Below, piece by piece: positions 1 to 64,000 of a DNA stretch of 64,000 nt. The stretch's first letter is position 1, and the number at the start of each line of letters is the position of its first letter. Position numbers and translations under genes: made by a program. This DNA comes from Candidatus Dormiibacterota bacterium. GTDB taxonomy: Bacteria > Chloroflexota > Dormibacteria > Aeolococcales > Aeolococcaceae. The DNA lies in the NCBI GenBank assembly GCA_963709585.1, contig CAVPXI010000007.1, positions 256,001 through 320,000 on the forward strand. The letters run 5' to 3'. The notes under the pieces are model-generated. The model ran no database searches. It was not told the DNA's origin and saw nothing but the letters and a program-made list of their open reading frames with translations.

Positions 1-658
1 CGCCAGCCTCGATGAAGCATGCAGCCTGACGCTCTGGGTCCTGCTCGCCCGTGAGGTGGCGGGCTTCATCGGAGTTGGGCACGAAGAAGTCAACGCTCGG
101 CAGGATCGAGCGGAGGTCGTCCATTGACGCGTGAGTGTCTCCGGGGAGGACTACGTCTAGCAGCGTTTGCGCCCCCGCCCGATGCGCTGCGTCGAAGAGT
201 TCGACCACCGCTTCAGGGGGGAGGCCGGGCAGCACCAGGTATCCACCGAGGTAGACCACATCGATACCGGACGTGGCTCCCGGGCCGAAGTCCTGTCCCG
301 TGAGGTCCGCGTTAGCGCCCACGGTGTGGATGTAGCGCCGGTCTTCGCCGGCCACGGGAACGATCACTGTCTTTGCCGTGCCCATGGTCTCCGACTGCCC
401 GATGAACGAGACGTCGACACCCAACTCCGCCAGCGAGGAGGTGACGAAATCGCCGAAGGAGTCGCGGCCAACCTTTCCCACGACCCGGGAGCCAACGCCC
501 AATTTCGACAGGACCACCGCGACGTTGGCCGCGCAGCCCCCGGCCCCCATGAGGAAGTCGTCAGTCACCAAGAGCTCACCGGCCTTTGGCAGACGAGGAA
601 GCGGCGGCACGAAGAGATCGCCGACGAGGATCCCCGCACAGAGGACGCGCGAGATCAT
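1..658 (-). CDS. PfkB-family carbohydrate kinase (5' part; runs off window edge)
   Basis: Manual translation from ATG at 658: MISRVLCAGILVGDLFVPP...GAGGCAANVAVVLSKLG...GKVGRDSFG, the PfkB signature 1. ATGA overlap with the upstream regulator stop. Not in the ORF track. Confidence 0.85.
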   Translation of the reverse strand, partial: MISRVLCAGILVGDLFVPPLPRLPKAGELLVTDDFLMGAGGCAANVAVVLSKLGVGSRVVGKVGRDSFGDFVTSSLAELGVDVSFIGQSETMGTAKTVIVPVAGEDRRYIHTVGANADLTGQDFGPGATSGIDVVYLGGYLVLPGLPPEAVVELFDAAHRAGAQTLLDVVLPGDTHASMDDLRSILPSVDFFVPNSDEARHLTGEQDPERQAACFIEAG

Positions 659-1653
659 GAGCGCGCTGAAAGTTCGAGCACGGTGCGCGCCGTGGACAGA
701 TCGGTGACCAGGACGTTCACCATGCCGCTGCGCAGCGCACCGAGGATCGCGTCGCCTTTGTCGCGCTCGCTGCAGATCGCGACAACGCATTTGATGGCCT
801 CGAGATCCGCTCGCCCGATCGCCACGACGCGGTCCCCGATGCCGTCGATAACGGTGCGGCCGCCCGCATCGAAGAACGAGCCGAGGATGTCGCCGACCGC
901 TCCGCGATCGCGCAGCCTGCGCATCTCGGACACCGAGAAGCAGCCCATCCTCACGACCGCGCTGTCATCCCGAGCGTTCCCGATCCCGATCAGGGCGACG
1001 TTGGCCGCTCGAGCACGCTCGAGGACATCGCGCACGTCGTCGTGATTGATGAACGCATCGCGCACCGCCGGCGTCTCGGCATACGCAGGTGCATACAGCA
1101 CCTCGGCGGTGCCGGCAAACGCCTCGGCGAGGCGGCGACAGATCTCATTCGGGTTGACGCCCGTGTCCACCAGCGGCGACCCTCCGATGGCACTGACAAA
1201 CGTCGCAGCCCGAGGTGTAGGAGTGCCGACGAAATCGGGCACAGCGCCGACATTCCTGCCCATGCCCAGCGCAACCACGTCTCCGTCGCTGAGTTGACGC
1301 TTGAGGAACCCGGCGGCCGCCCGCGCCACTGACGCTCGCTGGCCTGCTTCGTCGCTCTGATCGTTGACCAGAAGGACCTGGTTAAGTCCGAACTCCGAGA
1401 CAAAGGCCGCCTCCACCTGGAGGCCGATGTCGGGGTGCACATTGACTGTGATCTCCACGATTCCAGTCATTCGGGCGCGATCCAGCAAGCGTCCGACCTT
1501 GGGCCGTGAGAGACGAAGAGAGCGAGCCACCGCTTCCTGTGTCATCCCCTCCAGGTAGTACTGCGAGGCGACGCGGGTCATCAGCTCGATTTCACGGTCG
1601 ACGCCCCGTACCCGGCTCATTGCGAAATGCGGTGTACCGTCACGCGTGCTCAT
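655..1653 (-). CDS. SorC/LsrR-family sugar-binding transcriptional regulator
   Basis: N-terminal HTH (YYLEGMTQEAVARSLRLSRPKVGRLL) plus sugar-binding domain (GAVGDILGSFFD). Confidence 0.9.
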   Translation of the reverse strand: MSTRDGTPHFAMSRVRGVDREIELMTRVASQYYLEGMTQEAVARSLRLSRPKVGRLLDRARMTGIVEITVNVHPDIGLQVEAAFVSEFGLNQVLLVNDQSDEAGQRASVARAAAGFLKRQLSDGDVVALGMGRNVGAVPDFVGTPTPRAATFVSAIGGSPLVDTGVNPNEICRRLAEAFAGTAEVLYAPAYAETPAVRDAFINHDDVRDVLERARAANVALIGIGNARDDSAVVRMGCFSVSEMRRLRDRGAVGDILGSFFDAGGRTVIDGIGDRVVAIGRADLEAIKCVVAICSERDKGDAILGALRSGMVNVLVTDLSTARTVLELSARS

Positions 1654-3645
1654 CTAAATCACCCGCTCGTTGCCACCGTCGACCGGAACTTGCGCACCGG
1701 TGGTCTTTGCGAAGGCAGGCCCACACATGGCCGCGCACATCTGCGCGACGTCGTAACTCGTCACCTCCACGCGCAGCACGTTATTGGCTCGGTACTCCGC
1801 GGTACTCAGGCCGTACTCGCGCGCGCGCGCCTCGACGATCTCCTCCGACCACAGCGCGGTGTCGAAGACCGCGTTGGGATGGATCACGTTGACCCTGATC
1901 CGATCCGCGCCCCACTCGAGAGCGGCCACGCGCGCGACCTGGGTGAGTGCTGCCTTAGAGGCCGAGTACGCGGCCGCGCCGGGACCTGGGGCTGCGACGT
2001 TTTTCGAGCCGATCACGACAACTCTGCCACCGCGAGGCGCGAGTCGCAGCAGCGGGTGGAGGTGGTGCAGGAGGACGACCGAAGCTTCGACATTGACGTC
2101 CATGACCGCACGCCACGCTCCCAATTCCAGGGCATCAAGGCGCTGACTGGGCGGGAAGACGCCGGCGTTGAGGACGGCGATGTCGATGCCACCGAACCGT
2201 GTGATGCTGGCCTCGATCGCGGTCGTCACCTGTTCGGGATTAGTCACGTCGCACTGGAGGCCGAGCCATGCGGGTCCGCGGGTGACGCTTGCAACGTCCG
2301 GATTGAGATCCAGACCAACGACCGCGGCGCCTTGCTGCAGCAGGAGTTCCGCACAGGCGCGCCCGATACCAGACGCTGCTCCTGTGACCAGAGCGACCTC
2401 GCCAGTAAGTGGCGGCGGCGTGCCCTTTCCGAGCTTGGCCTGCTCCAGGTCCCAGTACTCGACATCGAAGACGTCCGCAGCTGAAAGGGCACTGTAACCA
2501 CCGAGCTCGGTTGCGTCGAGGATGATCTCGATGGTGTGCCGGTAGATGTCCGAGGCCACGGACGCATCGAGCGCGGATCGTCCTGCCGAGACCACACCGA
2601 TTGTTGGGTCGATGACGACGCGAGGTGCTGCGTCCAATATCCTGAGCGGCACTGCCGTTCTGCGCGCGTGTTCCGCGAAGTACCGCTCGTACTCGGTTGC
2701 GTAGGCCGCGACGTCACGCCCCAGGATCGGCAGCCGCTTGGTGCGGATCACGTGGTCGGGCGTCGCCGGACCCTGCTGAGAAACCACCGACACATCGGCA
2801 CGATTGGCAAAGGCAACCGCGTCCGGCCCATCGTCGACCTGCAGAATCATCGGCGTTCCGGCCACGTCCGAGAGTTCGCGCCGAAGGCCGGCGACTTCCA
2901 AGGATGAGTAAGAGCTCACTGCCGGCGCGGACGGTCGGCTCCTGCCTCGGACGTGCTCGTCTATGTATGACTCGGCCAGCGCGACCATGTCGATCATTCG
3001 CTCATACAACTCGCGAGCAGTCGGAGCCCAAGTGAAGATGCCATGGTTCATCAGCACCATTCCGATCGTCGCAGCGCCATGCAGCCGCGGGTACATGTCG
3101 GCGCACAGGGCGGCCAGCTTGAATCCGGGCATCACGTAGGGGATGCGCAGCAGATGATCGCCGTAGACCTGCTCGATCAACTCGGCTCCGTGCAAGGAAT
3201 TGGTGAGCGTCAGGAGCGCGTCCGCGTGGGTGTGGTCGACGTACTTGAACGGGACGATGGCGTGGAGAATCGCCTCGACCGACGGGGCAGGCGCGGTTGG
3301 GTCGATCATGCCGAGGCGGAACTCACGAGCCATGTCCACGTCGGAAAGTTCTGTGAGTTCGGCGAGCGATAACAGCTGCCCCATCCGAACTGGCGCGAAC
3401 CCGGCCGGCTCGATGGTGGCCAGATCCCAGCCACTGCCCTTGACCCAGAGGGTGTCCTCCTTGTCACCAAAGATGTTCGTCTCGGTGAGCTTCACCGACG
3501 TGTTGCCGCCGCCGTGGAGCACCAATCTGGGGTCCTGACCCAACAGGCGCGACGTGTATGCCCGCAGGTCCAGCACCGTCTGACACGCGGCTGCTTGCTC
3601 GTCGTCCCAGCGACTGGTCACCCGCGGCGGTGCGGTGGTGGTCAT
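1654..3645 (-). CDS. bifunctional class II aldolase / short-chain dehydrogenase (RhaD/SDR-like)
   Basis: HGGGNTSVK, PSVEAILH, HTHAD and NHG aldolase motifs; SDR TGAASGIG, NAG and YSASK motifs. Confidence 0.9.
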   Translation of the reverse strand: MTTTAPPRVTSRWDDEQAAACQTVLDLRAYTSRLLGQDPRLVLHGGGNTSVKLTETNIFGDKEDTLWVKGSGWDLATIEPAGFAPVRMGQLLSLAELTELSDVDMAREFRLGMIDPTAPAPSVEAILHAIVPFKYVDHTHADALLTLTNSLHGAELIEQVYGDHLLRIPYVMPGFKLAALCADMYPRLHGAATIGMVLMNHGIFTWAPTARELYERMIDMVALAESYIDEHVRGRSRPSAPAVSSYSSLEVAGLRRELSDVAGTPMILQVDDGPDAVAFANRADVSVVSQQGPATPDHVIRTKRLPILGRDVAAYATEYERYFAEHARRTAVPLRILDAAPRVVIDPTIGVVSAGRSALDASVASDIYRHTIEIILDATELGGYSALSAADVFDVEYWDLEQAKLGKGTPPPLTGEVALVTGAASGIGRACAELLLQQGAAVVGLDLNPDVASVTRGPAWLGLQCDVTNPEQVTTAIEASITRFGGIDIAVLNAGVFPPSQRLDALELGAWRAVMDVNVEASVVLLHHLHPLLRLAPRGGRVVVIGSKNVAAPGPGAAAYSASKAALTQVARVAALEWGADRIRVNVIHPNAVFDTALWSEEIVEARAREYGLSTAEYRANNVLRVEVTSYDVAQMCAAMCGPAFAKTTGAQVPVDGGNERVI

Positions 3646-3646
3646 G

Positions 3647-4186
3647 TCACGTTGCCCCACTCCTGAGGTCGTCCGCGACTACTGACGATTCCTGCCCGGC
3701 ACGCTCGACGTCGCGGACGGTGATGACACCATCCTGGCCAGTGCCGGCGAGAGTGGTCAGATCAATGCCAAGGGCGCTCGCCAGCCGCCGCGCGGCCGGC
3801 AGTGCCACGACTCTGCCTGGTGCTCTTTCTGGCGAGCGACGCTCGGGTTCCGCGCGCGGAGCGACCGTGGGTGCCGGGATCTCGCCGACCGCGACGGACA
3901 TCGGGATGTCGGCAGTACCAGTACCGGTGCCGTCCGGCACCGCTTCGCCTGGAACGCCGATATAAGCCACCGGCGAACCCGATTGCACAGTGTCTCCAGC
4001 ATCGCGGAGGACCTTCAGCAGCGTCCCGGCGGTGACCGACTCAACCTCGACCTGTGCCTTGTCGGTCTGCACCCTGAAGAGCGACTCTCCAAGTGCGACC
4101 GTGTCGCCTTCCTTCTTCAACCATTCGACGATCACCAGCTCGTCCGTCGTCTGACCTACCGCTGGCATGTCGATCCGGTGCGCCAC
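3647..4186 (-). CDS. lipoyl-domain + E3/peripheral subunit-binding-domain protein (E2-like, no acyltransferase core)
   Basis: Lipoyl motif VQTDKAQVEVES and PSBD motif PAARRLASALGIDL..GTGQDGVITVRDV; the protein ends right after the PSBD. Confidence 0.85.
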   Translation of the reverse strand: MAHRIDMPAVGQTTDELVIVEWLKKEGDTVALGESLFRVQTDKAQVEVESVTAGTLLKVLRDAGDTVQSGSPVAYIGVPGEAVPDGTGTGTADIPMSVAVGEIPAPTVAPRAEPERRSPERAPGRVVALPAARRLASALGIDLTTLAGTGQDGVITVRDVERAGQESSVVADDLRSGAT

Positions 4187-4194
4187 AGTTCTGG

Positions 4195-5241
4195 TCAGCC
4201 TTCGCAACAACGTTGGATCGCGGCCTTGATCCTCGCCATCGACGGCACGACCGTCTGCTCCATCACTGGGGCGACCGGCAGCGGAACGTCATGGCTGGCA
4301 ACTCTCCTGATCGGCGCTTCCAGCGAGAAGAGGCACTCCTCGGCGACCCGGGCTGCGAGCTCGGCCCCCCATCCTCCGGTCAGCGTGTCCTCATGGGCAA
4401 TCACCAGGCGGCCGGTCTTGCGGACTGACGCGAAGATCGTCTCCTCGTCGAACGGAAGCAGCGTCAGCGGATCGATCACCTCGCAGTCGATGCCGTCCTG
4501 GGCCAGCTCCTCGGCGGCCGCGAGAGAACGGTAGAGGCTCATGTGCGTTGCCACCACGGTGACCGAGGTGCCCTCGCGCTTCACCACCGCCTTGCCGATG
4601 GGAAAGAAGTACTCCTCCTCGGGCACGTGCGCGGTCAGATCCATGCCACCGGCCTGCTCGCGCCCCTTGCTCCCGTAGAGCAACTTGTGCTCAAAGAAGA
4701 GGACGGGATCATCGTCACGCACCGCGCTCTTCAGCAGTCCCTTGGCGTGATACGCGTCGGAAGCACATACGACTTTCACGCCGGGCACGTGCACGAAGTA
4801 ACTCTCCGGGCACTGACCATGCTGCGCCCCTCGATTTGCAGTGCCGACCGGGCAGCGCATGACCATTGGGACGCTCAACTTCCCGTTCGACATGTACCGC
4901 ATCTTCGCCGCCTGGTTGACCAATTCGTCCATGCACTCGAAGAGGAAGTCCGCATACTGGAGGTCCGCGATCGGCCGCATCCCCATAAGTGCGGCGCCGA
5001 CGGCGGCACCCGCAATCGCCTTCTCACTGATCGGCGTGTCGATGATGCGGTCGTGGCCGAATTCCTCGGGCAGGCCCAGGTACACGCCGAACGCGCCGCC
5101 GAACCCACCGGGGATGCCGACGTCTTCGCCGATAAGAAAGACCTTCTCGTCGTGACGCATCTCCTCGGCGATCGCTTCGCGCAACGCCTCGGCAATCGTG
5201 AGGCGGCGTTCGGACGTCGAAGGCGCCGCAGCAACGGTCAC
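4195..5241 (-). CDS. TPP-dependent dehydrogenase E1 beta subunit (AcoB/PdhB-like)
   Basis: GEDVG, DTPISE, GAQHGQ and FFEHK motifs. Confidence 0.92.
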   Translation of the reverse strand: MTVAAAPSTSERRLTIAEALREAIAEEMRHDEKVFLIGEDVGIPGGFGGAFGVYLGLPEEFGHDRIIDTPISEKAIAGAAVGAALMGMRPIADLQYADFLFECMDELVNQAAKMRYMSNGKLSVPMVMRCPVGTANRGAQHGQCPESYFVHVPGVKVVCASDAYHAKGLLKSAVRDDDPVLFFEHKLLYGSKGREQAGGMDLTAHVPEEEYFFPIGKAVVKREGTSVTVVATHMSLYRSLAAAEELAQDGIDCEVIDPLTLLPFDEETIFASVRKTGRLVIAHEDTLTGGWGAELAARVAEECLFSLEAPIRRVASHDVPLPVAPVMEQTVVPSMARIKAAIQRCCEG

Positions 5242-6266
5242 GGCGTTGCCTCCCTGCGGATCACGGTGGCGTACGCGTCCGTCAGCGCGTCTTCCGCGCG
5301 CGGAAGCGGTGAGTTCCTCGCGAATTCGATGGCGTCGTCAAGGGTCTCCTCGATCTCGGCGTCCGTTTCATCGAGTGCTTCTGCCCCGAACGTCGAGGCT
5401 AGGCGCTCGCGGAGACGAACGATCGGATCCCGCTCCTTCCATTCGGCCTCCTCCTCCCGGCTCCGATAGCCGCGAACATCGCCGCGACTGTGGCCGGCGA
5501 ATCGGTACGTCTTGAACTCGAGGAGGACGGGGCCAGCCCCAATTCGTGCGTCCGACACCGCACGGAGAGCCGCCTCGCGTACGGCGAGCACGTCCATTCC
5601 GTCGACGATCACTCCGCGCACGCCGTACGCCGCAGCGCGCGCCGCCACATCGGTGACGAGGCTGATCTGGTGGAACGGAGTCGATGCGCCGTAGAGGTTG
5701 TTCTCGCACGCGAACACCACGGGGAGGTGCTCCACCGCCGCGAAGTTCAGCCCCTCGTGGAAGGCACCCTCGTTGCTCGCCCCCTCACCAAAGAAGCACA
5801 CGGCAACCTGGTCGGTCCGCATCAGCTTGAATGCCAGCCCGAGGCCGGTGACCACCGTGTTGCCTCCCCCGACGATGGCGATCGCCGGGAGCATGCCGAC
5901 CGACGGGTCGCCGAGATGCATCGAGCCGCCCTTGCCGCCGCAGCAACCGGTCGCCTTGCCGTAGAGCTCGGCCATTGCAGCTCGCACGTCGACTCCCTTG
6001 GCCAATGCATGGCCGTGTGGTCGATGCGTGGAGGTGATCCAGTCAGTCGGTCGCAGGACGTCGCAGACACCCACCGCGACCGCCTCCTGGCCCTGGCTCT
6101 GGTGCAGCGTCCCCGGGAGTTCACCCTGCAGATAGACGAGATACACGCGCTCCTCGAATCGGCGGATCAACTGCATGCGGCGGTAGAGGTCGAGCTCGTG
6201 TTCAGCGTCGACCTCGTCGGCGATGTGGGTGGGGCCCAAGTCAGCTCTCCTGGTGCTGGAGTTCAT
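5238..6266 (-). CDS. TPP-dependent dehydrogenase E1 alpha subunit (AcoA/PdhA-like)
   Basis: GQEA, STHRPHGH, GKGGSMH, TPP motif FFGEGASN...ENN, YRFAGHS. Start re-placed at ATG 6266, overlapping the fba stop. Confidence 0.92.
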   Translation of the reverse strand: MNSSTRRADLGPTHIADEVDAEHELDLYRRMQLIRRFEERVYLVYLQGELPGTLHQSQGQEAVAVGVCDVLRPTDWITSTHRPHGHALAKGVDVRAAMAELYGKATGCCGGKGGSMHLGDPSVGMLPAIAIVGGGNTVVTGLGLAFKLMRTDQVAVCFFGEGASNEGAFHEGLNFAAVEHLPVVFACENNLYGASTPFHQISLVTDVAARAAAYGVRGVIVDGMDVLAVREAALRAVSDARIGAGPVLLEFKTYRFAGHSRGDVRGYRSREEEAEWKERDPIVRLRERLASTFGAEALDETDAEIEETLDDAIEFARNSPLPRAEDALTDAYATVIRREATP

Positions 6267-7183
6267 TCGGCGCCCGCCTTCGACGCGACCACCGAGCGCC
6301 CGCTCCCGCCGTACTGCTTGATCAGCGAGCGGACCTTGGCGGTCATACGCGCCTGCGCCACGTGCATCACATCCGCGTCGTTGTGGGATCCGAGGAGCTT
6401 GTGCACGTCGGGAGGAGTACCGGCGGAGCGGACCACGGATTCCAGGCCACCCCAGAACGCGTGCTTGAGGACCGTGCCGACATTGAACTTCGCGACGCCG
6501 AGCGCGACCGCCGGCGCCACTCCGGCTGCGGGGAAACTTGTTCCGCCATGGATGACCAGCGGTACGTCGACTCGCTCGTGGATCGATCGCAGGAGTCCCG
6601 TATCGATCGTTGACTCTGCCCCCATCATGATGTGGACATTCCCGACTGAAACTGCCAGACAGTCCACACCGGTCTCCTCCACGAACCGTGCGGCCTCGTC
6701 TGGATCGGTGAGGCTGGCGTGACTGTGATCCACGCCTGACGCCGTCGCTTCCGCCGGACTGCCGAGTTCGCCCTCGACCGCCACGCCCAACTCGTGCGCT
6801 ACCTGGCACAACTCCTTCACCGCGACAATCGCTTTGTCCGGTTGCCAGGAGTGCGTGTCCATCATCACCGCGTTGAAGCCCGCGTCGATGCCACGCATGG
6901 CCTGGTCAAGGGTGTGGGCCTCGTTGAACAGCAGGGCCACATCGACGGAGCTTCGTGCCGCGTAGCTGCGTCCGACGGCACCGAGGAGCTCGATGCCACC
7001 GCGCTCAAGCCACGTCCCTTCCACCATCATTGCGCCGAAACCGAGAATCACCGGCGCGGACTCCTCTTCCGCGGCGGTGAGCACCGCCTCGAGCGAGCAC
7101 GCATCCCACGCCTCGAAGTACCCGACGGCGTAGCCGTCGGACCGTGCCTCGCCCAGCAATCGCTGGAGCGGGACGAGCGGCAT
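6263..7183 (-). CDS. class II fructose-bisphosphate/tagatose-bisphosphate aldolase family protein
   Basis: VEGELG, DCLAVSVGNVH, PLVIHGGT and GVAKFNVGT motifs. Confidence 0.88.
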   Translation of the reverse strand: MPLVPLQRLLGEARSDGYAVGYFEAWDACSLEAVLTAAEEESAPVILGFGAMMVEGTWLERGGIELLGAVGRSYAARSSVDVALLFNEAHTLDQAMRGIDAGFNAVMMDTHSWQPDKAIVAVKELCQVAHELGVAVEGELGSPAEATASGVDHSHASLTDPDEAARFVEETGVDCLAVSVGNVHIMMGAESTIDTGLLRSIHERVDVPLVIHGGTSFPAAGVAPAVALGVAKFNVGTVLKHAFWGGLESVVRSAGTPPDVHKLLGSHNDADVMHVAQARMTAKVRSLIKQYGGSGRSVVASKAGAE

Positions 7184-7302
7184 CTATTGGCTGTCCAACT
7201 CGAACACGTAAATCTCCCTAGGTCTCAATCGCGCGGGTGCCAGCATAGTGGGCCAAGTGAGCAAATATCAAGCGCTTGAGCATTTGCTCAACGAGGTGTT
7301 AG

Positions 7303-8253
7303 TTACCGACTTCCCTGCGCCCGGCGCTTGCCCTCGTGCATGGCTTGAACGCGAGCGACCGGGATGGATCTGCCCTCTTCAAGCAGCTCTGCCCCTAGCG
7401 GCTGTGGCGGCGGCATCCGCATTGCCCATCGGTCGGCATCGCCGAGGTGATGTACGGCGGTGAGCACCGTGAAGTCGGCAGGCGAAATCTCATCCAGCTC
7501 GTCCCAGTCCACTGGAAAAGACACAGGAGCGCCCGGCCGCACACGCGGGCTGTACGCAGCGGCAACGGTTGCCCCGCCGACGCGGGTCGAGTCGACAAAC
7601 ACTTTGCCTGCGCGGTCATCCTTCATGAACGCGGTGGTGACTGTGGCGGGATCCAGTCGCTCGGCTCGTGCGGCGATCGCCCGGGTGGCAGCTGCGGCCG
7701 CATCGATGGACACGGTGCTGTCGATGGGAACGAAGATGTGCAGGCCCTTGGCACCGCTCGTTTTGATGACAGCGTCCAGGCCTTCATCGATAAGGACGCG
7801 CCGTACAACCCGCGCGGCTCGCACGGCGTCGCGGAAGGCATCTCCGTGCGGGGGATCGATGTCGAGCACGAGATACGTCATGTGATCGGGGCTGTCGACG
7901 CGCACCAGCGCCGGGTGATACTCGACAGCGCGCTGGTTACCGAACCACAGCAGTGTCCGCCGGTCATTGCAAAGCGCGTAGGTGACCTCCCGCTTCGACG
8001 ACTCCGCCCACATCGTCACCCGCGGTACCCAGGGAGGCGTGTACGAGGGCAGGTTCTTCTGCATGAAGGCTTCCTGACCCCGGTGCACGCGGATCACCGA
8101 CAGCGCTCGCTCCGCGAGCTCCGGAATGATCCGGTCGGCCACGCTGTCCAGGTAAGTGATGAGGTCTCGCTTGGTTGCCCTCGCCCCTTCGAACAGCGAC
8201 TCGTCGAGGTTGGTCAGCGGCACGCCGAGCGAGGCAGCGTCTGCAAGGCCCAT
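7303..8253 (-). CDS. stand-alone LigD primase-polymerase (PolDom) domain protein
   Basis: FMQKN, LDIDP, KTSGAKGLHI, KVFVD and YSPR motifs. Confidence 0.85.
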   Translation of the reverse strand: MGLADAASLGVPLTNLDESLFEGARATKRDLITYLDSVADRIIPELAERALSVIRVHRGQEAFMQKNLPSYTPPWVPRVTMWAESSKREVTYALCNDRRTLLWFGNQRAVEYHPALVRVDSPDHMTYLVLDIDPPHGDAFRDAVRAARVVRRVLIDEGLDAVIKTSGAKGLHIFVPIDSTVSIDAAAAATRAIAARAERLDPATVTTAFMKDDRAGKVFVDSTRVGGATVAAAYSPRVRPGAPVSFPVDWDELDEISPADFTVLTAVHHLGDADRWAMRMPPPQPLGAELLEEGRSIPVARVQAMHEGKRRAQGSR

Positions 8254-8357
8254 TAGACTGCCTACGGTACCCCCGCTGTACGGTGCAATCGGGGCTACCC
8301 ACAGGCCGGTAGTGCTTGTCGTTCACCGGATCGTCGACGACTGAGTAGGAGCTTGCG

Positions 8358-8853
8358 ATGACCCGACACCGACAGCGTCCTGGCGACGGTCCTCTTCACG
8401 GACATCGTGGGGTCCACGGAGCGCGCGGCAACGCTTGGCGATCGGGCTTGGCGAGACCTGCTGGAGGCGCACCACGCACTGGTACGACGTGAACTGGCGA
8501 TCCATCGCGGTATAGAAGTCGACACGGCCGGCGACGGCTTGATGGCCAGGTTCGATGGCCCCGCGCGGGCGATTCGTTGTGCTCAAGCCGTCGCTGCGGC
8601 GGTGCGATCGCTCGGGATTGAGATCCGGGCGGGCTTGCATACGGGTGAATGCGAGCTGACGGATGCCGGCCTTGCCGGCATCGCGGTGCACATCGCGGCT
8701 CGCGTCGCGGCGGGAGCGGGACCGAGCGAAGTGCGTGTCTCCAGAACGGTGAAGGATCTCGTCGCCGGATCTGGCATCCGATTCATCGATCTTGGCGCTC
8801 ACTCGCTGAAGGGCGTGCCCGGAGAGTGGGTCTTGTTCCGGGTGGAGCAGTAG
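8358..8853 (+). pseudogene. class III adenylate/guanylate cyclase domain (5'-truncated or frameshifted)
   Basis: VLATVLFTDIVGST...TAGDG...GLHTGECE...AVHIAAR. In-frame TGA at 8359; the SD-preceded ATG at 8358 is out of frame. Confidence 0.7.
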
Positions 8854-8898
8854 CAGCACAGGATTCCGCCTCTCAGCGCGCTGAACAGTCGGCAATCG

Positions 8899-9820
8899 CT
8901 AGTCGGTGGCAAGGGCGGCGAACACCGGTTCCAACTGCTCGACCGTGTCGATCGAGGGCGGCCAGGGCATCACTTCCACTCGCGTGACGCCGACTTCTGC
9001 GAAGCGGGCGATCGTCTCGGTGATCTGATCGATCGAGCCGCTGATTGCCACACCGAACCCTGTTGCTTCGGCCAACTTCGCGTCACCCGGCTCGACGAAC
9101 GCGCCGACTGACCGACCGATGGTCGTCGGGTCGCGGCCGATGCTCTCGCAGATCCGATCCAGTTCCCCGGTCATCGTCGCAAAGGCTTCAGGCAGGCTGC
9201 TCGACGTTGCGTATGCGCTCCAGACGTCGGCGTACTTGGCTGCGGCAGTCATCGTGCGCGCCGAATGCCCGCCCATCATCAGCGGAATGTCTCCGGGTCG
9301 CGGCCCACGAGGACGCAAGACAGCGTCCTTGACACGATGAAACTCGCCGTCGAACGTCGAACTTGGCACACCGCGCAGCAACGGCACGATGATCTCCAAC
9401 GCTTCGAGGTAGCGCGTTATCGGCTTGTCGGCCGGATACCCGAATGAACTCGGCGCCACCGCCGTGGCCAGCACCCAGCCCCAGCACGAAGCGTCCACCC
9501 GATATCTCGTCGAGCGCCTCAGCGGCCCGGACGATCATCCCCGGGTTGTGCTGAAGCGCCGACATCACCCACGTTCCGACGCGAACCTTCGACGTGCTAG
9601 CCGCAACCGCGCCGGTCATGGCGAGGCAATCCCACCAGCCTCGGGGACCTGGCCAGTCTTCAACTCGCCAGAGAATCTCGTCCGCCAACCACACCGTGTC
9701 GGCGCCCAGTTCCTCGCCACGACGAGCCCATGTGCTGATGTCCGCCCACGTCGGTTTGCCGCCGTCGTCAGGCCGCTCGTGCATGGGCAGCACCAACCCG
9801 AGGGCGACGCCCTTACCCAT
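8899..9820 (-). pseudogene. LLM-class flavin-dependent oxidoreductase, frameshifted near 9445
   Basis: The N-terminal ORF (WLADE, DEISGGRFVLGLGAG) and C-terminal ORF (FGYP..LEII..FDGEFH..IPLMMGG) are in different frames. Confidence 0.8.
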
Positions 9821-10050
9821 CGCTCCCCATCGCCACGGCGTGCGCTTGGCCACGGCGACGCATCGGTCCTGCCTCGTACTGCGTCGCGAGGGCTTCGCTC
9901 GACTGATCTTGGCGAACGCCCTTGTGCATCGAGCCGCAGTGTAGCTGCGACGCGGACGTGGCTTCAGCAGCCTGGGGCTCGATCACCGGCGTCCATACCG
10001 CTCCATCACCGATGACAGGTCCTTCTTGTACGCTGGCGCGCTGGAGGTGC

Positions 10051-10586
10051 GTGAATAAGTCGTGATCCGTACGCCGATCTTCCTCAGGTGCCGTGGTTCA
10101 GCCTGTCGAGCGATGACATCAAGGACGGCAAGCAGTTGCCGTCGGCGCAGCGAAGCGGGATCTTTGGTGCCGGCGGAGAGGACGTGTCGCCCGCCCTCTC
10201 GTGGAGCGGCTTCCCCGAGGGCACGAAGAGCTTTGCTGTGACTGTGTACGACCCCGACGCGCCGACGGCAAGCGGGTTCTGGCACTGGGCCGTCGTCGAC
10301 CTTCCCAGCAGCGTCACCAGTCTGCCGGCCGGCGCCGGTGACCAGGCCGGTCAGCGCCTGCCATCGGGAGCCTTCCATCTTCGCAACGACGGAGGCCTCG
10401 CCGGTTACCTCGGCGCGGCGCCGCCGCCGGGGCACGGCCCTCACCAGTACCACTTCGTGGTGCACGCGGTCGACGTCCCGTCGCTCGGCATCGGCCCCGA
10501 ACTCCACGCCCGCGTTTCTCGGCTTCAATCTGTTCACGCACACGCTGGGCCGCGCGCGCATCGTCTCCTGGTACGAGAACAGCTAG
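10051..10586 (+). pseudogene. YbhB/YbcL (PEBP) family protein, apparently with two +1 frameshifts
   Basis: [35 protein letters not shown]. The C-terminus [17 protein letters not shown] is in another frame from ~10500. GGAGG + GTG at 10051 is one base out of frame. Confidence 0.8.
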
Positions 10587-10602
10587 ATCCCATAAGTTGT
10601 TG

Positions 10603-11805
10603 TCAAGCTAATCCGGCGCTGCCATGCGCCGGATCGAAGTCCTTGTCGCCGCGCCACACGCCCCAGACGATGGCGAGCGCCTTGCTCATGCAGTGACCAA
10701 GGGAGTTCATCGCTGACTTGCCCGCGGCCCGCTTGCGAGCGTAGTGGGCGCGGATGATCGGGTTGTGTTGCACGCCGACCACCGCCATCCGGTACGCCGC
10801 CGCACGCAGATACGAGTTGCCGGTCTTGGCCATGGTCCAGCTCGTCTCGGGGTTCGCACCCTTCTTCCCTGAACTCTGCTCCTTGGGATGCACGCCTGCG
10901 TAGGCGAGCAACTGGTCGACATCGCTGAAGCGCCAGATGTCGCCGATCTCGGCCATGAGTGTGGCCGCGGTGGACGGCCCGACACCGGGAATCGAGAGCA
11001 GCCGCTGCGACACCTCGCCGTCGAGCAGGGAGGCGACCCGGGTGTCCGCGCTGGCGATCTGCTGGTCGAGCAGGTCGTGCTGCGCAATCAGGAGGCGCAT
11101 CTCGAACCCGACCTGCTGCGCGAGTTCCGGCGCAGCCACCGAGGTCTGAGCCAGCTGCTTGAGCTGGCCGGCCTTGAGCGGTCCGATCGCACGGCCACCA
11201 CCGCCCGGACGCTTGAGCCGAGCCAGGCGGTCCTGGTGCATGCGCGCCACGGCCGCGGCGGTCGGCGCGTGGCGGAGCACCGCCAGGGCGCTCACGCAGG
11301 TCGGGTCGTCCCAGACCTCGCGCAGCTCAGGAAAGCCGATGTCCACCAACCGCTGGATGCGCTGGCAGACCTGGGCCTGCTCACGCACCAAACGCATCGC
11401 GAACCGCGCCGCCTCCTTGAGCTCGGCCCCCACCAGGGGCTCGCTGATCCGCGGCTGGTCGTGCGTTCCCAACGCCGCCAGTGTGCGCGCGTCGGCCGGG
11501 TCGCTCTTGCTCCGCTGCAGCCGGCTCTTGGCGAAGTACTTGGCCTGCAACGGGTTCACCACCGCCACCGGATACCCCTGGCGACGCAGGTGGCTGGCCA
11601 GGTTGAACCAGTAGTGGCCGCTCGATTCCATCACCACCACCTCGATCGGCGCTTCCTGCTTCGTCATCCACGCGTCCAGTTCGCCGAAGCCCTTGCGCTT
11701 GGTGGTGATGGTGAGCACCTTCCGATCCGCCTCGCGCTCACCCTGGCGACACACCGCCGCCGCGCACTTGTATGCCCCCACGTCGATCCCCACCGCCAGG
11801 CTCAT
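10603..11805 (-). CDS. IS110-family DEDD recombinase/transposase
   Basis: RuvC-like GIDVG / VVMESSG / KSDPADA; C-terminal IPGVG, AEIGD and QSSG serine motif; AGGAGG SD before ATG 11805. Confidence 0.95.
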
Positions 11806-11837
11806 ACGCACCTCCTGTGTCGGGTTGCGACCCCAGG

Positions 11838-12016
11838 GGTCCTCGCCTTGCTTCGTCGCCGCGTGGGCTGATGCTCCATCACCGGTCACCGCCGTCGGAT
11901 CCCAATCACCGCTCGAAGACGAAGCACGAGGGCCGGTCACTAGCTCCATCGGTCCCGTCGCCGGATAGCTATGCGCCGGTCTCCCCGTCGAGGTCAGATT
12001 CCCCGCGATTCTGACC
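11838..12016 (-). ncRNA. putative IS110 bridge RNA
   Basis: Three predicted stem-loops: GGTCAGA/TCTGACC; CCGG..TAGCT/AGCTA..CCGG; CCTCG-TGCTTCGTC/GACGAAGCA-CGAGG. Loop segments match the element ends and the flank. Confidence 0.7.
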
Positions 12017-12035
12017 CTGCCAGGAGATATATCAG

Positions 12036-12779
12036 CTATCCGCTGAGCAGGAACTGTTCCGCTTCTCGATACTCGGGATTCTCGGCGACGTGGGTGCCGT
12101 GGGCGATGACCGGATGGGTCCGAAATGCGTCGGCGACGACGTCTGCGCTCAATGCTCTGGTGTCGTAGGGACACACGACTGACATTGGCGTCGAGGCGAA
12201 CGCAAGGTTGAACAACAACTCGTCAGCGAGTCCACGCGATGATCTCCGCGTCGGACCGACCTGCCCAGATGGGCTCCCCCAGGATGCGGACCCAAGATGC
12301 CCCGGCATCGATCTCCTGCTTCACCCATGCGCGATAGCGATCGAGGGCGGCGTTCGGCGAGGTCAGCCAGCCCACCGAGTCCGCGAAGACGACATGACCA
12401 GCGTCCGCCCCGAGTGAGACTCGCAGCAGCTCGATGTGCGCCGCGGACGTCACCGCAAGCGCAGGTTCGGAACGTTCGATTCCTTGGGCAAGGAACGGGA
12501 CGGCCATGGCCAGGAACTCGTCCTCCGACCTGTACGCGAGCACAAGGTGCTCAAGCAGCGGCGGCGAGATCGGCCGGCCCCGATCAGATAGTCGACGCTG
12601 ACGGACAACGCGGTCGCGAGGGCGGTGAGGCTGCTGAGCCGTACGTCCTGGCGCCTGCCCGATTCGATCTGCGCAATGGCCGTCCAGCTCATGCCCGCGT
12701 GGTATGCGAGCGCTTCGCGGCTCCATCCCAGGCGCACCCGAGACGCTCGCAGGGTTTCCCCGATTCGAGACGAAGTCAC
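12036..12779 (-). pseudogene. XRE HTH + MEDS sensory domain regulator, two frameshifts
   Basis: HTH (SREALAYHAGMSWTAIAQIESGRR) in one frame, MEDS (HLVLAYRSEDEF..VPFL..VRILGEPIW) in a second, FNLAFA..VVCPYD in a third. Confidence 0.75.
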
Positions 12780-12849
12780 ACGCGCCTCTTTAGGCCTCCG
12801 TAGCCGCGCATTTGTCCCGCCAAACTCGCCAACCCCGCCAGTATGTCAT

Positions 12850-13353
12850 ATGCGCGTGTCAGTTGACACCGACGCCTTAGCCCCCAATAATCTACACGTG
12901 GCCGTGGAGCGTCTTCGGGAAGGCTTGGATCTGGAGCCCTTGGGGGCGGAAGGGCGTGCGGGTCGCCGCCCCTTCCAGGAGTCTGGGTACGCGGCTTATC
13001 GCTCCTCGCCAACAGGCTCCGACCACGAGCAGCTTACGCAGCGTCCGAGCGACCGGGTTGCGGAGCTCGAGGCGCGCCTTCGGCGCATCGCTGCCGAGCT
13101 CAAAGCCGCAGGGGTGATAGACGGCATCGACACCCCTCCCCCTGCGACGGATTACCCCCAGCTCGACGAGCTCAGCAGCCGGCAGCGAGAGATCCTTATC
13201 CGCCTCCTCAACGCCCAACGCGTGTCGGTCATTGCTGCGGAGCTCTACGTCAGCCCGAGCACGGTGCGCAACCACCTGGTGACGATCTTCACCAAGTTCG
13301 GCGTGCACTCGCAGGTGGAGTTGCTCGCCGCCCTCCGCCGTCACCAGCGTTAG
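12850..13353 (+). CDS. LuxR C-terminal HTH transcriptional regulator
   Basis: LSSRQREIL..IAAELYVSPSTVRNHL..IFTKFGVHSQVEL. Start uncertain. Confidence 0.8.
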   Translation: MRVSVDTDALAPNNLHVAVERLREGLDLEPLGAEGRAGRRPFQESGYAAYRSSPTGSDHEQLTQRPSDRVAELEARLRRIAAELKAAGVIDGIDTPPPATDYPQLDELSSRQREILIRLLNAQRVSVIAAELYVSPSTVRNHLVTIFTKFGVHSQVELLAALRRHQR

Positions 13354-13389
13354 CTCTGTTCAGGTCATCGCGGGACGGGGAGAATCGAT

Positions 13390-13435
13390 TGGCTGGGGAG
13401 GGAGGATTCGAACCTCCGATTGGCTGATCCAGAAT
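13390..13435 (-). other. 3' half of tRNA-Gln(CTG), att-site-like remnant
   Basis: Minus strand TTCTGGATCAGCCAATCGGAGGTTCGAATCCTCCCTCCCCAGCCA gives an anticodon loop, T-arm and CCA. No D-arm or 5' half upstream. Confidence 0.75.
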
Positions 13436-13857
13436 TACTCGTTCCAGGTTGCACCTCCAAAACTCGCTCCGTGGGCCTCGACAACATCATCTAACCTTAC
13501 TCATCACGTGCTGTGCATCGACTAATCGGGTGCGGGGGGTCGATTTGGAGTGACTAATCAAGTGCAGCGCAACGCCCGAAAATCGCTCGAAATTTAGGAC
13601 CTGATGATACAAAATTAGCCGCTCCTCAACACGCCGCAAAAAACCCCGAGTCCAAGCTCCCGGATGTCGCCGGTGCATCTGTTCTAGCCATGCTTGTCGT
13701 GAACTTGCCTGCCGGGTAGGTTGGAGCGCCGGTCATCGCCGCGCACCCGCTGCTGATCGGGCGGATCGCTTCAGGCGTCCGCTGTGACCCCGGTCGCGAT
13801 GACGGTGGCGCTACAACTCCAACGTCGACGCCGGCGCTCTCTGGACGCTCGGCAACT

Positions 13858-14193
13858 CTAGGCTGTGATGTCGCGGTACCAGAAGCTCGCGCCAGCGACG
13901 ACCGACATCCCGACGGCGTAGAGACCCGCCATGATCAGCGCAGTTGTGTAGGACACGCTCGAGCCTGCCTCATTGAACACGCTCGCCTGACCGCCAGTCA
14001 GGACCACCGACAGGATCCGCCCCGGGAGGTATTGACCGACGGTCGGCTCGACCTGGTTGACCAGGCCTTCGATCACCAGCAACCATGCGATCGCGGCGCC
14101 AACCGCGCCCGCAGGATTGCGGACCAGCACGGCGACCAATGTGCCGAAGATCGTCCACCCAATGACCGCAAGCAGGTGGGATACGACCGGCAC
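13858..14193 (-). pseudogene. C-terminal fragment of ABC-2 type permease
   Basis: GTLVAVLVRNPAGAVG..YLPG..FWYRDIT end motif; the N-terminal half is missing. Confidence 0.65.
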
Positions 14194-14227
14194 TACCGCC
14201 TACCTTGAATTCCTCGGCAACCTCGTG

Positions 14228-14768
14228 CATCGAGCGTCCGACTTCGTTGGGCGCTTCAATCTCGTCAGCCTCGATGCGGTCGAGGCGATATCCCAAACGC
14301 GCAGGCACTGCAGCACTCCGTACATTTGCCTCGTCGCAGTGGATCTCCACACGTATGACTTCCATCCAAGCCGAGGGCGGTGTCTGTCAGAAGCCGGGCC
14401 GTCTCGGTGACGAGGCCGCGTCGTACAAAACGTACGTCGATCCAATACCCTACTTCAAACCCGCTCTCGCCGACACGTGGATGGAGGCCACATCCGCCTA
14501 CAAACGTCCCGCTGTGTCGCATCGTGATCGCATAGTTGGCAGAGGAATCATCACCATAATCACTCGCCGCAAACGTAACAAAGTCACGCACTGACTCTTC
14601 GGTCGGCGGCGACTGAGCCCATTGCATCCACCCCCGCAAATGGTCAAAGCTGGCCTGGAGGGCGGCCAGCACCACGGGGGTGTCGTCGGGATAGCGGTAT
14701 CTGCGCAATACGACTCTTGACCCGGCGATCTCCTCGGGCGGGCGATGTATGCGCACGCCAACGATCAT
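14228..14768 (-). pseudogene. RimJ/RimL-type GNAT acetyltransferase, frameshifted and 3'-truncated
   Basis: ASFDHLRGWMQWA, EVGYWI..RRG, then a frame change to RVEIHCDEANVRSAAVPARLGY. Confidence 0.75.
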
Positions 14769-15043
14769 ATGCGGACGACGCTCAATCCAAACCCGAACGC
14801 TCCCACGCGATCGCTCTCAGCGTGGACGCCACTTGCGTGCGTCCACGGGGACCCTGAAACCGGTAACCGCTCTGGAGCGCGCCCGCGGAAGGCTGCCGTG
14901 CGCAGAGCGATGGGTGCGGGGCTCGCTTCAAGATTCGAGCTTCGTTCCGCTGTCGGGAACGCGGCCGAGCGCAAGGCCATGAATCATGGATGCTATGCGC
15001 GCCGCGACGAACGCCAATTAGTGTCGCTGACGGGAGTAACGGC

Positions 15044-16297
15044 TCAGGCAGTGGCGACCACGATGGCGCTGGTGACCTTGGGCCTCCGGGGCGACGTTGC
15101 GGCGATCAGCAGCATGGCCCCGACACCCGCCGTTGTCTCGATCGACCCGCTCCACGGCACCCCCAACCCCGAAAGGACCAGGATCGTCACGCTGCCGGTC
15201 ACCATCCCGGCGAAGAGACACAAATAGACGAGCCCATTCACCCGACCGAGCAGCTCAGGCGCCGAGTGGCGCTGCATCGCGATATTGCCCCACACCTCCG
15301 AGACCTCAGCGGCGACGCCAGATGCGAGCAGGGCGGCGGCGCAGGCGAGAAGCATCGGGCTGAAGGGGAGTAGCGCGAGACTCGCCAGCTCGGCCAATCC
15401 CAACCCCAGCAGTGCGCGTCCAGTCAGGCGAGGGCGGAGCTTGAGACTAAGCGCCCCGCCGATGAGTCCACCGGCGCCGACGGCTGCGTAGAGCCAACCG
15501 ACCGAGCTCGTCGCACCGAAGTGCCCGGCCACGCCAACCAGCACCGCCGAGGTCACTGTGACGACCCCGCCGTTCACGAAGCTGAGCACAGCGAGACTGC
15601 GAAGCGTGCTGTCCCGAAACACGGGCCGCACAGCGGCAAACGGCGACGGCAGGCTGTGGTCAGGAGCACCACCCGTGCGACGGCCAGGCAGCGAGAAAAG
15701 CAGAGCTGCGGCGACTGCGAAGCTGGCGACGTCGACCCAGATGAGAGTTACCGGGGACATGATGGCAAGGGCAAGCGCTCCGAGGGCAGGACCAACGAGC
15801 ATGGCGCTGCTGTTGCCGATGCTGCGCAGCGAATTGACCCGGCTGAGGTGTTCCGGGCGCGCCACCAAGGGCACCAAGGCGCCCTCACACGGCGCCGACA
15901 ACGCGCCGGCTGCCTGGCCGAACCCGACTGCAATGCAGATGCCGACCACGGTGTCCTCCTGGGCGGCGACGATGATCGCCGCGGTGGCCACTCCCTGAAC
16001 TGCGTAGCCGAGGGCGGCGACGCGGGCCGGTCCGAAGCGGTCGGCGAGCGACCCCCCTAAGGTTGTTCCGAGGAGCCGAGGCGCCACGCGGGCGAACATG
16101 TAGGCGGCGGGTCCGGCGGGGCTCTGCGTAAGCCGATAGACGACCATCATGACGGCGACCGTGGTCAGCCAGTTCCCGGACTGGGAGAGAACGACCGCGG
16201 TAAGAAATCGACCAGCCGGTCCAGTGGGGTCCGAACGCCGAGCCGACACACCGGTCTCGATGCGGCTCGGCTCGGCCTGAGGCTTCGGTGCGGTCAT
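15044..16297 (-). CDS. MFS transporter (DHA3/MefA-like exporter)
   Basis: About 12 hydrophobic segments, GGSLADRFG motif A, VGPALG, LLGRVNG. Confidence 0.88.
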   Translation of the reverse strand: MTAPKPQAEPSRIETGVSARRSDPTGPAGRFLTAVVLSQSGNWLTTVAVMMVVYRLTQSPAGPAAYMFARVAPRLLGTTLGGSLADRFGPARVAALGYAVQGVATAAIIVAAQEDTVVGICIAVGFGQAAGALSAPCEGALVPLVARPEHLSRVNSLRSIGNSSAMLVGPALGALALAIMSPVTLIWVDVASFAVAAALLFSLPGRRTGGAPDHSLPSPFAAVRPVFRDSTLRSLAVLSFVNGGVVTVTSAVLVGVAGHFGATSSVGWLYAAVGAGGLIGGALSLKLRPRLTGRALLGLGLAELASLALLPFSPMLLACAAALLASGVAAEVSEVWGNIAMQRHSAPELLGRVNGLVYLCLFAGMVTGSVTILVLSGLGVPWSGSIETTAGVGAMLLIAATSPRRPKVTSAIVVATA

Positions 16298-16366
16298 GGA
16301 TCTCTTGCTCCCTAATGAAGAGGGGAGGGAGCCCCGACACGCCGCCGGAACTCCGTCCGCACTGGT

Positions 16367-16543
16367 CTACCAATGGTTGTTGTGGCTGAACCAATGGCAT
16401 GTGTCACCGTCGCCGTCGCTGTGCCGCCACCCGCCCACGCTGGTGTCGCTATAGGTCCAGTGGCCGTTGTCGCCGTCGCTGTGGCCCCAGCGGCCGGTGT
16501 CGCTGACCGTGGCGCTGTGGCACCAATGTCCGTTGTCGCTCAT
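16367..16543 (-). CDS. 58-aa His/Trp/Asp/Gly-rich repeat peptide
   Basis: Manual translation: MSDNGHWCHSATVSDTGRWGHSDGDNGHWTYSDTSVGGWRHSDGDGDTCHWFSHNNHW*. GGAG SD 7 nt upstream of the ATG. Below the ORF-track size cut-off. Confidence 0.7.
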   Translation of the reverse strand: MSDNGHWCHSATVSDTGRWGHSDGDNGHWTYSDTSVGGWRHSDGDGDTCHWFSHNNHW

Positions 16544-16741
16544 CGTTGATCTCCGGCGAGGGTCCGTCTCCTCGAGGCGGTCCGACCCTCATCAGGTACG
16601 GCGCCAGAAGTCCTCTCGCGTTGTCAAAAACAGTCTGGCGACTTCCTTCTGCGAGCGGACAGCTGTCAAGGCTTGGGCGACTGGGACGTCACTCAGCACT
16701 GCGTTGATGGGACCCGTAGGTCATGTTGGTGTGCCGCTGCT

Positions 16742-18138
16742 GGTCAAGTCCCGCGTAGTGGTGTGAATTCGGTGGAGTTCTCACAACGTCGTTGAACTAC
16801 GCGACGAGTCCCTCCGTGAGCGGGTTGGTGAGCAAAGGCGGACCGTCGGGGTGCATCACACGAGCCATCGACTGCTGACTGAAGTGGCGACGTCCGTCCT
16901 GCCATTCGTCGTGCTGGTCCTGGAGCACCGCGGTGAACAGACGGAGCAGTGAGGCCGTGTTGGGGAAGATGCCCACCACCTTGGCGCGGCGGTCGAGCTC
17001 AGCGTTGACCCGCTCGATGGCGTTGGTCGACGAGATCGAGCGCCAGTGGTCGACCGGAAAATCCAGGTAGGCGAGCACATCGGCCTCCGCAGCGCGGAGC
17101 TTGGCTGCCACCGTAGGGAAGCGTGGCTCGAGCACGTTGAGCGCATGCTGCACGGCGTCACGAGCGGTCTCGCGAGTTGGCTGCAGGAAGATTGACTTCA
17201 CCACCGCGAGCACCGCCGGAGCGTGCAGCTTGGGCACGGCGCTCGCCACGTTGCGCAGGAAGTGCACCTTGCAGCGCTGCCAGGTGGCGCCTGCGAACAC
17301 CTGGGATAAGGCGCTGCGCAGTCCCTCATGGGCGTCGGAGATGACCAGCTGCACGCCGCTCAGCCCGCGCCGGGCCAGGCTGCGGCAGAACTCCAGCCAG
17401 AAGGCCTCGGTCTCGCTGGCGCCGATGGCCAGGCCGAGCACGCTCTTCTCGCCGGTCTCACGCACTCCCACAGCGACGACCGCGGCCTGGCTCACGATCC
17501 GAGCGCCCTGACGCACCTTCTCGTAGGTGGCGTCGAACCAGACGTACGGGTACGGCTCATCGAGGGGGCGCTCGCGGAACTCGGCGAGCTCCTCGTCGAG
17601 CAGCGCGCAGATCCGGCTCACCTCGCTGCGACTGATGCTGCAGCCTCCCAGCGCGGCCATGAGGCCGTCGACCTTGCGGGTGCTGATGCCGAGCACATAC
17701 GCCTCCTGAACCACCGCGAGCAGGGCGCGATCAATGCGCCGCCGCGGCTCGAGCAAGGTCGGGAAGAAGCTTCCAGAACGCAGCTTGGGGATCTGCAGCT
17801 CGAGGCGCCCCGAGCCGGTGTCGAGGATCCGCTCCCGGTAGCCGTTGCGGTACGTGGTCCGGTTCGCCGCTCGCTCGTGCGGGCCGGCGCCGATCTGGGT
17901 GGCCGCCTCGGCTTCGATCAAGCGCTGCATCGCATGTTCGAGGACGCGTCGCAAGACGTCCGTGTCTGCGCCTTGGAGTTGCTCGAGCAGTGCCGGGGGC
18001 ATCATCCTGTTCTGGGCCATCGTGGGTCTCCTGGTTTGGGTAAGAGCTTCCAAGAGAACTCCGCGGTGGCCTTCTTTGTCTACCTCGTCGGCAGCGCTGG
18101 GGTCACCCCGGATTTACACCACACTACGGGACATCACT
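16742..18138 (-). mobile_element. IS256-family insertion sequence
   Basis: Imperfect terminal IRs GTCCCG-N4-GTGGTGT(G/A)AAT at both ends flank the transposase. No intact target-site duplication seen. Confidence 0.85.
16797..18021 (-). CDS. IS256-family transposase
   Basis: RNGYR, IPKLRSG, WFDATY, ISDAHEGL, WQRCKVHF and STNAIE motifs. Confidence 0.95.
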
Positions 18139-18337
18139 ATCTCTGGTCGGAGTAAGACCTCTGGGCAGAGGAAGATCCCAGATCGGGTATCCGCGTGGAG
18201 TGCCTCCACCGGAGCTACGATCACCTCTCAAATGGCAGGGGATGGTCAGTTGGTCTCGGGGGTCAGGAACTCGGCTCTGAATGCCGGAGCATGTGGACTC
18301 GGGTTAGACCCGGTATAGGGAACTTAACGGCCTCACC

Positions 18338-18500
18338 ATGACCACTGCATTAGTCGCTTCGTCTGATCTCAATCAGTGGACCAACCTCCCGATTCAGCTA
18401 ACCCGTTTCGTCGGCCGCAGAGCCGACGAGATTGAGGAGGTGCAGACCTCCCTACCGGAGGCTCATATAGTCATGCTCACCGGAGCCCGTCGGGATTGCC
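18338..18500 (+). pseudogene. remnant of ATPase/LuxR-type regulator N-terminus
   Basis: NLPIQLTRFVGR...IVMLTG resembles the NLP..LTSFVGR..LVTLTG start of such ATPases, then degenerates. Confidence 0.45.
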
Positions 18501-18594
18501 AATTCCCGCGGGAGATGAGCATGCCCGTTCAGGCGCCAACTCGCGGCACACCACGGAGAGCCAACCTCGAGGCGCCGCAGGGTTTGGCAATTTC

Positions 18595-21500
18595 ATGAGT
18601 GACGAAGGGCTGCAGCTGGGCCTTGAGGGTTTTGCTCACGCCAGCGAGCTAGGTCGTGGCGGCTTCGGGGTCGTGTACAAGGCCTGGGAAACAGCGCTCC
18701 GACGGTGGGTTGCCATCAAAGTCCTGGACATCGGCCGTCTCAACGGATCGGCCCGCGAGCGCTTCACCCATGAGCTGCAGGCAGCGGCCCGGGTGTCAAC
18801 CCACCCCAACATCGTCACCATCTATGGGCAAGGCTTCGATGTTGCGGAGCGCCCTTGCATCATCATGGAGTGGATGGCAAAGGGGGCTCTGCAGAGCCCT
18901 GAGGTCGCAGCTCATCCCTGGCCATGGCAGCGCGCGGCCGAGACCGGCGTCAAGCTGTGCGGAGCATTGCAGGCGGTGCATCGGAGCGGCATCGTGCATC
19001 AGGACGTCAAGCCTGAAAACGTGTTCCTCTCAGAATATGACGAACCCGCCATTGGAGACTTCGGTGCTTCCGTGATCCAAAGCGTGCGGTCCACAGACTA
19101 TGCCCACCGCTATCTGACCATTGCTCACGCCGCTCCTGAACTGCTCAGCGGGGCTGACCCTGATCCCCGCATGGACATCTATGCGTTGGCCTCGAGTTTG
19201 GTGGCTTTGCTCCGCGGGTTTCCCCCTTTCTCGAATGCGTCTGGCGACACACCGGCCCTGATCATCGAGCGCATTCGGAATTCAGAGCCGCCTGACTTGC
19301 GGCCGCTAGGTGTTCCTGATCCATTGTGCACCACGCTAGAGCGAGCCTTAGCAAAAAATCCCGGAAACCGTCCGCAGACTGCGGGAGAGTTTGGCGAGGC
19401 CCTCCGGAGTGCTCAGCAGGCGGTTGGATTGTCGCCGACGCCAATAGTGGTCTCCAATCTCCCACTGGAGGCACACACCGCACCCAAAACGACAACCTAC
19501 GAAATGATTAGGCGGCACTCGTTGGATTCTTCGCCGCGTGCGGCGAAACCCATTGCCACCACGCCTGCCGCTCGCGAGGAGCGCAAGGTGATCACGGTTT
19601 TGTGCGCCGAACTGGGCCGATTCAGGGCTGGCGACGCGCTGGATCCTGAGGATATGCGAGCGCTACTCGCTCCAGCCTTGGCGCGGCTGCGGGTTGACCT
19701 TGAGCGCTTCGGAGGCACCGTCGCGAGCGTAGTCGGTGACTCGGTCATGGCCCTCTTCGGCGTGCCGATCTCGCATGAGGACGACCCTGAGCGGGCAGTG
19801 CGGGCAGCGCTGGCGATTCGCGAATGGGTGCTCGAGGATGACGTACTCCAACTGATCATTGCCATTAATACCGACGAGGCATTGGTCAGCTTTAGCCCCG
19901 GCTCCACCGATCGTGAGGCGGTGGCAGAAGGCGAAGTGATCACAGCGACCGCTCGCCTTCAGGCAGCGGCGCCGGACAACCACGTCCTGGTCGGCGAGAC
20001 GACGTATCGGGCGACATCACAGGTCATCACATACGGAGGCGTTGGGTCTCTCGCCGTCAAGGGCAAAGCTGAGCCGCTGCGGGTGTGGGAGCCACTCGGG
20101 GCGCGCTCTCGATTCGGCGTCGACCTTACGTCCGCGCTCCGCTCGCCGCTCGTCGGTCGAACTCATGAGCTGGGTGTTCTCGCGGACGCGCTCGAGCGGG
20201 TGCGACTTGAATGCTCCCCACGGCTCATCACTCTTGTTGGCGTTCCAGGAATCGGAAAGAGCCGCATGGTGGCTGAACTCTTCCGCACGATCGATGACAA
20301 CCCGAACGAAATCGTGTACTGGCGGCAGGGGCGCTCACTGCCGTACGGCGACGGGGTCACATTTTGGGCTCTTGGGGAAATGGTGAAGGCCCAGACGGGG
20401 ATCCTGGAGACGGACTCACAAGATGCGGCTGAGGACAAGCTGCGGACATCGGTTGCTGAGCTCATCCATGATGTGACAGACGCGCCGTGGGTCGAGGGCC
20501 ACCTGCGCCCTCTTGTCGGGCTCGGGAGTGGTGCGGCGGTCGGCAGCGATCGTCGGGACGAGGCTTTTGCGGCATGGCGACGCTTCTTTGAGAGGTTGGC
20601 CGAACTCAGGCCACTTGTGCTCGTCTTCGAGGATCTCCACTGGGCGGACGACAACCTTCTCGATTTCGTCGAATACCTCGTTGAATGGACCATCGGCGTG
20701 CCTATCCTCATCGTCTGCACGGCCCGCCCCGAGTTGTTCGAGCGAAGGGAAACATGGGCCGGAGGCACGCGGCACGCCACCACGCTCTCGCTCTCGCCCC
20801 TTTCGGACGAGGAGACGGCGCGACTGATCAGCAACCTCAGCGAGCGACCGGTGATGGCAGCCGCCACACAGCGGGCGCTCCTGAGCCGCGCCGGTGGCAA
20901 CCCGCTTTACGCCGAGCAGTACATCCGCATGCTCGCCGAACGCGGGGAAGCCGAGGAGTTTTCGCTGCCGGAGACGGTGCAGGGCATCATCTCGGCTCGG
21001 CTCGACGCCCTGCCCGCTGAGGAGAAGGCCCTACTGCAATCTGCGGCGGTTATCGGGAAGGTCTTCTGGCTAGGCGCGGTAGCGCGGGCGAGCGGAATGG
21101 ACCGCCGGGCTGCGGAGTTGCTTCTCCATGCCTTGGAGCGGAAGGACTTCCTCCAGAGAGCGCGCCGCTCGTCGGTAGCAGACGAGGCGGAGTACACATT
21201 TCTCCACGTCCTAGTCCGCGATGTCGCCTATGGACGGATTCCCCGCGGCGCTCGCGCCGAGGAGCATCGCCTGGCTGCCGAATGGATCGGGTCGTTGGGT
21301 CGGGCCGAAGACCACGCAGAGATGCTCGCACACCACTACCTCAGTGCCATCGAACTGTGGCGAGCGGCCTCGCAACCCATCGATCCCGTTGTCGGCGAGC
21401 AGGCCCTGGCGAGTGTGTCTGAATCTGGCGATCGCGCGATGTCGCTAAGCGCCTATTCAAGCGCAGTCGGCTTCTACCAGTCCGCGTTGGAGCTTGCAGC

Positions 21501-22803
21501 GCAGGGATCGCGGGAGCGGGCGCAGTTGCTGTTCAAGCTCGGCCAGACACTGGACATCTCCGGGGATCCCCAGCCCGAACTCCTTGCCGCGGCCTGCGAG
21601 GAATTGGAGGCAGTCGGCGACACCGAAACAGCTGCCGAGGCTGAGGCGACCCTCGCCGATTTGCATTGGCATCGAGGGGACACCGATCGCTCCGCCGAAC
21701 ACATAAGCCGCGCCCGCGAGCTGGTGGATGGGCGGGAGCCGTCACGCGCAACTGCGTCGGTCATGAGCAGTATCTCGAGGCGCCTGCTGATGGCTGGTGA
21801 GAGTGCTGAAGCGATCCGCTTCGGTCGGGAGGCACTGGGTTTTGCGGAAAAGCTTGCTATAGACGAATTGCGCGCGCGCGCCCTGAACTACATCGGCGCC
21901 TCAAGGCTGGACAGCGGCGACCGCGGTGGCTTCGGGGACCTTGAGCAGAGCCTTGCGATTGCGGTGGAGGCGAATGTTCCGACCGCGATCTGCGCGGCGC
22001 AGATGAACCTCACTACGGCGCTTTTTCTTGACGGTCAACTCGAGCGTTCGGCCGCCTTAGTGCAGGCGGCGACCGAGACGGCTTCCCGATACGGTCTGAT
22101 CAGAGACCTGCTCTGGATACGCGGGGGGGAGGCTGCTGACGCCTTTTACCGCGGTGATTGGGACGGGGCACTGGCTCTGGATAACGAGTTCATCACCGGG
22201 ATCGAGTCCGGTTCGCCGCACTACTACGCCGCGTGTTGGTATTCCACGCGAGCTCAGATCCGGCTTGGACGCGTTGACGATCTGGGAGCACTCGGGGATG
22301 CCGAGTCCGCGCTAGGGTTCGCCCGTCTGACTAAGGACCCCCAGATACTTTTCCCGGCGCTGTCGGTGTGCGCGAACATATTCCGCGAAACGGGCGACGC
22401 CGAACGATCGGCCGGGCTTGCCGATGAACTACTCGCGCATTTGCGAGTCGGAACAGGGACCATCCCGGCCGTTTGGCCCTTCCACATCCTCGCTTGGACG
22501 CTGTACGCCCTGGGACGAGGAGAGGAGTTGATCGCCAATCTCCCGCAGTCGGATGTGCCCTGGGTGCGTGCAGCACTCGCGTTTAGTGGCGGCGACATGC
22601 GCCGGTCCGCGGACATTTGTGGCGAGATGGGCGCAGCCTCCGAGGAGGCGCACGACCGGCTCTGGCTCGCAGCGTCGCTGATCGAGCAGAACCGTCGCGC
22701 CGACGCGGACATTCAGCTGCAGCGGGCCCTCGCCTTCTACCGCTCGGTAGGCGCGACCCGCTACATCCGCGAAGCAGAGCGTCTGCTCACTGCGTGCGGC
22801 TAA
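18595..22803 (+). CDS. Ser/Thr kinase - cyclase-like - AAA/STAND ATPase - TPR multidomain protein
   Basis: Kinase GRGGFG/VAIK/HQDVKPEN/DFG; cyclase-like ERKVITVLCAE..GDSVMALFG..HEDDPERAV; Walker A GVPGIGKS, Walker B LVFEDLHWAD, GNP; helical repeats at the C-terminus. Confidence 0.9.
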   Translation: MSDEGLQLGLEGFAHASELGRGGFGVVYKAWETALRRWVAIKVLDIGRLNGSARERFTHELQAAARVSTHPNIVTIYGQGFDVAERPCIIMEWMAKGALQSPEVAAHPWPWQRAAETGVKLCGALQAVHRSGIVHQDVKPENVFLSEYDEPAIGDFGASVIQSVRSTDYAHRYLTIAHAAPELLSGADPDPRMDIYALASSLVALLRGFPPFSNASGDTPALIIERIRNSEPPDLRPLGVPDPLCTTLERALAKNPGNRPQTAGEFGEALRSAQQAVGLSPTPIVVSNLPLEAHTAPKTTTYEMIRRHSLDSSPRAAKPIATTPAAREERKVITVLCAELGRFRAGDALDPEDMRALLAPALARLRVDLERFGGTVASVVGDSVMALFGVPISHEDDPERAVRAALAIREWVLEDDVLQLIIAINTDEALVSFSPGSTDREAVAEGEVITATARLQAAAPDNHVLVGETTYRATSQVITYGGVGSLAVKGKAEPLRVWEPLGARSRFGVDLTSALRSPLVGRTHELGVLADALERVRLECSPRLITLVGVPGIGKSRMVAELFRTIDDNPNEIVYWRQGRSLPYGDGVTFWALGEMVKAQTGILETDSQDAAEDKLRTSVAELIHDVTDAPWVEGHLRPLVGLGSGAAVGSDRRDEAFAAWRRFFERLAELRPLVLVFEDLHWADDNLLDFVEYLVEWTIGVPILIVCTARPELFERRETWAGGTRHATTLSLSPLSDEETARLISNLSERPVMAAATQRALLSRAGGNPLYAEQYIRMLAERGEAEEFSLPETVQGIISARLDALPAEEKALLQSAAVIGKVFWLGAVARASGMDRRAAELLLHALERKDFLQRARRSSVADEAEYTFLHVLVRDVAYGRIPRGARAEEHRLAAEWIGSLGRAEDHAEMLAHHYLSAIELWRAASQPIDPVVGEQALASVSESGDRAMSLSAYSSAVGFYQSALELAAQGSRERAQLLFKLGQTLDISGDPQPELLAAACEELEAVGDTETAAEAEATLADLHWHRGDTDRSAEHISRARELVDGREPSRATASVMSSISRRLLMAGESAEAIRFGREALGFAEKLAIDELRARALNYIGASRLDSGDRGGFGDLEQSLAIAVEANVPTAICAAQMNLTTALFLDGQLERSAALVQAATETASRYGLIRDLLWIRGGEAADAFYRGDWDGALALDNEFITGIESGSPHYYAACWYSTRAQIRLGRVDDLGALGDAESALGFARLTKDPQILFPALSVCANIFRETGDAERSAGLADELLAHLRVGTGTIPAVWPFHILAWTLYALGRGEELIANLPQSDVPWVRAALAFSGGDMRRSADICGEMGAASEEAHDRLWLAASLIEQNRRADADIQLQRALAFYRSVGATRYIREAERLLTACG

Positions 22804-22851
22804 GCAGGCTCTAGTGCATGGGGCCGCCGCATATTGGAGCGGAAACTGATC

Positions 22852-23781
22852 ATGACCGGGAGCACCTTCCTCGAGATCCGATCGGGTAACGATTCTGAAA
22901 TCGTTCCACTAGCCGAAGACAACATCACCATCGGGCGTGCCTTGGGCAACGGTTTGACCATCGACGACCCCGGTGTGTCGCGGCTTCATGCGCGCATACA
23001 AAGGCTACAGTCGGGGTGGAGTGTCAGCGACCTTGGAAGCCGCAACGGGACCCACGTGAACGGACAACCCTTGTCTCGTCCGGCGGTTCTCCACGACTGC
23101 GATGAAATACAGATCGGAGGCACCACAATCCGTTTCCGAGAGACTACTGCAAGCCCCATCGCCATCACTCTACCTCTGTCGTCGAGGGCTGTTCATGACC
23201 AAGCCGCGGCCAATACCTTCGTGCGGGGGGGCGAATTCTGGTCACTGACCTACGGCGGTGTGGTTGCGCGCCTCAGGGACAGCAAGGGGCTGCGGGACAT
23301 CGCTCGGCTCCTCGGGACGCCAGCGAGGGAGGTGGCCGCGGTGGATCTTGCGGGGGGAAATCTTGTTGACATCGCGAGGCGGCCGGCGACGGTCGGAGAG
23401 CTTGAACTCGGGGTGGAAGGCGACGTAGGAGAGGCGCTCGACGCTGAGGCGAGAGCGCAGTATCGGACTCGCCTGTTCGATCTCGAGGAGGAGATCGCCG
23501 ACGCAGAGGCGAACAACGATCCGGAGCGAGCCAGCCGCGCGCGCGATGAGCGAGAGTTCCTGCTCGGCGAGCTCGGGACCGCGGTAGGTTTGGGCGGCCA
23601 CGCTCGACGGATGCTCGATCCTGCGGAACGGGCGCGCAAGGCAGTCACTGGACGGATCCGGGATGCGATCGGGCACATCGAGACGGCCCATCCGGAGTTG
23701 GGGCGGCACCTGCGCCGTTCGATCCGTACAGGCAGCTTCTGCGTCTACGACCCGCCCGAACCGACGGACTGGCAGCTATAG
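22852..23781 (+). CDS. FHA-domain protein with uncharacterised C-terminal regulatory domain
   Basis: FHA IGR..VSRLHA..DLGSRNGTHVNG; the C-terminal domain is shared with 29306..30442. Confidence 0.85.
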   Translation: MTGSTFLEIRSGNDSEIVPLAEDNITIGRALGNGLTIDDPGVSRLHARIQRLQSGWSVSDLGSRNGTHVNGQPLSRPAVLHDCDEIQIGGTTIRFRETTASPIAITLPLSSRAVHDQAAANTFVRGGEFWSLTYGGVVARLRDSKGLRDIARLLGTPAREVAAVDLAGGNLVDIARRPATVGELELGVEGDVGEALDAEARAQYRTRLFDLEEEIADAEANNDPERASRARDEREFLLGELGTAVGLGGHARRMLDPAERARKAVTGRIRDAIGHIETAHPELGRHLRRSIRTGSFCVYDPPEPTDWQL

Positions 23782-23892
23782 CCGCGGCGCCAGGGAAGGT
23801 GCCAGACCCGATCTGTCAGTGCTACCTGCGTTCTGGCGCCGTACTCGATGAAGGTCGCTCGCCAGGGCGATCACCTCGAAGAGGAGCGAGTA

Positions 23893-24108
23893 ATGGCCAC
23901 CACGAGCGCCGATCAGGAACAGACCGAATTGTCGGAAGCCGAGTTCGACGCGACGAACATGGCGGGATCCAACATTGACGAACTTGAGCGTGCCGCGATG
24001 GCGCGATACCGGAATTTGCAGGCTCTGTGGGAGACAGTCAGGCAGGCGGCCCGATGTGCGGACGCTCTAGCTCGGCTTGACGCCGCGCTCGCACGCCAAG
24101 CCGGATAG
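23893..24108 (+). CDS. hypothetical small protein
   Basis: GAGGAG SD upstream; helical acidic ORF; no recognised motif. Confidence 0.4.
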   Translation: MATTSADQEQTELSEAEFDATNMAGSNIDELERAAMARYRNLQALWETVRQAARCADALARLDAALARQAG

Positions 24109-24240
24109 CGCGAAGCCGATTGTGACGTGCGCTGCCGGGCGCGCCGCGTCGCACTAAAGGTGTACGCGTGGGGTTGCGGCTCTGGCTTCCGCAGTTGACG
24201 TACGCTCGCTTAGTGACAGAGATTACGTCAGACTGACTGG

Positions 24241-25072
24241 ATGCGCATCATGTCCCTCGTTTGGGCGACGGATCTCGACGTGTTGCCAGCTGACCGTGTC
24301 GTTGAGCGGCGGGATGCGTATGTGCTGGTGCGGTCACCGAGCAATCCGGGTCATTACTGGGGCAATCTGTTGCTGTTTGAGGATCCGCCGGGCGCCGGAG
24401 ATGGTTCGCGGTGGGAACAGCGCTTTGATGCCGAGTTCGCTGCCGAGCCGCAGGTGCAGCATCGCACGTTTGCGTGGGACCGACTTGACGGGAGCTCGGG
24501 CTCCGTGGATGAGGAATTCGTCGGGCGCGGCTATGAGCTTGAGCAGACCGTTGGTTTGGTCGCATCCCTCAACGCCGTTCGGGCCCACCGCCGCGAGAGC
24601 AGGGACGTGCGGGTGCGGGCACTCGATCCCACTCGCGGCGCGGACCAGGGCCTTTGGGAGCAGGTTGTGGAGCTGCAGCTGGGTGGCCGCGACGAGCGTG
24701 AAAATAAAGCCAGCTATGAGACTTTCTGCCGGAGCCGGTTGGAGGAATTGCGAACGCTGTTTCGGCTCGGCCGAGGAAGTTGGTATGTCGCGCTGGACGC
24801 GAACGCTGACAAGGTTGTCGCGAGCTGCGCGATCGTCGTTACGAGCGGCCGGGGGCAGATTTCAATCCGTCGACACCGCAGCAGCGCACCGACGACGCGG
24901 CATTTGCTCTCGCCTCGTTGTTGAGGCGGCACGTCACGCCGCCCGTCAATGGCGCGCCGAACAATTTGTGATCGCCGCCGACCCCAGCTATCACGCCCTC
25001 GGCCTCTACGAATCACTCGGCTTTCGGCAGCAGGAACGAGTGTGTGGCGTCTACTGGCGTCCGTCCCACTGA
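24241..25072 (+). pseudogene. GNAT acetyltransferase, +1 frameshift in G-run at ~24851
   Basis: N-part SPSNPGHYWGN; C-part RFQSVDTAAAHRRRGI..ALGLYESLGF in another frame. Confidence 0.78.
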
Positions 25073-25554
25073 GCCCTTGGCCAATAGGCGCGCTCCAGGA
25101 AGCCGCGCTTCGGCAAGATCGATTTCGTCAGGGCCTTGCTCCCCAGGTGGGGGATGTAACGACGGATCGGTGCGATCCGGCCTTGGGCGGATCGTTGCTG
25201 GTGTGCCGGGTACGTGGATCCGTGCGCTCTGTGGATGGAGGATGCCGCTGGCTGAACTGACAGCGACCGTGGGGTTGTAGGCGGTTCCTTGTCTTCGGAC
25301 AAGCCGTTCTGACGTCCGACCGGTGAGATAGTGATAGGGGCATCGCGATGCGCGGATGCTTACGGGCGGCCCAACGCGGCGTTGTTCCGGTACATCTGAC
25401 GGCCATCGAGGGCGACCACGGCTGACTCGCAATACAGTGGGGCTCGGTTCGGAGGCCAGTTGTCCGTAGACGCGCCCGCCCCGAGTGCTAGTCGGTACGA
25501 CCAGCCGTCATGCCGAACGGCGCTGTGCTAACGCGCACCGGCCGAGCAAGGCGA

Positions 25555-25900
25555 TCACATGGCGCGCAAGGGAGCCACAACCACAGCGCCGTAGTGCTTG
25601 GCACAAGGCTTTGAGCCATTCAGCCGATCCAAGAGAAGTGCGGCTTGCTCGCCATTGAGGACCTGCATCTCCGTGCGTTGCACACTTGGCGGAGCTACCG
25701 CATCAGCGGGGTTCGTCGCGATGAGCTGCCAACGAACCGCGTGTGCGCGGGCCTCACGGAGAAAACTGTGGTGATGCAGCACAGTCCGGCGGGAGAGTCC
25801 ACCAGCGCCGCGCTTTCGTCCCCCTGCGAGCCACTGCCTCTCTCCAGAGAGACTGTGCGCCGGACGGAATTGATCTAGCCGGATCGAGCCGAGAGTCACG
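25555..25900 (-). pseudogene. tyrosine integrase N-terminal/core-binding fragment
   Basis: LGSIRLDQFRPAH..GLSRRTV..H..LR..AVRWQLIATNPADAVAPP..MQVL, typical of ICE/phage integrases. The catalytic domain is absent here. Confidence 0.7.
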
Positions 25901-26329
25901 ACGAGACGATCTCGGACGATTCCCTCATCTTCACGGATGGCAACCCTAGCGGCACGGTAAGCGACGTCGTCGCCAGCATCAACTGGGGGACGGCAGCGCG
26001 CCAACCTATAGGAAGCGTCACCGGACCATCCGGAGGGGGCCGTTCACAGTCTCTGGCGCCGACGCGTGTCCGTCAACGCGCAGTTCAACGCGTATACCGT
26101 ACAAGCGTCCATCGGTGACGACGGGGGAGTACCGCCGCAGCTGGGACCGGTTGTCCAGTCATCGTTGGTAATGGTGCCTTCGTCATCGGTAGCACGTCAG
26201 ACAGCATCGGGTCTTATCGCTTGTGCTGCACTGCACCGTTAACTCGCAAGAAATCCACAAGACTCGAAGCGCACGTTTCACGGACTGCCGCTTCGGCAAA
26301 CGCGCGATCAGCTCGGCAACGCGCGCCAA

Positions 26330-26363
26330 AGGGCCCTCACCTGATCCAATCGGTGAGGGCCCT
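26330..26363 (-). terminator. intrinsic terminator-like hairpin after 26376..27110
   Basis: 12-bp stem AGGGCCCTCACC/GGTGAGGGCCCT followed by a short T run on the minus strand. Confidence 0.6.
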
Positions 26364-26375
26364 GGCGACCTCCTA

Positions 26376-27110
26376 TTAGCAGCAGGAGCCGTAATAATGT
26401 GTGATGCCGTTGGCGTAGACGTCGAAGCGGACGTAGCCCCATGCCTTGTAGAACGGGGTCGTGTATGGAGACACCCAGAAGTTTACGCCAGCCATCGCTG
26501 GATTCCCGTTCCAGTAGCCGCACCAGCCCCCTTGGTCGTAGCCCCCGAAGTACGCCCCGGCGTGGAAGGGACAATCGGGACCCCAGTTCTTCCACACGGA
26601 CGAGTTGTTGCTACAGAACCCAACATTGAGTGACTGCACGCCAGCGAGCGACGTGCCTGAGAAGACGTACCAGTTCGTCCAGAAACCCCGGCACCCGGAC
26701 CACGCCGCAGCGTGCACTGGGGCGCCGGGGATGCTGAGATTTGACGATGCAGGTGTCGGCGTCAGCTGACGGTCGTGTGTCGTCCGCTCGACGGCAAGTA
26801 TGCGCACGTACCCGGCGCTGTTGTTGGCCGCGACCACGAAGTCCCCGGGACGGTCGATGACACCCGAAGTGACCACCACGGCGTTCGGCCAGTCGCGGTG
26901 TGCACGAGCCAGCACCGTCGCCGACATCGCGGTAGCCAGGTGGGCGCTAGCCGGGACCGGCTTACCGTGAGCAACGAACGTGGCGGGCTGGGTGCCGACA
27001 GCTTCCGCGTTGACCAGAGCGAGACTTCCTACAGACAGCATCGCTCCCAGGGCGAGGCGACGCGCGGATCTGAAGACCAGCGCACCCCTGCGCTTATGCG
27101 TCGAGAACAT
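26376..27110 (-). CDS. secreted hypothetical protein with Cys/Trp-rich C-terminal domain
   Basis: Basic N-terminus, hydrophobic signal peptide (AEA cleavage-like), GGAGG SD, downstream terminator. Confidence 0.65.
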   Translation of the reverse strand: MFSTHKRRGALVFRSARRLALGAMLSVGSLALVNAEAVGTQPATFVAHGKPVPASAHLATAMSATVLARAHRDWPNAVVVTSGVIDRPGDFVVAANNSAGYVRILAVERTTHDRQLTPTPASSNLSIPGAPVHAAAWSGCRGFWTNWYVFSGTSLAGVQSLNVGFCSNNSSVWKNWGPDCPFHAGAYFGGYDQGGWCGYWNGNPAMAGVNFWVSPYTTPFYKAWGYVRFDVYANGITHYYGSCC

Positions 27111-28286
27111 AGATCTACCTCCGAGGAGGATCCGACCATCTTAAGGTCAGTCGATCCTCGTTGATAGCTGCGCTAGAAACCATCTCGCATCGTCAGAAAC
27201 GCTCTGGCGATTTCCGCGCTCGCGTTGCCAGAATCGGTCTGGCACTATTTACGACCGTGCCGCCACGGTTTCGGCTGGTGTCCTTGGAACCGCTCAAATC
27301 CTTCTAGCCGTGCCATCATGCCCAACTCGCCTATCCTGTTCTGTGCTGTTGATGCACGGCTGGTCAGTCTTGAGGCCAGAGTAGCAGTTCCTTCGAGGCG
27401 TAACCGTGCTCGGCGCAATACGGACGTAGAGGCGTCGCCAGCGGGGAGGCTACGATCCCCCGGTGGCCCTGGGGGAGGGTCGGGCGCTTTCGTGGCGGAG
27501 GAGATCGGCCTGATGGACGGAACTAGGCATGGGTATAGCCAGTCCCGCGAAGGGTAGTGGGAATACCATCGAGGTCCGCGAGTGTCGACGTGCTGAAGTG
27601 ACGGTACGGCCCAAACCCGGCCCGAGCAATCCTCCGCCCGGGTGAACAGCCGAAACGTCCGCTCCACGCTCAACGCGAGTTACCGCTCGCTCACCGGAGC
27701 TTGATCTCCACGCCAGGCTACCGAGTGTGAGCGCCCCGTTGATCGGGCCACCTACTCACTCGTCATCGGTCCACACCCTTGCAAGCCCCGATCGCCTGGC
27801 GGGGCAGCCGCTGCCTCGCGGCGGTTGACCATTCCTCTTACATCAAACGGTCGATTGGTGGTAGTTGTTGCCACGCTGACGACGACCTCCGATCAGAGCG
27901 ACACGTAGGCTCGGGGGCGTCGCCGGGACGACGAGTGGACACGAGGCGCGCCGCATCCGCGTCGCCGGCTCGCATCACCTAATGCCACATTAGCCACTCC
28001 TACTCACACCTCCGATTCCTGGATTCTGAACTCCTTAGCAGCGACTGAGCGAATCCTTTCCGATGACATCAGCGAGTAATTGGTTTGACTAGCGTGCCGA
28101 CCGCCGAGCATGCGGCCGCATGCTCAACCACGCGCTCTCGGGCCAATAGACGAACTAGTGGTGCGTCGCGGAGTTGATCTGGTGGAGTGCCCGGCGCGTG
28201 TCGGGTGGCGGTCGTCAGCGAGGACGTGGTTACAGGGCGCCCAGGTGCAACGGCGTGCCTCTTTGGGAGACTTGCGCTCTAGACGT

Positions 28287-28760
28287 TCAAGGCAGCTCGA
28301 GAATGGTCTCCTCGATCTCGACGGCCCGTCCCGGGGCAAAGGACACCTCCGTACCGATCGGGTGGAAGCCCGCCTTCTGAAGGACTCGTAGCGACCCAGC
28401 GTTGTCGCTCGCGGCACGGGCTCGGATCGGCCGAACCGAGATCTCCTCGAGGAGCAGGCCGAGCGCCCGGGTTGCAATCCCTTGCCCCCAGCAAGTGCGA
28501 TCTATCCAATAGGTGACCTCGGTCGCTCCGTCCGAGACGTAGCTCGCGATGGTGCCGACGAGTCGAGAATCGCAGATGATGGCCCGAAGCCTGTTCTCAG
28601 AGGAGGACATGACCTTCGCCATATGGGCGTCGAAGGCGCTTCGATCGTTCGGGTCCTCAGGTGTGAATGCCGCCATGCGTACTGAGTCCGGATCGCGCAT
28701 CTGCTCGAAGATCGCGTCGAGATCCCTTACTTCTACCGGACGAAGTGCAAACTGCGACAT
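28287..28760 (-). CDS. GNAT family N-acetyltransferase (RimJ/RimL-like)
   Basis: EVTYWI..WGQGIAT..DNAGSLRVLQKAGF; AGGAGG SD. Confidence 0.88.
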   Translation of the reverse strand: MSQFALRPVEVRDLDAIFEQMRDPDSVRMAAFTPEDPNDRSAFDAHMAKVMSSSENRLRAIICDSRLVGTIASYVSDGATEVTYWIDRTCWGQGIATRALGLLLEEISVRPIRARAASDNAGSLRVLQKAGFHPIGTEVSFAPGRAVEIEETILELP

Positions 28761-29305
28761 GCGGACGGTCCTCCTGGTTCCAGCAGCGTTCTGACAACCA
28801 ATCTCCGGACGCGACAAATTTGCTGCGGTGGTGCATCCGTTAGCATACCCGCCGCGGCACTGCGGGAAGGGATCAGCAGGTGGTCAGACTGAGACAGCTC
28901 CACGGCTTGGATCATCGCTCACCACTGTGAACTCATCCCCCTCAGACACAGCTGATGAGAAGGTATCCGTTCTAGTGGCGCCGGATGTTGGCGGTTCGCC
29001 TTCATCCATATCCGCTGACTCCCTATCCTCGATCATGAGCATCGAGTGATTTCGGCTCTCGCCAAACTCGAAACGCCTCATCCGTCGGCAGGTTATGATC
29101 GGGGAGAATCTGAGGAGGGCCATGTGTACAGGTCGTCGTCAGTCGATCGAACTGCCGGTCCCCAACGCTGCCTCGGGTCCCGAAGTACTCTTGGCTCACG
29201 ACAAGCAACCGACTCAGCCACCTGAGGTGGGCATCACCGCCTCCTGGCTGACGTCGTCTCCCAACCAAATGCTTGGGTTTTGCTACTGCGGAGGTAAACC
29301 GCAGC

Positions 29306-30442
29306 GTGGATCATAGAGCTCGACTCCTTGTCGTCGACGACACACCGGAGAACGCGCAGCTCCTCGAGGCTATTCTGTCCCCGCATGGATACTCGGTAGC
29401 TCTAGCCTCTTCCGGCGTCGACGGTCTCGAGAAAGTCCGCACCGGCGAACCTGACGTCGTCCTCCTCGACATTCTGATGCCGGATATCAGCGGCTACGAA
29501 GTCTGTCGCCGAATCCGCGCCAATCCCTCGACCCGACTGCTCCCTGTGGTGATGATGACCTCGAGTCGCGACCAGGACAAGGTCGATTCCATCGAGGCCG
29601 GGGCCGACGACTTCATCGCTCGACCGTTCGATCCACGGGAGCTGCTCAGCCGGGTACGGTCGCTGTTGCGCATCAAGGAATATCAGGATGCCGTCCAGGC
29701 TCAAGCCGCGCAGCTCGCCGAGTGGAACCTGACCCTCGAGCAACACTTTCAGAGGCAGCTGGAACAGCTCGAGGAACTCGATCGTCTGCGCCGCGTCTTC
29801 TCGCCGCCTATACAACCGATTCGTCCCGTCCGATATGTCCCAGGCGCGCATCAGGGCTCTGAACTGGAGGGGAGGTTCCGGCGGGAAGGCGAATACTGGA
29901 CCGTCGAGTACGAAGGGCGGGTCGTGCGCCTGCGCGACGGCAAAGGCATGCGCGTTCTTGCTCGGCTGCTCGCTGATCCGGGACGCCCGTTTGCCGCGCT
30001 GGATCTCGAGCGCCTCGGCCTACCAGCGGACACATCTACAGCCCGTGCGATTGCGGCGAGCAATGCCGGCGAACTTCTCGATGACGATGCGCGTCGAGCC
30101 TACCGGGTGCGTGTTGCGGAGTTGGGGGAGCAAATCGAGGCAGCGGAGACCGAAGGCAAGTCAGATGAGGCGGGTCTCATGCGCGAGGAGATGGAGTTCA
30201 TCATCCATGAGCTCAGCCGAGCCTTCGGTCTTGGGGGACGATCGCGCCGCGCGGGATCGATCGCCGAGCGGGCGCGCCTGAATGTGATGCGCGCAGTGAG
30301 GTCGGGGATGGAGCGCATTTCCCTTGCCGACGCTGGATTGGGAGCTCATTTCAAAGCGACGATCCACACGGGCACCGTGTGCGTATACACGCCAGATCCG
30401 CGGGCGCTTATTGCCTGGGATGTGACGGGCGGAGCCGGCTAG
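29306..30442 (+). CDS. response regulator (REC) with uncharacterised C-terminal domain
   Basis: LVVDD, LLDILMP, GADDFIARPF; the C-terminal domain is homologous to that of the FHA protein. Confidence 0.85.
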   Translation: MDHRARLLVVDDTPENAQLLEAILSPHGYSVALASSGVDGLEKVRTGEPDVVLLDILMPDISGYEVCRRIRANPSTRLLPVVMMTSSRDQDKVDSIEAGADDFIARPFDPRELLSRVRSLLRIKEYQDAVQAQAAQLAEWNLTLEQHFQRQLEQLEELDRLRRVFSPPIQPIRPVRYVPGAHQGSELEGRFRREGEYWTVEYEGRVVRLRDGKGMRVLARLLADPGRPFAALDLERLGLPADTSTARAIAASNAGELLDDDARRAYRVRVAELGEQIEAAETEGKSDEAGLMREEMEFIIHELSRAFGLGGRSRRAGSIAERARLNVMRAVRSGMERISLADAGLGAHFKATIHTGTVCVYTPDPRALIAWDVTGGAG

Positions 30443-30550
30443 CGCGATTGAACATCCGTTCACCCCAAGTGAACGCACGATATGCGAAGCCGTATCGGCG
30501 GCCGAGCGCTCGTGGGGTGGGTCCCTGGGACCACGCACGGAGGTGGTGAC

Positions 30551-32863
30551 ATGCGCGTGATAAGGGCGGCTTTCCTGTCCGGAGCCGCGATTGGCGTCAT
30601 GCTGACGGCGGGCTGTGCGTCGACCGCTGCAGTGACGCCAGCCCACACCGCCACAGGCCCACCGGCGACCGCCGTTGCACCACCCGGGTGGGTCGCGCTC
30701 AGCGGCAGCCCCGGCGCTCCGGCGGTCAATCCGATGACAGCCACACTCTACGTGCCGATCCAATGCCCGACTGGAGCGTGCACGACCACGAGCGACGTTG
30801 TCGATGTCATCAGCACATCCCGGTGTAACGCCGAGGTCGCATCCGACTGCCGCGTGGTTGCCGAGGCTAGCGTCGGCGCCAGTCCCCTCGCCACCGCGAT
30901 CGACGAATCGACCGACACGATCTATGTACCCACCAGCTCGGGCACCACCTCGGTGCTCAACGGAGCGCGCTGCAATGCGACAGTGACCAGTAGCTGCGCC
31001 AAGCCGGTGGCGACCATCGGCGTTGGCGGGGTCGCCGCAGCCTTCAATTCGGTGACCCAGACGCTATACGTGGCCGACCCAGGGGCCGGGATCCACGTGA
31101 TTGACGGCGCCACGTGCAATGCGGTCAAAACCTCGGGATGCGGGCAACCGTCCAAGTCGGTGGCGGACGGCGCCGGTCCTCAAGCCCTCGACATCGACCT
31201 GGCCACCGACACGGTGTACGCCGTCAACAATGGATCGGGCAACGGGGACACCGTGTCGGTGATCGACGGGATGACCTGCAACGGGAGCGATGCGAGTGGT
31301 TGCGGCCAAACTCCGCACACGATCACCGTGGGCAGTGGAGCCTTTTGGGACGCAGTCGACCAAGCCACTGACACTGTCTACGTCACGAACAACAACGATG
31401 GGACGGTCTCGATCATCGACGGCGCTCAGTGCAACTCGACGATCACGTCCGGCTGCGGCGACGCACCGCCGGCTGTCCCAACCGGCGCCGGGGCAGCCAA
31501 CGTTGCGATCGACAGCTCACTGCACACGCTCTTCGCGGTCAACTCGGATAACGACACGCTGTCGGCAATCGACACGAGCACGTGCAACGGCGCGTCGACA
31601 GCCGGCTGCCCGAAGCTGGCACCCAGCGCGCAGGCCGGACCCAATCAGGGGCCAGGATACAATGGGTTCCCCCAGGCTATCGCGCTTTTCCCGCAGAGCG
31701 CCACCGCGTACCTGGTGAACGTCGGGGGATCAGACATCCTCGCGGCGGTGAGCATCAGCAGCTGCAGCGCGGCGGACACCTCGGGCTGCCGCGTCCCGGC
31801 CGCGAGTGTGACGAGCCCTGAGTTCGAGGCATCCATCGACACGTCTACCGACACCATCTACGCCAGCAACGACGCCCTGCCCGAGATCGACGTGCTCAAC
31901 GGCGCCACCTGTAACGGCACGCACCTGTTCGGGTGCGCTCCCGTCGCCGAAATCCCGATGGCGAGTCCCAGTGCCGCTCTCGGTGCGATCGATGACGCCA
32001 CCAACACGCTCTATGCCTCCGACCCGTCCGGTTCAACAGTCTCCGTGATCGATACTGCCGCCTGTAATGCCACCCATACCGCCGGATGTCCGCGTAAACC
32101 TGCGACGATCACCGTCGGCGAGGCACCGGGACCACCGGTGCTCGACACGGCGACCCAGACCCTCTATCTGCCCTTTGGGGCCAGTGCAAATCAGGTGGAT
32201 GTCGTGAATGTGGCCTCCTGTAACGCTGAGGTCGCTTCGGGCTGCGGGAAGACTCAAGGCGTCGTCAATGTCGGCGAGGGGACGGACACTCTGGGACTGA
32301 GCGCCAAGACCGACACGATCTACGCGCCTGGTGTCGGGGTTCCCTTTGCCACGGGAAATACGGTTTCGGTGATCAACGGAGCGACCTGCAACGGCACCAA
32401 CCACTCCGGCTGCAGCCACGTGGCCGCGACTGTGACCGTCGGGCTTGGTCCCTACGGGGTCGCCGTGGACGACGCAACAAATACCGTCTACGTGACGAAC
32501 GATGGAAGCGGTGACGTGCCCGGGACCGTGTCGGTGATCAACGGCGCCGCGTGCAACGGCGCCGATATCGCAGGTTGCGCGGGACCCATCCCCACGGCCT
32601 CGGTCGGCCGGGCGCCTCACCTGGCTGTCGTCGACCCCAGCACAAACATCGTGTACATCACCGATCACGGTGGCGGAGCGGTGTCAGAGCTCAACGGAGC
32701 CACATGCAATGCGATAGTCATGAGTGGCTGCAGTACCGCCGCGGGCTTGCAGGTGACGGTTTCTGAACCGGTCGGACTGGCGGTGAATCCTGCGACCAAT
32801 ACCGTCTACGCAATGACATCCCTGGTGCCCGGCGCAATGTCGATATTCGGCGGCGAACCCTAG
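30551..32863 (+). CDS. YncE/YVTN-type beta-propeller lipoprotein with 13 CX7C loops
   Basis: Lipobox LTAGC; repeated D..TDTVYV.N....VSVIDGATCN....GC units. Confidence 0.85.
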   Translation: MRVIRAAFLSGAAIGVMLTAGCASTAAVTPAHTATGPPATAVAPPGWVALSGSPGAPAVNPMTATLYVPIQCPTGACTTTSDVVDVISTSRCNAEVASDCRVVAEASVGASPLATAIDESTDTIYVPTSSGTTSVLNGARCNATVTSSCAKPVATIGVGGVAAAFNSVTQTLYVADPGAGIHVIDGATCNAVKTSGCGQPSKSVADGAGPQALDIDLATDTVYAVNNGSGNGDTVSVIDGMTCNGSDASGCGQTPHTITVGSGAFWDAVDQATDTVYVTNNNDGTVSIIDGAQCNSTITSGCGDAPPAVPTGAGAANVAIDSSLHTLFAVNSDNDTLSAIDTSTCNGASTAGCPKLAPSAQAGPNQGPGYNGFPQAIALFPQSATAYLVNVGGSDILAAVSISSCSAADTSGCRVPAASVTSPEFEASIDTSTDTIYASNDALPEIDVLNGATCNGTHLFGCAPVAEIPMASPSAALGAIDDATNTLYASDPSGSTVSVIDTAACNATHTAGCPRKPATITVGEAPGPPVLDTATQTLYLPFGASANQVDVVNVASCNAEVASGCGKTQGVVNVGEGTDTLGLSAKTDTIYAPGVGVPFATGNTVSVINGATCNGTNHSGCSHVAATVTVGLGPYGVAVDDATNTVYVTNDGSGDVPGTVSVINGAACNGADIAGCAGPIPTASVGRAPHLAVVDPSTNIVYITDHGGGAVSELNGATCNAIVMSGCSTAAGLQVTVSEPVGLAVNPATNTVYAMTSLVPGAMSIFGGEP

Positions 32864-32912
32864 GCGGATCGCTCGCCCCTGTCGAGGTTTGACCCACGGA
32901 GGGCTGCCTCGA

Positions 32913-34962
32913 TCAGCGATCTTCTCCGGGAACGTTGCAGTATGCAAGCACCTGAGCCGGAAACGTCTTGACGTCGATCGGCTTGACGATGACCCCAGCA
33001 AAGCCGGCGCGCGCAAATCGGTCCCGATCGATCGCCATCACTGATGCTGTCACCGCAACCACGGTCGTGCCGGTCGTAGCCGGATCGGCTCTCAGGTGTT
33101 CGAGCGCAGTGACGCCGCTCATGCGTGGGAGCTCGATGTCCATGAGAATGATGTCGGGAGCCGCCGTCGCCGCGATTTCGAGTCCATGTTGGGCGTCGGC
33201 TGCCTCGAGTGTGCGGAAGCCGTAAAGCCGCAGGAGGTCGCGGGTGAGCGTGAGATTCTTCTCATTGTCCTCGATTATGAGCACCAGCTGACCGTTCGCG
33301 CGGTGGCTCACAAGAGAGCTGGCGCCGTTTCCAGGGGCTCGTTCGATGATGGCTGGATCTACCGGGCCGACACGGTCATTAGAAACGCTAGAGGCGGTGG
33401 ATCGACGGGACATCGGCAAACTGAACGTGAAGGTGCTGCCATGCCCGACTGCGCTCTCCACGTTGAGTTGGCCGCCGTGCAACTCAACGAAACGCCGCGA
33501 CAATGCGAGTCCCAACCCCGTCCCCTCCTGCACGGTGAATCCGCCAACCTGTTCGAAGTTTTCGAATATCCGTGCCTGATCCGTGGGTGCGATGCCGACG
33601 CCATCGTCGCGTACGCTGATCACAATCGCATCGCCGAGGTAACGTGCGATGACGTCGACGTGCCCGCCTCGATCGGTGAAGTTCAGCGCGTTCGAGAGCA
33701 GGTTGAAGAGCACCTGCTTGAGGAGTCGCTCGTCTGCCTCGACCAGGCCAACATTCGGGTCCACGTCGAGCCGCAGCGCGATGCCCTGCCGGGTGGCTCG
33801 CTCGCGCAAGAGTTCAGTCGCATTCTGCAGCATCTCATCCAGAGCGAAGCGGCTCAGCTGCAGCTGCATGCGCCCCGCCTCGATCTTTGACAGATCGAGG
33901 ACATCGTTGATGAGCGTCAACAGATGCCGAACTCGACGTCTGGATGGCAGTCACATACTGCGTCTGCTTCTCATTGAGATCGCCGACCATCTGCTCATGC
34001 AGAAGATCGGAGAAGCCGATCACGGCGTTGAGCGGCGTCCGCAGCTCGTGGGACATGTTCGCCAGGAAGTCCGTCTTGTGCTTGCTTGCCGCCTCAACCT
34101 CCTGATACAGGCGCCCCAGCTCGTCGTTCATGCGGTTGAGGTTTGCCGCCAGCTCACCCAGCTCGTCGCGATTCGGCACATCGACGTGCCCCGAGAAGTC
34201 GCCGGCGGCGATCGCCGCCAGTTTCGCATTCACCTTCCGGATTGGCCCGAGGAGCATCCTGGAGAGGATGAACGCGAGAAGTACGGCAAGCACTGCGCTC
34301 GCGGCGGCAACGCCGATGAACAGGTGCTGGGAGCCGAGATATGAGGCAGTGTTCTGCTCGGGTAGGTCCGTTGATAACTCTTGAGTATTGACGACCAGTT
34401 TGTCGGCGTCAGCGGCCAGGATATTGTTGTAATCCATGTCTGGGAGGTTGTTGTCGTACGTAGCGTTCAGGTCACCCCACTCGAGCGCCGCCATGTCCTT
34501 GGAGATCGCGCCATATTTCGAGTGGATATCAGTGAGGAGGTTCAATTCGTTGGAGGGGGGCGTGAAACCGAGCGCGTCGAGTTCGGTCTTGGGCTCCATT
34601 GACTCGAGTGTTGAGGCGATCTCGCCGTCATACTCCGCGAGTTGAGGGAGCGAAGCGCTTTCACTCGATGCTCCACAATTTCCGTTGAGGAAACACTCAA
34701 CAACGAGCGCGCTCCGGTGCTGCAACTCGACGCCGAGGTGCACGCTGTCGTCCAGGAGCTGCTGATATGCCGCCAGGCGTTGGGGCAATTGACTGAGCGT
34801 TCCGGCGCGGGTGTTCGACTGACTCAGGACGCCCAGACCCAACGCGCCAACCGTTACCAACAGGGCCACGATAACCGCAAAGGCAAACAGAAGCTTGCGT
34901 TGCAAGGAGGTGGAAATACGCGCGATGGCGCGTACCAGCAAGTTGTCAGCGGGCGTGGCCAC
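32913..34962 (-). pseudogene. hybrid sensor histidine kinase (TM-HAMP-HisKA-HATPase-REC), +1 frameshift at ~33930
   Basis: HAMP RDELGELA, H-box FLANMSHELRTPL, then a frame change to LINDVLDLSKIEAG, N/G boxes and a C-terminal REC. Confidence 0.85.
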
Positions 34963-35025
34963 AACTCCGCCGGCATCCTCTCACGGACGGCCTTCTCTGG
35001 GGAATGGGCAACGGGTTGCTTGCGC

Positions 35026-36906
35026 TCAGGACCAACGCCAGTTCTCCGGGTAGATCTGCAACAGCGGATCCTGAGGGAGGGTGCCCCGCAGGGCCTTGTT
35101 GATCATGGACAGCTGCCCGTAAGCAACGGGCAGCCAGATGACCGGCAGTTGCTTCGCGATGTAGTCTTCGTAGGTGTGCAACGCCGACACGTTGTTGCTG
35201 GACTCGGTGGCCAGAATGTCGCTTTCGGCCTGCTGATCACAATAACCACCGGCGTCAGATCCGGCTAGCATCTGGTCGTTGCCTGATCCGCTACACGCCC
35301 AGAGTTCGTCACCGGTTGGGTAGTAATCAGGGGCGTAGAACCAGCCAGCGCCCCAGAACTGCATGTCCCACGTACATGACGTTCCCCCGCACGCGAACGC
35401 GTTGCCAATGACCGTGTTGAATGGCGCGGTGCTCAGGTTGATCTGAATGCCGGCCAATGCGTAGTCGGACCTGAACTGGGCCATCTCCTGGTCCAGCGAG
35501 GACTGTCCGCTCACGTACTGAAGGCCGAATGATGCCTTCGCGCCCTGCGGAATGCCGGCGCCGCAGTGGCCGGTGCCACCGCCCGGGCTGCTGCAGACGC
35601 TCACGCCGCCCACGTTGACGGTCCACCCGTTGGCCTGGAGCAGGGACACGGCAGCACTCGGGTCGTAGGGGTACGGATTGGTCTTCTCGAACGCGTCGAC
35701 GAACTTCGAGGACGGCTTGATCGGCACCGGGCCGTACGTCGGATATCCGTACCCGAAGAAGGCCTTGGCGATGAACGTGTTCTGATCGACCAGATCCTGC
35801 ATCGCCTGTCTGAAGTACAGCTGACTGAAGATCGGTCCACTGGTCGGGTTGGTGAAGTTCTCCGGTACGTAGGTGATCTGCCAACCGGTCCACGGTTGGA
35901 AGTTGTAGATGCTGCTCAGTGAGGCTCTTTGTGGGACGTCATCGTCAGGGATGTACCCGTAGTCGATGCTGGTGTTGGTCACCGAGGTCGCCGCTCTGAG
36001 CTGGTTGAACTCGGTGGTGTCCTCGGTGAACGGAACCTCGTTGAACTGCGTGAGGGTCGGCTTGATCGGTCCGCCGTAGTCGGGGTTCGGCACCATCGAG
36101 ACGTTGCCCGCAGTGTCCATCGACTTCAGCTTCCATGGACCCGAAACCACCTGCCAGAGCGGGTCGGTATCGTAGGTCGAGATGCTGTTCGACTCAAAAT
36201 CGAGGAGCTTGTAGACCGCCTGCGCGCCGGCTGGGGTCTCGTCGTAGTTACCCACCGCGCCGGTCGGCAACTCCTTGTCCCAGACGTGCTGGGGAAGCGG
36301 GGTGATCTGGCTCAGCTCGTTGTAAGTGAAGAAGTACGAGCCGTACGCCTCGGTGAGGTTGAAGGTGATCTGCAGCGGGTTGGTCGGGCTGATCGTCGTG
36401 CTCAGGACATTGTCGGGATAGTTGCTCGCCGAGTAGCCGGCCCAGTCGGCCTTGTTGGCGGTGACCAGGTTCTGCCAGAACTGGATGTCGCGCGCCGTGA
36501 TCTGGGTCCCGTCCGACCACTTCCAGCCTTTGAGGGTGATGGTCACCGACTTGCCGTCCGCGGAGTAGACGGGCGGATCGGCTAGGCTGAGGCTCGTGTT
36601 CAACTGGACCTGGCCGTTGGTGCCGAACCAGTAGAGCGGCCGGTACATGAGGTACTGGAACTGGCTCAAGGTCCCGGTATTGAAATCCTGGTTGCGCACA
36701 AGCGGGAAGATGTAGTTCGGTTGCGCCCCCGGTGACTCCGCGAACGTAGCCGTGGTCTTCTTGACCATCGGGCCGGTGGAGGGGCCGCTGCCGCACGCAG
36801 CGAGCAGCATCGCCCCCAAACCGACCACCGCGGGCCACCCCGTGGCCGTCCTGGCCATCGTCACGGAAGCAATATACCGAGAGCCCAGAGGTACTGCAGC
36901 GCTCAA
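35026..36906 (-). CDS. family 5 (peptide/nickel) ABC substrate-binding lipoprotein, no adjacent permease
   Basis: Lipobox LLAAC, WKWSDG..ITARD, VVSGPWKL, YFRQAMQ. Confidence 0.85.
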   Translation of the reverse strand: MSAAVPLGSRYIASVTMARTATGWPAVVGLGAMLLAACGSGPSTGPMVKKTTATFAESPGAQPNYIFPLVRNQDFNTGTLSQFQYLMYRPLYWFGTNGQVQLNTSLSLADPPVYSADGKSVTITLKGWKWSDGTQITARDIQFWQNLVTANKADWAGYSASNYPDNVLSTTISPTNPLQITFNLTEAYGSYFFTYNELSQITPLPQHVWDKELPTGAVGNYDETPAGAQAVYKLLDFESNSISTYDTDPLWQVVSGPWKLKSMDTAGNVSMVPNPDYGGPIKPTLTQFNEVPFTEDTTEFNQLRAATSVTNTSIDYGYIPDDDVPQRASLSSIYNFQPWTGWQITYVPENFTNPTSGPIFSQLYFRQAMQDLVDQNTFIAKAFFGYGYPTYGPVPIKPSSKFVDAFEKTNPYPYDPSAAVSLLQANGWTVNVGGVSVCSSPGGGTGHCGAGIPQGAKASFGLQYVSGQSSLDQEMAQFRSDYALAGIQINLSTAPFNTVIGNAFACGGTSCTWDMQFWGAGWFYAPDYYPTGDELWACSGSGNDQMLAGSDAGGYCDQQAESDILATESSNNVSALHTYEDYIAKQLPVIWLPVAYGQLSMINKALRGTLPQDPLLQIYPENWRWS

Positions 36907-36946
36907 TCATCAGCCATCACCTCACCTGTCACCCCGTGATGCGCTA

Positions 36947-38017
36947 TCACAGAGTCCGATTCCCGCGCCGTGCCCCGTCTCGACCGTTCATTGCCTGTGA
37001 CGACTGAGCACGGCGCGGGCCGCGATGTGCGCTAGCCCTCGATGTTGACCAGGAAGCCGTGGAAGGAAGCGATGGGGCTTTCGACGTACAAACCCACCAC
37101 GACGTCACCGTTTGGGCTGATGTTCTTAATGAACGTTCCGTCGCCGGCCCTGTGCCGGCATGCGGGTCGTCAAGGGGCGAGAACTGCCAGTCGCGCAACA
37201 GCCATCCATGCGTAGCGCCGCCGCCGTTGATAATGGTGCCGTCGATACTTCCGCGGTGCGAGATCGCGCTCGGCGTCGTGCCCTGTCCGGCGCCGCTGCC
37301 AGCTCCCGGAGCGTTGATGGTCGTGAAGTTCCCCGACGTGTCAACGAAGCCATGGCTGACGTTGTGATTGTCGATGTACTCTCCGACGACTACTCCGGCG
37401 TCGTTCTCACTGGTCAGGATCGTGCCCTGGCCGGCGCTGACGCCGGCGTGAGGCGCATTCACCGTAGTGAAGACGCCAGCGTTGTCCACGAACCCGTGGT
37501 TGACGTTGTTGCTGTCGAGATACTGGCCGACAACCACACCCTTGTCGTTGAGACCCTCTGGAATCGTGCCGGCGCCGCCGGAGCCCACCTTCGGGTCGTT
37601 GATGACGCTGAAGGCGCCTCGAGGCCCTCGCACGAAACCGTGCCAGATCCCGGTGTCATCGATGTATGCGCCGGCGACAGTGTTCGTGTTGTTGATGCCG
37701 GATGGGAACGTGACCCCGGACGTCCCCGGGTAGTCGAACTGGACGACACGCCCTCCGGATATGACGTAGCCGTGATAGCCACCCCCGGCGTCCAGATACG
37801 TACCCGTCATGACCCCGGCGTCATTGACACCGTTGACGTAGCTGCCGAACTTTCCGACGTTGACAGTGAGGTAATGCAGCGACCTATGTGCTGCCTGGGC
37901 CTGCAACGATGACGAGGCCGTGAGGGCGACTCCAGCACTCGCTGTCGCTGCCGCTACGACAAACGTCTTCCGTTTGCGGTTGATGACATCAGTCTGACCG
38001 AGCATGACCACACCCAC
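36947..38017 (-). CDS. secreted protein with HAF-like extracellular repeats (3' end probably frameshifted)
   Basis: Signal peptide plus about 5 repeats G.ND.G.V.G.Y.D....HGF; the sequence loses repeat character after ~37135. Confidence 0.7.
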   Translation of the reverse strand: MGVVMLGQTDVINRKRKTFVVAAATASAGVALTASSSLQAQAAHRSLHYLTVNVGKFGSYVNGVNDAGVMTGTYLDAGGGYHGYVISGGRVVQFDYPGTSGVTFPSGINNTNTVAGAYIDDTGIWHGFVRGPRGAFSVINDPKVGSGGAGTIPEGLNDKGVVVGQYLDSNNVNHGFVDNAGVFTTVNAPHAGVSAGQGTILTSENDAGVVVGEYIDNHNVSHGFVDTSGNFTTINAPGAGSGAGQGTTPSAISHRGSIDGTIINGGGATHGWLLRDWQFSPLDDPHAGTGPATERSLRTSAQTVTSWWVCTSKAPSLPSTASWSTSRASAHRGPRRAQSSQAMNGRDGARRGNRTL

Positions 38018-38614
38018 GCTGCGGGCTGGTCGTTAGCGTGACGGCCGAGTTGCCCGCGTCCGCTTACTCAGGCGGTCACCAGAGGTGCACGCATGTTCAA
38101 CCGGACTGAACATCTCCGACGCGGCGTAGGTGGCAGTGCGCCGGCTCTCCAGTTGGCCGTCGATGGTTCTCGCAAGCGTCCGTCAGCGTGACCTCTGCCT
38201 CCGCGTCGCCAAGAACCCTCGAACTGCGAACCGGGCGGCGGTAGGCTCCGGGCATGAACGCGCGTACAACGCATGCCAGATGGACTGATGAGACGTCAGT
38301 CGCGGCTAGCGCAGACCTCTGCAGAATGCTGAGGCCAGTCGCGATCGGCGGGGCCTGGATGTGTCTAATGCCAGATTAGTCGCTCGAACTCCTGGCGTCG
38401 GCATCGCCACCCTCGAACTCAAACGTATTGGCTGATCCGACAACTCCGATGCTCGCGATCGACTGCTCGATAAGCAATCGCTGGCTAACCGCCATCTTGG
38501 GATCGATGAGGAGTTGGGCCCCCAATCGCGCAGGCTCGGTCGCCGCGGAATTGAACCGCTCGGATGCTCCCGCTTCGACACCTGAGCGCCGTGGCATGCG
38601 CGGGGCGGCTTCTC

Positions 38615-38870
38615 CTAGGTTCTGTCACGCACTTCATGAGCCTCGAGTGCGCCTTCGACGAACCCCGCCCGCCAGAACCGATCGTCGTGCCCGTGCCAGT
38701 CATCGTTCCAGAGTGTTTGCCACTTCCTAAGTGCGGTCGAGCCGATCTCATCGGCGAGCTTGAGACATCGCTGCCAGTGCCTCATTTCCACACTTGCGGG
38801 ACCGAATCCCTGCTGCTCGTACATGTAGCGGAGCTGGTCGAGCTCTGATCGCTGTGCTTGGTCGCGCGCC
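38615..38870 (-). CDS. hypothetical protein (start uncertain)
   Basis: Protein-like composition ending FWRAGFVEGAL; no recognised family. Confidence 0.3.
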
Positions 38871-39375
38871 CAGCGCCGGCCACATTCCTTGCCCCGCGCG
38901 CGGTCGACTGCGTGATCAGGCATGCTAGCGCAGTGTAGGCGCGCACCGCTTACCACGCGCGCGCGCCGCTGTGGGGAGTTTAGGAATCCCGTCACCCGTC
39001 TGGACAGCGCGAGCATGCTACTTGTTACTGCAATTGTTACGTGGCGAGCCGAGAACTCTCAATAGAACCTGCGCCAGACACTGGCACATGGCCAGGCCGA
39101 GGTCCGCTGAGGAGACTCGACGGGCTGCGATCAACCCACCCGCTGACGGCGATGTCCTCGCCGTTCAATGCGGTTGCCATCCTTCCGAACCCTTTATTGA
39201 CGCTCGCTACAGTCGCTCTCGAATCGCGCAGGGCGAAGTCGCAGGCTGGCGGGACGATGACCGGCATTCGCGAAAGGAACTGGCCGCGCCAGCCTAAGCG
39301 CTGATTCCCGCACGACGTCTGTGTCCTTTGCGCGAGCGCTTGCGCGGCCTGTGTTATAGCCACGGGTGACTAGAA

Positions 39376-39417
39376 GTCCGGAGGCGCGGACTCGAACCGC
39401 GGGCCCCTGGTCCCCCA
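39376..39417 (-). other. degenerate 3' half of tRNA-Pro(GGG), att-site-like remnant
   Basis: Minus strand TGGGGGACCAGGGGCCCGCGGTTCGAGTCCGCGCCTCCGGAC contains the T-arm CGCGG-TTCGAGT-CCGCG; no 5' half. Confidence 0.55.
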
Positions 39418-39445
39418 GATTTTAGAGTGCAACCTTCGGTGATTG

Positions 39446-40057
39446 CTACAAGACTTTGTCGCTTCCACCTATTCGCGGCTGGACTTCGCGCACGACTTCG
39501 TAAGTGATGAAGACGAGGCCGTCCCCGACGATCCGGGTGTCGACGAGGCGCATTGGCTTCTTGTCGCTGGTCTCGCCGAAAAGGCGTTCGCCGGCCCCGA
39601 GCACGACCGGGTAGACCATCAACCGCAGCTGGTCGACGAGGTCGTGCTCCATCAGCGTGTGCACGAGGTGACCGCTTGCGGCGACGACGATTTCCCCGTC
39701 CAGCTTCTGCCTCAGCTTCGAGACCTCATTCACCACATCGCCGGTCAGGACCGTGGAGTTGTTCCAGGCGGGATCTACGAGCGTGGAGGACACAACATAC
39801 TTGGGCATGCTGTTCAACCTGTCCGCCCACTCGCCCGTTCGGGATGGCCACCGGGCCGCCAAGAACTCATAGCTCCGCCGACCCAACAGGAAGGCCTCGG
39901 CACCGAGCGCCTCGGCGAACCCGACCTTGGCCCAGCCCTCGCGGTCCTTGTCCCCAATCTGGGCGAACCATCCGCCATACCTGAAGCCCTCCTCACCGGT
40001 CGGGTCCTGGACGACTCCGTCGAGCGTGACGTTCTCGCTGACCACGATCTTTCCCAT
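39446..40057 (-). CDS. dihydrofolate reductase family (RibD C-terminal domain) protein
   Basis: TLDGVVQ.P, LLGRRSYE, PKYVVSSTL, PVVLGAG.RLF. Confidence 0.9.
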   Translation of the reverse strand: MGKIVVSENVTLDGVVQDPTGEEGFRYGGWFAQIGDKDREGWAKVGFAEALGAEAFLLGRRSYEFLAARWPSRTGEWADRLNSMPKYVVSSTLVDPAWNNSTVLTGDVVNEVSKLRQKLDGEIVVAASGHLVHTLMEHDLVDQLRLMVYPVVLGAGERLFGETSDKKPMRLVDTRIVGDGLVFITYEVVREVQPRIGGSDKVL

Positions 40058-40128
40058 TTCGGTTCTCCCGTCGTTGGTGGTAATCGAGTCACTACTGATG
40101 TAGGGGCGCGACGCGTCCTACATTTGTT

Positions 40129-40689
40129 CTAGTCGACGGAGTCTCCGGGTCGGACGCCGGCCTTCGCATAGGGCATTCCGCTGCCAGTAGTGATCAGACT
40201 GGGCAAACTCGTGCGCATGAGGGATCCCCACGCGTTCGAGCAGACGTCAAAACACTCGAACTGGGACTGAAGTCCGATGTGGGTGAAGAGAACTTCTGTC
40301 TGTCCGTTCTGGCGGCTGATCTCAAAGCAAATCGTGGTACCGACCCACTCAGCTTGATCCTCGACAAAGTTCATGTGGTTTTCAAGGACGAGCCAGGCGA
40401 CGTTCTTGTTGGCCACGAGTTCGATGACTCGAAGTTTGCTGTAGTGGACGTCCTGGACACGGTACGTAAACTCGTCACCGACCCTCTGGCTACTGCCTTG
40501 GACGTCTTCACCCCACCATCCGCGAACGTCGTTGATGGCGTCGAAGACCTCTTTTGGGTTCTGGTCAACCCTAAATGAGACGGCATAATTGCTCACAGGT
40601 TCCGTCCTTGCCGTTAGTTCAGCGTGGGAGTGAGCTGGCAGCAATTCGTCTTCTCTCTGAGTAGTGCCTGTTTTATCCGCGACTGTCAC
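40129..40689 (-). CDS. SRPBCC/AHSA1-like domain protein
   Basis: VFDAINDVRGWW, EWVGTTI.FEI, FTHIGL..ECFDVCSNAW; AGGAGG SD. Confidence 0.85.
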   Translation of the reverse strand: MTVADKTGTTQREDELLPAHSHAELTARTEPVSNYAVSFRVDQNPKEVFDAINDVRGWWGEDVQGSSQRVGDEFTYRVQDVHYSKLRVIELVANKNVAWLVLENHMNFVEDQAEWVGTTICFEISRQNGQTEVLFTHIGLQSQFECFDVCSNAWGSLMRTSLPSLITTGSGMPYAKAGVRPGDSVD

Positions 40690-40735
40690 GACGTCCTCCT
40701 TATGAGTACGGGCTTGGGCAGGATCCCTACCCCGA

Positions 40736-40780
40736 TTGCATGATGCAAGTGAGGATACCAGATAGACTTGCATCATGCAA
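40736..40780. promoter_or_regulatory. tandem palindromic operator, probably for the HxlR regulator
   Basis: TTGCATGATGCAAGT (40736-40750) and ACTTGCATCATGCAA (40766-40780) form a perfect 15-bp inverted repeat, each half itself near-palindromic, between divergent genes. Confidence 0.65.
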
Positions 40781-40802
40781 GCTCTGATGGTAGGCTGAGA
40801 GC

Positions 40803-41366
40803 ATGCTCGGGAAAACCTATGACACTCAGGTGTGCTCGGCCGCTCGAGCGCTCGAACTCGTGGGCGAGCGGTGGAGCCTGCTGATCATCAGGGACGCGCT
40901 GTTCGCCTGCGCCACCCGGTTCAACGACTTCCTCAAGCTCGGAATCGCAACGAACATCCTCCAGAACCGCCTGGATGGATTCGTCGACGCCGGAATCATG
41001 GAGCGCCGGAACTACTCCCAGAAAACGGAACACTATGAATACCTGCTGACCGACAAGGGTCGCGACCTGGCTCCCGCCATCGTCTCGCTGACCGAATGGG
41101 GCGACCGCTGGGCGGCCCCCAACGGCCCACCCGTGCTCTACGTGCATTCCGTCTGCGGTGCTGCGATAACCCAGCAGACCACCTGCGCCAGTTGCGGCCA
41201 GGTGCACGATCCCACAGAGATTCACATACGACCAGGCCCCGGCATGCCCGCCGACATCGCCGCGCGTATGCGCAGACCGATTGTCACGGGCGGTGTCGTC
41301 GTCCGAAACAGCGCCAGCCAGACTGGAAGGGTCAACAGAAACATCCCGCGCCAACGAACCTCGTAA
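40803..41366 (+). CDS. HxlR-family winged-helix transcriptional regulator
   Basis: CSAARALELVGERWSLLIIRDA..RFNDF..YEYLLTDKG..EWGDRW. Confidence 0.9.
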   Translation: MLGKTYDTQVCSAARALELVGERWSLLIIRDALFACATRFNDFLKLGIATNILQNRLDGFVDAGIMERRNYSQKTEHYEYLLTDKGRDLAPAIVSLTEWGDRWAAPNGPPVLYVHSVCGAAITQQTTCASCGQVHDPTEIHIRPGPGMPADIAARMRRPIVTGGVVVRNSASQTGRVNRNIPRQRTS

Positions 41367-41476
41367 CTTGCTTGGGACGCGGCAATTCAAAGCCGCCAGG
41401 GCATTCGCCATCGGTCCTAGAAGTCCGCCAAGTGGCAAACTGAGCCGTAATGTTGCGTCGCCTGTTCACCTGGCGG

Positions 41477-41650
41477 ATGAACCTCTACCGGCTCATCGTT
41501 GGCGTCATCGTCCTGGCCATCGTGATCCCTGCATGGGCAGTTGGGGTACAGGCGATGTGGCTGGTCGCGATAGTGTGCGTCCTTGTCGTCATTGGCGCCG
41601 TCGGTGTTGGAACGCGTGTGTCGTCGATCCGAGAATGGTTGCGTCACTGA
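41477..41650 (+). CDS. small two-helix membrane protein
   Basis: Two hydrophobic stretches. Confidence 0.45.
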   Translation: MNLYRLIVGVIVLAIVIPAWAVGVQAMWLVAIVCVLVVIGAVGVGTRVSSIREWLRH

Positions 41651-42130
41651 TCACCTGGGTCCTGACGCGATACGCCATAGCGGAGGAACAGATGCCTGTC
41701 GACCGTCACGTGAGAACCGATCGCATCTGGTGAGCACCCAGGGTCGGCTGTCTGCTTTGTAGTGATACCGGTCAGTCCCGACGCACGGCACCAGGTCGAT
41801 GGGAAGTACTGAGTAATGTGGACTTAGCCCCTCTACAACCCCTCGATGATCTTGGCGTCCGTGAACCCGCGCGTATCGGCTGATCGAACGATACCCATGG
41901 TGATCATCGACTGATCTCAAGGTCCGCCATCGCGGGGCAGCAGGTCGTTCTTCGTTACGGCACATGGCGTACGGATTGCGCGGTGGAAGACACGTGACGT
42001 GGCGCTAATGCGGGGGTGTCTCGGGACACAACGGTGCTCATTTTGTGGCAAACTCGCCCCCCGGTCGACGACCGGCCCGGAGCCGAAGGATGGGTCTATC
42101 CGAGGCGCGTGAATGTAGAGGAAGTGCCAT

Positions 42131-42616
42131 ATGGCGATTGTGGGTCCGGCTCCTCCGATGCCACAAGACGAGTACGGATTGAGGATTGACGACCAGGTCG
42201 TGCAATTCCTCCAACTAAAACAGAAGCTTTCCTACTTCCTGATTACGGCTGCGGTCGCCGTAATAGCCTTCGTAGTCGGCTTCATCGCGGCGAACTCAAA
42301 GACTACCGCGGGATCGATAGCGATTACGCCGTTAGATGCAGTGCTCGTTATCGTGGGAAGTTCAGCTGGCATCGTAGGCGCGGGTGCGTCGCTTCTTTCG
42401 CTGCATTTCGGGCACCGATCCTTTGCTCTTCACCTCGAACACCGATATGACCACAAAGCGTATGCAGACCTTGACCGGTGTGACCAAATGGCGTGGGACC
42501 GAGTTGGCAAGTGGGCCCGCGTGTACTTGCTCACCGCCTTCGTGGCTCTATTTGTGGAGATCGTACTAATGGTGTCGTATTTTGTAGAATTCTTTCTCAT
42601 GAGGACACACGGATGA
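42131..42616 (+). CDS. hypothetical membrane protein (3 TM)
   Basis: GAGGA SD and three hydrophobic segments. Confidence 0.6.
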   Translation: MAIVGPAPPMPQDEYGLRIDDQVVQFLQLKQKLSYFLITAAVAVIAFVVGFIAANSKTTAGSIAITPLDAVLVIVGSSAGIVGAGASLLSLHFGHRSFALHLEHRYDHKAYADLDRCDQMAWDRVGKWARVYLLTAFVALFVEIVLMVSYFVEFFLMRTHG

Positions 42617-43218
42617 CGCATCATTTCAAAGCGACTTGCACTGTGAGGCGCGTAGGGACAACCGCTCGCCGACGCGCACCCGCCGCTGGTGGCGATCTCG
42701 TCAAAGCGGTGCAGAACCTCGTGAACGCATTGCCCGTCGGCGAGCTGGAGAAGCGCCTTGCGCGCCTTGAGAAGACAGTCGCGCGGCTCGAGACGAGCCT
42801 GCGTGGCGCTGCTCGTCGCGCGACCACCGCGGTCAGCCGTGGTAAGCGCTCCACTGCGAAACGCGCGACCGCGAAGCGCGCCGGCGCCAAGAAGACGGCG
42901 GCCCGCAAGACCGGCGCACGGAAGACCACGGCGCGTAAGACCACCGCGCGTAAGACCACTGCCCGCAAGACCACCGCGCGCAAGACCACTGCCCGCAAGA
43001 CCACTGCCCGCAAGACCACGGCGCGCAAGACCACTGCCCGCAAGACCACCGCCCGCAAGACCACTGCCCGCAAGATCACTGCCCGCAAGACCACTGCCCG
43101 CAAGACCACGGCGCGCAAGCCAGCAGCTCGGAAGACGACCGCGCGTACGCCTCTGGCCCAGCGTCGCGCAGTAGGCAAGCCGGACGCGACACCGCCTGCG
43201 ACCGCGAAATCGGCCTGA
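42613..43218 (+). CDS. histone H1-like protein (coiled coil + RKTTA repeats)
   Basis: Leucine-zipper-like LEKRLARLEKTVARLE followed by about 16 RKTTA-type pentapeptides. Confidence 0.75.
   Translation: MTHHFKATCTVRRVGTTARRRAPAAGGDLVKAVQNLVNALPVGELEKRLARLEKTVARLETSLRGAARRATTAVSRGKRSTAKRATAKRAGAKKTAARKTGARKTTARKTTARKTTARKTTARKTTARKTTARKTTARKTTARKTTARKTTARKITARKTTARKTTARKPAARKTTARTPLAQRRAVGKPDATPPATAKSA
42889..43146 (+). repeat. 15-bp coding tandem repeat (CGCAAGACCACTGCC consensus)
   Basis: Tandem copies varying mostly at synonymous third positions; encodes RKTTA. Confidence 0.9.
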
Positions 43219-43253
43219 GGGGACCGCCTCAGTCATCCCCCGGTTTTTCGTTC

Positions 43254-43283
43254 AGAGGGCCTTGGCCGGCGCCAGGGCCCTCT
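43254..43283. terminator. hairpin downstream of histone-like gene
   Basis: AGAGGGCCTTGGC/GCCAGGGCCCTCT stem. Confidence 0.45.
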
Positions 43284-43716
43284 TGAGTGTTGCCGGGAGA
43301 ACGAGGGCCTGGTATCGGATTTGACCGGTGTAATGCCAAATTACTCGTCCTATGCGCACCCTCCAAATGTCGCGTTGTTGACCTCGAGACCAGTGGTTGA
43401 TACGGCACTCCCGATGATGATCATCGACTACCTCCGTGGCCTGCAGATCTCTCGAAATCGCCTGCAATTCAGCATCTGATAGTACAAAATTACCGTTGCT
43501 ACCGGCGGCCCATAGTGCGGGCTGGAAAGGGCATCCAGCCCTTTGTCTCGCAGCGTCAGTGCGATTCTCCCTCCCGATTCGCAGCGTCCTGCTGGAGCCG
43601 CACGCGCCGCAGCGCGTGTGGCAGCGTAAGCGCACGCCAAGGCTTGGTATCTCGACGCCCGTGGCCACCCATATCCCCTCGGAGAGGATGGATCCTTGGA
43701 TCGGCCGGGCTCCGGG

Positions 43717-44595
43717 TCAAGGTCGACCTTTGCGGCCAAGCGATGCCTCAGCCGGAGCGTGATCCAAGCAATCCAACACTCCCCTCAGATAGTCGTGGGC
43801 GCGTCGGGCGAGTGCCGTCGGATCGACGTCCCGTCGGTTGAAACCGGCCTCAACGGTGAGAAACCCTGAGTACTCAGCGTTCTTCAAAGCCGTGATCATG
43901 GCGACAAAATCGGCCTCGCCATCGCCGGGGGCCAGTCGCCCGCGTTCCGCGACGTGCACATAACGCAGGTGTTCTAGCAATTCGCCAACATAGTCTGTGA
44001 GAACCTCGTTGCGGTACAGGACGTGAAAGGTATCGAACATGACCTTCACATTCGGAAGACCTACCTCGCGCATCAACCGCAAGGCGTCCCCTCCTGTCTC
44101 GACGATGTTGCTGTCTGCTGGAGTTGGCTCGATAACAATCGTAATGCCAAGGTCTGATGCGGCTTTAGCGATGTCGGTGAGACACTCACGCGTCCAAGAC
44201 CAGGCTTGTTCCTGGTCGACACCGTAAACGCGCCATCCCGCCACGAACACGAGGGTCAGACCGCCTAGTTGATTGCACAGCTCGAGGACGTCGCGCGTGT
44301 GCCGAACGGTGGCGCGACGCTCCTCGGGAATGAACGACGCCACATTATTTCCTGGTCCGCCGCCGGGGGCGGGGAGCATGGCGGATAGCGCGAGGTTGTG
44401 CGCATCAAGGAGGGAACGAAGGTCTCGACGCATGCTCTCATCGAGGTAGGCGGGGTATGCATGAGGGCTGGCCGCGACGATCTCAATACCGTCGTAGCCC
44501 ATGGCTGCCAATCTCGGGATGACGACATCGATGGGATACGCAGGTAACCATGTTGGAGCGCTCGAAAACGCGGCGGTTGAGAATGAGAGTTTCAT
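43717..44595 (-). CDS. sugar phosphate isomerase/epimerase (xylose isomerase-like TIM barrel)
   Basis: GYDGIE, IVIEP, MFDTFH, YVH, PGDG and LTVE metal-ligand motifs. Confidence 0.85.
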   Translation of the reverse strand: MKLSFSTAAFSSAPTWLPAYPIDVVIPRLAAMGYDGIEIVAASPHAYPAYLDESMRRDLRSLLDAHNLALSAMLPAPGGGPGNNVASFIPEERRATVRHTRDVLELCNQLGGLTLVFVAGWRVYGVDQEQAWSWTRECLTDIAKAASDLGITIVIEPTPADSNIVETGGDALRLMREVGLPNVKVMFDTFHVLYRNEVLTDYVGELLEHLRYVHVAERGRLAPGDGEADFVAMITALKNAEYSGFLTVEAGFNRRDVDPTALARRAHDYLRGVLDCLDHAPAEASLGRKGRP

Positions 44596-44618
44596 CGTGT
44601 CTGGTAGCCTATACCTAT

Positions 44619-45548
44619 CTATTTCGCGCTGTTAGAATCGCGGATCGCCGAGTAGGAAGGTACTCCCGCGGCGGCTCCGACCGCCTGCAACGACTTGGCG
44701 GCCACGAGAGTCGCAACCTCCGCTGCGGACTCGATCGTCTCTCCCTGCAGGAGCGCCACAATCAAGCCAGCATCAAAGGCGTCACCTGCCCCAGTGGCGT
44801 CGATGACGTTGGTTGATTGCGCGACGACCCGGTGGACGTGGCCGTTCTCTGCTACCAGGCAGCCCGCCGCGCCCATCTTGAGTACGACCGCACGTGCCCC
44901 GAGACGTAGAAGATGCAGCGCCAGCACACGCGCCTCAACTCTCGGATAGATCGCAGAAAGATCCTGAAAGCTGGGGGCCAGAACGTCCGCCTCTTTGACC
45001 ATCAATTCGAAGAGCGGGCGCGACGGTCCCATACCATGAGTCTCGTCAATAAGGGTGCGGATTCCCCGCTGGCGAGCGAGCGCCAACATCTCCACCGCCG
45101 GCTGGCCGTCGATTCGGGGTAGTGCGAAGATGTCTGGCATCACGAGCGCATCGCTTTCGAGCAAGGCGTCTCGATCGACCTCGTCGAGGGAGAACGTGCG
45201 ATTGCAGCCCGGTGTGTGGGTGAATGTTCGCTCTCCGTTTGATCCAATGCCAACGAAGGTGAAAGGGGTCGGTTCAATCGGGTCCACGTAGACAGTCGAG
45301 GCATCTACGCCAGCGGCCGCTACCTCTTCACACAGAAATCGGCCGCAGAAGTCGTCGCCCACCTTGGCAAAGAGTCGTGCGGTAAGGCCAAGCCGTGCCG
45401 TCACGGCTGCTACATTGGTTGCGCCGCCACCAGGCTGCAGCCGAACATGCGTGGTGTTTACTTGAGGTTGGCTTTGACTTGGATAGTGGTCCAGCGGCCA
45501 ACTTACAGCGTCGACCAGGGCCAGTCCGAGGCACGCGATCCTCATCAA
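44619..45548 (-). CDS. PfkB-family carbohydrate kinase
   Basis: GGGATNVA..KVGDD..G; DATGAGDAFDAG. Confidence 0.9.
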   Translation of the reverse strand: MMRIACLGLALVDAVSWPLDHYPSQSQPQVNTTHVRLQPGGGATNVAAVTARLGLTARLFAKVGDDFCGRFLCEEVAAAGVDASTVYVDPIEPTPFTFVGIGSNGERTFTHTPGCNRTFSLDEVDRDALLESDALVMPDIFALPRIDGQPAVEMLALARQRGIRTLIDETHGMGPSRPLFELMVKEADVLAPSFQDLSAIYPRVEARVLALHLLRLGARAVVLKMGAAGCLVAENGHVHRVVAQSTNVIDATGAGDAFDAGLIVALLQGETIESAAEVATLVAAKSLQAVGAAAGVPSYSAIRDSNSAK

Positions 45549-46879
45549 CGAACGAGCGTGTTAGTCATAGGATATACATCCCTCGCGGTCTGCCTCAGCA
45601 TCTGCCGCGCCACTAGTTCCGCCTCTTCCAAGCTGTACTGGCCGCGGTCGATTCTTGAAGCTAAAGCTTCGGCAAGTAGATGCCTAATAAGCACCGCCTT
45701 GGTGTATGTCCATTCCAGGCTATACGCATCGGAGAAGAACCCGATCTGACGATTGGCCGGAAGCATATCCAAGCGCTCATCGATCACCTGGCGAATCGCA
45801 GTGGGAAAGAAGTTGTGCCACCAATAGGCGGCGAGGGTCAAATTGGGCAGTTCGCGGCAAAGGGTTGTCATTGCTTGGTTCGCGTGGCGGCTTGACAGCA
45901 GGCAAACGAATCGTATGGCTGGGTGCCTAGCCACCATGTCGCCCACGGCTCTGATTGCAGCTTGGGGGGCAATGCTGCCTGTCTCATGCGGTAGGGGCTC
46001 AGCTCCAAAGCTGAACTGGAAGACGATGGGCGTCGAGAGACGCGCTATGTGTTCTAACAACAACTCGTTCAGATAGGCTGCGTAGACATCCTGCTCCTCT
46101 TGCCCTGCGGAGCCGCGACGCAGAAGCGCGGCGCGCATCATCGCCTCCGAAACGGGCGACAAGCTCAGCTCCGTCGAGATGTGCGTTGCGAGAGAGACTA
46201 CGGGCGCCTCGGCCAATTGCGCCACGAAGTATTTCATCGCTTCGTGGACATCATCGATCGTAACGATTGTTCGGGACGTTTGCGGGCGCTGGGCAGTTCC
46301 GTGGGCGACCGGGACTCCGGGAGGCTCGCCCCATGTTCGCTCTAACTCGTACAGCGGCGTGTCAAACACTCCGCGTTGTACGCGTGTGAAGAACGCCCAT
46401 TCCATGGAGTACTCGAGAATGTCGATATCAACGTCGGCGGCACGCGAAAGCTCAGTTGTTAGACGCTCCACATTGCAGCGAGTCAGGATTTCACGCTGCC
46501 ATCCGCGGTCGTCGGCCCGCTCCGCAATCTGCCGATTGAGGCGACGCCAATTCTCCGGGGTGAGTTGCTCGGTCCAATTGTACAGATCGCGCAGGGCGGT
46601 ACGAAGGAGCCAGTAGCAACTCGTGTTGAGGATCCGAGGGACGTATGGGACGGCTTCTTTGATGCGGACCTCGGCCTCGCGCTCTGTCGGCTGACCGGGC
46701 CACTCAGTCAATCGATCGCCGCTCGGACATCCCGATGCGTACAGATCACTGACGACCATGTGGTACAGGAGCACGTCATGCAGACCCCTAGCCGTGAGCC
46801 GACCGCCCGTCAGGTGAGTGTGGGCATCGATGAGTGGGATGGACTTGAGCATCTCCAACACTTCAGCCTGCGTGGTCAT
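45545..46879 (-). CDS. amidohydrolase-fold protein, uronate isomerase (UxaC)-like
   Basis: PLIDAHTH, LLYHMVVSDL, AYWWHNF, FFSDAY..EW..K. Confidence 0.7.
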   Translation of the reverse strand: MTTQAEVLEMLKSIPLIDAHTHLTGGRLTARGLHDVLLYHMVVSDLYASGCPSGDRLTEWPGQPTEREAEVRIKEAVPYVPRILNTSCYWLLRTALRDLYNWTEQLTPENWRRLNRQIAERADDRGWQREILTRCNVERLTTELSRAADVDIDILEYSMEWAFFTRVQRGVFDTPLYELERTWGEPPGVPVAHGTAQRPQTSRTIVTIDDVHEAMKYFVAQLAEAPVVSLATHISTELSLSPVSEAMMRAALLRRGSAGQEEQDVYAAYLNELLLEHIARLSTPIVFQFSFGAEPLPHETGSIAPQAAIRAVGDMVARHPAIRFVCLLSSRHANQAMTTLCRELPNLTLAAYWWHNFFPTAIRQVIDERLDMLPANRQIGFFSDAYSLEWTYTKAVLIRHLLAEALASRIDRGQYSLEEAELVARQMLRQTARDVYPMTNTLVR

Positions 46880-46996
46880 CAAGTTCCTTCTGGCCGCAGC
46901 CCGATGGTCGTCGCCCGGCACCTGATGCAAGAGGTGGCGCTACGGTCCGATACGGCTTGAGGCCTCCGTAGCCGGTTGCGAGCAGCGCAGCACGAC

Positions 46997-48184
46997 TCAC
47001 TTTAAGACCTCCGTCCAGCTCCTCGTCCCGGTAAACTCCGCCACGGCCGCGATGACTCGCTGCACCTGCAGTCCGTCGGCGAACGACGGTCGCGGATCTC
47101 GATCCTCGGTGATGGCCTCAACGAATGCGGCCACTTCATGTGTGAAGGCGTGCTCCCAGCCGAGGATATGGCCTGGCGGCCACCAACCCCCGAGCCACGG
47201 ATGCCGCGGATCCGTCATCGGGATGCTCCGAAATCCACGTTCGCCTATGGGCATGGTTCGGTCAAACAACTCGAGCTCATTCAGGCGCTCTAGTGAAAAC
47301 CGAATCGAGCCCTCGGTGCCACCGATCTCGAGGCGGAGGTCGTTCAAATGGCCAGCAGCCACCCTACTGACTTCGAAGGATGCGACTACTCCGTCGGTCA
47401 GTTCTGCAAGGAAGGCTGAAGCGCCGCGTGCAGCTCTCGATGGCTCCCTCGTTGGGGTCAGCTCAGGCGTTGGAACGTGGGGCATTGATCGATCACGATT
47501 CGGAGAGGTGAACGGGGAGCGGTCTCCGAAGGAAGGCGCTCCCACTAGCCGTTGAATATTGTGTCCAGCAACGTGCTGCGCGAGGTCGACTACGTGCGAG
47601 CCAAGATCTGAAAGAGCGCCGAGTGGCGAGCGCTCCGAGTCCGACTTCCAAGTCGTCTCAGATTCTGGATCCTCCAACCAGTCCTGAAGGTAGGAACATC
47701 GCAAATGAGTGAGCTGGCCGAGCCGATCTTCTGAGATCAAACGCCGGGTCAATTCCAAGGCCGGGACCCGTCGATAGTTGAATCCCACCATCGCCCGCAC
47801 ACCACGTCTTGAGGCGCGCTCAGCGGCGGATACCATGTCTGTGGCCTCGGAGACGCAGCTGGCGAGCGGCTTCTCGCAGAGCACGTGTTTGCCGGACTTC
47901 AACGCCGCCACTCCAATCGTCGCGTGGAGATAATCGGGAGCGCAGATGTCGACGACATCAAGATCGGAGCGTGCGACGAGCTCTTCCCAGCTGCTCTCGA
48001 CGTTGGCCCATCCGAGCCGAACCGCGGCGGCGGTAGCGGCGACACGATCTCGGCCGGCCAGCGCCACGAGCTCAGGCCGAAGCCTAAGAGGGAAGGCTCG
48101 CGCGACCACACTCCAAGCATTGGTGTGAACGCGCGCGATAAAGCCGTGTCCGACGATTCCAATTCGAAGAGTGGCCGGTTTCAC
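46997..48184 (-). CDS. Gfo/Idh/MocA family oxidoreductase
   Basis: IGIVGHGF, HVLCEKPL, GFNYR, DLGSH, WWPPGHILGWEH. Confidence 0.92.
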   Translation of the reverse strand: MKPATLRIGIVGHGFIARVHTNAWSVVARAFPLRLRPELVALAGRDRVAATAAAVRLGWANVESSWEELVARSDLDVVDICAPDYLHATIGVAALKSGKHVLCEKPLASCVSEATDMVSAAERASRRGVRAMVGFNYRRVPALELTRRLISEDRLGQLTHLRCSYLQDWLEDPESETTWKSDSERSPLGALSDLGSHVVDLAQHVAGHNIQRLVGAPSFGDRSPFTSPNRDRSMPHVPTPELTPTREPSRAARGASAFLAELTDGVVASFEVSRVAAGHLNDLRLEIGGTEGSIRFSLERLNELELFDRTMPIGERGFRSIPMTDPRHPWLGGWWPPGHILGWEHAFTHEVAAFVEAITEDRDPRPSFADGLQVQRVIAAVAEFTGTRSWTEVLK

Positions 48185-49209
48185 TTGGGCGCCTCCGCCC
48201 TACGGCCGAGCCCAAGGACAGTAGCCGCGTACTCCATCGACCTCGCAACCGCAACGAGCTCGCGTTCGGCTTCCAGTCCATCTGAGTCACAGGACTCGAT
48301 GATCGCGTGCTCCCCATTCTCGACCCAGGCCATGTAATCCATGAAGATCCAGGCGGGAACGTCCCGATAAGCGGACCAGAACTCCGCCTGCCGATAGTGG
48401 AACTCTCGGGGCGGTACTCCTATAATTTCAAGCTCGAAGGGACTCCCTGGACAGAGATCGGCGAAGCGTTTCGCGAGCCTGGGTAAGTCAACTGTTCCTT
48501 CGCCGAGCGGAACCCATTCGACGACCGCCCCGTCTTCCGTCGGCCGTGCTCGGCAGTCGCGAATGCCGGAGGTAAGAACGTAGGGGGCAATGACCTCCAG
48601 AGCTGCGGCTGGATCCTCAAGCGTCCAGGCGGCATTGCCGGTGTCAAAGAGGGCGCCCACGAAGTGAGGACCGGCACGCTCGATCAGATTCCTCAATTGC
48701 ACCGACTGGAGGTCGCCTGAGTGATTCTCAACCGCGATCTTGATACCGAGACCCATCGCAACTGGTTCGACCGCTTGAAGTACGCGAACGGTTTCATCCA
48801 TGAGCAGAGCGAAGGCCGCCAGACGCTCGGCCGGGCTGGCGGATTCACTAGGTTGAAATCGGTCCTCGGCGCCACCTTGAAAGCAGCGCACTATTGGAGA
48901 ACCCAAGCGCTGCGCGATGTGGAGCATTTGGATGAGCTGGTCCTCGGCTGAACCCGCTAACGGTTCGAACCAATTGGACAGCGCGCAGATCGAACCCATG
49001 CCAACCTCGAGACCTAGTTCAAGTTCGTTCGCCAACGCACGTATTGATGTCAGGTGGCGGTCGGTCAGATCTCCGAGAAAGCGCGGCTCTGAAAAGTGGA
49101 CAACCTCCGCTCCGAGCCCCGCGCAGTAGTCGAGAAGCCGCTCCGCGCTCCAATTTTGGGAGCGCAAGCTGTAGACATCCAACCCGAGCCGCGGTCTTGC
49201 CGGAATCAT
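48181..49209 (-). CDS. sugar phosphate isomerase/epimerase TIM-barrel protein
   Basis: IAVENHSGD, FDTGN, WVPLGEG. Confidence 0.82.
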   Translation of the reverse strand: MIPARPRLGLDVYSLRSQNWSAERLLDYCAGLGAEVVHFSEPRFLGDLTDRHLTSIRALANELELGLEVGMGSICALSNWFEPLAGSAEDQLIQMLHIAQRLGSPIVRCFQGGAEDRFQPSESASPAERLAAFALLMDETVRVLQAVEPVAMGLGIKIAVENHSGDLQSVQLRNLIERAGPHFVGALFDTGNAAWTLEDPAAALEVIAPYVLTSGIRDCRARPTEDGAVVEWVPLGEGTVDLPRLAKRFADLCPGSPFELEIIGVPPREFHYRQAEFWSAYRDVPAWIFMDYMAWVENGEHAIIESCDSDGLEAERELVAVARSMEYAATVLGLGRRAEAPK

Positions 49210-50117
49210 GGACCAACTACGGTGACGGTGGAGTCAGCGATTCCTTCATGGGAACGCTCGGGGAGATGTGACGTCTCGTCAACACGGACCTGCGTGACCT
49301 CGACACCAAGAGCTCGGATCCCTTCGATCTCATCAGAATCCGCCAGTTCCGACGTGACGATATGCGCTACGGCCGTGAGAGGCGCGACCCTGATAAGCGA
49401 CTCCTCCCCGAACTTGGAGTGATCGACCAGCAGAATCACTTCCGATGCTGCCGCGATCATGGCTCGTTTCGCAGGCACTTCTTCGGGAATGGGGTTCGTG
49501 ATGCCCGACCGGACGGAGATGCTGTGCGCGGCCAAGAAGGTCCGTTCGACATGGATCTCCCTCAGTGATGCGATCGTCATATCCCCGACAGCAGCGAAGG
49601 TCGCTGGACGGACCATGCCGCCGATGAGCATCAGCGTCACATGCGGGTTCTTGGTCAGTTCGGCGGCATGGGTGACGGCATTCGTGGCGACAACGAGATC
49701 TCTCTTACCGCGCAGTTCACGGATCAGGTACATCGTGGTCGTGCCAGCGTCGACGATAAGCGTGTCGCCATCCTGAACAAATCGCGCAGCGAACTTGGCG
49801 ATGGCGCGCTTCTCCGCCTCGTGCTTTAGTAGGCGTCCCGCGTATGTGGTTTCCGAGAGCGCCCCAGTCGCGACTGCACCACCATGCACGCGCTCCACGA
49901 CGCCCATTGCCTCTAGCCGCTTCAGGTCGCGCCGGACTGTTTCGTCGGTAACGGCGAACGTCTCGACTAGTTCGCTGGCACGGACAGAACCATCGCGGGT
50001 AACGATGTCGGCAATCGTCCGAAGGCGCCCGCCACTGATCGCGCGGCGTGTCACAAGCTTCCCGGAGCCCTGGTCACCATCCCCAGCGGACATTTCATCT
50101 ACCGCGCCTATTTCCAC
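49206..50117 (-). CDS. DeoR/GlpR family transcriptional regulator
   Basis: ETVRRDL..VERVHGGA; DAGTT; DHSKFG. Confidence 0.92.
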   Translation of the reverse strand: MEIGAVDEMSAGDGDQGSGKLVTRRAISGGRLRTIADIVTRDGSVRASELVETFAVTDETVRRDLKRLEAMGVVERVHGGAVATGALSETTYAGRLLKHEAEKRAIAKFAARFVQDGDTLIVDAGTTTMYLIRELRGKRDLVVATNAVTHAAELTKNPHVTLMLIGGMVRPATFAAVGDMTIASLREIHVERTFLAAHSISVRSGITNPIPEEVPAKRAMIAAASEVILLVDHSKFGEESLIRVAPLTAVAHIVTSELADSDEIEGIRALGVEVTQVRVDETSHLPERSHEGIADSTVTVVGP

Positions 50118-50189
50118 GGCCCTACCTACCGTCAGGCCGCGCGCAGGAGTAACGCCACCACCTACCCTGGCACCATGCGGCGCGGAGCA

Positions 50190-51050
50190 TCAGGGCGCTG
50201 TCAGCTGCGCTACGGCGGCATCCAGATCGGAGTGCTGCACAGCGATGCGGATCGCTCGAATCATCGTTGCTGGATCAGGCTGGTCCCAGATGTTGCGCCC
50301 CATTGCGATCCCCACAGCGCCGGCGCGAGCCACTGTGACGATATCCTCGAGGACTTCTCGCTGAGTGGGACGTCGAGGCCCCCCGAGGACGACCACTGGA
50401 ATCGGCGCGGAACATACGATGTTCTCGAAGAATTCGGGATCTCCCCAGTATTCGATCTTTAGGATATCTGCCCCCATTTCAATTGCCTTGCGGGCACCAT
50501 CAGCGCCGATCTCCCTCCGTTCTTGCGCATCGGCTGGCACGGCTTCGCCCCAGAGATACGGCTCGATGATGAGAGGGATTTCCCAATGGTGGCACTCTTC
50601 AGCTGTCCGGGCGAGATACTGCAGGTTGGCGAGCTCGGCCGCGCGATCTGCGAATCCCACCACGAGCATCGTCTTGACAGCGTCGGCGCCCAATCGGAGG
50701 GCCTCCTCCACCGAGGCTTGCGGACCGTGAGCCACCACGGGGCCGGCACCCCGGATGCCAGCATGCATCACCTGGTCAAGAGCGATGATCAGACTCGGAC
50801 TGTCTCGCGTCGACAGGTCTTTTACGAGCCTGCGTGCGAGGCCTGCATTCAGTAGGACCCCATTTGGCTTCTCGACGATCGCCTTCGCTAACACTTCGCG
50901 AGGGTTCCGCAACCCATTGACGAATCCAGCGATGCCGTGGTCCATCGCAACGATGACAGCGAACTCGTCGGGCGAGCCCAACAACCGCGCTAACCGTCGC
51001 CCGCAGCCCGCAGCTAGGTCGCTGATTCCTCTACGAATATGTGGAGTCAC
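50190..51050 (-). CDS. class I aldolase (DhnA/LsrF family)
   Basis: VAMDHG, GADAV, GADILK, VVVLGG, GRNIW. Confidence 0.88.
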   Translation of the reverse strand: MTPHIRRGISDLAAGCGRRLARLLGSPDEFAVIVAMDHGIAGFVNGLRNPREVLAKAIVEKPNGVLLNAGLARRLVKDLSTRDSPSLIIALDQVMHAGIRGAGPVVAHGPQASVEEALRLGADAVKTMLVVGFADRAAELANLQYLARTAEECHHWEIPLIIEPYLWGEAVPADAQERREIGADGARKAIEMGADILKIEYWGDPEFFENIVCSAPIPVVVLGGPRRPTQREVLEDIVTVARAGAVGIAMGRNIWDQPDPATMIRAIRIAVQHSDLDAAVAQLTAP

Positions 51051-51650
51051 AACTGACCAGCCTTCCTCCTAACGCGCCTGACAGCCGTTTCGGTGTCGCC
51101 TCAACACTCCTTTTGGCCCGCCAGCGGACGGGGCGCACGGATGCGTCAATCTGAGACCGGATTGTGTGGATTCTTGTGGGCTTCTGTCAACGGCAACCCT
51201 GCCAAGCCCTGCCCTTAGGTAGGTTATGTGGGTTTGGATCCAGGAAACCATGAAAGACCGACCTCCAAGGCACCAATTTCCGTGGTATTGTACCCGGCCA
51301 TGCGTGGGTTACGCATTGTTAGGGGCCAACCCCAAGGCAGTTTGCAGGTCCCCGCCCGACGGGCTGCGGAGGTTTCCGAATTGCGTCCCAGCACACTGGC
51401 ACGGATTCACGTATGCCCGGGTCGGTCCTTCCTAGTCGCTACAGAACCGGCGTGGAGCGCTCGCTGCGGGGGACTCGGCGAGGCTCGGACTGAGTCCGCG
51501 CCGGGGCATGCTCAAACGCCGGCGGTCCGTCGAGGCCACGAGCGCTTATCGAAGCCTGTTTGCTCGAGAAGAGCAGCGAGCATCCGGTATAGCGAAGAAC
51601 GCAGGAAGGCCCTTGGAAACGCACCCTTTCGCGTGGCGTTTAGGTAGCGG

Positions 51651-52646
51651 GTGGCTCGCTTGGTCGTGCTGGGCAGCGTGAATATGGACCTCGTAGCCGC
51701 GGTTCCGCACCTTCCAACTCCCGGGGAAACCGTCCTTGGCGAAAGTCTTGCCCAGTTCCCAGGCGGAAAGGGCGCAAATCAGGCTGTCGCCGCAGCACGC
51801 CTCGGGGCGGGGGTCACGCTGATCGGGAGAGTGGGTAGCGATGCATATGGCTCGGCGCTGATCGAACAACTTGCCCGCGAGCCAATTACCGACCTACTTC
51901 TTGAGCGCGATCGCCACAGCCCTTCGGGTGTCGCGATCGTTCTTGTGGACCAAGACGGGCAGAACATGATCACTGTTCTCCCCGGGAGCAACGGTCGTGT
52001 CGGCGAGGCTGAGGTGACGAGAGCGATTAGAGCACTCTCACATTCCGACATCCTCCTTGTTCAGCTCGAGATCGCCGCCGATACGGTGCGCTCGGCAATA
52101 GACCAAGCGCGCGCCATAGGAGTTCGAACCGTCTTGAACGCAGCTCCGGCAGCGAATATCGATGTCCATATCTTGGACCGCGTTGATGTCTGCGTCATTA
52201 ATACGACCGAAGCCTCCTCAGTTGTTGGCCGGCCTGTCGATAGCACTCGCGATGCAAGCGAGGTTGTCCTCGAACTCCACGACCGGGGGATTCGCCTCCC
52301 GATTGTGACCCTTGGAGAAGACGGCGCCATCTTCTTCGAGGCTGGGCATGTGTGCCACCTCCGGGCGCCCTCCGTTCAAGTCGTCGACACCACGGGCGCG
52401 GGGGACGCGTTCGTCGGGGCTCTCTGTGCCGCTCTTCTAGTGGGGTGTGCACCTGCGAAAGCTGTGTCTCTAGCCAATGCCGTCGGTGCGGCTGCAACTC
52501 AGCAGCCTGGCGCGCAGACCTCGCTTCCCAATCGGCACGACCTTAAGGAACTCTTTGATCTGGAGTGGCCGGGACGCGACGTAGGCGCGGCGCCACACGA
52601 GACCGCGGGGGACTCTGTCATGGTCGAGGGGCCGCGTGAAGACTGA
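51651..52646 (+). CDS. rbsK: ribokinase
   Basis: GSVNMDL, GGKGANQAVAAARLG, QLEI, LNAAP, DTTGAGDAF. Confidence 0.85.
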   Translation: MARLVVLGSVNMDLVAAVPHLPTPGETVLGESLAQFPGGKGANQAVAAARLGAGVTLIGRVGSDAYGSALIEQLAREPITDLLLERDRHSPSGVAIVLVDQDGQNMITVLPGSNGRVGEAEVTRAIRALSHSDILLVQLEIAADTVRSAIDQARAIGVRTVLNAAPAANIDVHILDRVDVCVINTTEASSVVGRPVDSTRDASEVVLELHDRGIRLPIVTLGEDGAIFFEAGHVCHLRAPSVQVVDTTGAGDAFVGALCAALLVGCAPAKAVSLANAVGAAATQQPGAQTSLPNRHDLKELFDLEWPGRDVGAAPHETAGDSVMVEGPRED

Positions 52647-53652
52647 GACGCAGAGCCGAGATGCATCTTGGGGTCGCAAGACCCTACGCGGGATACTCGG
52701 TGAGTCGCGGCGTGCGAGAACCCGCGACATCCTCGTTCAACTGGCCCTGTATGCGGTATTGGCTGGTCTCGTTGCCTTCTTCGGGGTGACTACCCCCTAC
52801 TTCTTCAGCAGTGTGAACCTCGTCAACATTCTGGTCCAGGTCTCGGTCGTCGGGATGCTCGCCGTCGGTGAGACCTTCGTCATTCTCTCAGCGGGCATCG
52901 ACCTTTCGGTGGGGTCAGTCGTAGCACTGACCGGCTGTGTCGCTGGGTTCGTCGCCATCAAGCCAACGGGCTTCGTTCTCCCTGTTCTCGCGGCAGTAGC
53001 TGTCGGCGCGGCCGTCGGCATGGTCAATGGCTTCTTCGTGTCATATGCGCGGATTCCGGCATTCATCGTGACCCTGGCCGCCCTCTCAGTCGTTCGCGGC
53101 GTGGCATACATCATTACCAACACGCAGACGCTCTTCGGATTCAATAACGACTTCCTGTCGCTAGGGTCAGGATCGCTGCTGGGAGTGCCCTTTCTCGTAT
53201 GGATCCTCGTCGTCGTAATCGCGTTGGCATTCCTAGTTCAGCGATACACACCTTTCGGCCGCCATGTGCTCGCGATCGGCGGCAACCGCGTCGCTGCCGC
53301 ACTCTTTCGGGTTCCGGTACACCGGACAGAACTGTCGATCTACATCCTCAGCGGCGCCATCGCAGGCTTAGCGGGAGCGCTACTTGCGTCACGAATTGCG
53401 GCCGGCGAACCCGGCATAGCGATAGGGTACGAGTTGCAAGCGATTGCGCCGGTCATCATCGGTGGGACGAGTCTGTTCGGCGGGGAGGGCGGCGTCGAGC
53501 GCACCGTTGTGGGGATCCTGATTCTTGGGGTTATCGACAACGGGATGAACCTCATGGGCATCCCGTCGTACTACCAACTGGTGCTGACCGGGGCAGTTGT
53601 GGTTGGTGCAGTGCTGCTCGATCGGGCTGCGAAACGCAGCATGGTCGGCTAA
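52636..53652 (+). CDS. monosaccharide ABC transporter permease (RbsC-like)
   Basis: GIDLSVGS, IPAFIVTL, AIGGN, YELQAIA.VIIGGTSLFGG. Confidence 0.92.
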   Translation: MKTETQSRDASWGRKTLRGILGESRRARTRDILVQLALYAVLAGLVAFFGVTTPYFFSSVNLVNILVQVSVVGMLAVGETFVILSAGIDLSVGSVVALTGCVAGFVAIKPTGFVLPVLAAVAVGAAVGMVNGFFVSYARIPAFIVTLAALSVVRGVAYIITNTQTLFGFNNDFLSLGSGSLLGVPFLVWILVVVIALAFLVQRYTPFGRHVLAIGGNRVAAALFRVPVHRTELSIYILSGAIAGLAGALLASRIAAGEPGIAIGYELQAIAPVIIGGTSLFGGEGGVERTVVGILILGVIDNGMNLMGIPSYYQLVLTGAVVVGAVLLDRAAKRSMVG

Positions 53653-53891
53653 GGACGGCCCGCATGAGAATCGAGACGCAAGAAGGAGCATCAGAGATCA
53701 AGTTGCACGGACATTGGTTCCGTCGACAAACGGAGGAGCCTATGGCGTTGAGCGCAGACAGAGAACGATTCGAGGTCGAGTCAGGTTGTCGCAGATTTCG
53801 AGGCCGAGCAGTGTCGAGCATCGGTCGACCTTCATCCACGAACCCGGAGGCGCGCCAAGCATCCGTAATGATTGAAAGGAGTAAACCTACA

Positions 53892-54896
53892 ATGCGCAAA
53901 TCCCATCGATTGATCTCATGGTCATCCATACCCTTGCTGGGGGTGCCCATGCTGCTCGCTGCCTGTGGATCGAGTTCACCGAGCTCATCCTCGAGCTCAT
54001 CGACGAGTTCGATAAAGATTGGATTCCTCGTAGGTGACACGGGAAACACCGGACAGGCTCGCGTTTGGAAGTCCGCTCAAGCTGAAGCCAAGAAGCGTGG
54101 CGTCCAATTGCTGATCCTCAATTCAAACCGCGATGTCGCCACCGAGTCAACCAACATGGATACCTTCATTGCGGAGCATGTGAACGTCATTGTCGACGAT
54201 CCGCAAGACATCAATGGCAGCATTCCCGCTATCCAACGGGCCCAGGCCGCTGGCATTCCGGTCATTACCGAGGATGACGCAGTGACGGGGTCTGGTACGA
54301 CTTATCACTACGTGGGCTCAGACTATGTAGATGAAGCCGGCACGCAGCTTGCGGCTCAGCACGTACTTCAGCTGCTGAATGGAAAGGGCAACGTCGTCCT
54401 GCTCCCCGGACCTGTTGGTATTCTCGTCGAGCAGGTTAGAACGCAGGCCGCGCAGCAGACGCTCGCAGGTGCGCCAGGTGTTCACCTTATCTACCAGCAG
54501 AACTGTGCTAACTGGAATGAAGACGGCGGGACCACACAAATGGAGAACGCGCTGGCTAAGTTTCCGAGTGCAGGCTCGATCAACGCCGTTATTGGCGAGG
54601 ATGGCCCGATCGCTCTTGGAGCAGTTCAGGCACTGACGAAGGCGAACCAACTCACCGGCGTTATTACAGTGGGAACAGACGGTAACTCCGATGAATTGCA
54701 GTCGATGATCAACGGCCAGGAGACGTTTACCGTCTTCCAACAGAAGGAGAAGTTCGGAGTCGCCATTGTGGACGACGCTATCGCTCTTGCGGGAAAGAAG
54801 ACCATACCGATGAGAGACGACATCCCCTGGATCTTGATAGATACCGTTCAGCTTGCTAAGCAGTATCTGAAGGACATCTACGGGATCACGGCCTAA
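53892..54896 (+). CDS. sugar ABC substrate-binding lipoprotein (RbsB-like)
   Basis: Lipobox LLAAC + Ser linker, GIPVIT.D, YVGSD, GTDG; AAAGGAG SD before ATG 53892. Confidence 0.9.
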   Translation: MRKSHRLISWSSIPLLGVPMLLAACGSSSPSSSSSSSTSSIKIGFLVGDTGNTGQARVWKSAQAEAKKRGVQLLILNSNRDVATESTNMDTFIAEHVNVIVDDPQDINGSIPAIQRAQAAGIPVITEDDAVTGSGTTYHYVGSDYVDEAGTQLAAQHVLQLLNGKGNVVLLPGPVGILVEQVRTQAAQQTLAGAPGVHLIYQQNCANWNEDGGTTQMENALAKFPSAGSINAVIGEDGPIALGAVQALTKANQLTGVITVGTDGNSDELQSMINGQETFTVFQQKEKFGVAIVDDAIALAGKKTIPMRDDIPWILIDTVQLAKQYLKDIYGITA

Positions 54897-54992
54897 CCTT
54901 AAACGGTCGAGGCAGGCAAGCATCTCTCGGAGTTCTCCTCTTCTCTTGAGGAGGAAGACTCCGAGGCGGACCTTTGTTAAGGGAGTGCACGG

Positions 54993-55781
54993 GTGGCGGC
55001 TCCGTTGTTAGAGCTCATAGGTGTCAGCAAGGCCTTTGGCCCCGTAGAGGCTCTGAAGGACGTTAGCTTCGACGTGCGAGCCGGCGAGGTCCATGCACTC
55101 GTGGGCGACAATGGTGCTGGGAAGTCGACCCTTCTGAAAATCATCTCAGGCGTGTATAGGCCGGATCATGGGCGCATCCTGGTGAGGGGCGAGCCGGTGG
55201 ACATACACAGCCCGCAGGACGCAAAGCGTTTGGGTATCGAGACCCTGTACCAGGAATTGGCGCTAGTCGAGACTTTGGATGTAGCAGCCAACATGTATCT
55301 TGGCCGAGAAGTCACGTATGGACGCTGGTTTGGGCGTCTGCTCTTGAACGACCGCCTGATGCGGAGGGAGGCGAAGCGGTACATCGAGGACCTTCGTGTG
55401 AACCTTCCCTCGGTGCGAACCAAGGTCAGGTTCTTATCTGGCGGTCAACGACAGGCGGTAGCCATAGGTCGTGCCACAGCTTGGGGTTCGAAGCTGGTCA
55501 TCATGGATGAGCCAACAGCTGCACTCGGAGTTACAGAAGCGGGCATGGTATTGGGTCTCATCAGAACCCTCCGGGAGAAGGGGGTCACTGTGATCCTCGT
55601 GAGCCACAACCTCTTCCACATTCTTGAGATCACCGACCGCATCAGCGTCCTCCGGCATGCTCAGATGGCGGTGACCGTCACTAGTAGTGGAATGGATGTC
55701 AGCCAGTTGACTGAGCTCATCACCGGAATCGGCCCCACGCTCAGAGGTGATACTAATGCCGAACCCCCGGCAGGCACGTGA
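54993..55781 (+). CDS. sugar ABC transporter ATP-binding protein
   Basis: GDNGAGKST, LSGGQRQ, IMDEPTAALG, SHN. Confidence 0.93.
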   Translation: MAAPLLELIGVSKAFGPVEALKDVSFDVRAGEVHALVGDNGAGKSTLLKIISGVYRPDHGRILVRGEPVDIHSPQDAKRLGIETLYQELALVETLDVAANMYLGREVTYGRWFGRLLLNDRLMRREAKRYIEDLRVNLPSVRTKVRFLSGGQRQAVAIGRATAWGSKLVIMDEPTAALGVTEAGMVLGLIRTLREKGVTVILVSHNLFHILEITDRISVLRHAQMAVTVTSSGMDVSQLTELITGIGPTLRGDTNAEPPAGT

Positions 55782-55854
55782 CGATGCGGAGCTTGTAACC
55801 AGGCGCGCGGTTGGCCGCACCACTTCCGGCCAGGCGAGGTTCGAGGCACCGCCT

Positions 55855-56820
55855 TTAGTTGAGGGAGAGAGCAACCTCGGCTAGGAGATCAAGGGTATCC
55901 ATGTCATCCAGATTGAAATGCTGAAGCATCACTCGTTGAATGCCGACTTCCTTCCAACGTAGGAGTTGATCCGCGACCTCCTCAGGAGTTCCAACTAACC
56001 ACTTTCTGTCACGAATGAGAGCGCTCACGTCCACCGGTTTCATGGCTGGGCCATAGGCGCCCGCGAGGAAGTTGGTTAGCCACTGGGCCTTAGTCGCCAG
56101 CTCTGTCGGAGTCCTCGCAATACACACCCCACCAACCCAAGAACGTGCGATCGCGTCAGGGTTACGACCGAGTGTACGACAATGCTCCTCGAGTTTCGAG
56201 CGTTTGAGCACGTACTCCTCTGGACTCTGGACGTTCGCGTTCCACTCGTCGGCATGCTCGGCAACGATTCTCAGCAAGCGCTTCTCTTCACTGCCTCCAA
56301 CCAAGAGCGTCGTGCCGGTCGTACGAAGCGGTCTCGGAAAGGCAGTTGCTCCTCGAAGTCTGTAGAAGGATCCGTCAAAGTCAACGGGCCCGCCGGTGGA
56401 GAGGGCGCGGATCACGCGGATTCCCTCGTCCAAGCAAGTCATGCGCTCGCTGTAGCTTGGGAAATCAATTCCATACGCCGCGTGCTCCGTCTCGTTCCAA
56501 CCTCCACCCACACCCAAAACCAATCTTCCGTTCGACAGGAGGTCCACGGCCGACGCCATACGTGCGAGCAAGGCCGGGTTGCGAAAAGTCATCGGGCTAA
56601 CGAGCGAACCGAACTGGATACGCTGGGTCCATTGTGCCAACGCCGTTAGTGAGACCCACGCCTCAAGGGAGTCTCGTTCAACAGAGCCATGGTTGCTGAT
56701 TAGGTGATCGGACCGAAACAGGGAGTCGAGCCCGACCGTCTCTACTCGATTGGCTATTTGGCGCCATCGATCCCACGTCAAGCCCTCTTGGCCCTCGATC
56801 ATGATCCCGATGCGCACCAA
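55855..56820 (-). CDS. LLM-class (probably F420-dependent) oxidoreductase
   Basis: MIEGQEGLTW, FRSDH, SPMTFRNP, EHADEWN. Confidence 0.88.
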   Translation of the reverse strand: MVRIGIMIEGQEGLTWDRWRQIANRVETVGLDSLFRSDHLISNHGSVERDSLEAWVSLTALAQWTQRIQFGSLVSPMTFRNPALLARMASAVDLLSNGRLVLGVGGGWNETEHAAYGIDFPSYSERMTCLDEGIRVIRALSTGGPVDFDGSFYRLRGATAFPRPLRTTGTTLLVGGSEEKRLLRIVAEHADEWNANVQSPEEYVLKRSKLEEHCRTLGRNPDAIARSWVGGVCIARTPTELATKAQWLTNFLAGAYGPAMKPVDVSALIRDRKWLVGTPEEVADQLLRWKEVGIQRVMLQHFNLDDMDTLDLLAEVALSLN

Positions 56821-57526
56821 CCTATTTTACTGGATTTCCAGGCTAGATGTGGCTACTCCGACGAGGTTGGCAATACTGCCTGGGAGCGCCTCAAAGCTCC
56901 TAATTCACATCGTGGTACGGTCGCATATCTTCCGATTGCTCGGGGAACTCATTCGGATGCTGCGACAAGCATTACGTGGAGCGGGCGATAGCGAGTGGGA
57001 TCCCGGCCCAGTTACCCGTCCACGCGAACTGCTGGCCCTAGATTGGGCAGCGTTTGCCGCTCACGAGATCGAGGTAACGTCGCCGACCGCGGTCCAGGCC
57101 CTCCCCGAGCTCGCCATATACCGGCGAGGCCAAACCGGGTTCAGGAGCGGCGGCCTTGTGGGTAGAAGTGCGACGAGGCGATGGTGATCAATGACGAAGA
57201 GCTGTTCGTAACCTATCGTCGCTCGAGCGCTGGGCGTCATCTTTTGCCCCAAAACCAACAGTTGTCCAATCCTTCACACCTAACATTTCCCGCGCATCTC
57301 GAAGAGCTCTGCGCTTAGCTCGTGGCGGAGGCTGAGGAAACCGCGCATCGACGAAGCTGCCAGTACGCGCTGATGAGAAGTTAGGCGTTCTACCCCACGG
57401 CTCCGATCTTCGGGATTCTGTGTTCAAGAGCGTCGACTGATTCGCCGCCCTCGCTCGTTAACATCGACTACTTCCGTGGCTCGAAACGGCTCAACTACCA
57501 AACCGATCTGGACGGTGCCTTGAGGT

Positions 57527-57790
57527 TCAGCTCTTCTGTGACGACGCAGCGCGTTTGGCCGCCAGGCGGGCTTGAATTGCGTCCGCCTCTCGTCTATAGC
57601 TCAGGCGGCGTTTAGGAGCGGGGTTGATCATTCTGCACCCGCCACACAGCGTCGGAGCGGCAACGACCATTTTCTTACCGCTGTCCATCCGGTGCAGTCT
57701 TCTCGGAGGGAGGGGTTTCCCGCACCCGGGGCACACATAACCGGACTTGCGCGAATAGCGACCTATGCTCTTTTCGGGTGGGCGAGCCAT
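57527..57790 (-). CDS. small basic zinc-ribbon-like protein
   Basis: CPGC...CGGC pair; GAGG SD before ATG 57790. Confidence 0.5.
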   Translation of the reverse strand: MARPPEKSIGRYSRKSGYVCPGCGKPLPPRRLHRMDSGKKMVVAAPTLCGGCRMINPAPKRRLSYRREADAIQARLAAKRAASSQKS

Positions 57791-57908
57791 ACCTCTGAGT
57801 GTACCGCTCGGGAGCGGGAATGTTGCCAGAAGACTGCCAAGGTCAACTTCGGTTAGATTCTTGCCTGTGACTGTCAGCAAGGTTCGTCCCTGCCGCGAAC
57901 CTCGAGAT

Positions 57909-58544
57909 GTGGCGTCTAATCTGGAGCGGTACCTGACGGAGCGAGAGCCTACCGCCAGATACGCATCGTTTGATTACTGCTACAACTACTTCCAGACGTA
58001 TCGCGAACGGGCTAACGTCAGCGCCGTTGCAGCGACCGCGAACATGGAGCTCTCCTGTCTGCACTTGGGCTTCTACCTGGCGAGTTGGGGGATGCTGCGC
58101 GGTTCGACCGACTTGCTGCAGAGAAGCATCAAACATCTCGAGCCTGTTGTCACGGCGATTGCAGGGGCTCCGCCCGCGTTGTGGGAGATCGACGCGAACG
58201 ACTACTCCGACGAGGTATGGACCACCCTGGGCGGGTTTAATGCGGACCTGTGTGCAATCCTCTCTGGGAAGGCATCGGACACGTTGACCACCAAGATCAT
58301 GCTCGGGACCTTCGGATGCGTCCCAGCCTTCGATACGAACTTTGTGAGGGGCGCCGGCGTGTGGAAGTTCAGCCGGACCGCACTCCGACGTGTCGAGCTG
58401 TTCTACCGCGAGCATGCGGAGGTCATCGAAAGATATCGTCAACCCACGCTCGACTTTGCCACGAACGGGAACACCCACCGCAAGTACACACGGGCGAAGG
58501 TCATCGACATGATCTTCTTCGTCGAGGGAGCTGCGAGTTCGTAA
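57909..58544 (+). CDS. conserved-looking hypothetical protein (RYASFDYCYNYF / YLASWGM motif)
   Basis: Motif-rich ORF: LHLGFYLASWGMLRGS, DTLTTKIMLGTFGCVPAFD, AKVIDMIFF. Confidence 0.7.
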   Translation: MASNLERYLTEREPTARYASFDYCYNYFQTYRERANVSAVAATANMELSCLHLGFYLASWGMLRGSTDLLQRSIKHLEPVVTAIAGAPPALWEIDANDYSDEVWTTLGGFNADLCAILSGKASDTLTTKIMLGTFGCVPAFDTNFVRGAGVWKFSRTALRRVELFYREHAEVIERYRQPTLDFATNGNTHRKYTRAKVIDMIFFVEGAASS

Positions 58545-58715
58545 GCACGATCAGCAATAAGGAAGCACCCATAGCGGAGCATGGCATTTACCCCATCGGC
58601 TTCCCCCACGCGAAGGCCGGTTCGATACCCCAGGATGGGCTTCCCTATGGCTCGAGCGTACCCGACTTCAAAGGACGAGCCGTCGGCGGAGGCTTGCGCC
58701 AACTTCTTGACCTGG
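58545..58715 (-). pseudogene. nucleoside 2-deoxyribosyltransferase C-terminal fragment
   Basis: DGSSFEVGYARAIGKPILGYRT..GVNAML motif; the N-terminal half is missing. Confidence 0.6.
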
Positions 58716-59038
58716 CGTAACCATGGCTCGCACCGGCGACAACTGCCTGTCGCGACCGGTGCCGGTAGGGGGCGCTTAGAGAGACACGCCATTCGGAGAT
58801 CGATGTTTACCACCCTTTGCGCTCCAGCCCCGGTTGGAGGCTTAGACTTTGGACGCACGCCTTACCAAGGCGCTCGACCGGACAGGGTCGTGCTCCGGGC
58901 GGCCCGTCGCCAACTCGTTTCAGGAGGTCCTGAAGGACACGTGTACAAGCGCGAGCCGATCCGGGATAGTTCGCGGTGGGTCGTCACATTTCCGGCCGAT
59001 GTGCTGCGCCATCAACGATGGGATCAGGAGACTGAAAG

Positions 59039-59635
59039 TTGAGAAACAACCAGGCGCCCTGCCCCATCTGCGGGCACGACATAGGCCTAGGGGACGAAGG
59101 CGAATGGGGCGCCGCCTGCGTGCACCTTGTAGCTGACTGGGCCCAGGACCCAGGTGATAATGACGGCGGCGTCGTTGGCGGTTCCGCTTGGGAAACTCCT
59201 GGAATCCCGGCCGAGGACTTCGCTCGTGCCATCCAGAGTCTGAGCCGCGAGTTTACAGAGTGCACCGACGAGAAGCGCGCACAGAAGATTGCGTCGCTCA
59301 AAGACATCCTTCCCGCCGATCGCACCCCGCGGTGGTGGTCGTCGCTATGCGACGCTCTTGACGACTTGGAAGGCGAGGCGATTGGAACGTCTAATTACGA
59401 TCTCGGCCGCATCCCCACACTCCTTGTAGACGATGTCATCTTCGACGTTGCCGGTATCGAGATCTCGTCAGTAAATGTTACGAGCGGTATACCCATGGCT
59501 ATTGACTATGAACTCGTCTGGGCTGAGGATCCCGAAGCCGCCAGCAGTGCGATCGCTGCCTGCATGAGTGATGCGACAGACGCTGTGCGCCTGGCGGAGG
59601 AAACGCTGACAGGCAGGACACTGAACCCAAACTGA
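59039..59635 (+). CDS. hypothetical acidic protein with N-terminal CPICG motif
   Basis: AGGAG SD + TTG start; CPIC..CVH possible metal site. Confidence 0.5.
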   Translation: MRNNQAPCPICGHDIGLGDEGEWGAACVHLVADWAQDPGDNDGGVVGGSAWETPGIPAEDFARAIQSLSREFTECTDEKRAQKIASLKDILPADRTPRWWSSLCDALDDLEGEAIGTSNYDLGRIPTLLVDDVIFDVAGIEISSVNVTSGIPMAIDYELVWAEDPEAASSAIAACMSDATDAVRLAEETLTGRTLNPN

Positions 59636-59904
59636 CAGCAGGGCCAAAGGCGTGTCGCTATAAGGAGATGACCTGAGTGACACCGGACGAGGCTGTTCCA
59701 ATCGCCAGAGTGCTGAAGTTCGTGGACGGCGGCGGCGATCTCATTCCAGTAAACATGGCGATGGGGCTGATCCTGCCTCGCGCATCACCGGCGGGCCTTT
59801 GCCCAGATGATTATCCATGGCACTGCCACGACCCGCGCTGACGACAAACGCGACGAGTACTTCCCCTACGGACAGGTGAGAATTCATATCGGTGCCTCCT
59901 ACTC

Positions 59905-60587
59905 CTATGGCTGCGTTGACCCGCGGAAGTGACCCTGCTTTACGACCAGCTCATAAGCGGGACCGCCACCAACGACGTCGACGAAGATTTCCTCACTCAG
60001 CGCCGCAAGGACGTCGCTCGGTTCTGTCACACCATCGCGGCAGAAGTTCAGACACGTGTGGGTTCCACCGCCAAGCTTCAGCCGATGGATGCCAAGTGCG
60101 CGACCACGGTCTCGTCGGCGCCCAGCCCGATTGGGCGGCCTGCCTTCCAGAAGCCCGAGCCCACCTCCATACACAGAGGCTCGTGGTCGGCTTCGCCGAA
60201 GAACGGGGGCCACAGGACTCCTCCACAGATCGACGCGTCCTCGTTTCGCCTCGAGCGCGGCTCAGAAACCACGGCCGCCATCGCCAACACCGGCTCCGCA
60301 ACCGCCACTTCAATGGCGGCTGTTGCTGCGCCGGACCCGCCCCTGGCGAACTGCACGTAGCGATCGCTGCGAGCAGCGTCATTGAAGATCACGAATGCGT
60401 CGTGTGTTCCCCGCAGCCAGAACAGAGCCAATGTCATTCGTTTGATCCGCCAAGCGGAACGGTCGGTCTGTTTAGGGACCCCTGCCTCCCACCAAGCCTG
60501 TTCGCCCATCCGCACGCTCCGTCGTCTGGGGCGATATCCCGCGCTTACCGCCGCATGGTGGCGGTCAGGTCTTCTCCGCGGGGGCAC
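59905..60587 (-). pseudogene. hypothetical protein, possibly TY-Chap/YbjN-like, frameshifted near 60080
   Basis: AFVIF..RYVQFA..LCMEVGSG..HLASIG continues in another frame as LKLGG..NF..LSEEIFVDVVG. Family assignment is weak. Confidence 0.35.
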
Positions 60588-61155
60588 CGTGCGTGGGTGG
60601 CGCGGTTGCCGAGGCGGCAGCCGGGAGGCTTATGCCGTCTTCTCGTGACCCTTCTACAAGCGTACACGCGCGGGCGACACCTGCCTGTCGTCAGTGCGAC
60701 GCCCCGGGGATTCTCAGACCCTGGCCGGCAACCGACCGTCGCGATGTTTGCGCTACGTCAGCTCCGCTACGAGACGCGCGTAGTCCTGCGGCGTGCTCGC
60801 ATACAAGGCGATCTCGAAGTCCGGCGGTGACTGGTACGCAGCGAGGATTGCGGACCCACATCCCGAAGCGGAGGTGACCACCGCTCACTCCTGCTCGGAA
60901 CCACGGTGGCGCCGTCGACGGAGCCACCGAACCCGCCCCCCCCAACGGCCGCGTCGAGTAGCGGCTGATGCCAGATTACCCGACCTATTCACGCCCCATT
61001 GATGGAAGCCGATTCGATCCTATTTCGATTGCGCTAATTGATCATCGCGGTTGGTCATCAACGGCTATTTCCCGCAGTGCCGACACCCCGGGCGCAAGAG
61101 TAAAAGCCTCAGTCCGAGGTCGCCTGAATAGCGTAAGCGCGGTTTGGTGTCTATT

Positions 61156-61779
61156 TTAAGCTGTGATCGTCGTCGGATCTAATTTTGTGCGAGGAGGCGA
61201 ATCCTCAAGCGCTAGGCTGTTGATGAACGTACAAAGTCTGGTCGCTTCGTCTTTCTGCAGATCTACTGGCAACAGTATCTCTGCAACGATCCCCTGCCTA
61301 ACCGGAAACGGGTATCTGATCATGCGGCTGCTGGTAGATGTTCCAATGGCTTCCGTATCTAACGTAGACGCTCCTTGCGCGCGTGTCCGAGGGACGCGTG
61401 AACGGGCTGAGGTAGCACGTTCACCCGTTTTAGACCTTTCTCGAAGCTGCGGTCGGTAATTCCTTGGATCGTCCAAATACGACAAGTACAAACTAAGCGC
61501 TCGAAGGAACCGCGACCGATACGCGGCGAGGCTACCCGGAGCGAATTCCTTCTTCGCAAGGTTTTCAAAACGATCAAGAAGTGAATCAATATCGATAGAT
61601 CGTACGTTTATGGATTCCCAGTCTTGACCTTCAACTGATAGAACGCGCTGGACTGCCGCTCGTAAAGCATTCGCGGTATTCCGATTCAACAGGCCCTTTT
61701 CGGCCGCCCAATTCCAATGGTCTACGAAGTCGCGACCAGTCCCGTCTTCAGAACCATGGTCCACTACCACTTTCACCAC
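61156..61779 (-). CDS. uncharacterised protein: helical N-domain (integrase core-binding-like) + small C-terminal domain
   Basis: Intact 207-aa ORF in visibly AT-richer DNA: KGLLNRNTANAL..DIDSLLDRFENL..SLAAYRSRF..; basic linker; YPFPVR..LLPVDLQKDEATRL. Confidence 0.8.
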   Translation of the reverse strand: MVKVVVDHGSEDGTGRDFVDHWNWAAEKGLLNRNTANALRAAVQRVLSVEGQDWESINVRSIDIDSLLDRFENLAKKEFAPGSLAAYRSRFLRALSLYLSYLDDPRNYRPQLRERSKTGERATSARSRVPRTRAQGASTLDTEAIGTSTSSRMIRYPFPVRQGIVAEILLPVDLQKDEATRLCTFINSLALEDSPPRTKLDPTTITA

Positions 61780-61963
61780 ATCCAGTTCGATAACATTATT
61801 AGCTGAATCTGATATTAGAACAATATCGTCAAAAAATCAAGAACCCACACTTGTGACGAAAGCTGCGTAGCCTGCTCGGCAATCTGAACTAAGGGTATGG
61901 CAATACCGGTCACGGCTACGGCCCTTCCGTCCGCTTCTATCTCGTCGCATCAAGGCAGGTTGA

Positions 61964-61992
61964 TTGTATGAGCTATCCAGCTTTGCTATACT
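61964..61992 (+). promoter_or_regulatory. sigma70-type promoter for the tRNA-like gene
   Basis: TTGTAT (61964-69), 17-bp spacer, TATACT (61987-92) with extended -10 TG; ends 7 nt before the tRNA 5' G. Confidence 0.75.
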
Positions 61993-61999
61993 GGAAGGA

Positions 62000-62075
62000 G
62001 CCGGTGTAGCCCAATTGGTAGAGGCAGGTGCCTGCCAAGCACCCACAGGTGAGGGTCCGAGTCCCTTCGCCGGCA
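62000..62075 (+). tRNA. non-canonical tRNA: tRNA-Leu-like body with Gly(GCC) anticodon
   Basis: Acceptor GCCGGTG/CGCCGGC+A73; D-arm GCC-CAATTGGTAGA-GGC; anticodon arm GGTGC-CTGCCAA-GCACC; T-arm GAGGG-TCCGAGT-CCCTT; followed by CCT rather than CCA. Confidence 0.75.
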
Positions 62076-62087
62076 CCTGGGGTACAC

Positions 62088-62117
62088 ATAGGGCCGGGGC
62101 ATGAGCCCCGGCCCTAT
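62088..62117 (+). terminator. strong hairpin downstream of tRNA-like gene
   Basis: Perfect 13-bp stem ATAGGGCCGGGGC-ATGA-GCCCCGGCCCTAT; weak U-tract. Confidence 0.6.
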
Positions 62118-62690
62118 TCGAAGCGACTGGCTTCGCAAGTGCCTGCCAAGCCTTCCGAGAGTACCACTTGCCAGCTTGGGATAATCGTCTCGATAGTGAG
62201 TGCCGACGGGTCAGGCCCTATCGTCTCTCGACCGCGTTCGCGTTCTAAATCAAGGCTCCGATCCTCGCGATTCTGCATTCGAGAACATGGAACTCTCTTC
62301 CCTCGCTCATCACCATCGCCTAGCGCGGTGACTCGAAACGGCTCAGCTTCTACCCCGTTCTGGACTCTAATCGTGGCTCATTCCTCGAGCCGGTGATACT
62401 CGGAGCATGGATGCCCTCGGATCTCAGTGCTGTGGGCTACTGAACCTCTGGTACTTCGGCGGAATCCGACGCAGTGCTCGGCAGGAAGTGGTTCTTGACA
62501 ACTCCGGCCCCGACGTCCTCTGCCTCCCCGAGGTCGATCCCAAGATATCGAGCGCTTCACCGAGGCTTCAGGTTTCTCCTGGTCGCGATGCAGCTTCGGC
62601 GCCAATCTCTCGGGCAGGTCGTTGGCTGTCGCGATCCTTGGGAGCTCACGCCTGACTCCACGAGCTGCGGCCAGCCCTCCGCAGGACGCC

Positions 62691-62830
62691 CGCCACACTA
62701 CGGCGACGTTCGTGCTCGGCTAGGGCGTGCATCCGAAACTCGTCTAAGAAGTGCTTTGGACACGCCACCGTGGCGACTACCCTCGACGTATAGCCGCGCC
62801 ACGCCGGCCATGCACCGCGAGGCCGGCGAG
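62691..62830 (+). pseudogene. tyrosine integrase C-terminal catalytic fragment
   Basis: Manual translation: RHTTATFVLG*GVHPKLV*EVL/GHATVATTLDV/YSRATPAMHREA, i.e. RH..LGH..Y motifs with two stops and two frameshifts. Confidence 0.8.
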
Positions 62831-62889
62831 CACCCGCGACACGATGCTCCGCAAGGTGCCTGGATGACCCTGGATCGCCGAGACGAGAG

Positions 62890-63219
62890 GTGATCCTCTA
62901 TCACGCGACGGCGTCGGATGAGACGCTCACCAGCATCCTCAAGGATGGTTTCGCGGACCACGCGAGCCGATACATGGCCGCCGAGATACACGAAGGGGTT
63001 TGGCTCTCGGACCGACGTCTTTCCGCTGGAGAAGGTGGTCTTTCCGGGCACGAGGCTTTGCTGCGCGTCGAGATTCCCGAGGACGTGATCCGGCAGTACG
63101 AGTGGGTGAACGATCCCTGGGTGGGGTACAGGGAGTGGCTCGTGCCCGCGACGATCGTCAACCGATACCCACGAGAGTATGTCGACGAGTCGTTCGACAA
63201 GTCACATGAGCAAATCTGA
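62890..63219 (+). CDS. small ADP-ribosyltransferase-fold-like hypothetical protein
   Basis: LYHAT...ILKDGF...GVWLS...YREW pattern; GAGAG SD-like upstream. Confidence 0.55.
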   Translation: MILYHATASDETLTSILKDGFADHASRYMAAEIHEGVWLSDRRLSAGEGGLSGHEALLRVEIPEDVIRQYEWVNDPWVGYREWLVPATIVNRYPREYVDESFDKSHEQI

Positions 63220-63228
63220 CCCCTTAGG

Positions 63229-64000
63229 TCACGCCGCCCCTCGTCGGGTCGACGACGGGCACGCGCGCCAATAGGCGCACCCCCAACAGGGCGCCTCAGG
63301 CGGCGCCGCTCGCTCCGCACTCACCAAAGTCGTTAGCAGCTCTTCAACTCCGACCCAGCTATCGTCACCACCGCGATGCACCGCGCCGGTCCGCATCTCC
63401 ATAAGCATCGCCCCCGCGTCGAGACCCAACGCTTCCCGTGTCGCACGCTTGTAGATGGCGAGCTGACGTCCGTACACGGTCAGCGCCTCGGCGCCAAGCG
63501 AGCGGTTTGTTTTGTAGTCGACGACCCAGGCCCGACCTTCGGCGTCGTTGCACAAACGATCGATGAATCCGCGCACCAAAACGGGCCGACCGCCCACATC
63601 GACCGCGAGGTTGACCTCTTGCTCCGTTGCGATGGTCCGCATTCCCGCGACCTCAGTACCGAGGTAGCGCTCGAGCATTCGCTCTGCAGTCGCAGACCAC
63701 ACGGTTACGGCACGCTCGGCTCCGACACTCAGGGTCGCGAGCTCGTTCCAAAGTTCGCACAGGCGCGGGAGGCCGCCAATACCATCTTCGGGCCCGGGCT
63801 GGCGGAACCGTTCGAGGACAGCATGCACGAGGGTACCGAGATCAGCCGCACCGATTGAACTCGCGATCGCAGGCTCGCTCTTGGGCGAGAGGTCATCCGG
63901 AGGCGCCGGCAGGCGCCATTCGAACATATATCTGTAGCGCAATCCGCACTGCGCAAGGACTTCGAGTTGGGAGAAGGACACTACCAACCGTTCCGTCGGT
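63229..64000 (-). CDS. PD-(D/E)XK RecB-family nuclease domain (3' end of probable AddA/UvrD-type helicase-nuclease; runs off window edge)
   Basis: SFSQL..C..RY, GTLVHAVLE, E, GFIDRL, VVDYKT, QLAIY, C..C..C Fe-S-like staple. Confidence 0.85.
   Translation of the reverse strand, partial: PTERLVVSFSQLEVLAQCGLRYRYMFEWRLPAPPDDLSPKSEPAIASSIGAADLGTLVHAVLERFRQPGPEDGIGGLPRLCELWNELATLSVGAERAVTVWSATAERMLERYLGTEVAGMRTIATEQEVNLAVDVGGRPVLVRGFIDRLCNDAEGRAWVVDYKTNRSLGAEALTVYGRQLAIYKRATREALGLDAGAMLMEMRTGAVHRGGDDSWVGVEELLTTLVSAERAAPPEAPCWGCAYWRACPSSTRRGAA

Follow-up and report, generated by a model that had tools for sequence, protein, structure and literature searches.

A likely canonical IS110-group insertion sequence with a left-end bridge RNA, lodged between two stop codons in a Candidatus Dormiibacterota genome

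The window (the whole 64,000-nt stretch of contig CAVPXI010000007.1 that was analyzed) carries on its minus strand an IS110-family element with a body of 1,447 bp (10587..12033; 1,449 bp counting one CT), the ends of which were set by empty sites and family alignments. Its recombinase gene (10603..11805, minus strand) encodes a 400-aa protein that matches the Pfam models DEDD_Tnp_IS110 (PF01548; E = 3.9e-26, 92.1 bits) and Transposase_20 (PF02371; E = 3e-23, 82.4 bits), with D8, E60, D102, D105, and S312-G313 aligning to the catalytic D11, E60, D102, D105, and S241-G242 of IS621. The noncoding left end extends over 228 nt up to the ATG, and 16 nt separate the stop codon from the right end. Because this long noncoding end lies upstream and not downstream of the gene, the element belongs to the IS110 group rather than to the IS1111 group. 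By eye, the termini GATATATC... and ...TATGGGAT have no inverted repeats. We are confident that this is a canonical insertion sequence of the IS110 group, consisting of a DEDD/serine bridge recombinase and a bridge RNA encoded at the left end. The initial annotation had proposed an intact IS110 element whose bispecific bridge RNA lies in that end, and both the Pfam matches and the loop-flank covariation described below bear this out. The insertion point falls precisely between two stop codons, those of a pair of convergent genes, as had also been read from the sequence. Pfam searches identified a MEDS domain on one side and a PBP match for the PEBP-family gene on the other; the frame at 12039-12725 (TGA translated as X) is mostly out of frame and served for the MEDS match only.

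Three near-identical copies of the element occur in the genome, with copies 1 and 2 identical and copy 3 showing 2 nucleotide differences. All three sites are unoccupied in a relative of the same genus (G048), where they take the form LT-CT-AGCT... (LT, left target), e.g., ...GGATAG-CT-AGCTGTTC. The empty sites read ...CAGTGGATAG-CT-AGCTGTTCTCG for copy 1, ...CCGAGAG-CT-AGCTCGGCTC for copy 2, and ...CCTATAG-CT-GGCTCAGCTC for copy 3; each has exactly one CT and no other length change, with a 1-nt substitution in one of them. Target-site duplication is thus absent, with a single CT in the three empty sites and a CT on each side when they are occupied. The left CT copy (12034..12035, minus strand) stands ahead of a conserved GATATA wherever the left end of a locus is recognizable, the base before CT being variable, and the right copy (10585..10586, minus strand) was placed from family right ends and empty sites. 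Family alignments also end the element at CT-GATATA and TATGGGNN-CT, and of 24 related genome loci, 21 have a left end that begins with GATATA after CT and a right end that closes with ...TATGGGNN followed by CT. As judged from these sequence comparisons, the element ends and crosses over at the usual CT dinucleotide, which is canonical for IS621-type elements, and not at TA. The junction predicted for the circle is ...TATGGGAT-CT-GATATATC. TA, the 4-nt AGCT, AG, and GC were also considered as cores, but neither the empty sites nor those relatives in which CT is all that the flanks have in common are compatible with them. The relative G008, which holds 80 bp between two half-sites at the copy-1 locus, was rejected as a clean empty site.

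These boundaries differ from those of the initial annotation, in which the element was bounded by a duplicated TAGCTG and had a TA-centered core, a circle reading ...GGGATC-TA-GCTGATAT, and an empty site GCGGA-TAGCTG-TTC. TAGCTG does occur at each end of the copy in the window (12038-12033 and 10585-10580), and the donor-loop motifs UGGGAUC and AUCAGC would then flank a TA, but this reading is almost certainly wrong. Neither copy 2 nor copy 3 has TAGCTG at both of its ends, and they show other element boundaries: AGCT alone is common to all three copies, with A in place of T before it on the left of copy 2 and C in place of G after it on the right of copies 2 and 3. The three G048 empty sites, which contain AGCTAGCT or AGCTGGCT, are each 4 nt longer than GCGGA-TAGCTG-TTC would predict, and both the boundary and the circle junction drawn from TAGCTG are off by 4 nt. 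Moreover, where relatives have different flanks, CT is all that recurs at the two ends, covariation of the right target guide (see below) makes sense only if the AGCT on the right side of CT is target DNA, and the spacing of the junction promoter would be 22 nt. Since the empty sites read LT-CT-AGCT..., the TAGCTG "repeat" is half of a host palindrome, AGCTAGCT. It is also improbable that the copies are inactive relics, or artefacts generated by collapse or duplication of a single copy during assembly. The assembly probably does contain errors, as the two genes beside the element show 1-nt indels (at 10500, at 12223, and after 12571) against two relatives, although these may instead mark pseudogenes, and transposition was not observed; however, the three copies have different flank pairs, each colinear with the unoccupied site of the relative, and in all three the open reading frame is open with every catalytic residue present. 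Divergence among the copies (0 to 2 nt), set against that of their flanks from G048 (3 to 7%), points to recent movement.

The left end (241 nt) adopts a minimum free energy (MFE) fold of −107.8 kcal/mol (z = −2.76; none of 200 shuffles as stable), consisting of a 5′ hairpin and two stem-loops, the architecture that had been suggested for this region. The 5′ hairpin (GGUCAGA/UCUGACC; 11992..12016, minus strand) is taken from the MFE fold and lies in a poorly aligned region, with 54% and 90% of cells paired for its two parts; no covariation is claimed for it because the MAFFT alignment is wrong there in one subfamily. The target-binding stem-loop (11933..11979, minus strand) has an outer CCGG/CCGG and an inner CGG/CCG stem around an internal loop, with the guides on its unpaired sides. 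Both stems are invariant in 37 to 38 of 38 sequences, so that covariation speaks neither for nor against their pairing. The donor-binding stem-loop (11841..11931, minus strand), with outer stems CCUCG/CGAGG and GCUUCGUC/GACGAAGC and an inner CGG/CCG, shows compensatory double changes in 4 of the 8 pairs of the 8-bp stem; overall, 93.7% of its cells are paired versus 26 to 44% with the partners slid. These counts were taken on a hand-drawn structure in place of the RNAalifold consensus of the full left end, which was rejected as partly implausible (long-range pairs, and the right donor guide paired to GAU). Since AGCU is self-complementary, portions of the guides are base-paired to one another in the MFE folds. 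A covariance model built on the two loops recovered exactly the three copies in its own genome (160.8 bits each) and a single weak match (37 bits) in 150 other genomes of the phylum; the clade of the element is patchy among the genomes searched. Rfam searches at E ≤ 1 across 10300-12300 returned only a chance snoRNA match inside the open reading frame and no curated bridge-RNA family.

[quoted passage not shown] The right target guide (RTG), GAGCU plus the core complement AG (11946-11940, i.e., 11940..11946 on the minus strand), predicts the right target AGCTC; it matches positions +1..+5 at.90/.90/.74/.82/.66 in cognate and.90/.66/.24/.26/.40 in noncognate pairs, again with 0 of 20,000 permutations as high. 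The initial annotation had placed the other three guide motifs correctly but missed the RTG. It had also credited the loop sequence GCGCATAGCT, which is indeed found at 11976-11967, with a 9/10 match to the target. That figure is too generous to the guide: among relatives, covariation with the flank is confined to the 4 bases ahead of CT, and positions −7..−5 match no better than in noncognate pairs. Several relatives fit poorly, on the right flank L014 and L068 (0/6) and L090 and L099 (2/6), and on the left flank L017, L019, L021, L022, L074, and L093 (2/7) and L020 and L086 (1/7); in L020 and L024 the guide-flank match is offset by one base.

In the second loop, the left donor guide (LDG) is UGGGAU plus C, the first core base only (11898..11904, minus strand), running in the sense of the TGGGAT-C at the right-end terminus and corresponding to the TGGGATC reported at 11904-11898. 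In 56 of 59 loci, its GGGNN is identical to that of the right end, NN taking three states (AT, TT, and AC). The right donor guide (RDG), AUCAG (11868..11872, minus strand), is the reverse complement of CT plus GAT. Both the RDG and the left-end GATATA are invariant in the family; their pairing is therefore consistent with the model, and covariation is not possible. The hexamer ATCAGC (11872-11867) had been attributed as a whole to the donor arm, but its final C (11867..11867, minus strand) is a handshake base for the target, a concept that comes from work on IS621 (PMC11208158), and, once strands are exchanged, would pair with target −1 (G). In a set of 41 distinct RNAs, the target −1/handshake pair is G/C in 37, C/G in 2 (lineages L066/67 and L079), and A/C in 1, with 1 more unread. 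In the present element, U at the handshake position of the target loop and T at donor −1 would form no pair, and a second handshake position, two bases past AUCAG, displays by eye no consistent pairing with target −2. Covariation with flanks and right end agrees with the earlier proposal, which assigned the target to the first loop and the donor to the second. The guides of the first loop would thus specify the target ATAG-CT-AGCTC, and the second loop the joined ends ...TGGGAT-CT-GAT....

A different explanation would be that the recombinase protein itself reads the CTAG palindrome, with the left-end RNA serving only as a leader or regulatory element and the loop-flank matches reflecting descent. 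Family members show almost no variation at CT and the A(G/A) behind it, so the protein could read part of the site, and relatives are nonindependent samples. Nonetheless, positions −4..−1 and +2..+5 change jointly in loop and flank across 29 to 31 distinct guides, with noncognate pairs at background; within one clade, a single guide is associated with several different flanks that share the guided bases only; and the handshake C becomes G exactly where target −1 G becomes C, in two lineages. We consequently regard recognition by the protein alone as very improbable and favor RNA guidance.

Of the two host half-sites of the window copy, the left one, ATAG (12036..12039, minus strand), matches the AUAG of the LTG and is present in the G048 empty site; within it, at 12038-12036, is the TAG with which the MEDS-domain gene stops. 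The right half-site, AGCTG (10580..10584, minus strand), is likewise present in the G048 empty site, matches the RTG-predicted AGCTC at 4 of 5 positions, and, together with the core, contains the TAG stop of the PEBP-family gene (10584-10586, plus strand). For copies 1, 2, and 3, the guides match 4/4, 3/4, and 4/4 bases on the left and 4/5, 5/5, and 5/5 on the right, so that the occupied sites have 1, 1, and 0 mismatches to the predicted 11-bp target ATAG-CT-AGCTC. The 3.52-Mb assembly contains five sites with at most one mismatch to this 11-mer, three of them occupied by the copies and two intact. Only three intact copies of the 8-bp AGCTAGCT are left in the genome. CTAG is depleted about 9-fold in this host genome (67% GC) and is mostly located at gene ends; as the target contains CTAG, insertions fall on gene-end TAG stop codons, which stay intact. 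Across the clade, the core CT together with the RTG bases U and C/U, which hardly vary, confines the target to CTAG (or CTAA). We tentatively suggest, without considering it the likelier case, that the clade may use stop codons as a safe harbor, part of the guide being frozen for harmless insertion and the remaining bases being free to vary. Both neighbors would then retain exact stop codons, the bottom-strand gene keeping its CTA and the top-strand TAG becoming TGA by means of the GA of the conserved left end, and the variable guide bases would pick the gene end. The accessible parts of the literature searched yielded no description of stop-codon or CTAG targeting by IS110 elements.

At the right end, an outward-facing, −35-like TTGACA (10601..10606, minus strand) overlaps the recombinase stop codon, and CTTGAC is conserved in right ends. 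In the geometry of a CT-core junction, it is followed by 18 nt and then by TATATC with TG ahead (TG-n-TATATC); this −10 hexamer is without the consensus final T and would fail promoter-scan criteria. A promoter scan detected no promoter-like site in the integrated element. By analogy with IS621 (PMC11208160, PMC11208158), the element would excise as a circle whose right-end/left-end junction sets TTGACA 18 nt from TG-n-TATATC, and the resulting promoter would drive the bridge RNA. Its two loops would be bound by two recombinase dimers, the serine would cut the top strands after CT for strand exchange, and the Holliday junction would be resolved on the bottom strands. In the metatranscriptome run X17, all three matching contigs cover 11836-12037 only, with 0 to 1 differences and a depth of 2 to 4; one extends into the host flank, and DNA carry-over is possible. 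Runs X16, X18, and X11 contained mostly relatives of 90 to 95% likeness, and the contigs of the four runs included no circle-junction joints. All runs were available as assembled contigs, so RNA ends and levels are not readable from them.

The closest known parallel is IS621 of Escherichia coli (PDB 8wt6 and related entries; PMC11208160, PMC11208158), which likewise has a two-domain recombinase with DEDD and Ser-Gly at aligned positions, a CT core at both ends with no target duplication, and an RNA encoded at the left end upstream of the gene. In both elements the target loop comes first and the donor loop second, with 5′ sides in top-strand sense and 3′ sides as reverse complement; the LTG spans both core bases and the LDG the first one only; the handshake base follows the RDG; and a −35 box in the right end faces the left end. 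Similarity to the IS621 protein is nevertheless remote (E = 4e-24, ~30% identity by eye in aligned stretches), and the recombinase is longer (400 versus 326 aa). The target guides also differ, being shorter on the left (4+2 versus 7+2) and longer on the right (5+2 versus 2+2); the target, unlike that of IS621, is a CTAG palindrome at gene ends, and the RNA matches no Rfam family. Among solved structures, the best match is the ISCro4 transposase (PDB 9t56; E = 2.7e-26), remote but with both domains aligned and compared by protein only. A divergent recombinase with a predicted 4+2+5 target code may thereby be added to the candidate programmable recombinases; it shares at most 34% identity with the best plasmid-borne relatives, and its similarity to IS621 is, as noted, remote. 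The element, from an uncultured soil lineage, illustrates the bridge-RNA code cleanly in nature, all four guides and one handshake base being readable, with empty sites to check them against. It leaves the known mechanism unchanged, and gene-end CTAG targeting adds a small point on how the host is spared from harm. ISPpu9 and ISPpu10, IS110-family elements of Pseudomonas putida, reportedly also insert into short intergenic palindromes and not into genes; theirs is the REP (repeated extragenic palindrome), whereas the site used here is the 8-bp AGCTAGCT across stop codons.

The element is a real, intact IS110-group insertion sequence with an IS621-type bridge RNA and was probably active recently; elements of this kind are already known, and the present one adds a further member. 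Its 400-aa recombinase ORF (11805..10603, minus strand) matched both Pfam domains of IS110-family recombinases (DEDD_Tnp_IS110, 3.9e-26; Transposase_20, 3e-23), and its closest solved structures were ISCro4 (E = 2.7e-26) and IS621 (E = 4.2e-24). Alignment to IS621 (chain numbering offset by 2) placed D8, E60, D102, D105, and S312-G313 opposite D11, E60, D102, D105, S241, and G242, described as catalytic in the IS621 structure paper (PMC11208158).

The source assembly (3.52 Mb, 24 contigs, 88.8% complete) contains three copies of the element. The window copy (copy 1) and copy 2 show no difference over 1447 bp, and copy 3 has two base differences, resulting in R199C and E235A. In element sense, the copies read ...GGAT-AGCT-[GATAT...GGGATCT]-AGCT-GTTC (copy 1), ...CGAA-AGCT-[...]-AGCT-CGGC (copy 2), and ...TTAT-AGCT-[...]-AGCT-CAGC (copy 3). 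TAGCTG, the boundary proposed by the initial annotation, is thus not common to all three. Comparison with 24 related genome-bin loci (62-95% protein identity; labelled mostly Dormibacterota, some Chloroflexia) placed the left limit of conservation at CT followed by GATATA and the right limit at ...CTTGAC-N7-TATGGGNN followed by CT, the base preceding the left CT being G, C, T, or A. Because conservation in relatives stops at CT on both sides, the element ends at G12033 and T10587, with the core copies at 12035-12034 (left) and 10586-10585 (right) on the minus strand; the AGCT that follows the right core copy belongs to the host.

All three loci are unoccupied in a genome of the same genus that lacks the element (G048; flanks 93-97% identical, genome 85% complete). 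The empty sites are ...CTCAGTGGATAG-CT-AGCTGTTCTCGTACC (copy-1 locus), ...CCTCCGAGAG-CT-AGCTCGGCTCAGG (copy-2 locus), and ...GGCCTATAG-CT-GGCTCAGCTCGACG (copy-3 locus, with one substitution at +1). Each of the three consists of the left flank, a single CT, and the right flank, indicating that insertion duplicates no target sequence, and each is 4 nt longer than the empty site initially predicted. TAGCTG appears twice in the window because the insertion splits the host palindrome AGCTAGCT. Empty sites, copies, and relatives' ends therefore define a CT core; the TA core, boundaries, and circle junction of the initial annotation were wrong, and its view of a divergent TA-centred element falls with them.

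Several related loci departed from this arrangement. At the copy-1 locus of another relative (G008:C1, about 708906-708985; L029), 80 bp separate GGATAGC from CTAGCTG, at the position that is empty in G048 and occupied by the IS in the source genome; the same segment is present in contigs of sequencing run X11. A related element has three copies in a single genome bin; in two of them (L009, L011), approximately the terminal 35 bp of the right end, running GCCGGACCTGCTTGAC... to ...TATGGGAT, are tandemly duplicated before the CT core. A metagenome contig (L065) encodes a recombinase 100% identical to that of the window, with the right flank of copy 2 and a different left flank (...CCACTAG-CT); possible explanations are a fourth insertion site, recombination between copies, and a chimeric assembly through the repeat. 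Partial sequences comprise a lone 33-nt left-end fragment, CT-GATATATCTCCTGG..., without a recombinase gene nearby (L064; G046:C19:106192-106224) and a copy 86% identical that is limited to the final 519 bp of the element (L063; G015:C91).

Once the boundaries were corrected, the guides matched the IS621 layout base for base. As described in the IS621 reports (PMC11208160; PMC11208158), target reading falls to the first internal loop and donor reading to the second, the 3' side of the loops is the reverse complement of the core together with the right arm, and both core bases lie within the left target guide (LTG), the left donor guide (LDG) taking in the first core base only. Here, the LTG (AUAG+CU, 11972-11967) reads the left target and core, the right target guide (RTG; GAGCU+AG, 11946-11940) the core and right target, the LDG (UGGGAU+C, 11904-11898) the right-end terminus and first core base, and the right donor guide (RDG; AUCAG, 11872-11868) the core and left-end start. 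The initial reading of the loops was largely right: all of its motif coordinates were correct and it found the LTG, LDG, and RDG, but it missed the RTG and assigned the C at 11867 to the donor.

To the related loci we added 67 from metagenomes (94 in all) and used anchored patterns to extract guides and flanks; a target loop could be recognised in 68. These yielded 64 pairs on the left (55 unique guide-site pairs, 29 distinct guides) and 58 on the right (50 unique, 31 distinct guides), and such covariation counts overstate the number of evolutionary events because related sequences are not independent. Identity at -7 to -1 before the core was.40,.31,.16,.51,.76,.87, and.89 for cognate versus.43,.29,.25,.21,.28,.31, and.83 for non-cognate combinations; at +1 to +8 after it, the values were.90,.90,.74,.82,.66,.16,.22, and.18 versus.90,.66,.24,.26,.40,.23,.21, and.16. 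None of 20000 permutations with one site per guide reached the observed match totals on either side. The loops thus track the flanks, and the target code is 4 + CT + 5. Within the 10-mer target match initially proposed, the four bases before CT covary with the flank, whereas the initial GCG falls in positions without guidance. Misfits occurred on the right flank, where L014 and L068 matched 0/6 bases, and on the left, where several loci matched only 1-2/7. In two copies from a Chloroflexia relative (L020, L024), the right flank is one base off the guide prediction (C+AGCCC, not AGCCC), and in L020 an additional T precedes the left CT; these may be imprecise or half-matched insertions.

On the donor side, the LDG equals the right-end terminus in 56/59 loci (GGGAT, 37; GGGTT, 14; GGGAC, 5). 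The base after AUCAG corresponds to the donor-loop handshake position, which reads non-cognate DNA, described for IS621 in PMC11208158. This base was C with G at -1 of the LTG in 37 of 41 distinct RNAs, and G in two lineages (L066/67, L079) with C at -1 of both LTG and flank; one further RNA was mismatched and another unread.

The left end, with 228 non-coding nt before the recombinase ATG, is predicted to fold into a 5' hairpin plus two stem-loops (-107.8 kcal/mol, z = -2.76; 0/200 shuffles as stable). When 38 distinct left ends were scored against a manually drawn structure of 33 pairs, 93.7% of cells were paired, versus 26-44% with partners slid by 1-3 columns. The 8-bp donor-loop stem, also returned by RNAalifold, showed double compensatory changes in 4/8 pairs; two short target-loop stems are invariant, and covariation therefore speaks neither for nor against them. 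A covariance model, a check proposed in the initial annotation, was built from the two loops (147 positions, 26 pairs); it recovered exactly the three copies in the source genome (160.8 bits) and gave one weak match among 150 further genomes sampled from the phylum. Another IS110-family element of the source assembly (G000), distinct from this one, with three copies and one partial (PF01548, 132 bits) outside the window at C7:93519-93989, C14:313414-313884, C13:147186-147656, and C13:130955-131260, should carry a different bridge RNA, since the model had no match to it.

The integrated element yielded no sigma-70-like site. Joining the ends at the CT core would place the conserved TTGACA (10606-10601) 18 nt from TATATC, itself preceded by TG (22 nt in the junction initially proposed); the -10 hexamer lacks the last T of the consensus, and this junction promoter is thus putative. 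Four RNA-labelled runs, all as contigs, were compared with the region, and no circle junctions were seen in these contigs. In run X17, the part of the region covered by all three matching contigs is limited to 11836-12037 (0-1 differences), and one contig extends into flanking sequence resembling that of copy 2. This pattern hints weakly at higher transcription of the left end than of the recombinase gene.

No intact perfect copy of the predicted 11-mer ATAG-CT-AGCTC is left in the 3.52-Mb assembly, and only two intact one-mismatch sites exist; with 1, 1, and 0 mismatches at copies 1 to 3, the element thus occupies 3 of the 5 best sites. Copy 1 lies between the TAG stops of a MEDS-domain gene (12038-12036, minus) and a PEBP-family gene (10584-10586, plus), both part of the target palindrome and kept after insertion. 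The gene upstream of copy 2 ended in a TAG (core T + AG) that is now TGA (core T plus the first two left-end bases). Of 39 unique sites in relatives that are flanked on each side by 260 nt or more, 29 had an ORF of at least 80 codons ending within 6 nt of the core, compared with 8.6% of random positions and 51% of all CTAG sites in the source genome, where 1219 CTAG are present and base composition predicts 10737. Most of this gene-end bias arises because the clade's target has a fixed CTAG. Compared with G048 and G008, one additional base is present in the window at 10500 (A) and at 12223 (T), and a G is absent after 12571, each difference frameshifting a flanking gene (PEBP-family, 10088-10586, plus; or HTH/MEDS, 12036-12779, minus); these indels are either assembly errors or marks of young pseudogenes.

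Follow-up and report, generated by a model that had tools for sequence, protein, structure and literature searches.

A possible relic of a small tRNA-targeting integrative element: a tRNA gene with a glycine anticodon divergent from a gene for a protein of predicted integrase-like fold

Why would a bacterial genome carry a tRNA gene with a glycine anticodon on a body unlike that of a glycine tRNA, and why should this gene stand back to back with an intact gene for a 207-aa protein in a patch of low GC content? We asked these questions of a cassette in a window of 64,000 nt, the whole stretch of DNA that was analysed; its features and the islets around related genes are collected in Table 1. 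The original prediction had proposed that the pair might be a toxin-antitoxin or abortive-infection module in which a leucine-type tRNA would be the toxic partner. The reading that we have come to favour, and to which we give an even chance, is that the ~1-kb low-GC cassette is what is left of a small integrative element that targeted tRNA genes and used the anticodon arm as its recombination core.

Table 1. Features of the cassette in the window, and repeat-flanked islets that hold relatives of the 207-aa gene
Feature	Location	Strand	Description
Low-GC cassette patch	60950..62200	.	GC 0.49-0.59 vs 0.63-0.67 on both sides
Terminator-like hairpin with T-rich tail	61107..61119	-	~40 nt past where the 207-aa ORF stops
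207-aa gene	61156..61779	-	intact ORF; core-binding domain, linker, beta-beta-alpha domain
Divergent intergenic region	61780..61999	.	extended -10 TGCTATACT at 61984-61992 (+), ending 7 nt 5' of tRNA base 1
tRNA gene	62000..62075	+	anticodon GCC (62034-62036), A73, C3-G70, T loop TCCGAGT (C55), CCA not encoded
Repeat copy 1	62024..62040	+	within the tRNA, from the D-stem end through the anticodon stem's 5' strand and the anticodon loop to 2 further nt (repeat search)
Hairpin 3' of the tRNA	62088..62117	+	perfect, 13 bp, GC-rich; taken as the tRNA terminator
Repeat copy 2	62111..62151	+	tRNA bases 62009-62040 copied in degenerate form, with 9 nt inserted
Possible third core-like stretch	62166..62180	+	CACTTGCCAGCTTGG; degenerate, found by eye, low confidence
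Integrase C-terminal remnant	~62650..62800	+	~50-65 codons of a tyrosine integrase; two in-frame stops, one frameshift (three-frame translation)
Islet L020-L023	tRNA-Lys(TTT)		direct repeats
Islet L039	tRNA-Ser(TGA)		59-nt direct repeat
Islet L003	tRNA-Ser(GCT)		direct repeat
Islet L077	tRNA-Ile(GAT)		30-nt direct repeat
Islet L004	tmRNA 3' end		76-nt direct repeat
Islet L007			38-nt hairpin as direct repeat

The tRNA gene and its setting

ARAGORN makes a single tRNA call in the window, Gly(GCC) at 62000-62077, and the gene scores 50.2 bits against the Rfam tRNA model (cut-off 29), which bears out the predicted cloverleaf. The three-pair D stem, the T loop of TCC type and the lack of an encoded CCA (A73 is followed by CCT) can be read directly in the sequence, as can a GCC anticodon in a tRNA without G3-C70 or U73. 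Of the glycine features the gene thus has C35 and C36 within its anticodon and the acceptor pairs G1-C72 and C2-G71, whereas it has C3-G70 as its third pair and A73 as its discriminator. All three host tRNA-Gly genes have G1-C72, C2-G71, G3-C70 and U73, among them the ordinary tRNA-Gly(GCC), which lies on a separate contig and encodes its CCA. Which tRNA does the body resemble? The canonical Gly(GCC) is outside the 10 best host matches, and the T loop differs from the UUC type. Leu(CAA) is the best host match, at 42 of 51 positions, with Lys(CTT) at 39/51, and nhmmer places Lys above Leu (23.6 vs 18 bits). In a comparison by eye the D loop, AATTGGTAGA, is that of the host tRNA-Leu(GAG), and the T arm agrees with it at 15/17 positions. 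The leucine feature A73 is present in the window tRNA and in two related tRNAs, those of loci L014 and L017; the long variable arm and a leucine anticodon are absent from all three (variable regions of 5-7 nt; anticodons GCC, GTG and ACC). Of the leucine-type tertiary contacts A15-U48, G18:U55 and G19-C56, the second would be broken by C55 in the window tRNA. Taken together, these sequence comparisons show a body that is not glycine-like and lend modest support to a leucine-like one, Leu(CAA) leading by a small margin. The short-variable-arm actinobacterial tRNA-Leu(UAA) that served the original prediction as its model was not confirmed: the host's tRNA-Leu genes all have the long arm (5/5), and none of the eight genome records holding a relative of the protein is actinobacterial (six bear the title Dormibacterota, and a betaproteobacterial MAG is among the others).

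The same body occurs with other anticodons in two of the five other loci with close relatives of the protein, GTG in L014 and ACC in L017, each time ~205 nt upstream of the gene and divergent from it. The tRNA is the best-conserved DNA of these loci (81-84% identity vs 65-72% for the gene), and in an alignment of the three tRNAs the first 32 positions vary only in the D loop. The L014 tRNA has neither G-1 nor C73, the features of a tRNA-His. Structural flaws are found in all three members: C55 in the T loop of the window tRNA, an anticodon stem broken by mismatches at three of its five pairs in L017, and U50.U64 and G1.U72 in L014. The expectation that homologs of the protein would adjoin tRNAs of varied anticodon held in part, for these two loci. 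Most of the family lacks such a tRNA; of the 29 distinct loci that offer 500 nt or more of upstream DNA, 26 are without a divergently placed tRNA. The tRNA stretch of the window is absent in 40 relatives, and its body pattern occurs in 0 of 373 other genomes of the class; no further copies were found in 400 genomes of the phylum, by a pattern search of IMG/VR, by blastn against phage records or by nhmmer over all fetched loci, and the known copies of the tRNA body number only three.

By its sequence and distribution the window tRNA is foreign. GC content in the surrounding patch falls to 0.49-0.53 at 61000-62000, against 0.63-0.67 in the flanks, and the patch is patchily distributed and specific to the source genome, as an islet would be. 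The AT-rich cassette beside a dead integrase that had been predicted is thus in place. In the integrase remnant a stop stands at what we take to be the codon of the catalytic Tyr, its motif having been set against a consensus. Similar pieces occur within the genus, 78-79% identical in two genomes and 72% in a third, and in one genus genome (L068) the piece adjoins tRNA-Leu(GAG). We considered the remnant as a partner of repeat copy 2 and rejected the idea, because it is too short (~50-65 codons), it is too far away (~500 nt) and its L068 counterpart lies at tRNA-Leu(GAG); this speaks against the relic reading. An empty insertion site was also sought within the genus, where the region is rearranged too heavily to define one. 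The cassette contains no toxin gene, and no synthetase domain was found among the window neighbours.

Could the tRNA be expressed? Of the near-consensus extended -10 promoter described originally, the motif itself is present, while a -35-like TTGATT lies 21 nt from it and a sigma-70 scan did not list the site. In an alignment, both L017 and L014 show a -10-like motif at the corresponding position, and blastn gives no alignment of the intergenic DNA between the loci. The downstream hairpin fared similarly: its 13-bp stem is perfect, it has no T run, and the terminator search made no call there, the only terminator-like site in 61000-62400 being the one on the minus strand past the 207-aa gene. 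The hairpin after the tRNA is kept in L014 and L017 with a different sequence. A tRNA with its own promoter-like site and hairpin in three of three loci fits an expressed RNA, an observation that runs against the relic reading.

The divergent protein and the islets of its relatives

The 207-aa gene is intact, and the proposal that it encodes a DNA-binding protein has gained support from a predicted structure. In the AF2 model (pLDDT 78) an N-terminal domain (residues ~10-103) is joined by a disordered linker (~110-150) to a C-terminal beta-beta-alpha domain (153-189). Twenty of the 21 top structural matches in VIA are N-terminal domains of tyrosine recombinases, with Z 5.5-8.9 over residues 10-103, and the fold matches include, by their PDB titles, the integrase-fold repressors MrpR (8a0a) and SroF (9rd5). 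The Foldseek rows of best probability are XerA and an integrase-like domain, with no match at E<=1e-3. On the strength of this model, the protein has a DNA-binding fold related to tyrosine integrases. It shares the core-binding fold of a tyrosine recombinase; Pfam detects no catalytic domain PF00589 with its Arg/Lys/His/Tyr site at E<=1, and past the linker there is only the beta-beta-alpha domain of ~40 residues, which taken alone has no structural match (best Z 2.8). No fused forms with a catalytic domain were seen among proteins of 441-2000 aa, which is weak evidence, confined to that size range.

The protein has no match in Pfam, NCBIfam, PADLOC or the PDB sequences and hits only unnamed clusters in the ESM Atlas; it matches phrog_2602 at 1.2e-10. 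Its family is large, with 2382 cluster representatives at E<=1e-3 (clusters at 50% identity), and has no Pfam model. A relative 29% identical is encoded by a lambdoid phage between cI and N, away from int. This immunity region of lambdoid phages is the usual place of exclusion genes expressed in the lysogen. The distance of this relative from int, together with the mere three copies of the tRNA, sits uneasily with a relic of an integrative element. Literature searches turned up nothing specific on a protein with a core-binding domain alone that resides in tRNA islets, though an account may already be in print.

Where are the relatives found? Of the 29 distinct loci whose upstream DNA reaches 500 nt, 6 have a tRNA no more than 900 nt upstream, against ~0.4 expected from the tRNA density of the source genome (49 tRNAs in 3.52 Mb). 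Six distinct islets have flanking direct repeats. The relatives' islets span 1.8-2.3 kb, with direct repeats of tRNA or tmRNA genes at both sides, and usually carry a HigB/HigA-like pair and no integrase. The repeats begin in the anticodon loop (L021, L039) or span a tRNA or tmRNA 3' end (L003, L004, L077), and in these five loci the repeat-bounded segment comes with a displaced tRNA part at its far side. An integrase-sized ORF with a PF00589 match is present in none of the six repeat-flanked islets. L025 and L033 have a 341-aa tyrosine integrase directly upstream and are collinear with integrase-less forms; across 19 annotated loci a tyrosine integrase occurs only in this L025/L033 element (the two being 90% identical) and a serine recombinase only in L037. 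Since islets without an integrase are the rule, the 207-aa protein may have a function other than helping an integrase, which counts against the relic reading. A member of its family is the sole gene common to the repeat-flanked islets of differing cargo. In L004, L021, L028, L029, L039, L053, L077 and L025/L033 the family gene shares its orientation with Gp49/HigB-like and HTH genes and overlaps them, and it has NYN partners in L003 and L019. Some relatives sit upstream of a Gp49/HTH pair, and the window has no such pair. Exact repeats of 12-13 nt that flank segments of L017 and L016 were not used, because their number is near chance expectation.

Copies of the anticodon arm and what they may mean

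In the window, part of the tRNA is repeated downstream. The final 17 nt of repeat copy 2 (62135-62151) are identical to copy 1 at 16 of 17 positions, anticodon included, at a spacing of 111 nt; with its extension the copied tRNA sequence comes to 31 nt (local alignment score 32 vs 20.9 +/- 3.4 for shuffles). The corresponding copy in L017 scores 41 (shuffles 20.5 +/- 3.7), is 22 nt long at 95% and is accompanied by a 17-nt tandem copy of repeat 2, 19 nt away. The anticodon in the downstream copy is that of its own locus: the window's copy reads GCC and the one in L017 reads ACC; the L014 copy runs to the contig end and is cut before the anticodon. The anticodon-stem mismatch of the L017 tRNA starts at the exact base where the repeat ends, and the stem looks, from its sequence, like a hybrid, as expected for a recombinant joint. 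The layout in the window is not a standard attL/attR, because only 111 nt separate the copies, which enclose just the 3' half of the tRNA and the hairpin, and copy 2 is not followed by a tRNA 3' half. In the window this is the sole repeat pair, and neither a displaced 3' half nor a left-hand repeat was found; left of the 207-aa gene the best tRNA-matching alignment scores 22, no better than shuffles. Both the layout and the lack of a left-hand repeat count against the relic reading. A look by eye for RNA pairing of the tRNA 3' half with DNA on the right-hand side of copy 2 gave matches of only 5-6 nt, which we took as chance.

We hypothesize that the 207-aa protein binds DNA, is related to tyrosine integrases and has kept only the core-binding domain and a small beta-beta-alpha domain. 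The tRNA would be borne by the element and be under selection chiefly in its 5' half and anticodon arm; this arm would be the recombination core, and the second copy, from D arm to anticodon loop, would lie directly past the terminator. The protein might bind the core copies and steer or repress a tyrosine integrase, which could be encoded next door in some relatives and act in trans for others. Changes of 'anticodon' among relatives would then be changes of the recombination core rather than of decoding. In the source genome the module would be stranded beside a dead integrase and is probably immobile now. In favour of this reading we count the integrase-like fold, the tRNA and tmRNA islets of the relatives, the low-GC, genome-specific patch with its integrase remnant, the repeat of the anticodon arm, the conservation of the tRNA and the hybrid-looking stem of L017. 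A bolder version, which we hold to be very unlikely, makes the 207-aa family the mobility determinant of a novel class of integrase-less elements of 1-2.3 kb with tRNA and tmRNA genes as targets, recruiting a host or helper recombinase or using chemistry of its own; in the lineage of the window the element would bear a tRNA-shaped gene, and the anticodon-arm copy at the module edge would specify the site, in DNA or RNA, and a swap of 'anticodon' (GCC, GTG, ACC) would re-aim the element.

Could the gene instead be an accessory tRNA-Gly on mobile DNA, charged by a dimeric GlyRS through C35, C36, G1-C72 and C2-G71 and adding to the decoding of GGC and GGU, with an incidental repeat and a neighbour gene that is only cargo? 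We consider this unlikely, although the host enzyme would suit it: the host GlyRS is of the dimeric type (TIGR00389, 263 bits), and glyQ is absent from the host genome. A73 often accompanies dimeric GlyRS according to PMC3990555, and PMC9976931 gives G1-C72, C35 and C36 as the glycine identity consensus and describes the A. pernix GlyRS as having no A73 requirement. With a dimeric GlyRS in the host, A73 is a weaker bar than was first assumed and may be tolerated in the window tRNA; the E. coli identity rules that had been applied do not transfer directly to this enzyme. The -10 motif, the hairpin and the Rfam score also agree with an accessory tRNA-Gly. It is harder to reconcile with a body that also carries ACC and GTG, the latter not a glycine anticodon and, in L014, not accompanied by G-1 or C73; with C55 and the flaws of the two other copies; and with the recurrent pairing with one protein family at three loci. 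Incidental duplication, moreover, leaves unexplained a repeat that bears the anticodon of each locus. The module as originally proposed, with a leucine-type or anticodon-blind tRNA whose foreign anticodon causes toxic mistranslation and a divergent protein that represses or neutralises it, we regard as highly improbable. Three anticodons on one body in the same divergent layout speak for it, and the non-glycine body with Leu(CAA) as best host match, the Leu(GAG)-like D loop and T arm and A73 agree with it, as do the DNA-binding fold and the many relatives partnered with RNase-type toxins (Gp49/HigB-like or NYN). According to PMC9976931, E. coli LeuRS takes no account of anticodon or variable arm, and PMC10404621 provides a precedent in the dual-identity tRNAProX family. 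However, PMC9976931 also has E. coli LeuRS requiring a G18:U55 contact important for leucylation, which C55 would break in the window tRNA. The small margin over Lys(CTT), the nhmmer preference for Lys, the broken anticodon stem of L017 and the faulty pairs of L014 weigh on the same side, and so do the lack of a nearby synthetase gene, unlike tRNAProX, and the 26 of 29 loci without a divergent tRNA. PADLOC finds nothing, and the model does not account for the anticodon arm's being copied as DNA. Nor does the pair resemble a type II toxin-antitoxin system, the tRNA and the gene being divergent and the protein matching no toxin or antitoxin family. The toxin-antitoxin or abortive-infection reading is thus without support, since most relatives occupy tRNA or tmRNA islets without such a tRNA, the arm is duplicated as DNA and the tRNAs are flawed in all three cases.

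It may also be asked if the family serves as a regulator or third component of defence or addiction cassettes with a variable toxic partner (a HigB-like protein, an NYN RNase or others). The nearby tRNAs would then be landing sites and the window tRNA cargo in an RNase conflict, where it might, for example, replace a cleaved tRNA or act as its decoy. The overlapping, co-oriented Gp49/HigB-like and HTH genes and the NYN partners listed above argue for such a role, as do the distant relative in the cI-N immunity region, where exclusion genes usually lie, and the presence of MrpR and SroF among the fold matches. Yet PADLOC is negative, the window cassette has no toxin gene, and neither the anticodon-arm copy nor the position of this gene as the only one shared across repeat-flanked islets of varied cargo is explained; we find the role distinctly unlikely. 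Returning to the relic of a tRNA-targeting element, a family of at least 2382 clusters would gain its first structural and contextual handle, a lone integrase core-binding domain in tiny islets. Should the protein steer a recombinase that acts in trans, the islets would rank with the smallest integrative elements known and offer a simple model for the targeting of tRNA genes. A single body found with three anticodons, together with a DNA copy of the arm that matches, is a rare pattern, and the tRNA family would represent either a tRNA-shaped portable recombination site or a second bacterial case of dual-identity tRNAs.

Comparison with known systems

The tRNAProX genes of Streptomyces and Kitasatospora (PMC10404621) share with the window tRNA one body with several mismatched anticodons and a patchy distribution. 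They adjoin a dedicated ProRS isoform, whereas no synthetase isoform adjoins the window tRNA, whose neighbour is an integrase-like DNA-binding protein. The window family also differs in the structural flaws of all its members and in the duplication of the anticodon arm as DNA. With tyrosine recombinases and the repressors MrpR and SroF the 207-aa protein has in common the four-helix core-binding (SAM-like) fold of residues 10-103; unlike the recombinases it is without any catalytic domain and ends in a structurally unmatched beta-beta-alpha domain.

CIME-type elements are non-autonomous integrative elements that are mobilised in trans. The relatives' islets resemble them in having att-like end repeats, no recombinase gene and integrase-bearing kin (L025, L033); no helper element was identified for the islets, and a conserved core-binding-domain protein is undescribed for CIMEs within the literature searched. 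As Williams reportedly set out in 2002, the sublocations at which tyrosine integrases insert into tRNA genes are the anticodon loop and the T-loop/3' end. Compared with integrative elements inserted in tRNA and tmRNA genes, the relatives' islets are small and without an integrase, and the window repeat extends toward the 5' side of the tRNA, 111 nt downstream and past a complete tRNA. What the relatives share with such elements is a segment that has direct repeats from a tRNA or tmRNA gene at its borders, and what the window shares with them is a low-GC, genome-specific patch with the remnant of an integrase adjoining it.

The tRNA gene and its host

The observations on which the original prediction was built, namely a tRNA, an intact 207-aa gene, a low-GC patch and a dead integrase, hold as such (see the table, which also lists neighbouring features and islets elsewhere). 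GC content is 0.49-0.53 over 61000-62000 versus 0.63-0.67 on either side. The tRNA scores 50.2 bits with the Rfam tRNA model (cut-off 29). Read from the sequence, its acceptor stem consists of G1-C72, C2-G71, C3-G70, G4-C69, G5-C68, U6.G67 and G7-C66, and the discriminator A73 is followed by CCT, so that CCA is not encoded. The D stem has three pairs and the loop AATTGGTAGA, the anticodon stem is perfect over five pairs with the loop CTGCCAA, the variable region measures 7 nt, and the T loop TCCGAGT places a C at position 55. Of the proposed promoter, the extended -10 is present, but the -35-like hexamer lies 21 nt from it and a consensus promoter scan did not list the site; the downstream hairpin is perfect but lacks a T run.

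Coordinates of the cassette, its neighbours and the repeat-bounded islets that hold a relative of the 207-aa gene
Feature	Position	Strand	Remarks
tRNA-Gly(GCC)	62000-62077	+	ARAGORN; sole tRNA call in the window
207-aa ORF, intact	61156-61779	-	
Terminator-like hairpin 3' of the 207-aa ORF	61119-61107	-	
Extended -10 TGCTATACT	61984-61992	+	ends 7 nt 5' of the tRNA
Hairpin after the tRNA	62088-62117		13 bp
Tyrosine integrase C-terminal remnant	~62650-62800	+	~50-65 codons
SAM-IV riboswitch, full-length	60536-60650	-	Rfam RF00634, 65.4 bits vs cut-off 38
109-aa ORF, intact	62890-63219	+	third-position GC 0.75; no Pfam match
Islet at tRNA-Lys(TTT), L020-L023	L021 1849-3830		direct repeat, anticodon loop to 3' end; 1.94 kb
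Islet at tRNA-Ser(TGA)	L039 4607-6650		direct repeat 59 nt; 1.98 kb
Islet at tRNA-Ser(GCT)	L003 5647-7516		direct repeat of 3' end, 17 nt; 1.8 kb
Islet at tRNA-Ile(GAT)	L077 626-2928		direct repeat of last 30 nt; 2.27 kb
Islet at tmRNA 3' end	L004 5689-7553		direct repeat 76 nt; 1.78 kb
Islet at a hairpin	L007 2471-4312		direct repeat 38 nt; 1.8 kb

The host assembly (3.52 Mb, 24 contigs, ~66% GC, 89% complete) has its ordinary tRNA-Gly(GCC), with G3-C70, U73 and CCA, on a different contig. The 101-nt stretch around the window tRNA was absent from 40 relatives, among them all 24 genomes searched from its own genus, and the conserved pattern of the tRNA body had no match in 400 genomes of the phylum, in 373 other genomes of the class, in IMG/VR or in phage records. 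Given this absence from relatives, class and phylum, the tRNA is foreign to the host lineage. An actinobacterial frame had been assumed for it; this fails, since six of the eight genome records holding a relative of the protein are Dormibacterota MAGs, and one is a betaproteobacterial MAG.

What is the tRNA related to, and which amino acid could it carry? One segment of 26 nt (acceptor stem and D arm) and one of 25 nt (T arm, acceptor stem and discriminator) were compared with the 49 host tRNAs. Over these 51 positions the closest were Leu(CAA) with 42 matches and Lys(CTT) and Leu(GAG) with 39 each; the canonical Gly(GCC) was outside the ten best. An nhmmer profile built from the window tRNA and its two counterparts described below ranked Lys(CTT) (23.6 bits) before Leu(GAG) (18.0) and Leu(CAA) (16.3). 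By eye, the D loop equals that of host tRNA-Leu(GAG) in every letter and the T arm agrees at 15 of 17 positions. A Leu-like body is thus favoured only narrowly, as a guess and not as a result, because Lys(CTT) is close and one base inserted into a standard four-pair D arm also yields this D arm. The proposed likeness to a tRNA-Leu with a short variable arm is not confirmed; the arm is long in all five host tRNA-Leu genes. Long variable arms are the norm for bacterial tRNA-Tyr; the host tRNA-Tyr(GTA) (G000, contig C6 167142-167218) has 77 nt including CCA and thus a short one.

The host GlyRS is of the dimeric type (TIGR00389 above cut-off) and no glyQ was found in the host genome. A73 often accompanies dimeric GlyRS, according to PMC3990555. 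PMC9976931 gives G1-C72, C35 and C36 as the Gly consensus and A73 as dispensable for one archaeal GlyRS, while leucylation in E. coli requires A73 and the contacts G18:U55, G19-C56 and U54:A58. C55 of the window tRNA would disrupt the first of these contacts. On this evidence, glycine charging is no less plausible than leucine charging.

Recurrence of the tRNA and the copied anticodon arm

Among six distinct close relatives with 54-60% identity (window, L003, L014, L015/L016, L017 and L018), three have this tRNA body in divergent orientation, ~205 nt upstream of the gene, with the anticodon GCC in the window, GTG in L014 and ACC in L017. Adjacent tRNA-like genes of varied anticodon, which had been anticipated for homologs, were thus seen at two further loci. 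The D loop is the sole variation in the first 32 aligned positions. Across the loci, DNA identity is 81-84% for the tRNA and 65-72% for the gene, while the intergenic DNA cannot be aligned; the tRNA sequence is therefore under selection, most strongly over its 5' half. At all three loci a -10-like motif just 5' of the tRNA and a GC hairpin 3' of it are kept, the hairpin sequence differing each time. Each tRNA has structural flaws: C55 in the window, U50.U64 and G1.U72 in L014, and an anticodon stem with three of five pairs in L017. Rfam scores of L014 and L017 are 53.4 and 41.4 bits, and the ordinary tRNAs of other loci reach 57-68. On both flanks L017 agrees with L015/L016, having in common a 523-aa ORF and a convergent asparagine synthase; between the flanks L017 has a 435-nt tRNA module and L016 two other genes.

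Directly 3' of the hairpin we found a second copy of the tRNA, running from the D arm to two bases beyond the anticodon loop. In the window, 62111-62151 corresponds to 62009-62040 with a 9-nt insertion, and the final 17 nt are identical at 16 positions (alignment score 32; shuffles 20.9 +/- 3.4, maximum 31). The L017 copy has 22 nt at 95% identity inside a 31-nt alignment (score 41; shuffles 20.5 +/- 3.7, maximum 37), and the L014 copy reaches the contig end. The anticodon of the copy matches its own locus (GCC in the window, ACC in L017), and locus-specific D-loop letters recur in the copies of the window and L014. As neutral DNA has diverged beyond alignment among the loci, the identity of tRNA and copy within a locus must be recent or maintained. 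The anticodon-stem mismatches of L017 set in at precisely the base that ends the repeat, a pattern that a recombinant joint would give.

The layout does not conform to a standard attL/attR pair: the window copies are spaced by 111 nt, the second lacks a displaced tRNA 3' half after it, and an alignment search found no partner repeat left of the 207-aa gene. We were unable to derive the arrangement from a single integration event. Possibly a tandem second tRNA was truncated at the anticodon loop, or an attP-like site was retained next to a replacement tRNA.

The protein family and its islets

The 207-aa protein had no match at E<=1 in Pfam, NCBIfam or PADLOC, and a profile search of PDB sequences gave chance-level rows only (best E 0.06); among PHROGs it matches phrog_2602, of unknown function (1.2e-10). 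Its AF2 model (mean pLDDT 78) has a four-helix domain (residues 15-103), a disordered linker (~110-150) and a beta-beta-alpha unit (153-189). A structural search of 48,161 PDB representatives put tyrosine-recombinase N-terminal core-binding (SAM-like) domains in 20 of the first 21 places, with Z of 8.9 for a Haloarcula integrase N-domain, 8.2 for IntI, 7.9 for XerA and 7.3-7.4 for the lambda Int core-binding domain. The predicted fold rests on the uniformity of these matches, as absolute Z is middling. Modelled alone (pLDDT 87), the beta-beta-alpha unit had no structural match (best Z 2.8), and the longer proteins searched included no fusion to a catalytic domain. Searched with a profile, 1.84 billion representatives yielded 2382 matches at E<=1e-3, of which 1158 pass E<=1e-10 and 338 pass E<=1e-30; the best 150 of the 2382 are almost without exception 180-220 aa long, and ESM Atlas neighbours form unnamed clusters of ~185-190 aa. 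The family is thus large, unnamed and two-domain, and its members are probable DNA-binding proteins. One relative, 29% identical and annotated as hypothetical, occurs in Escherichia phage SH2026Stx1 (record 10736-11269; L087 5983-6516), where it is co-oriented with cI and placed between cI and N, within the immunity region of Stx1-converting lambdoid phages.

The 72 fetched loci with a match form 53 distinct groups, 29 of which have at least 500 nt upstream. In six of these 29 a tRNA lies within 900 nt upstream of the 207-like gene, versus ~0.4 expected from the tRNA density of this genome. Most of the six repeat-bounded islets carry Gp49/HigB-like and HTH genes, which overlap the 207-like gene in an operon-like arrangement; L003 has an NYN-domain gene and L007 an unnamed one. 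An integrase is missing from all six. Elsewhere, in L025 and L033 (90% mutual identity), the same three genes have a tyrosine integrase of 341 aa immediately upstream, and L037 has a large serine recombinase upstream. The three-gene cassette is 78-80% identical among L021, L029 and L039, and the 200-300 nt separating it from each repeat are non-homologous. With cargo varied and integrases absent, the 207-like gene is the sole constant of very small tRNA-inserted islets, in which it may be a mover, a helper of an integrase in trans or a regulator of cargo.

The integrase remnant of the window has two in-frame stops and one frameshift, with a stop at the expected codon of the catalytic tyrosine (motif read against a consensus). 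Its relatives (to window 62679-62872) in other genomes of the genus are also fragments: two genomes have them at 78-79% identity, a third at 72%. At locus L068, from one of these genomes, the fragment (~1501-1694) lies ~500 nt from tRNA-Leu(GAG) (2189-2275, minus strand), so this integrase family probably targeted tRNA-Leu. A contig in run X2 matches the intergenic stretch 61744-61950 at ~89% (23 differences in 207 nt) and is unlike the window left of 61744; a variant of the promoter region therefore exists in another context. The SAM-IV riboswitch lies ~500 nt left of the cassette, 5' of a short minus-strand ORF without known family, and the 109-aa ORF sits between the integrase remnant and a helicase-nuclease gene. 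Two such AdnAB/AddAB-like genes are followed by a cluster that encodes a DUF499 ATPase, a NOV_C-domain helicase and a large protein that matches a methyltransferase weakly; the whole stretch (window 63229-64000 and, right of the window, L001 3229-19392) looks like a defence island.

Readings of the cassette

Could the cassette be a toxin-antitoxin module, in which a Leu-bodied tRNA mistranslates glycine codons and the protein restrains it? The original prediction is borne out as to neighbouring tRNAs of varied anticodon at two related loci, but this mechanism has no direct support, and it is opposed by the family context, by flaws in all three tRNA copies, by the dimeric host GlyRS and by the copying of the anticodon arm at the DNA level; we consider it highly improbable. 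An ordinary accessory tRNA-Gly, for which glycine charging is plausible and to which the same flaws apply, is rather unlikely. That the protein regulates defence or addiction cargo, as its operon-like overlap with HigB-like and HTH genes might suggest, we regard as decidedly unlikely.

Our preferred reading, to which we give about an even chance, is that of an integrative element aimed at tRNA genes, of which the cassette is a stranded relic; its tRNA-shaped gene would also serve as the recombination core. Could the cassette instead belong to a truly new mobility system, integrase-less and re-aimable? That seems very doubtful. Among known kinds, those that come closest are tRNA-inserted islets, elements mobilised in trans and the dual-identity tRNAs tRNAProX (PMC10404621); from each of these the cassette departs in at least one defining feature that was tested.
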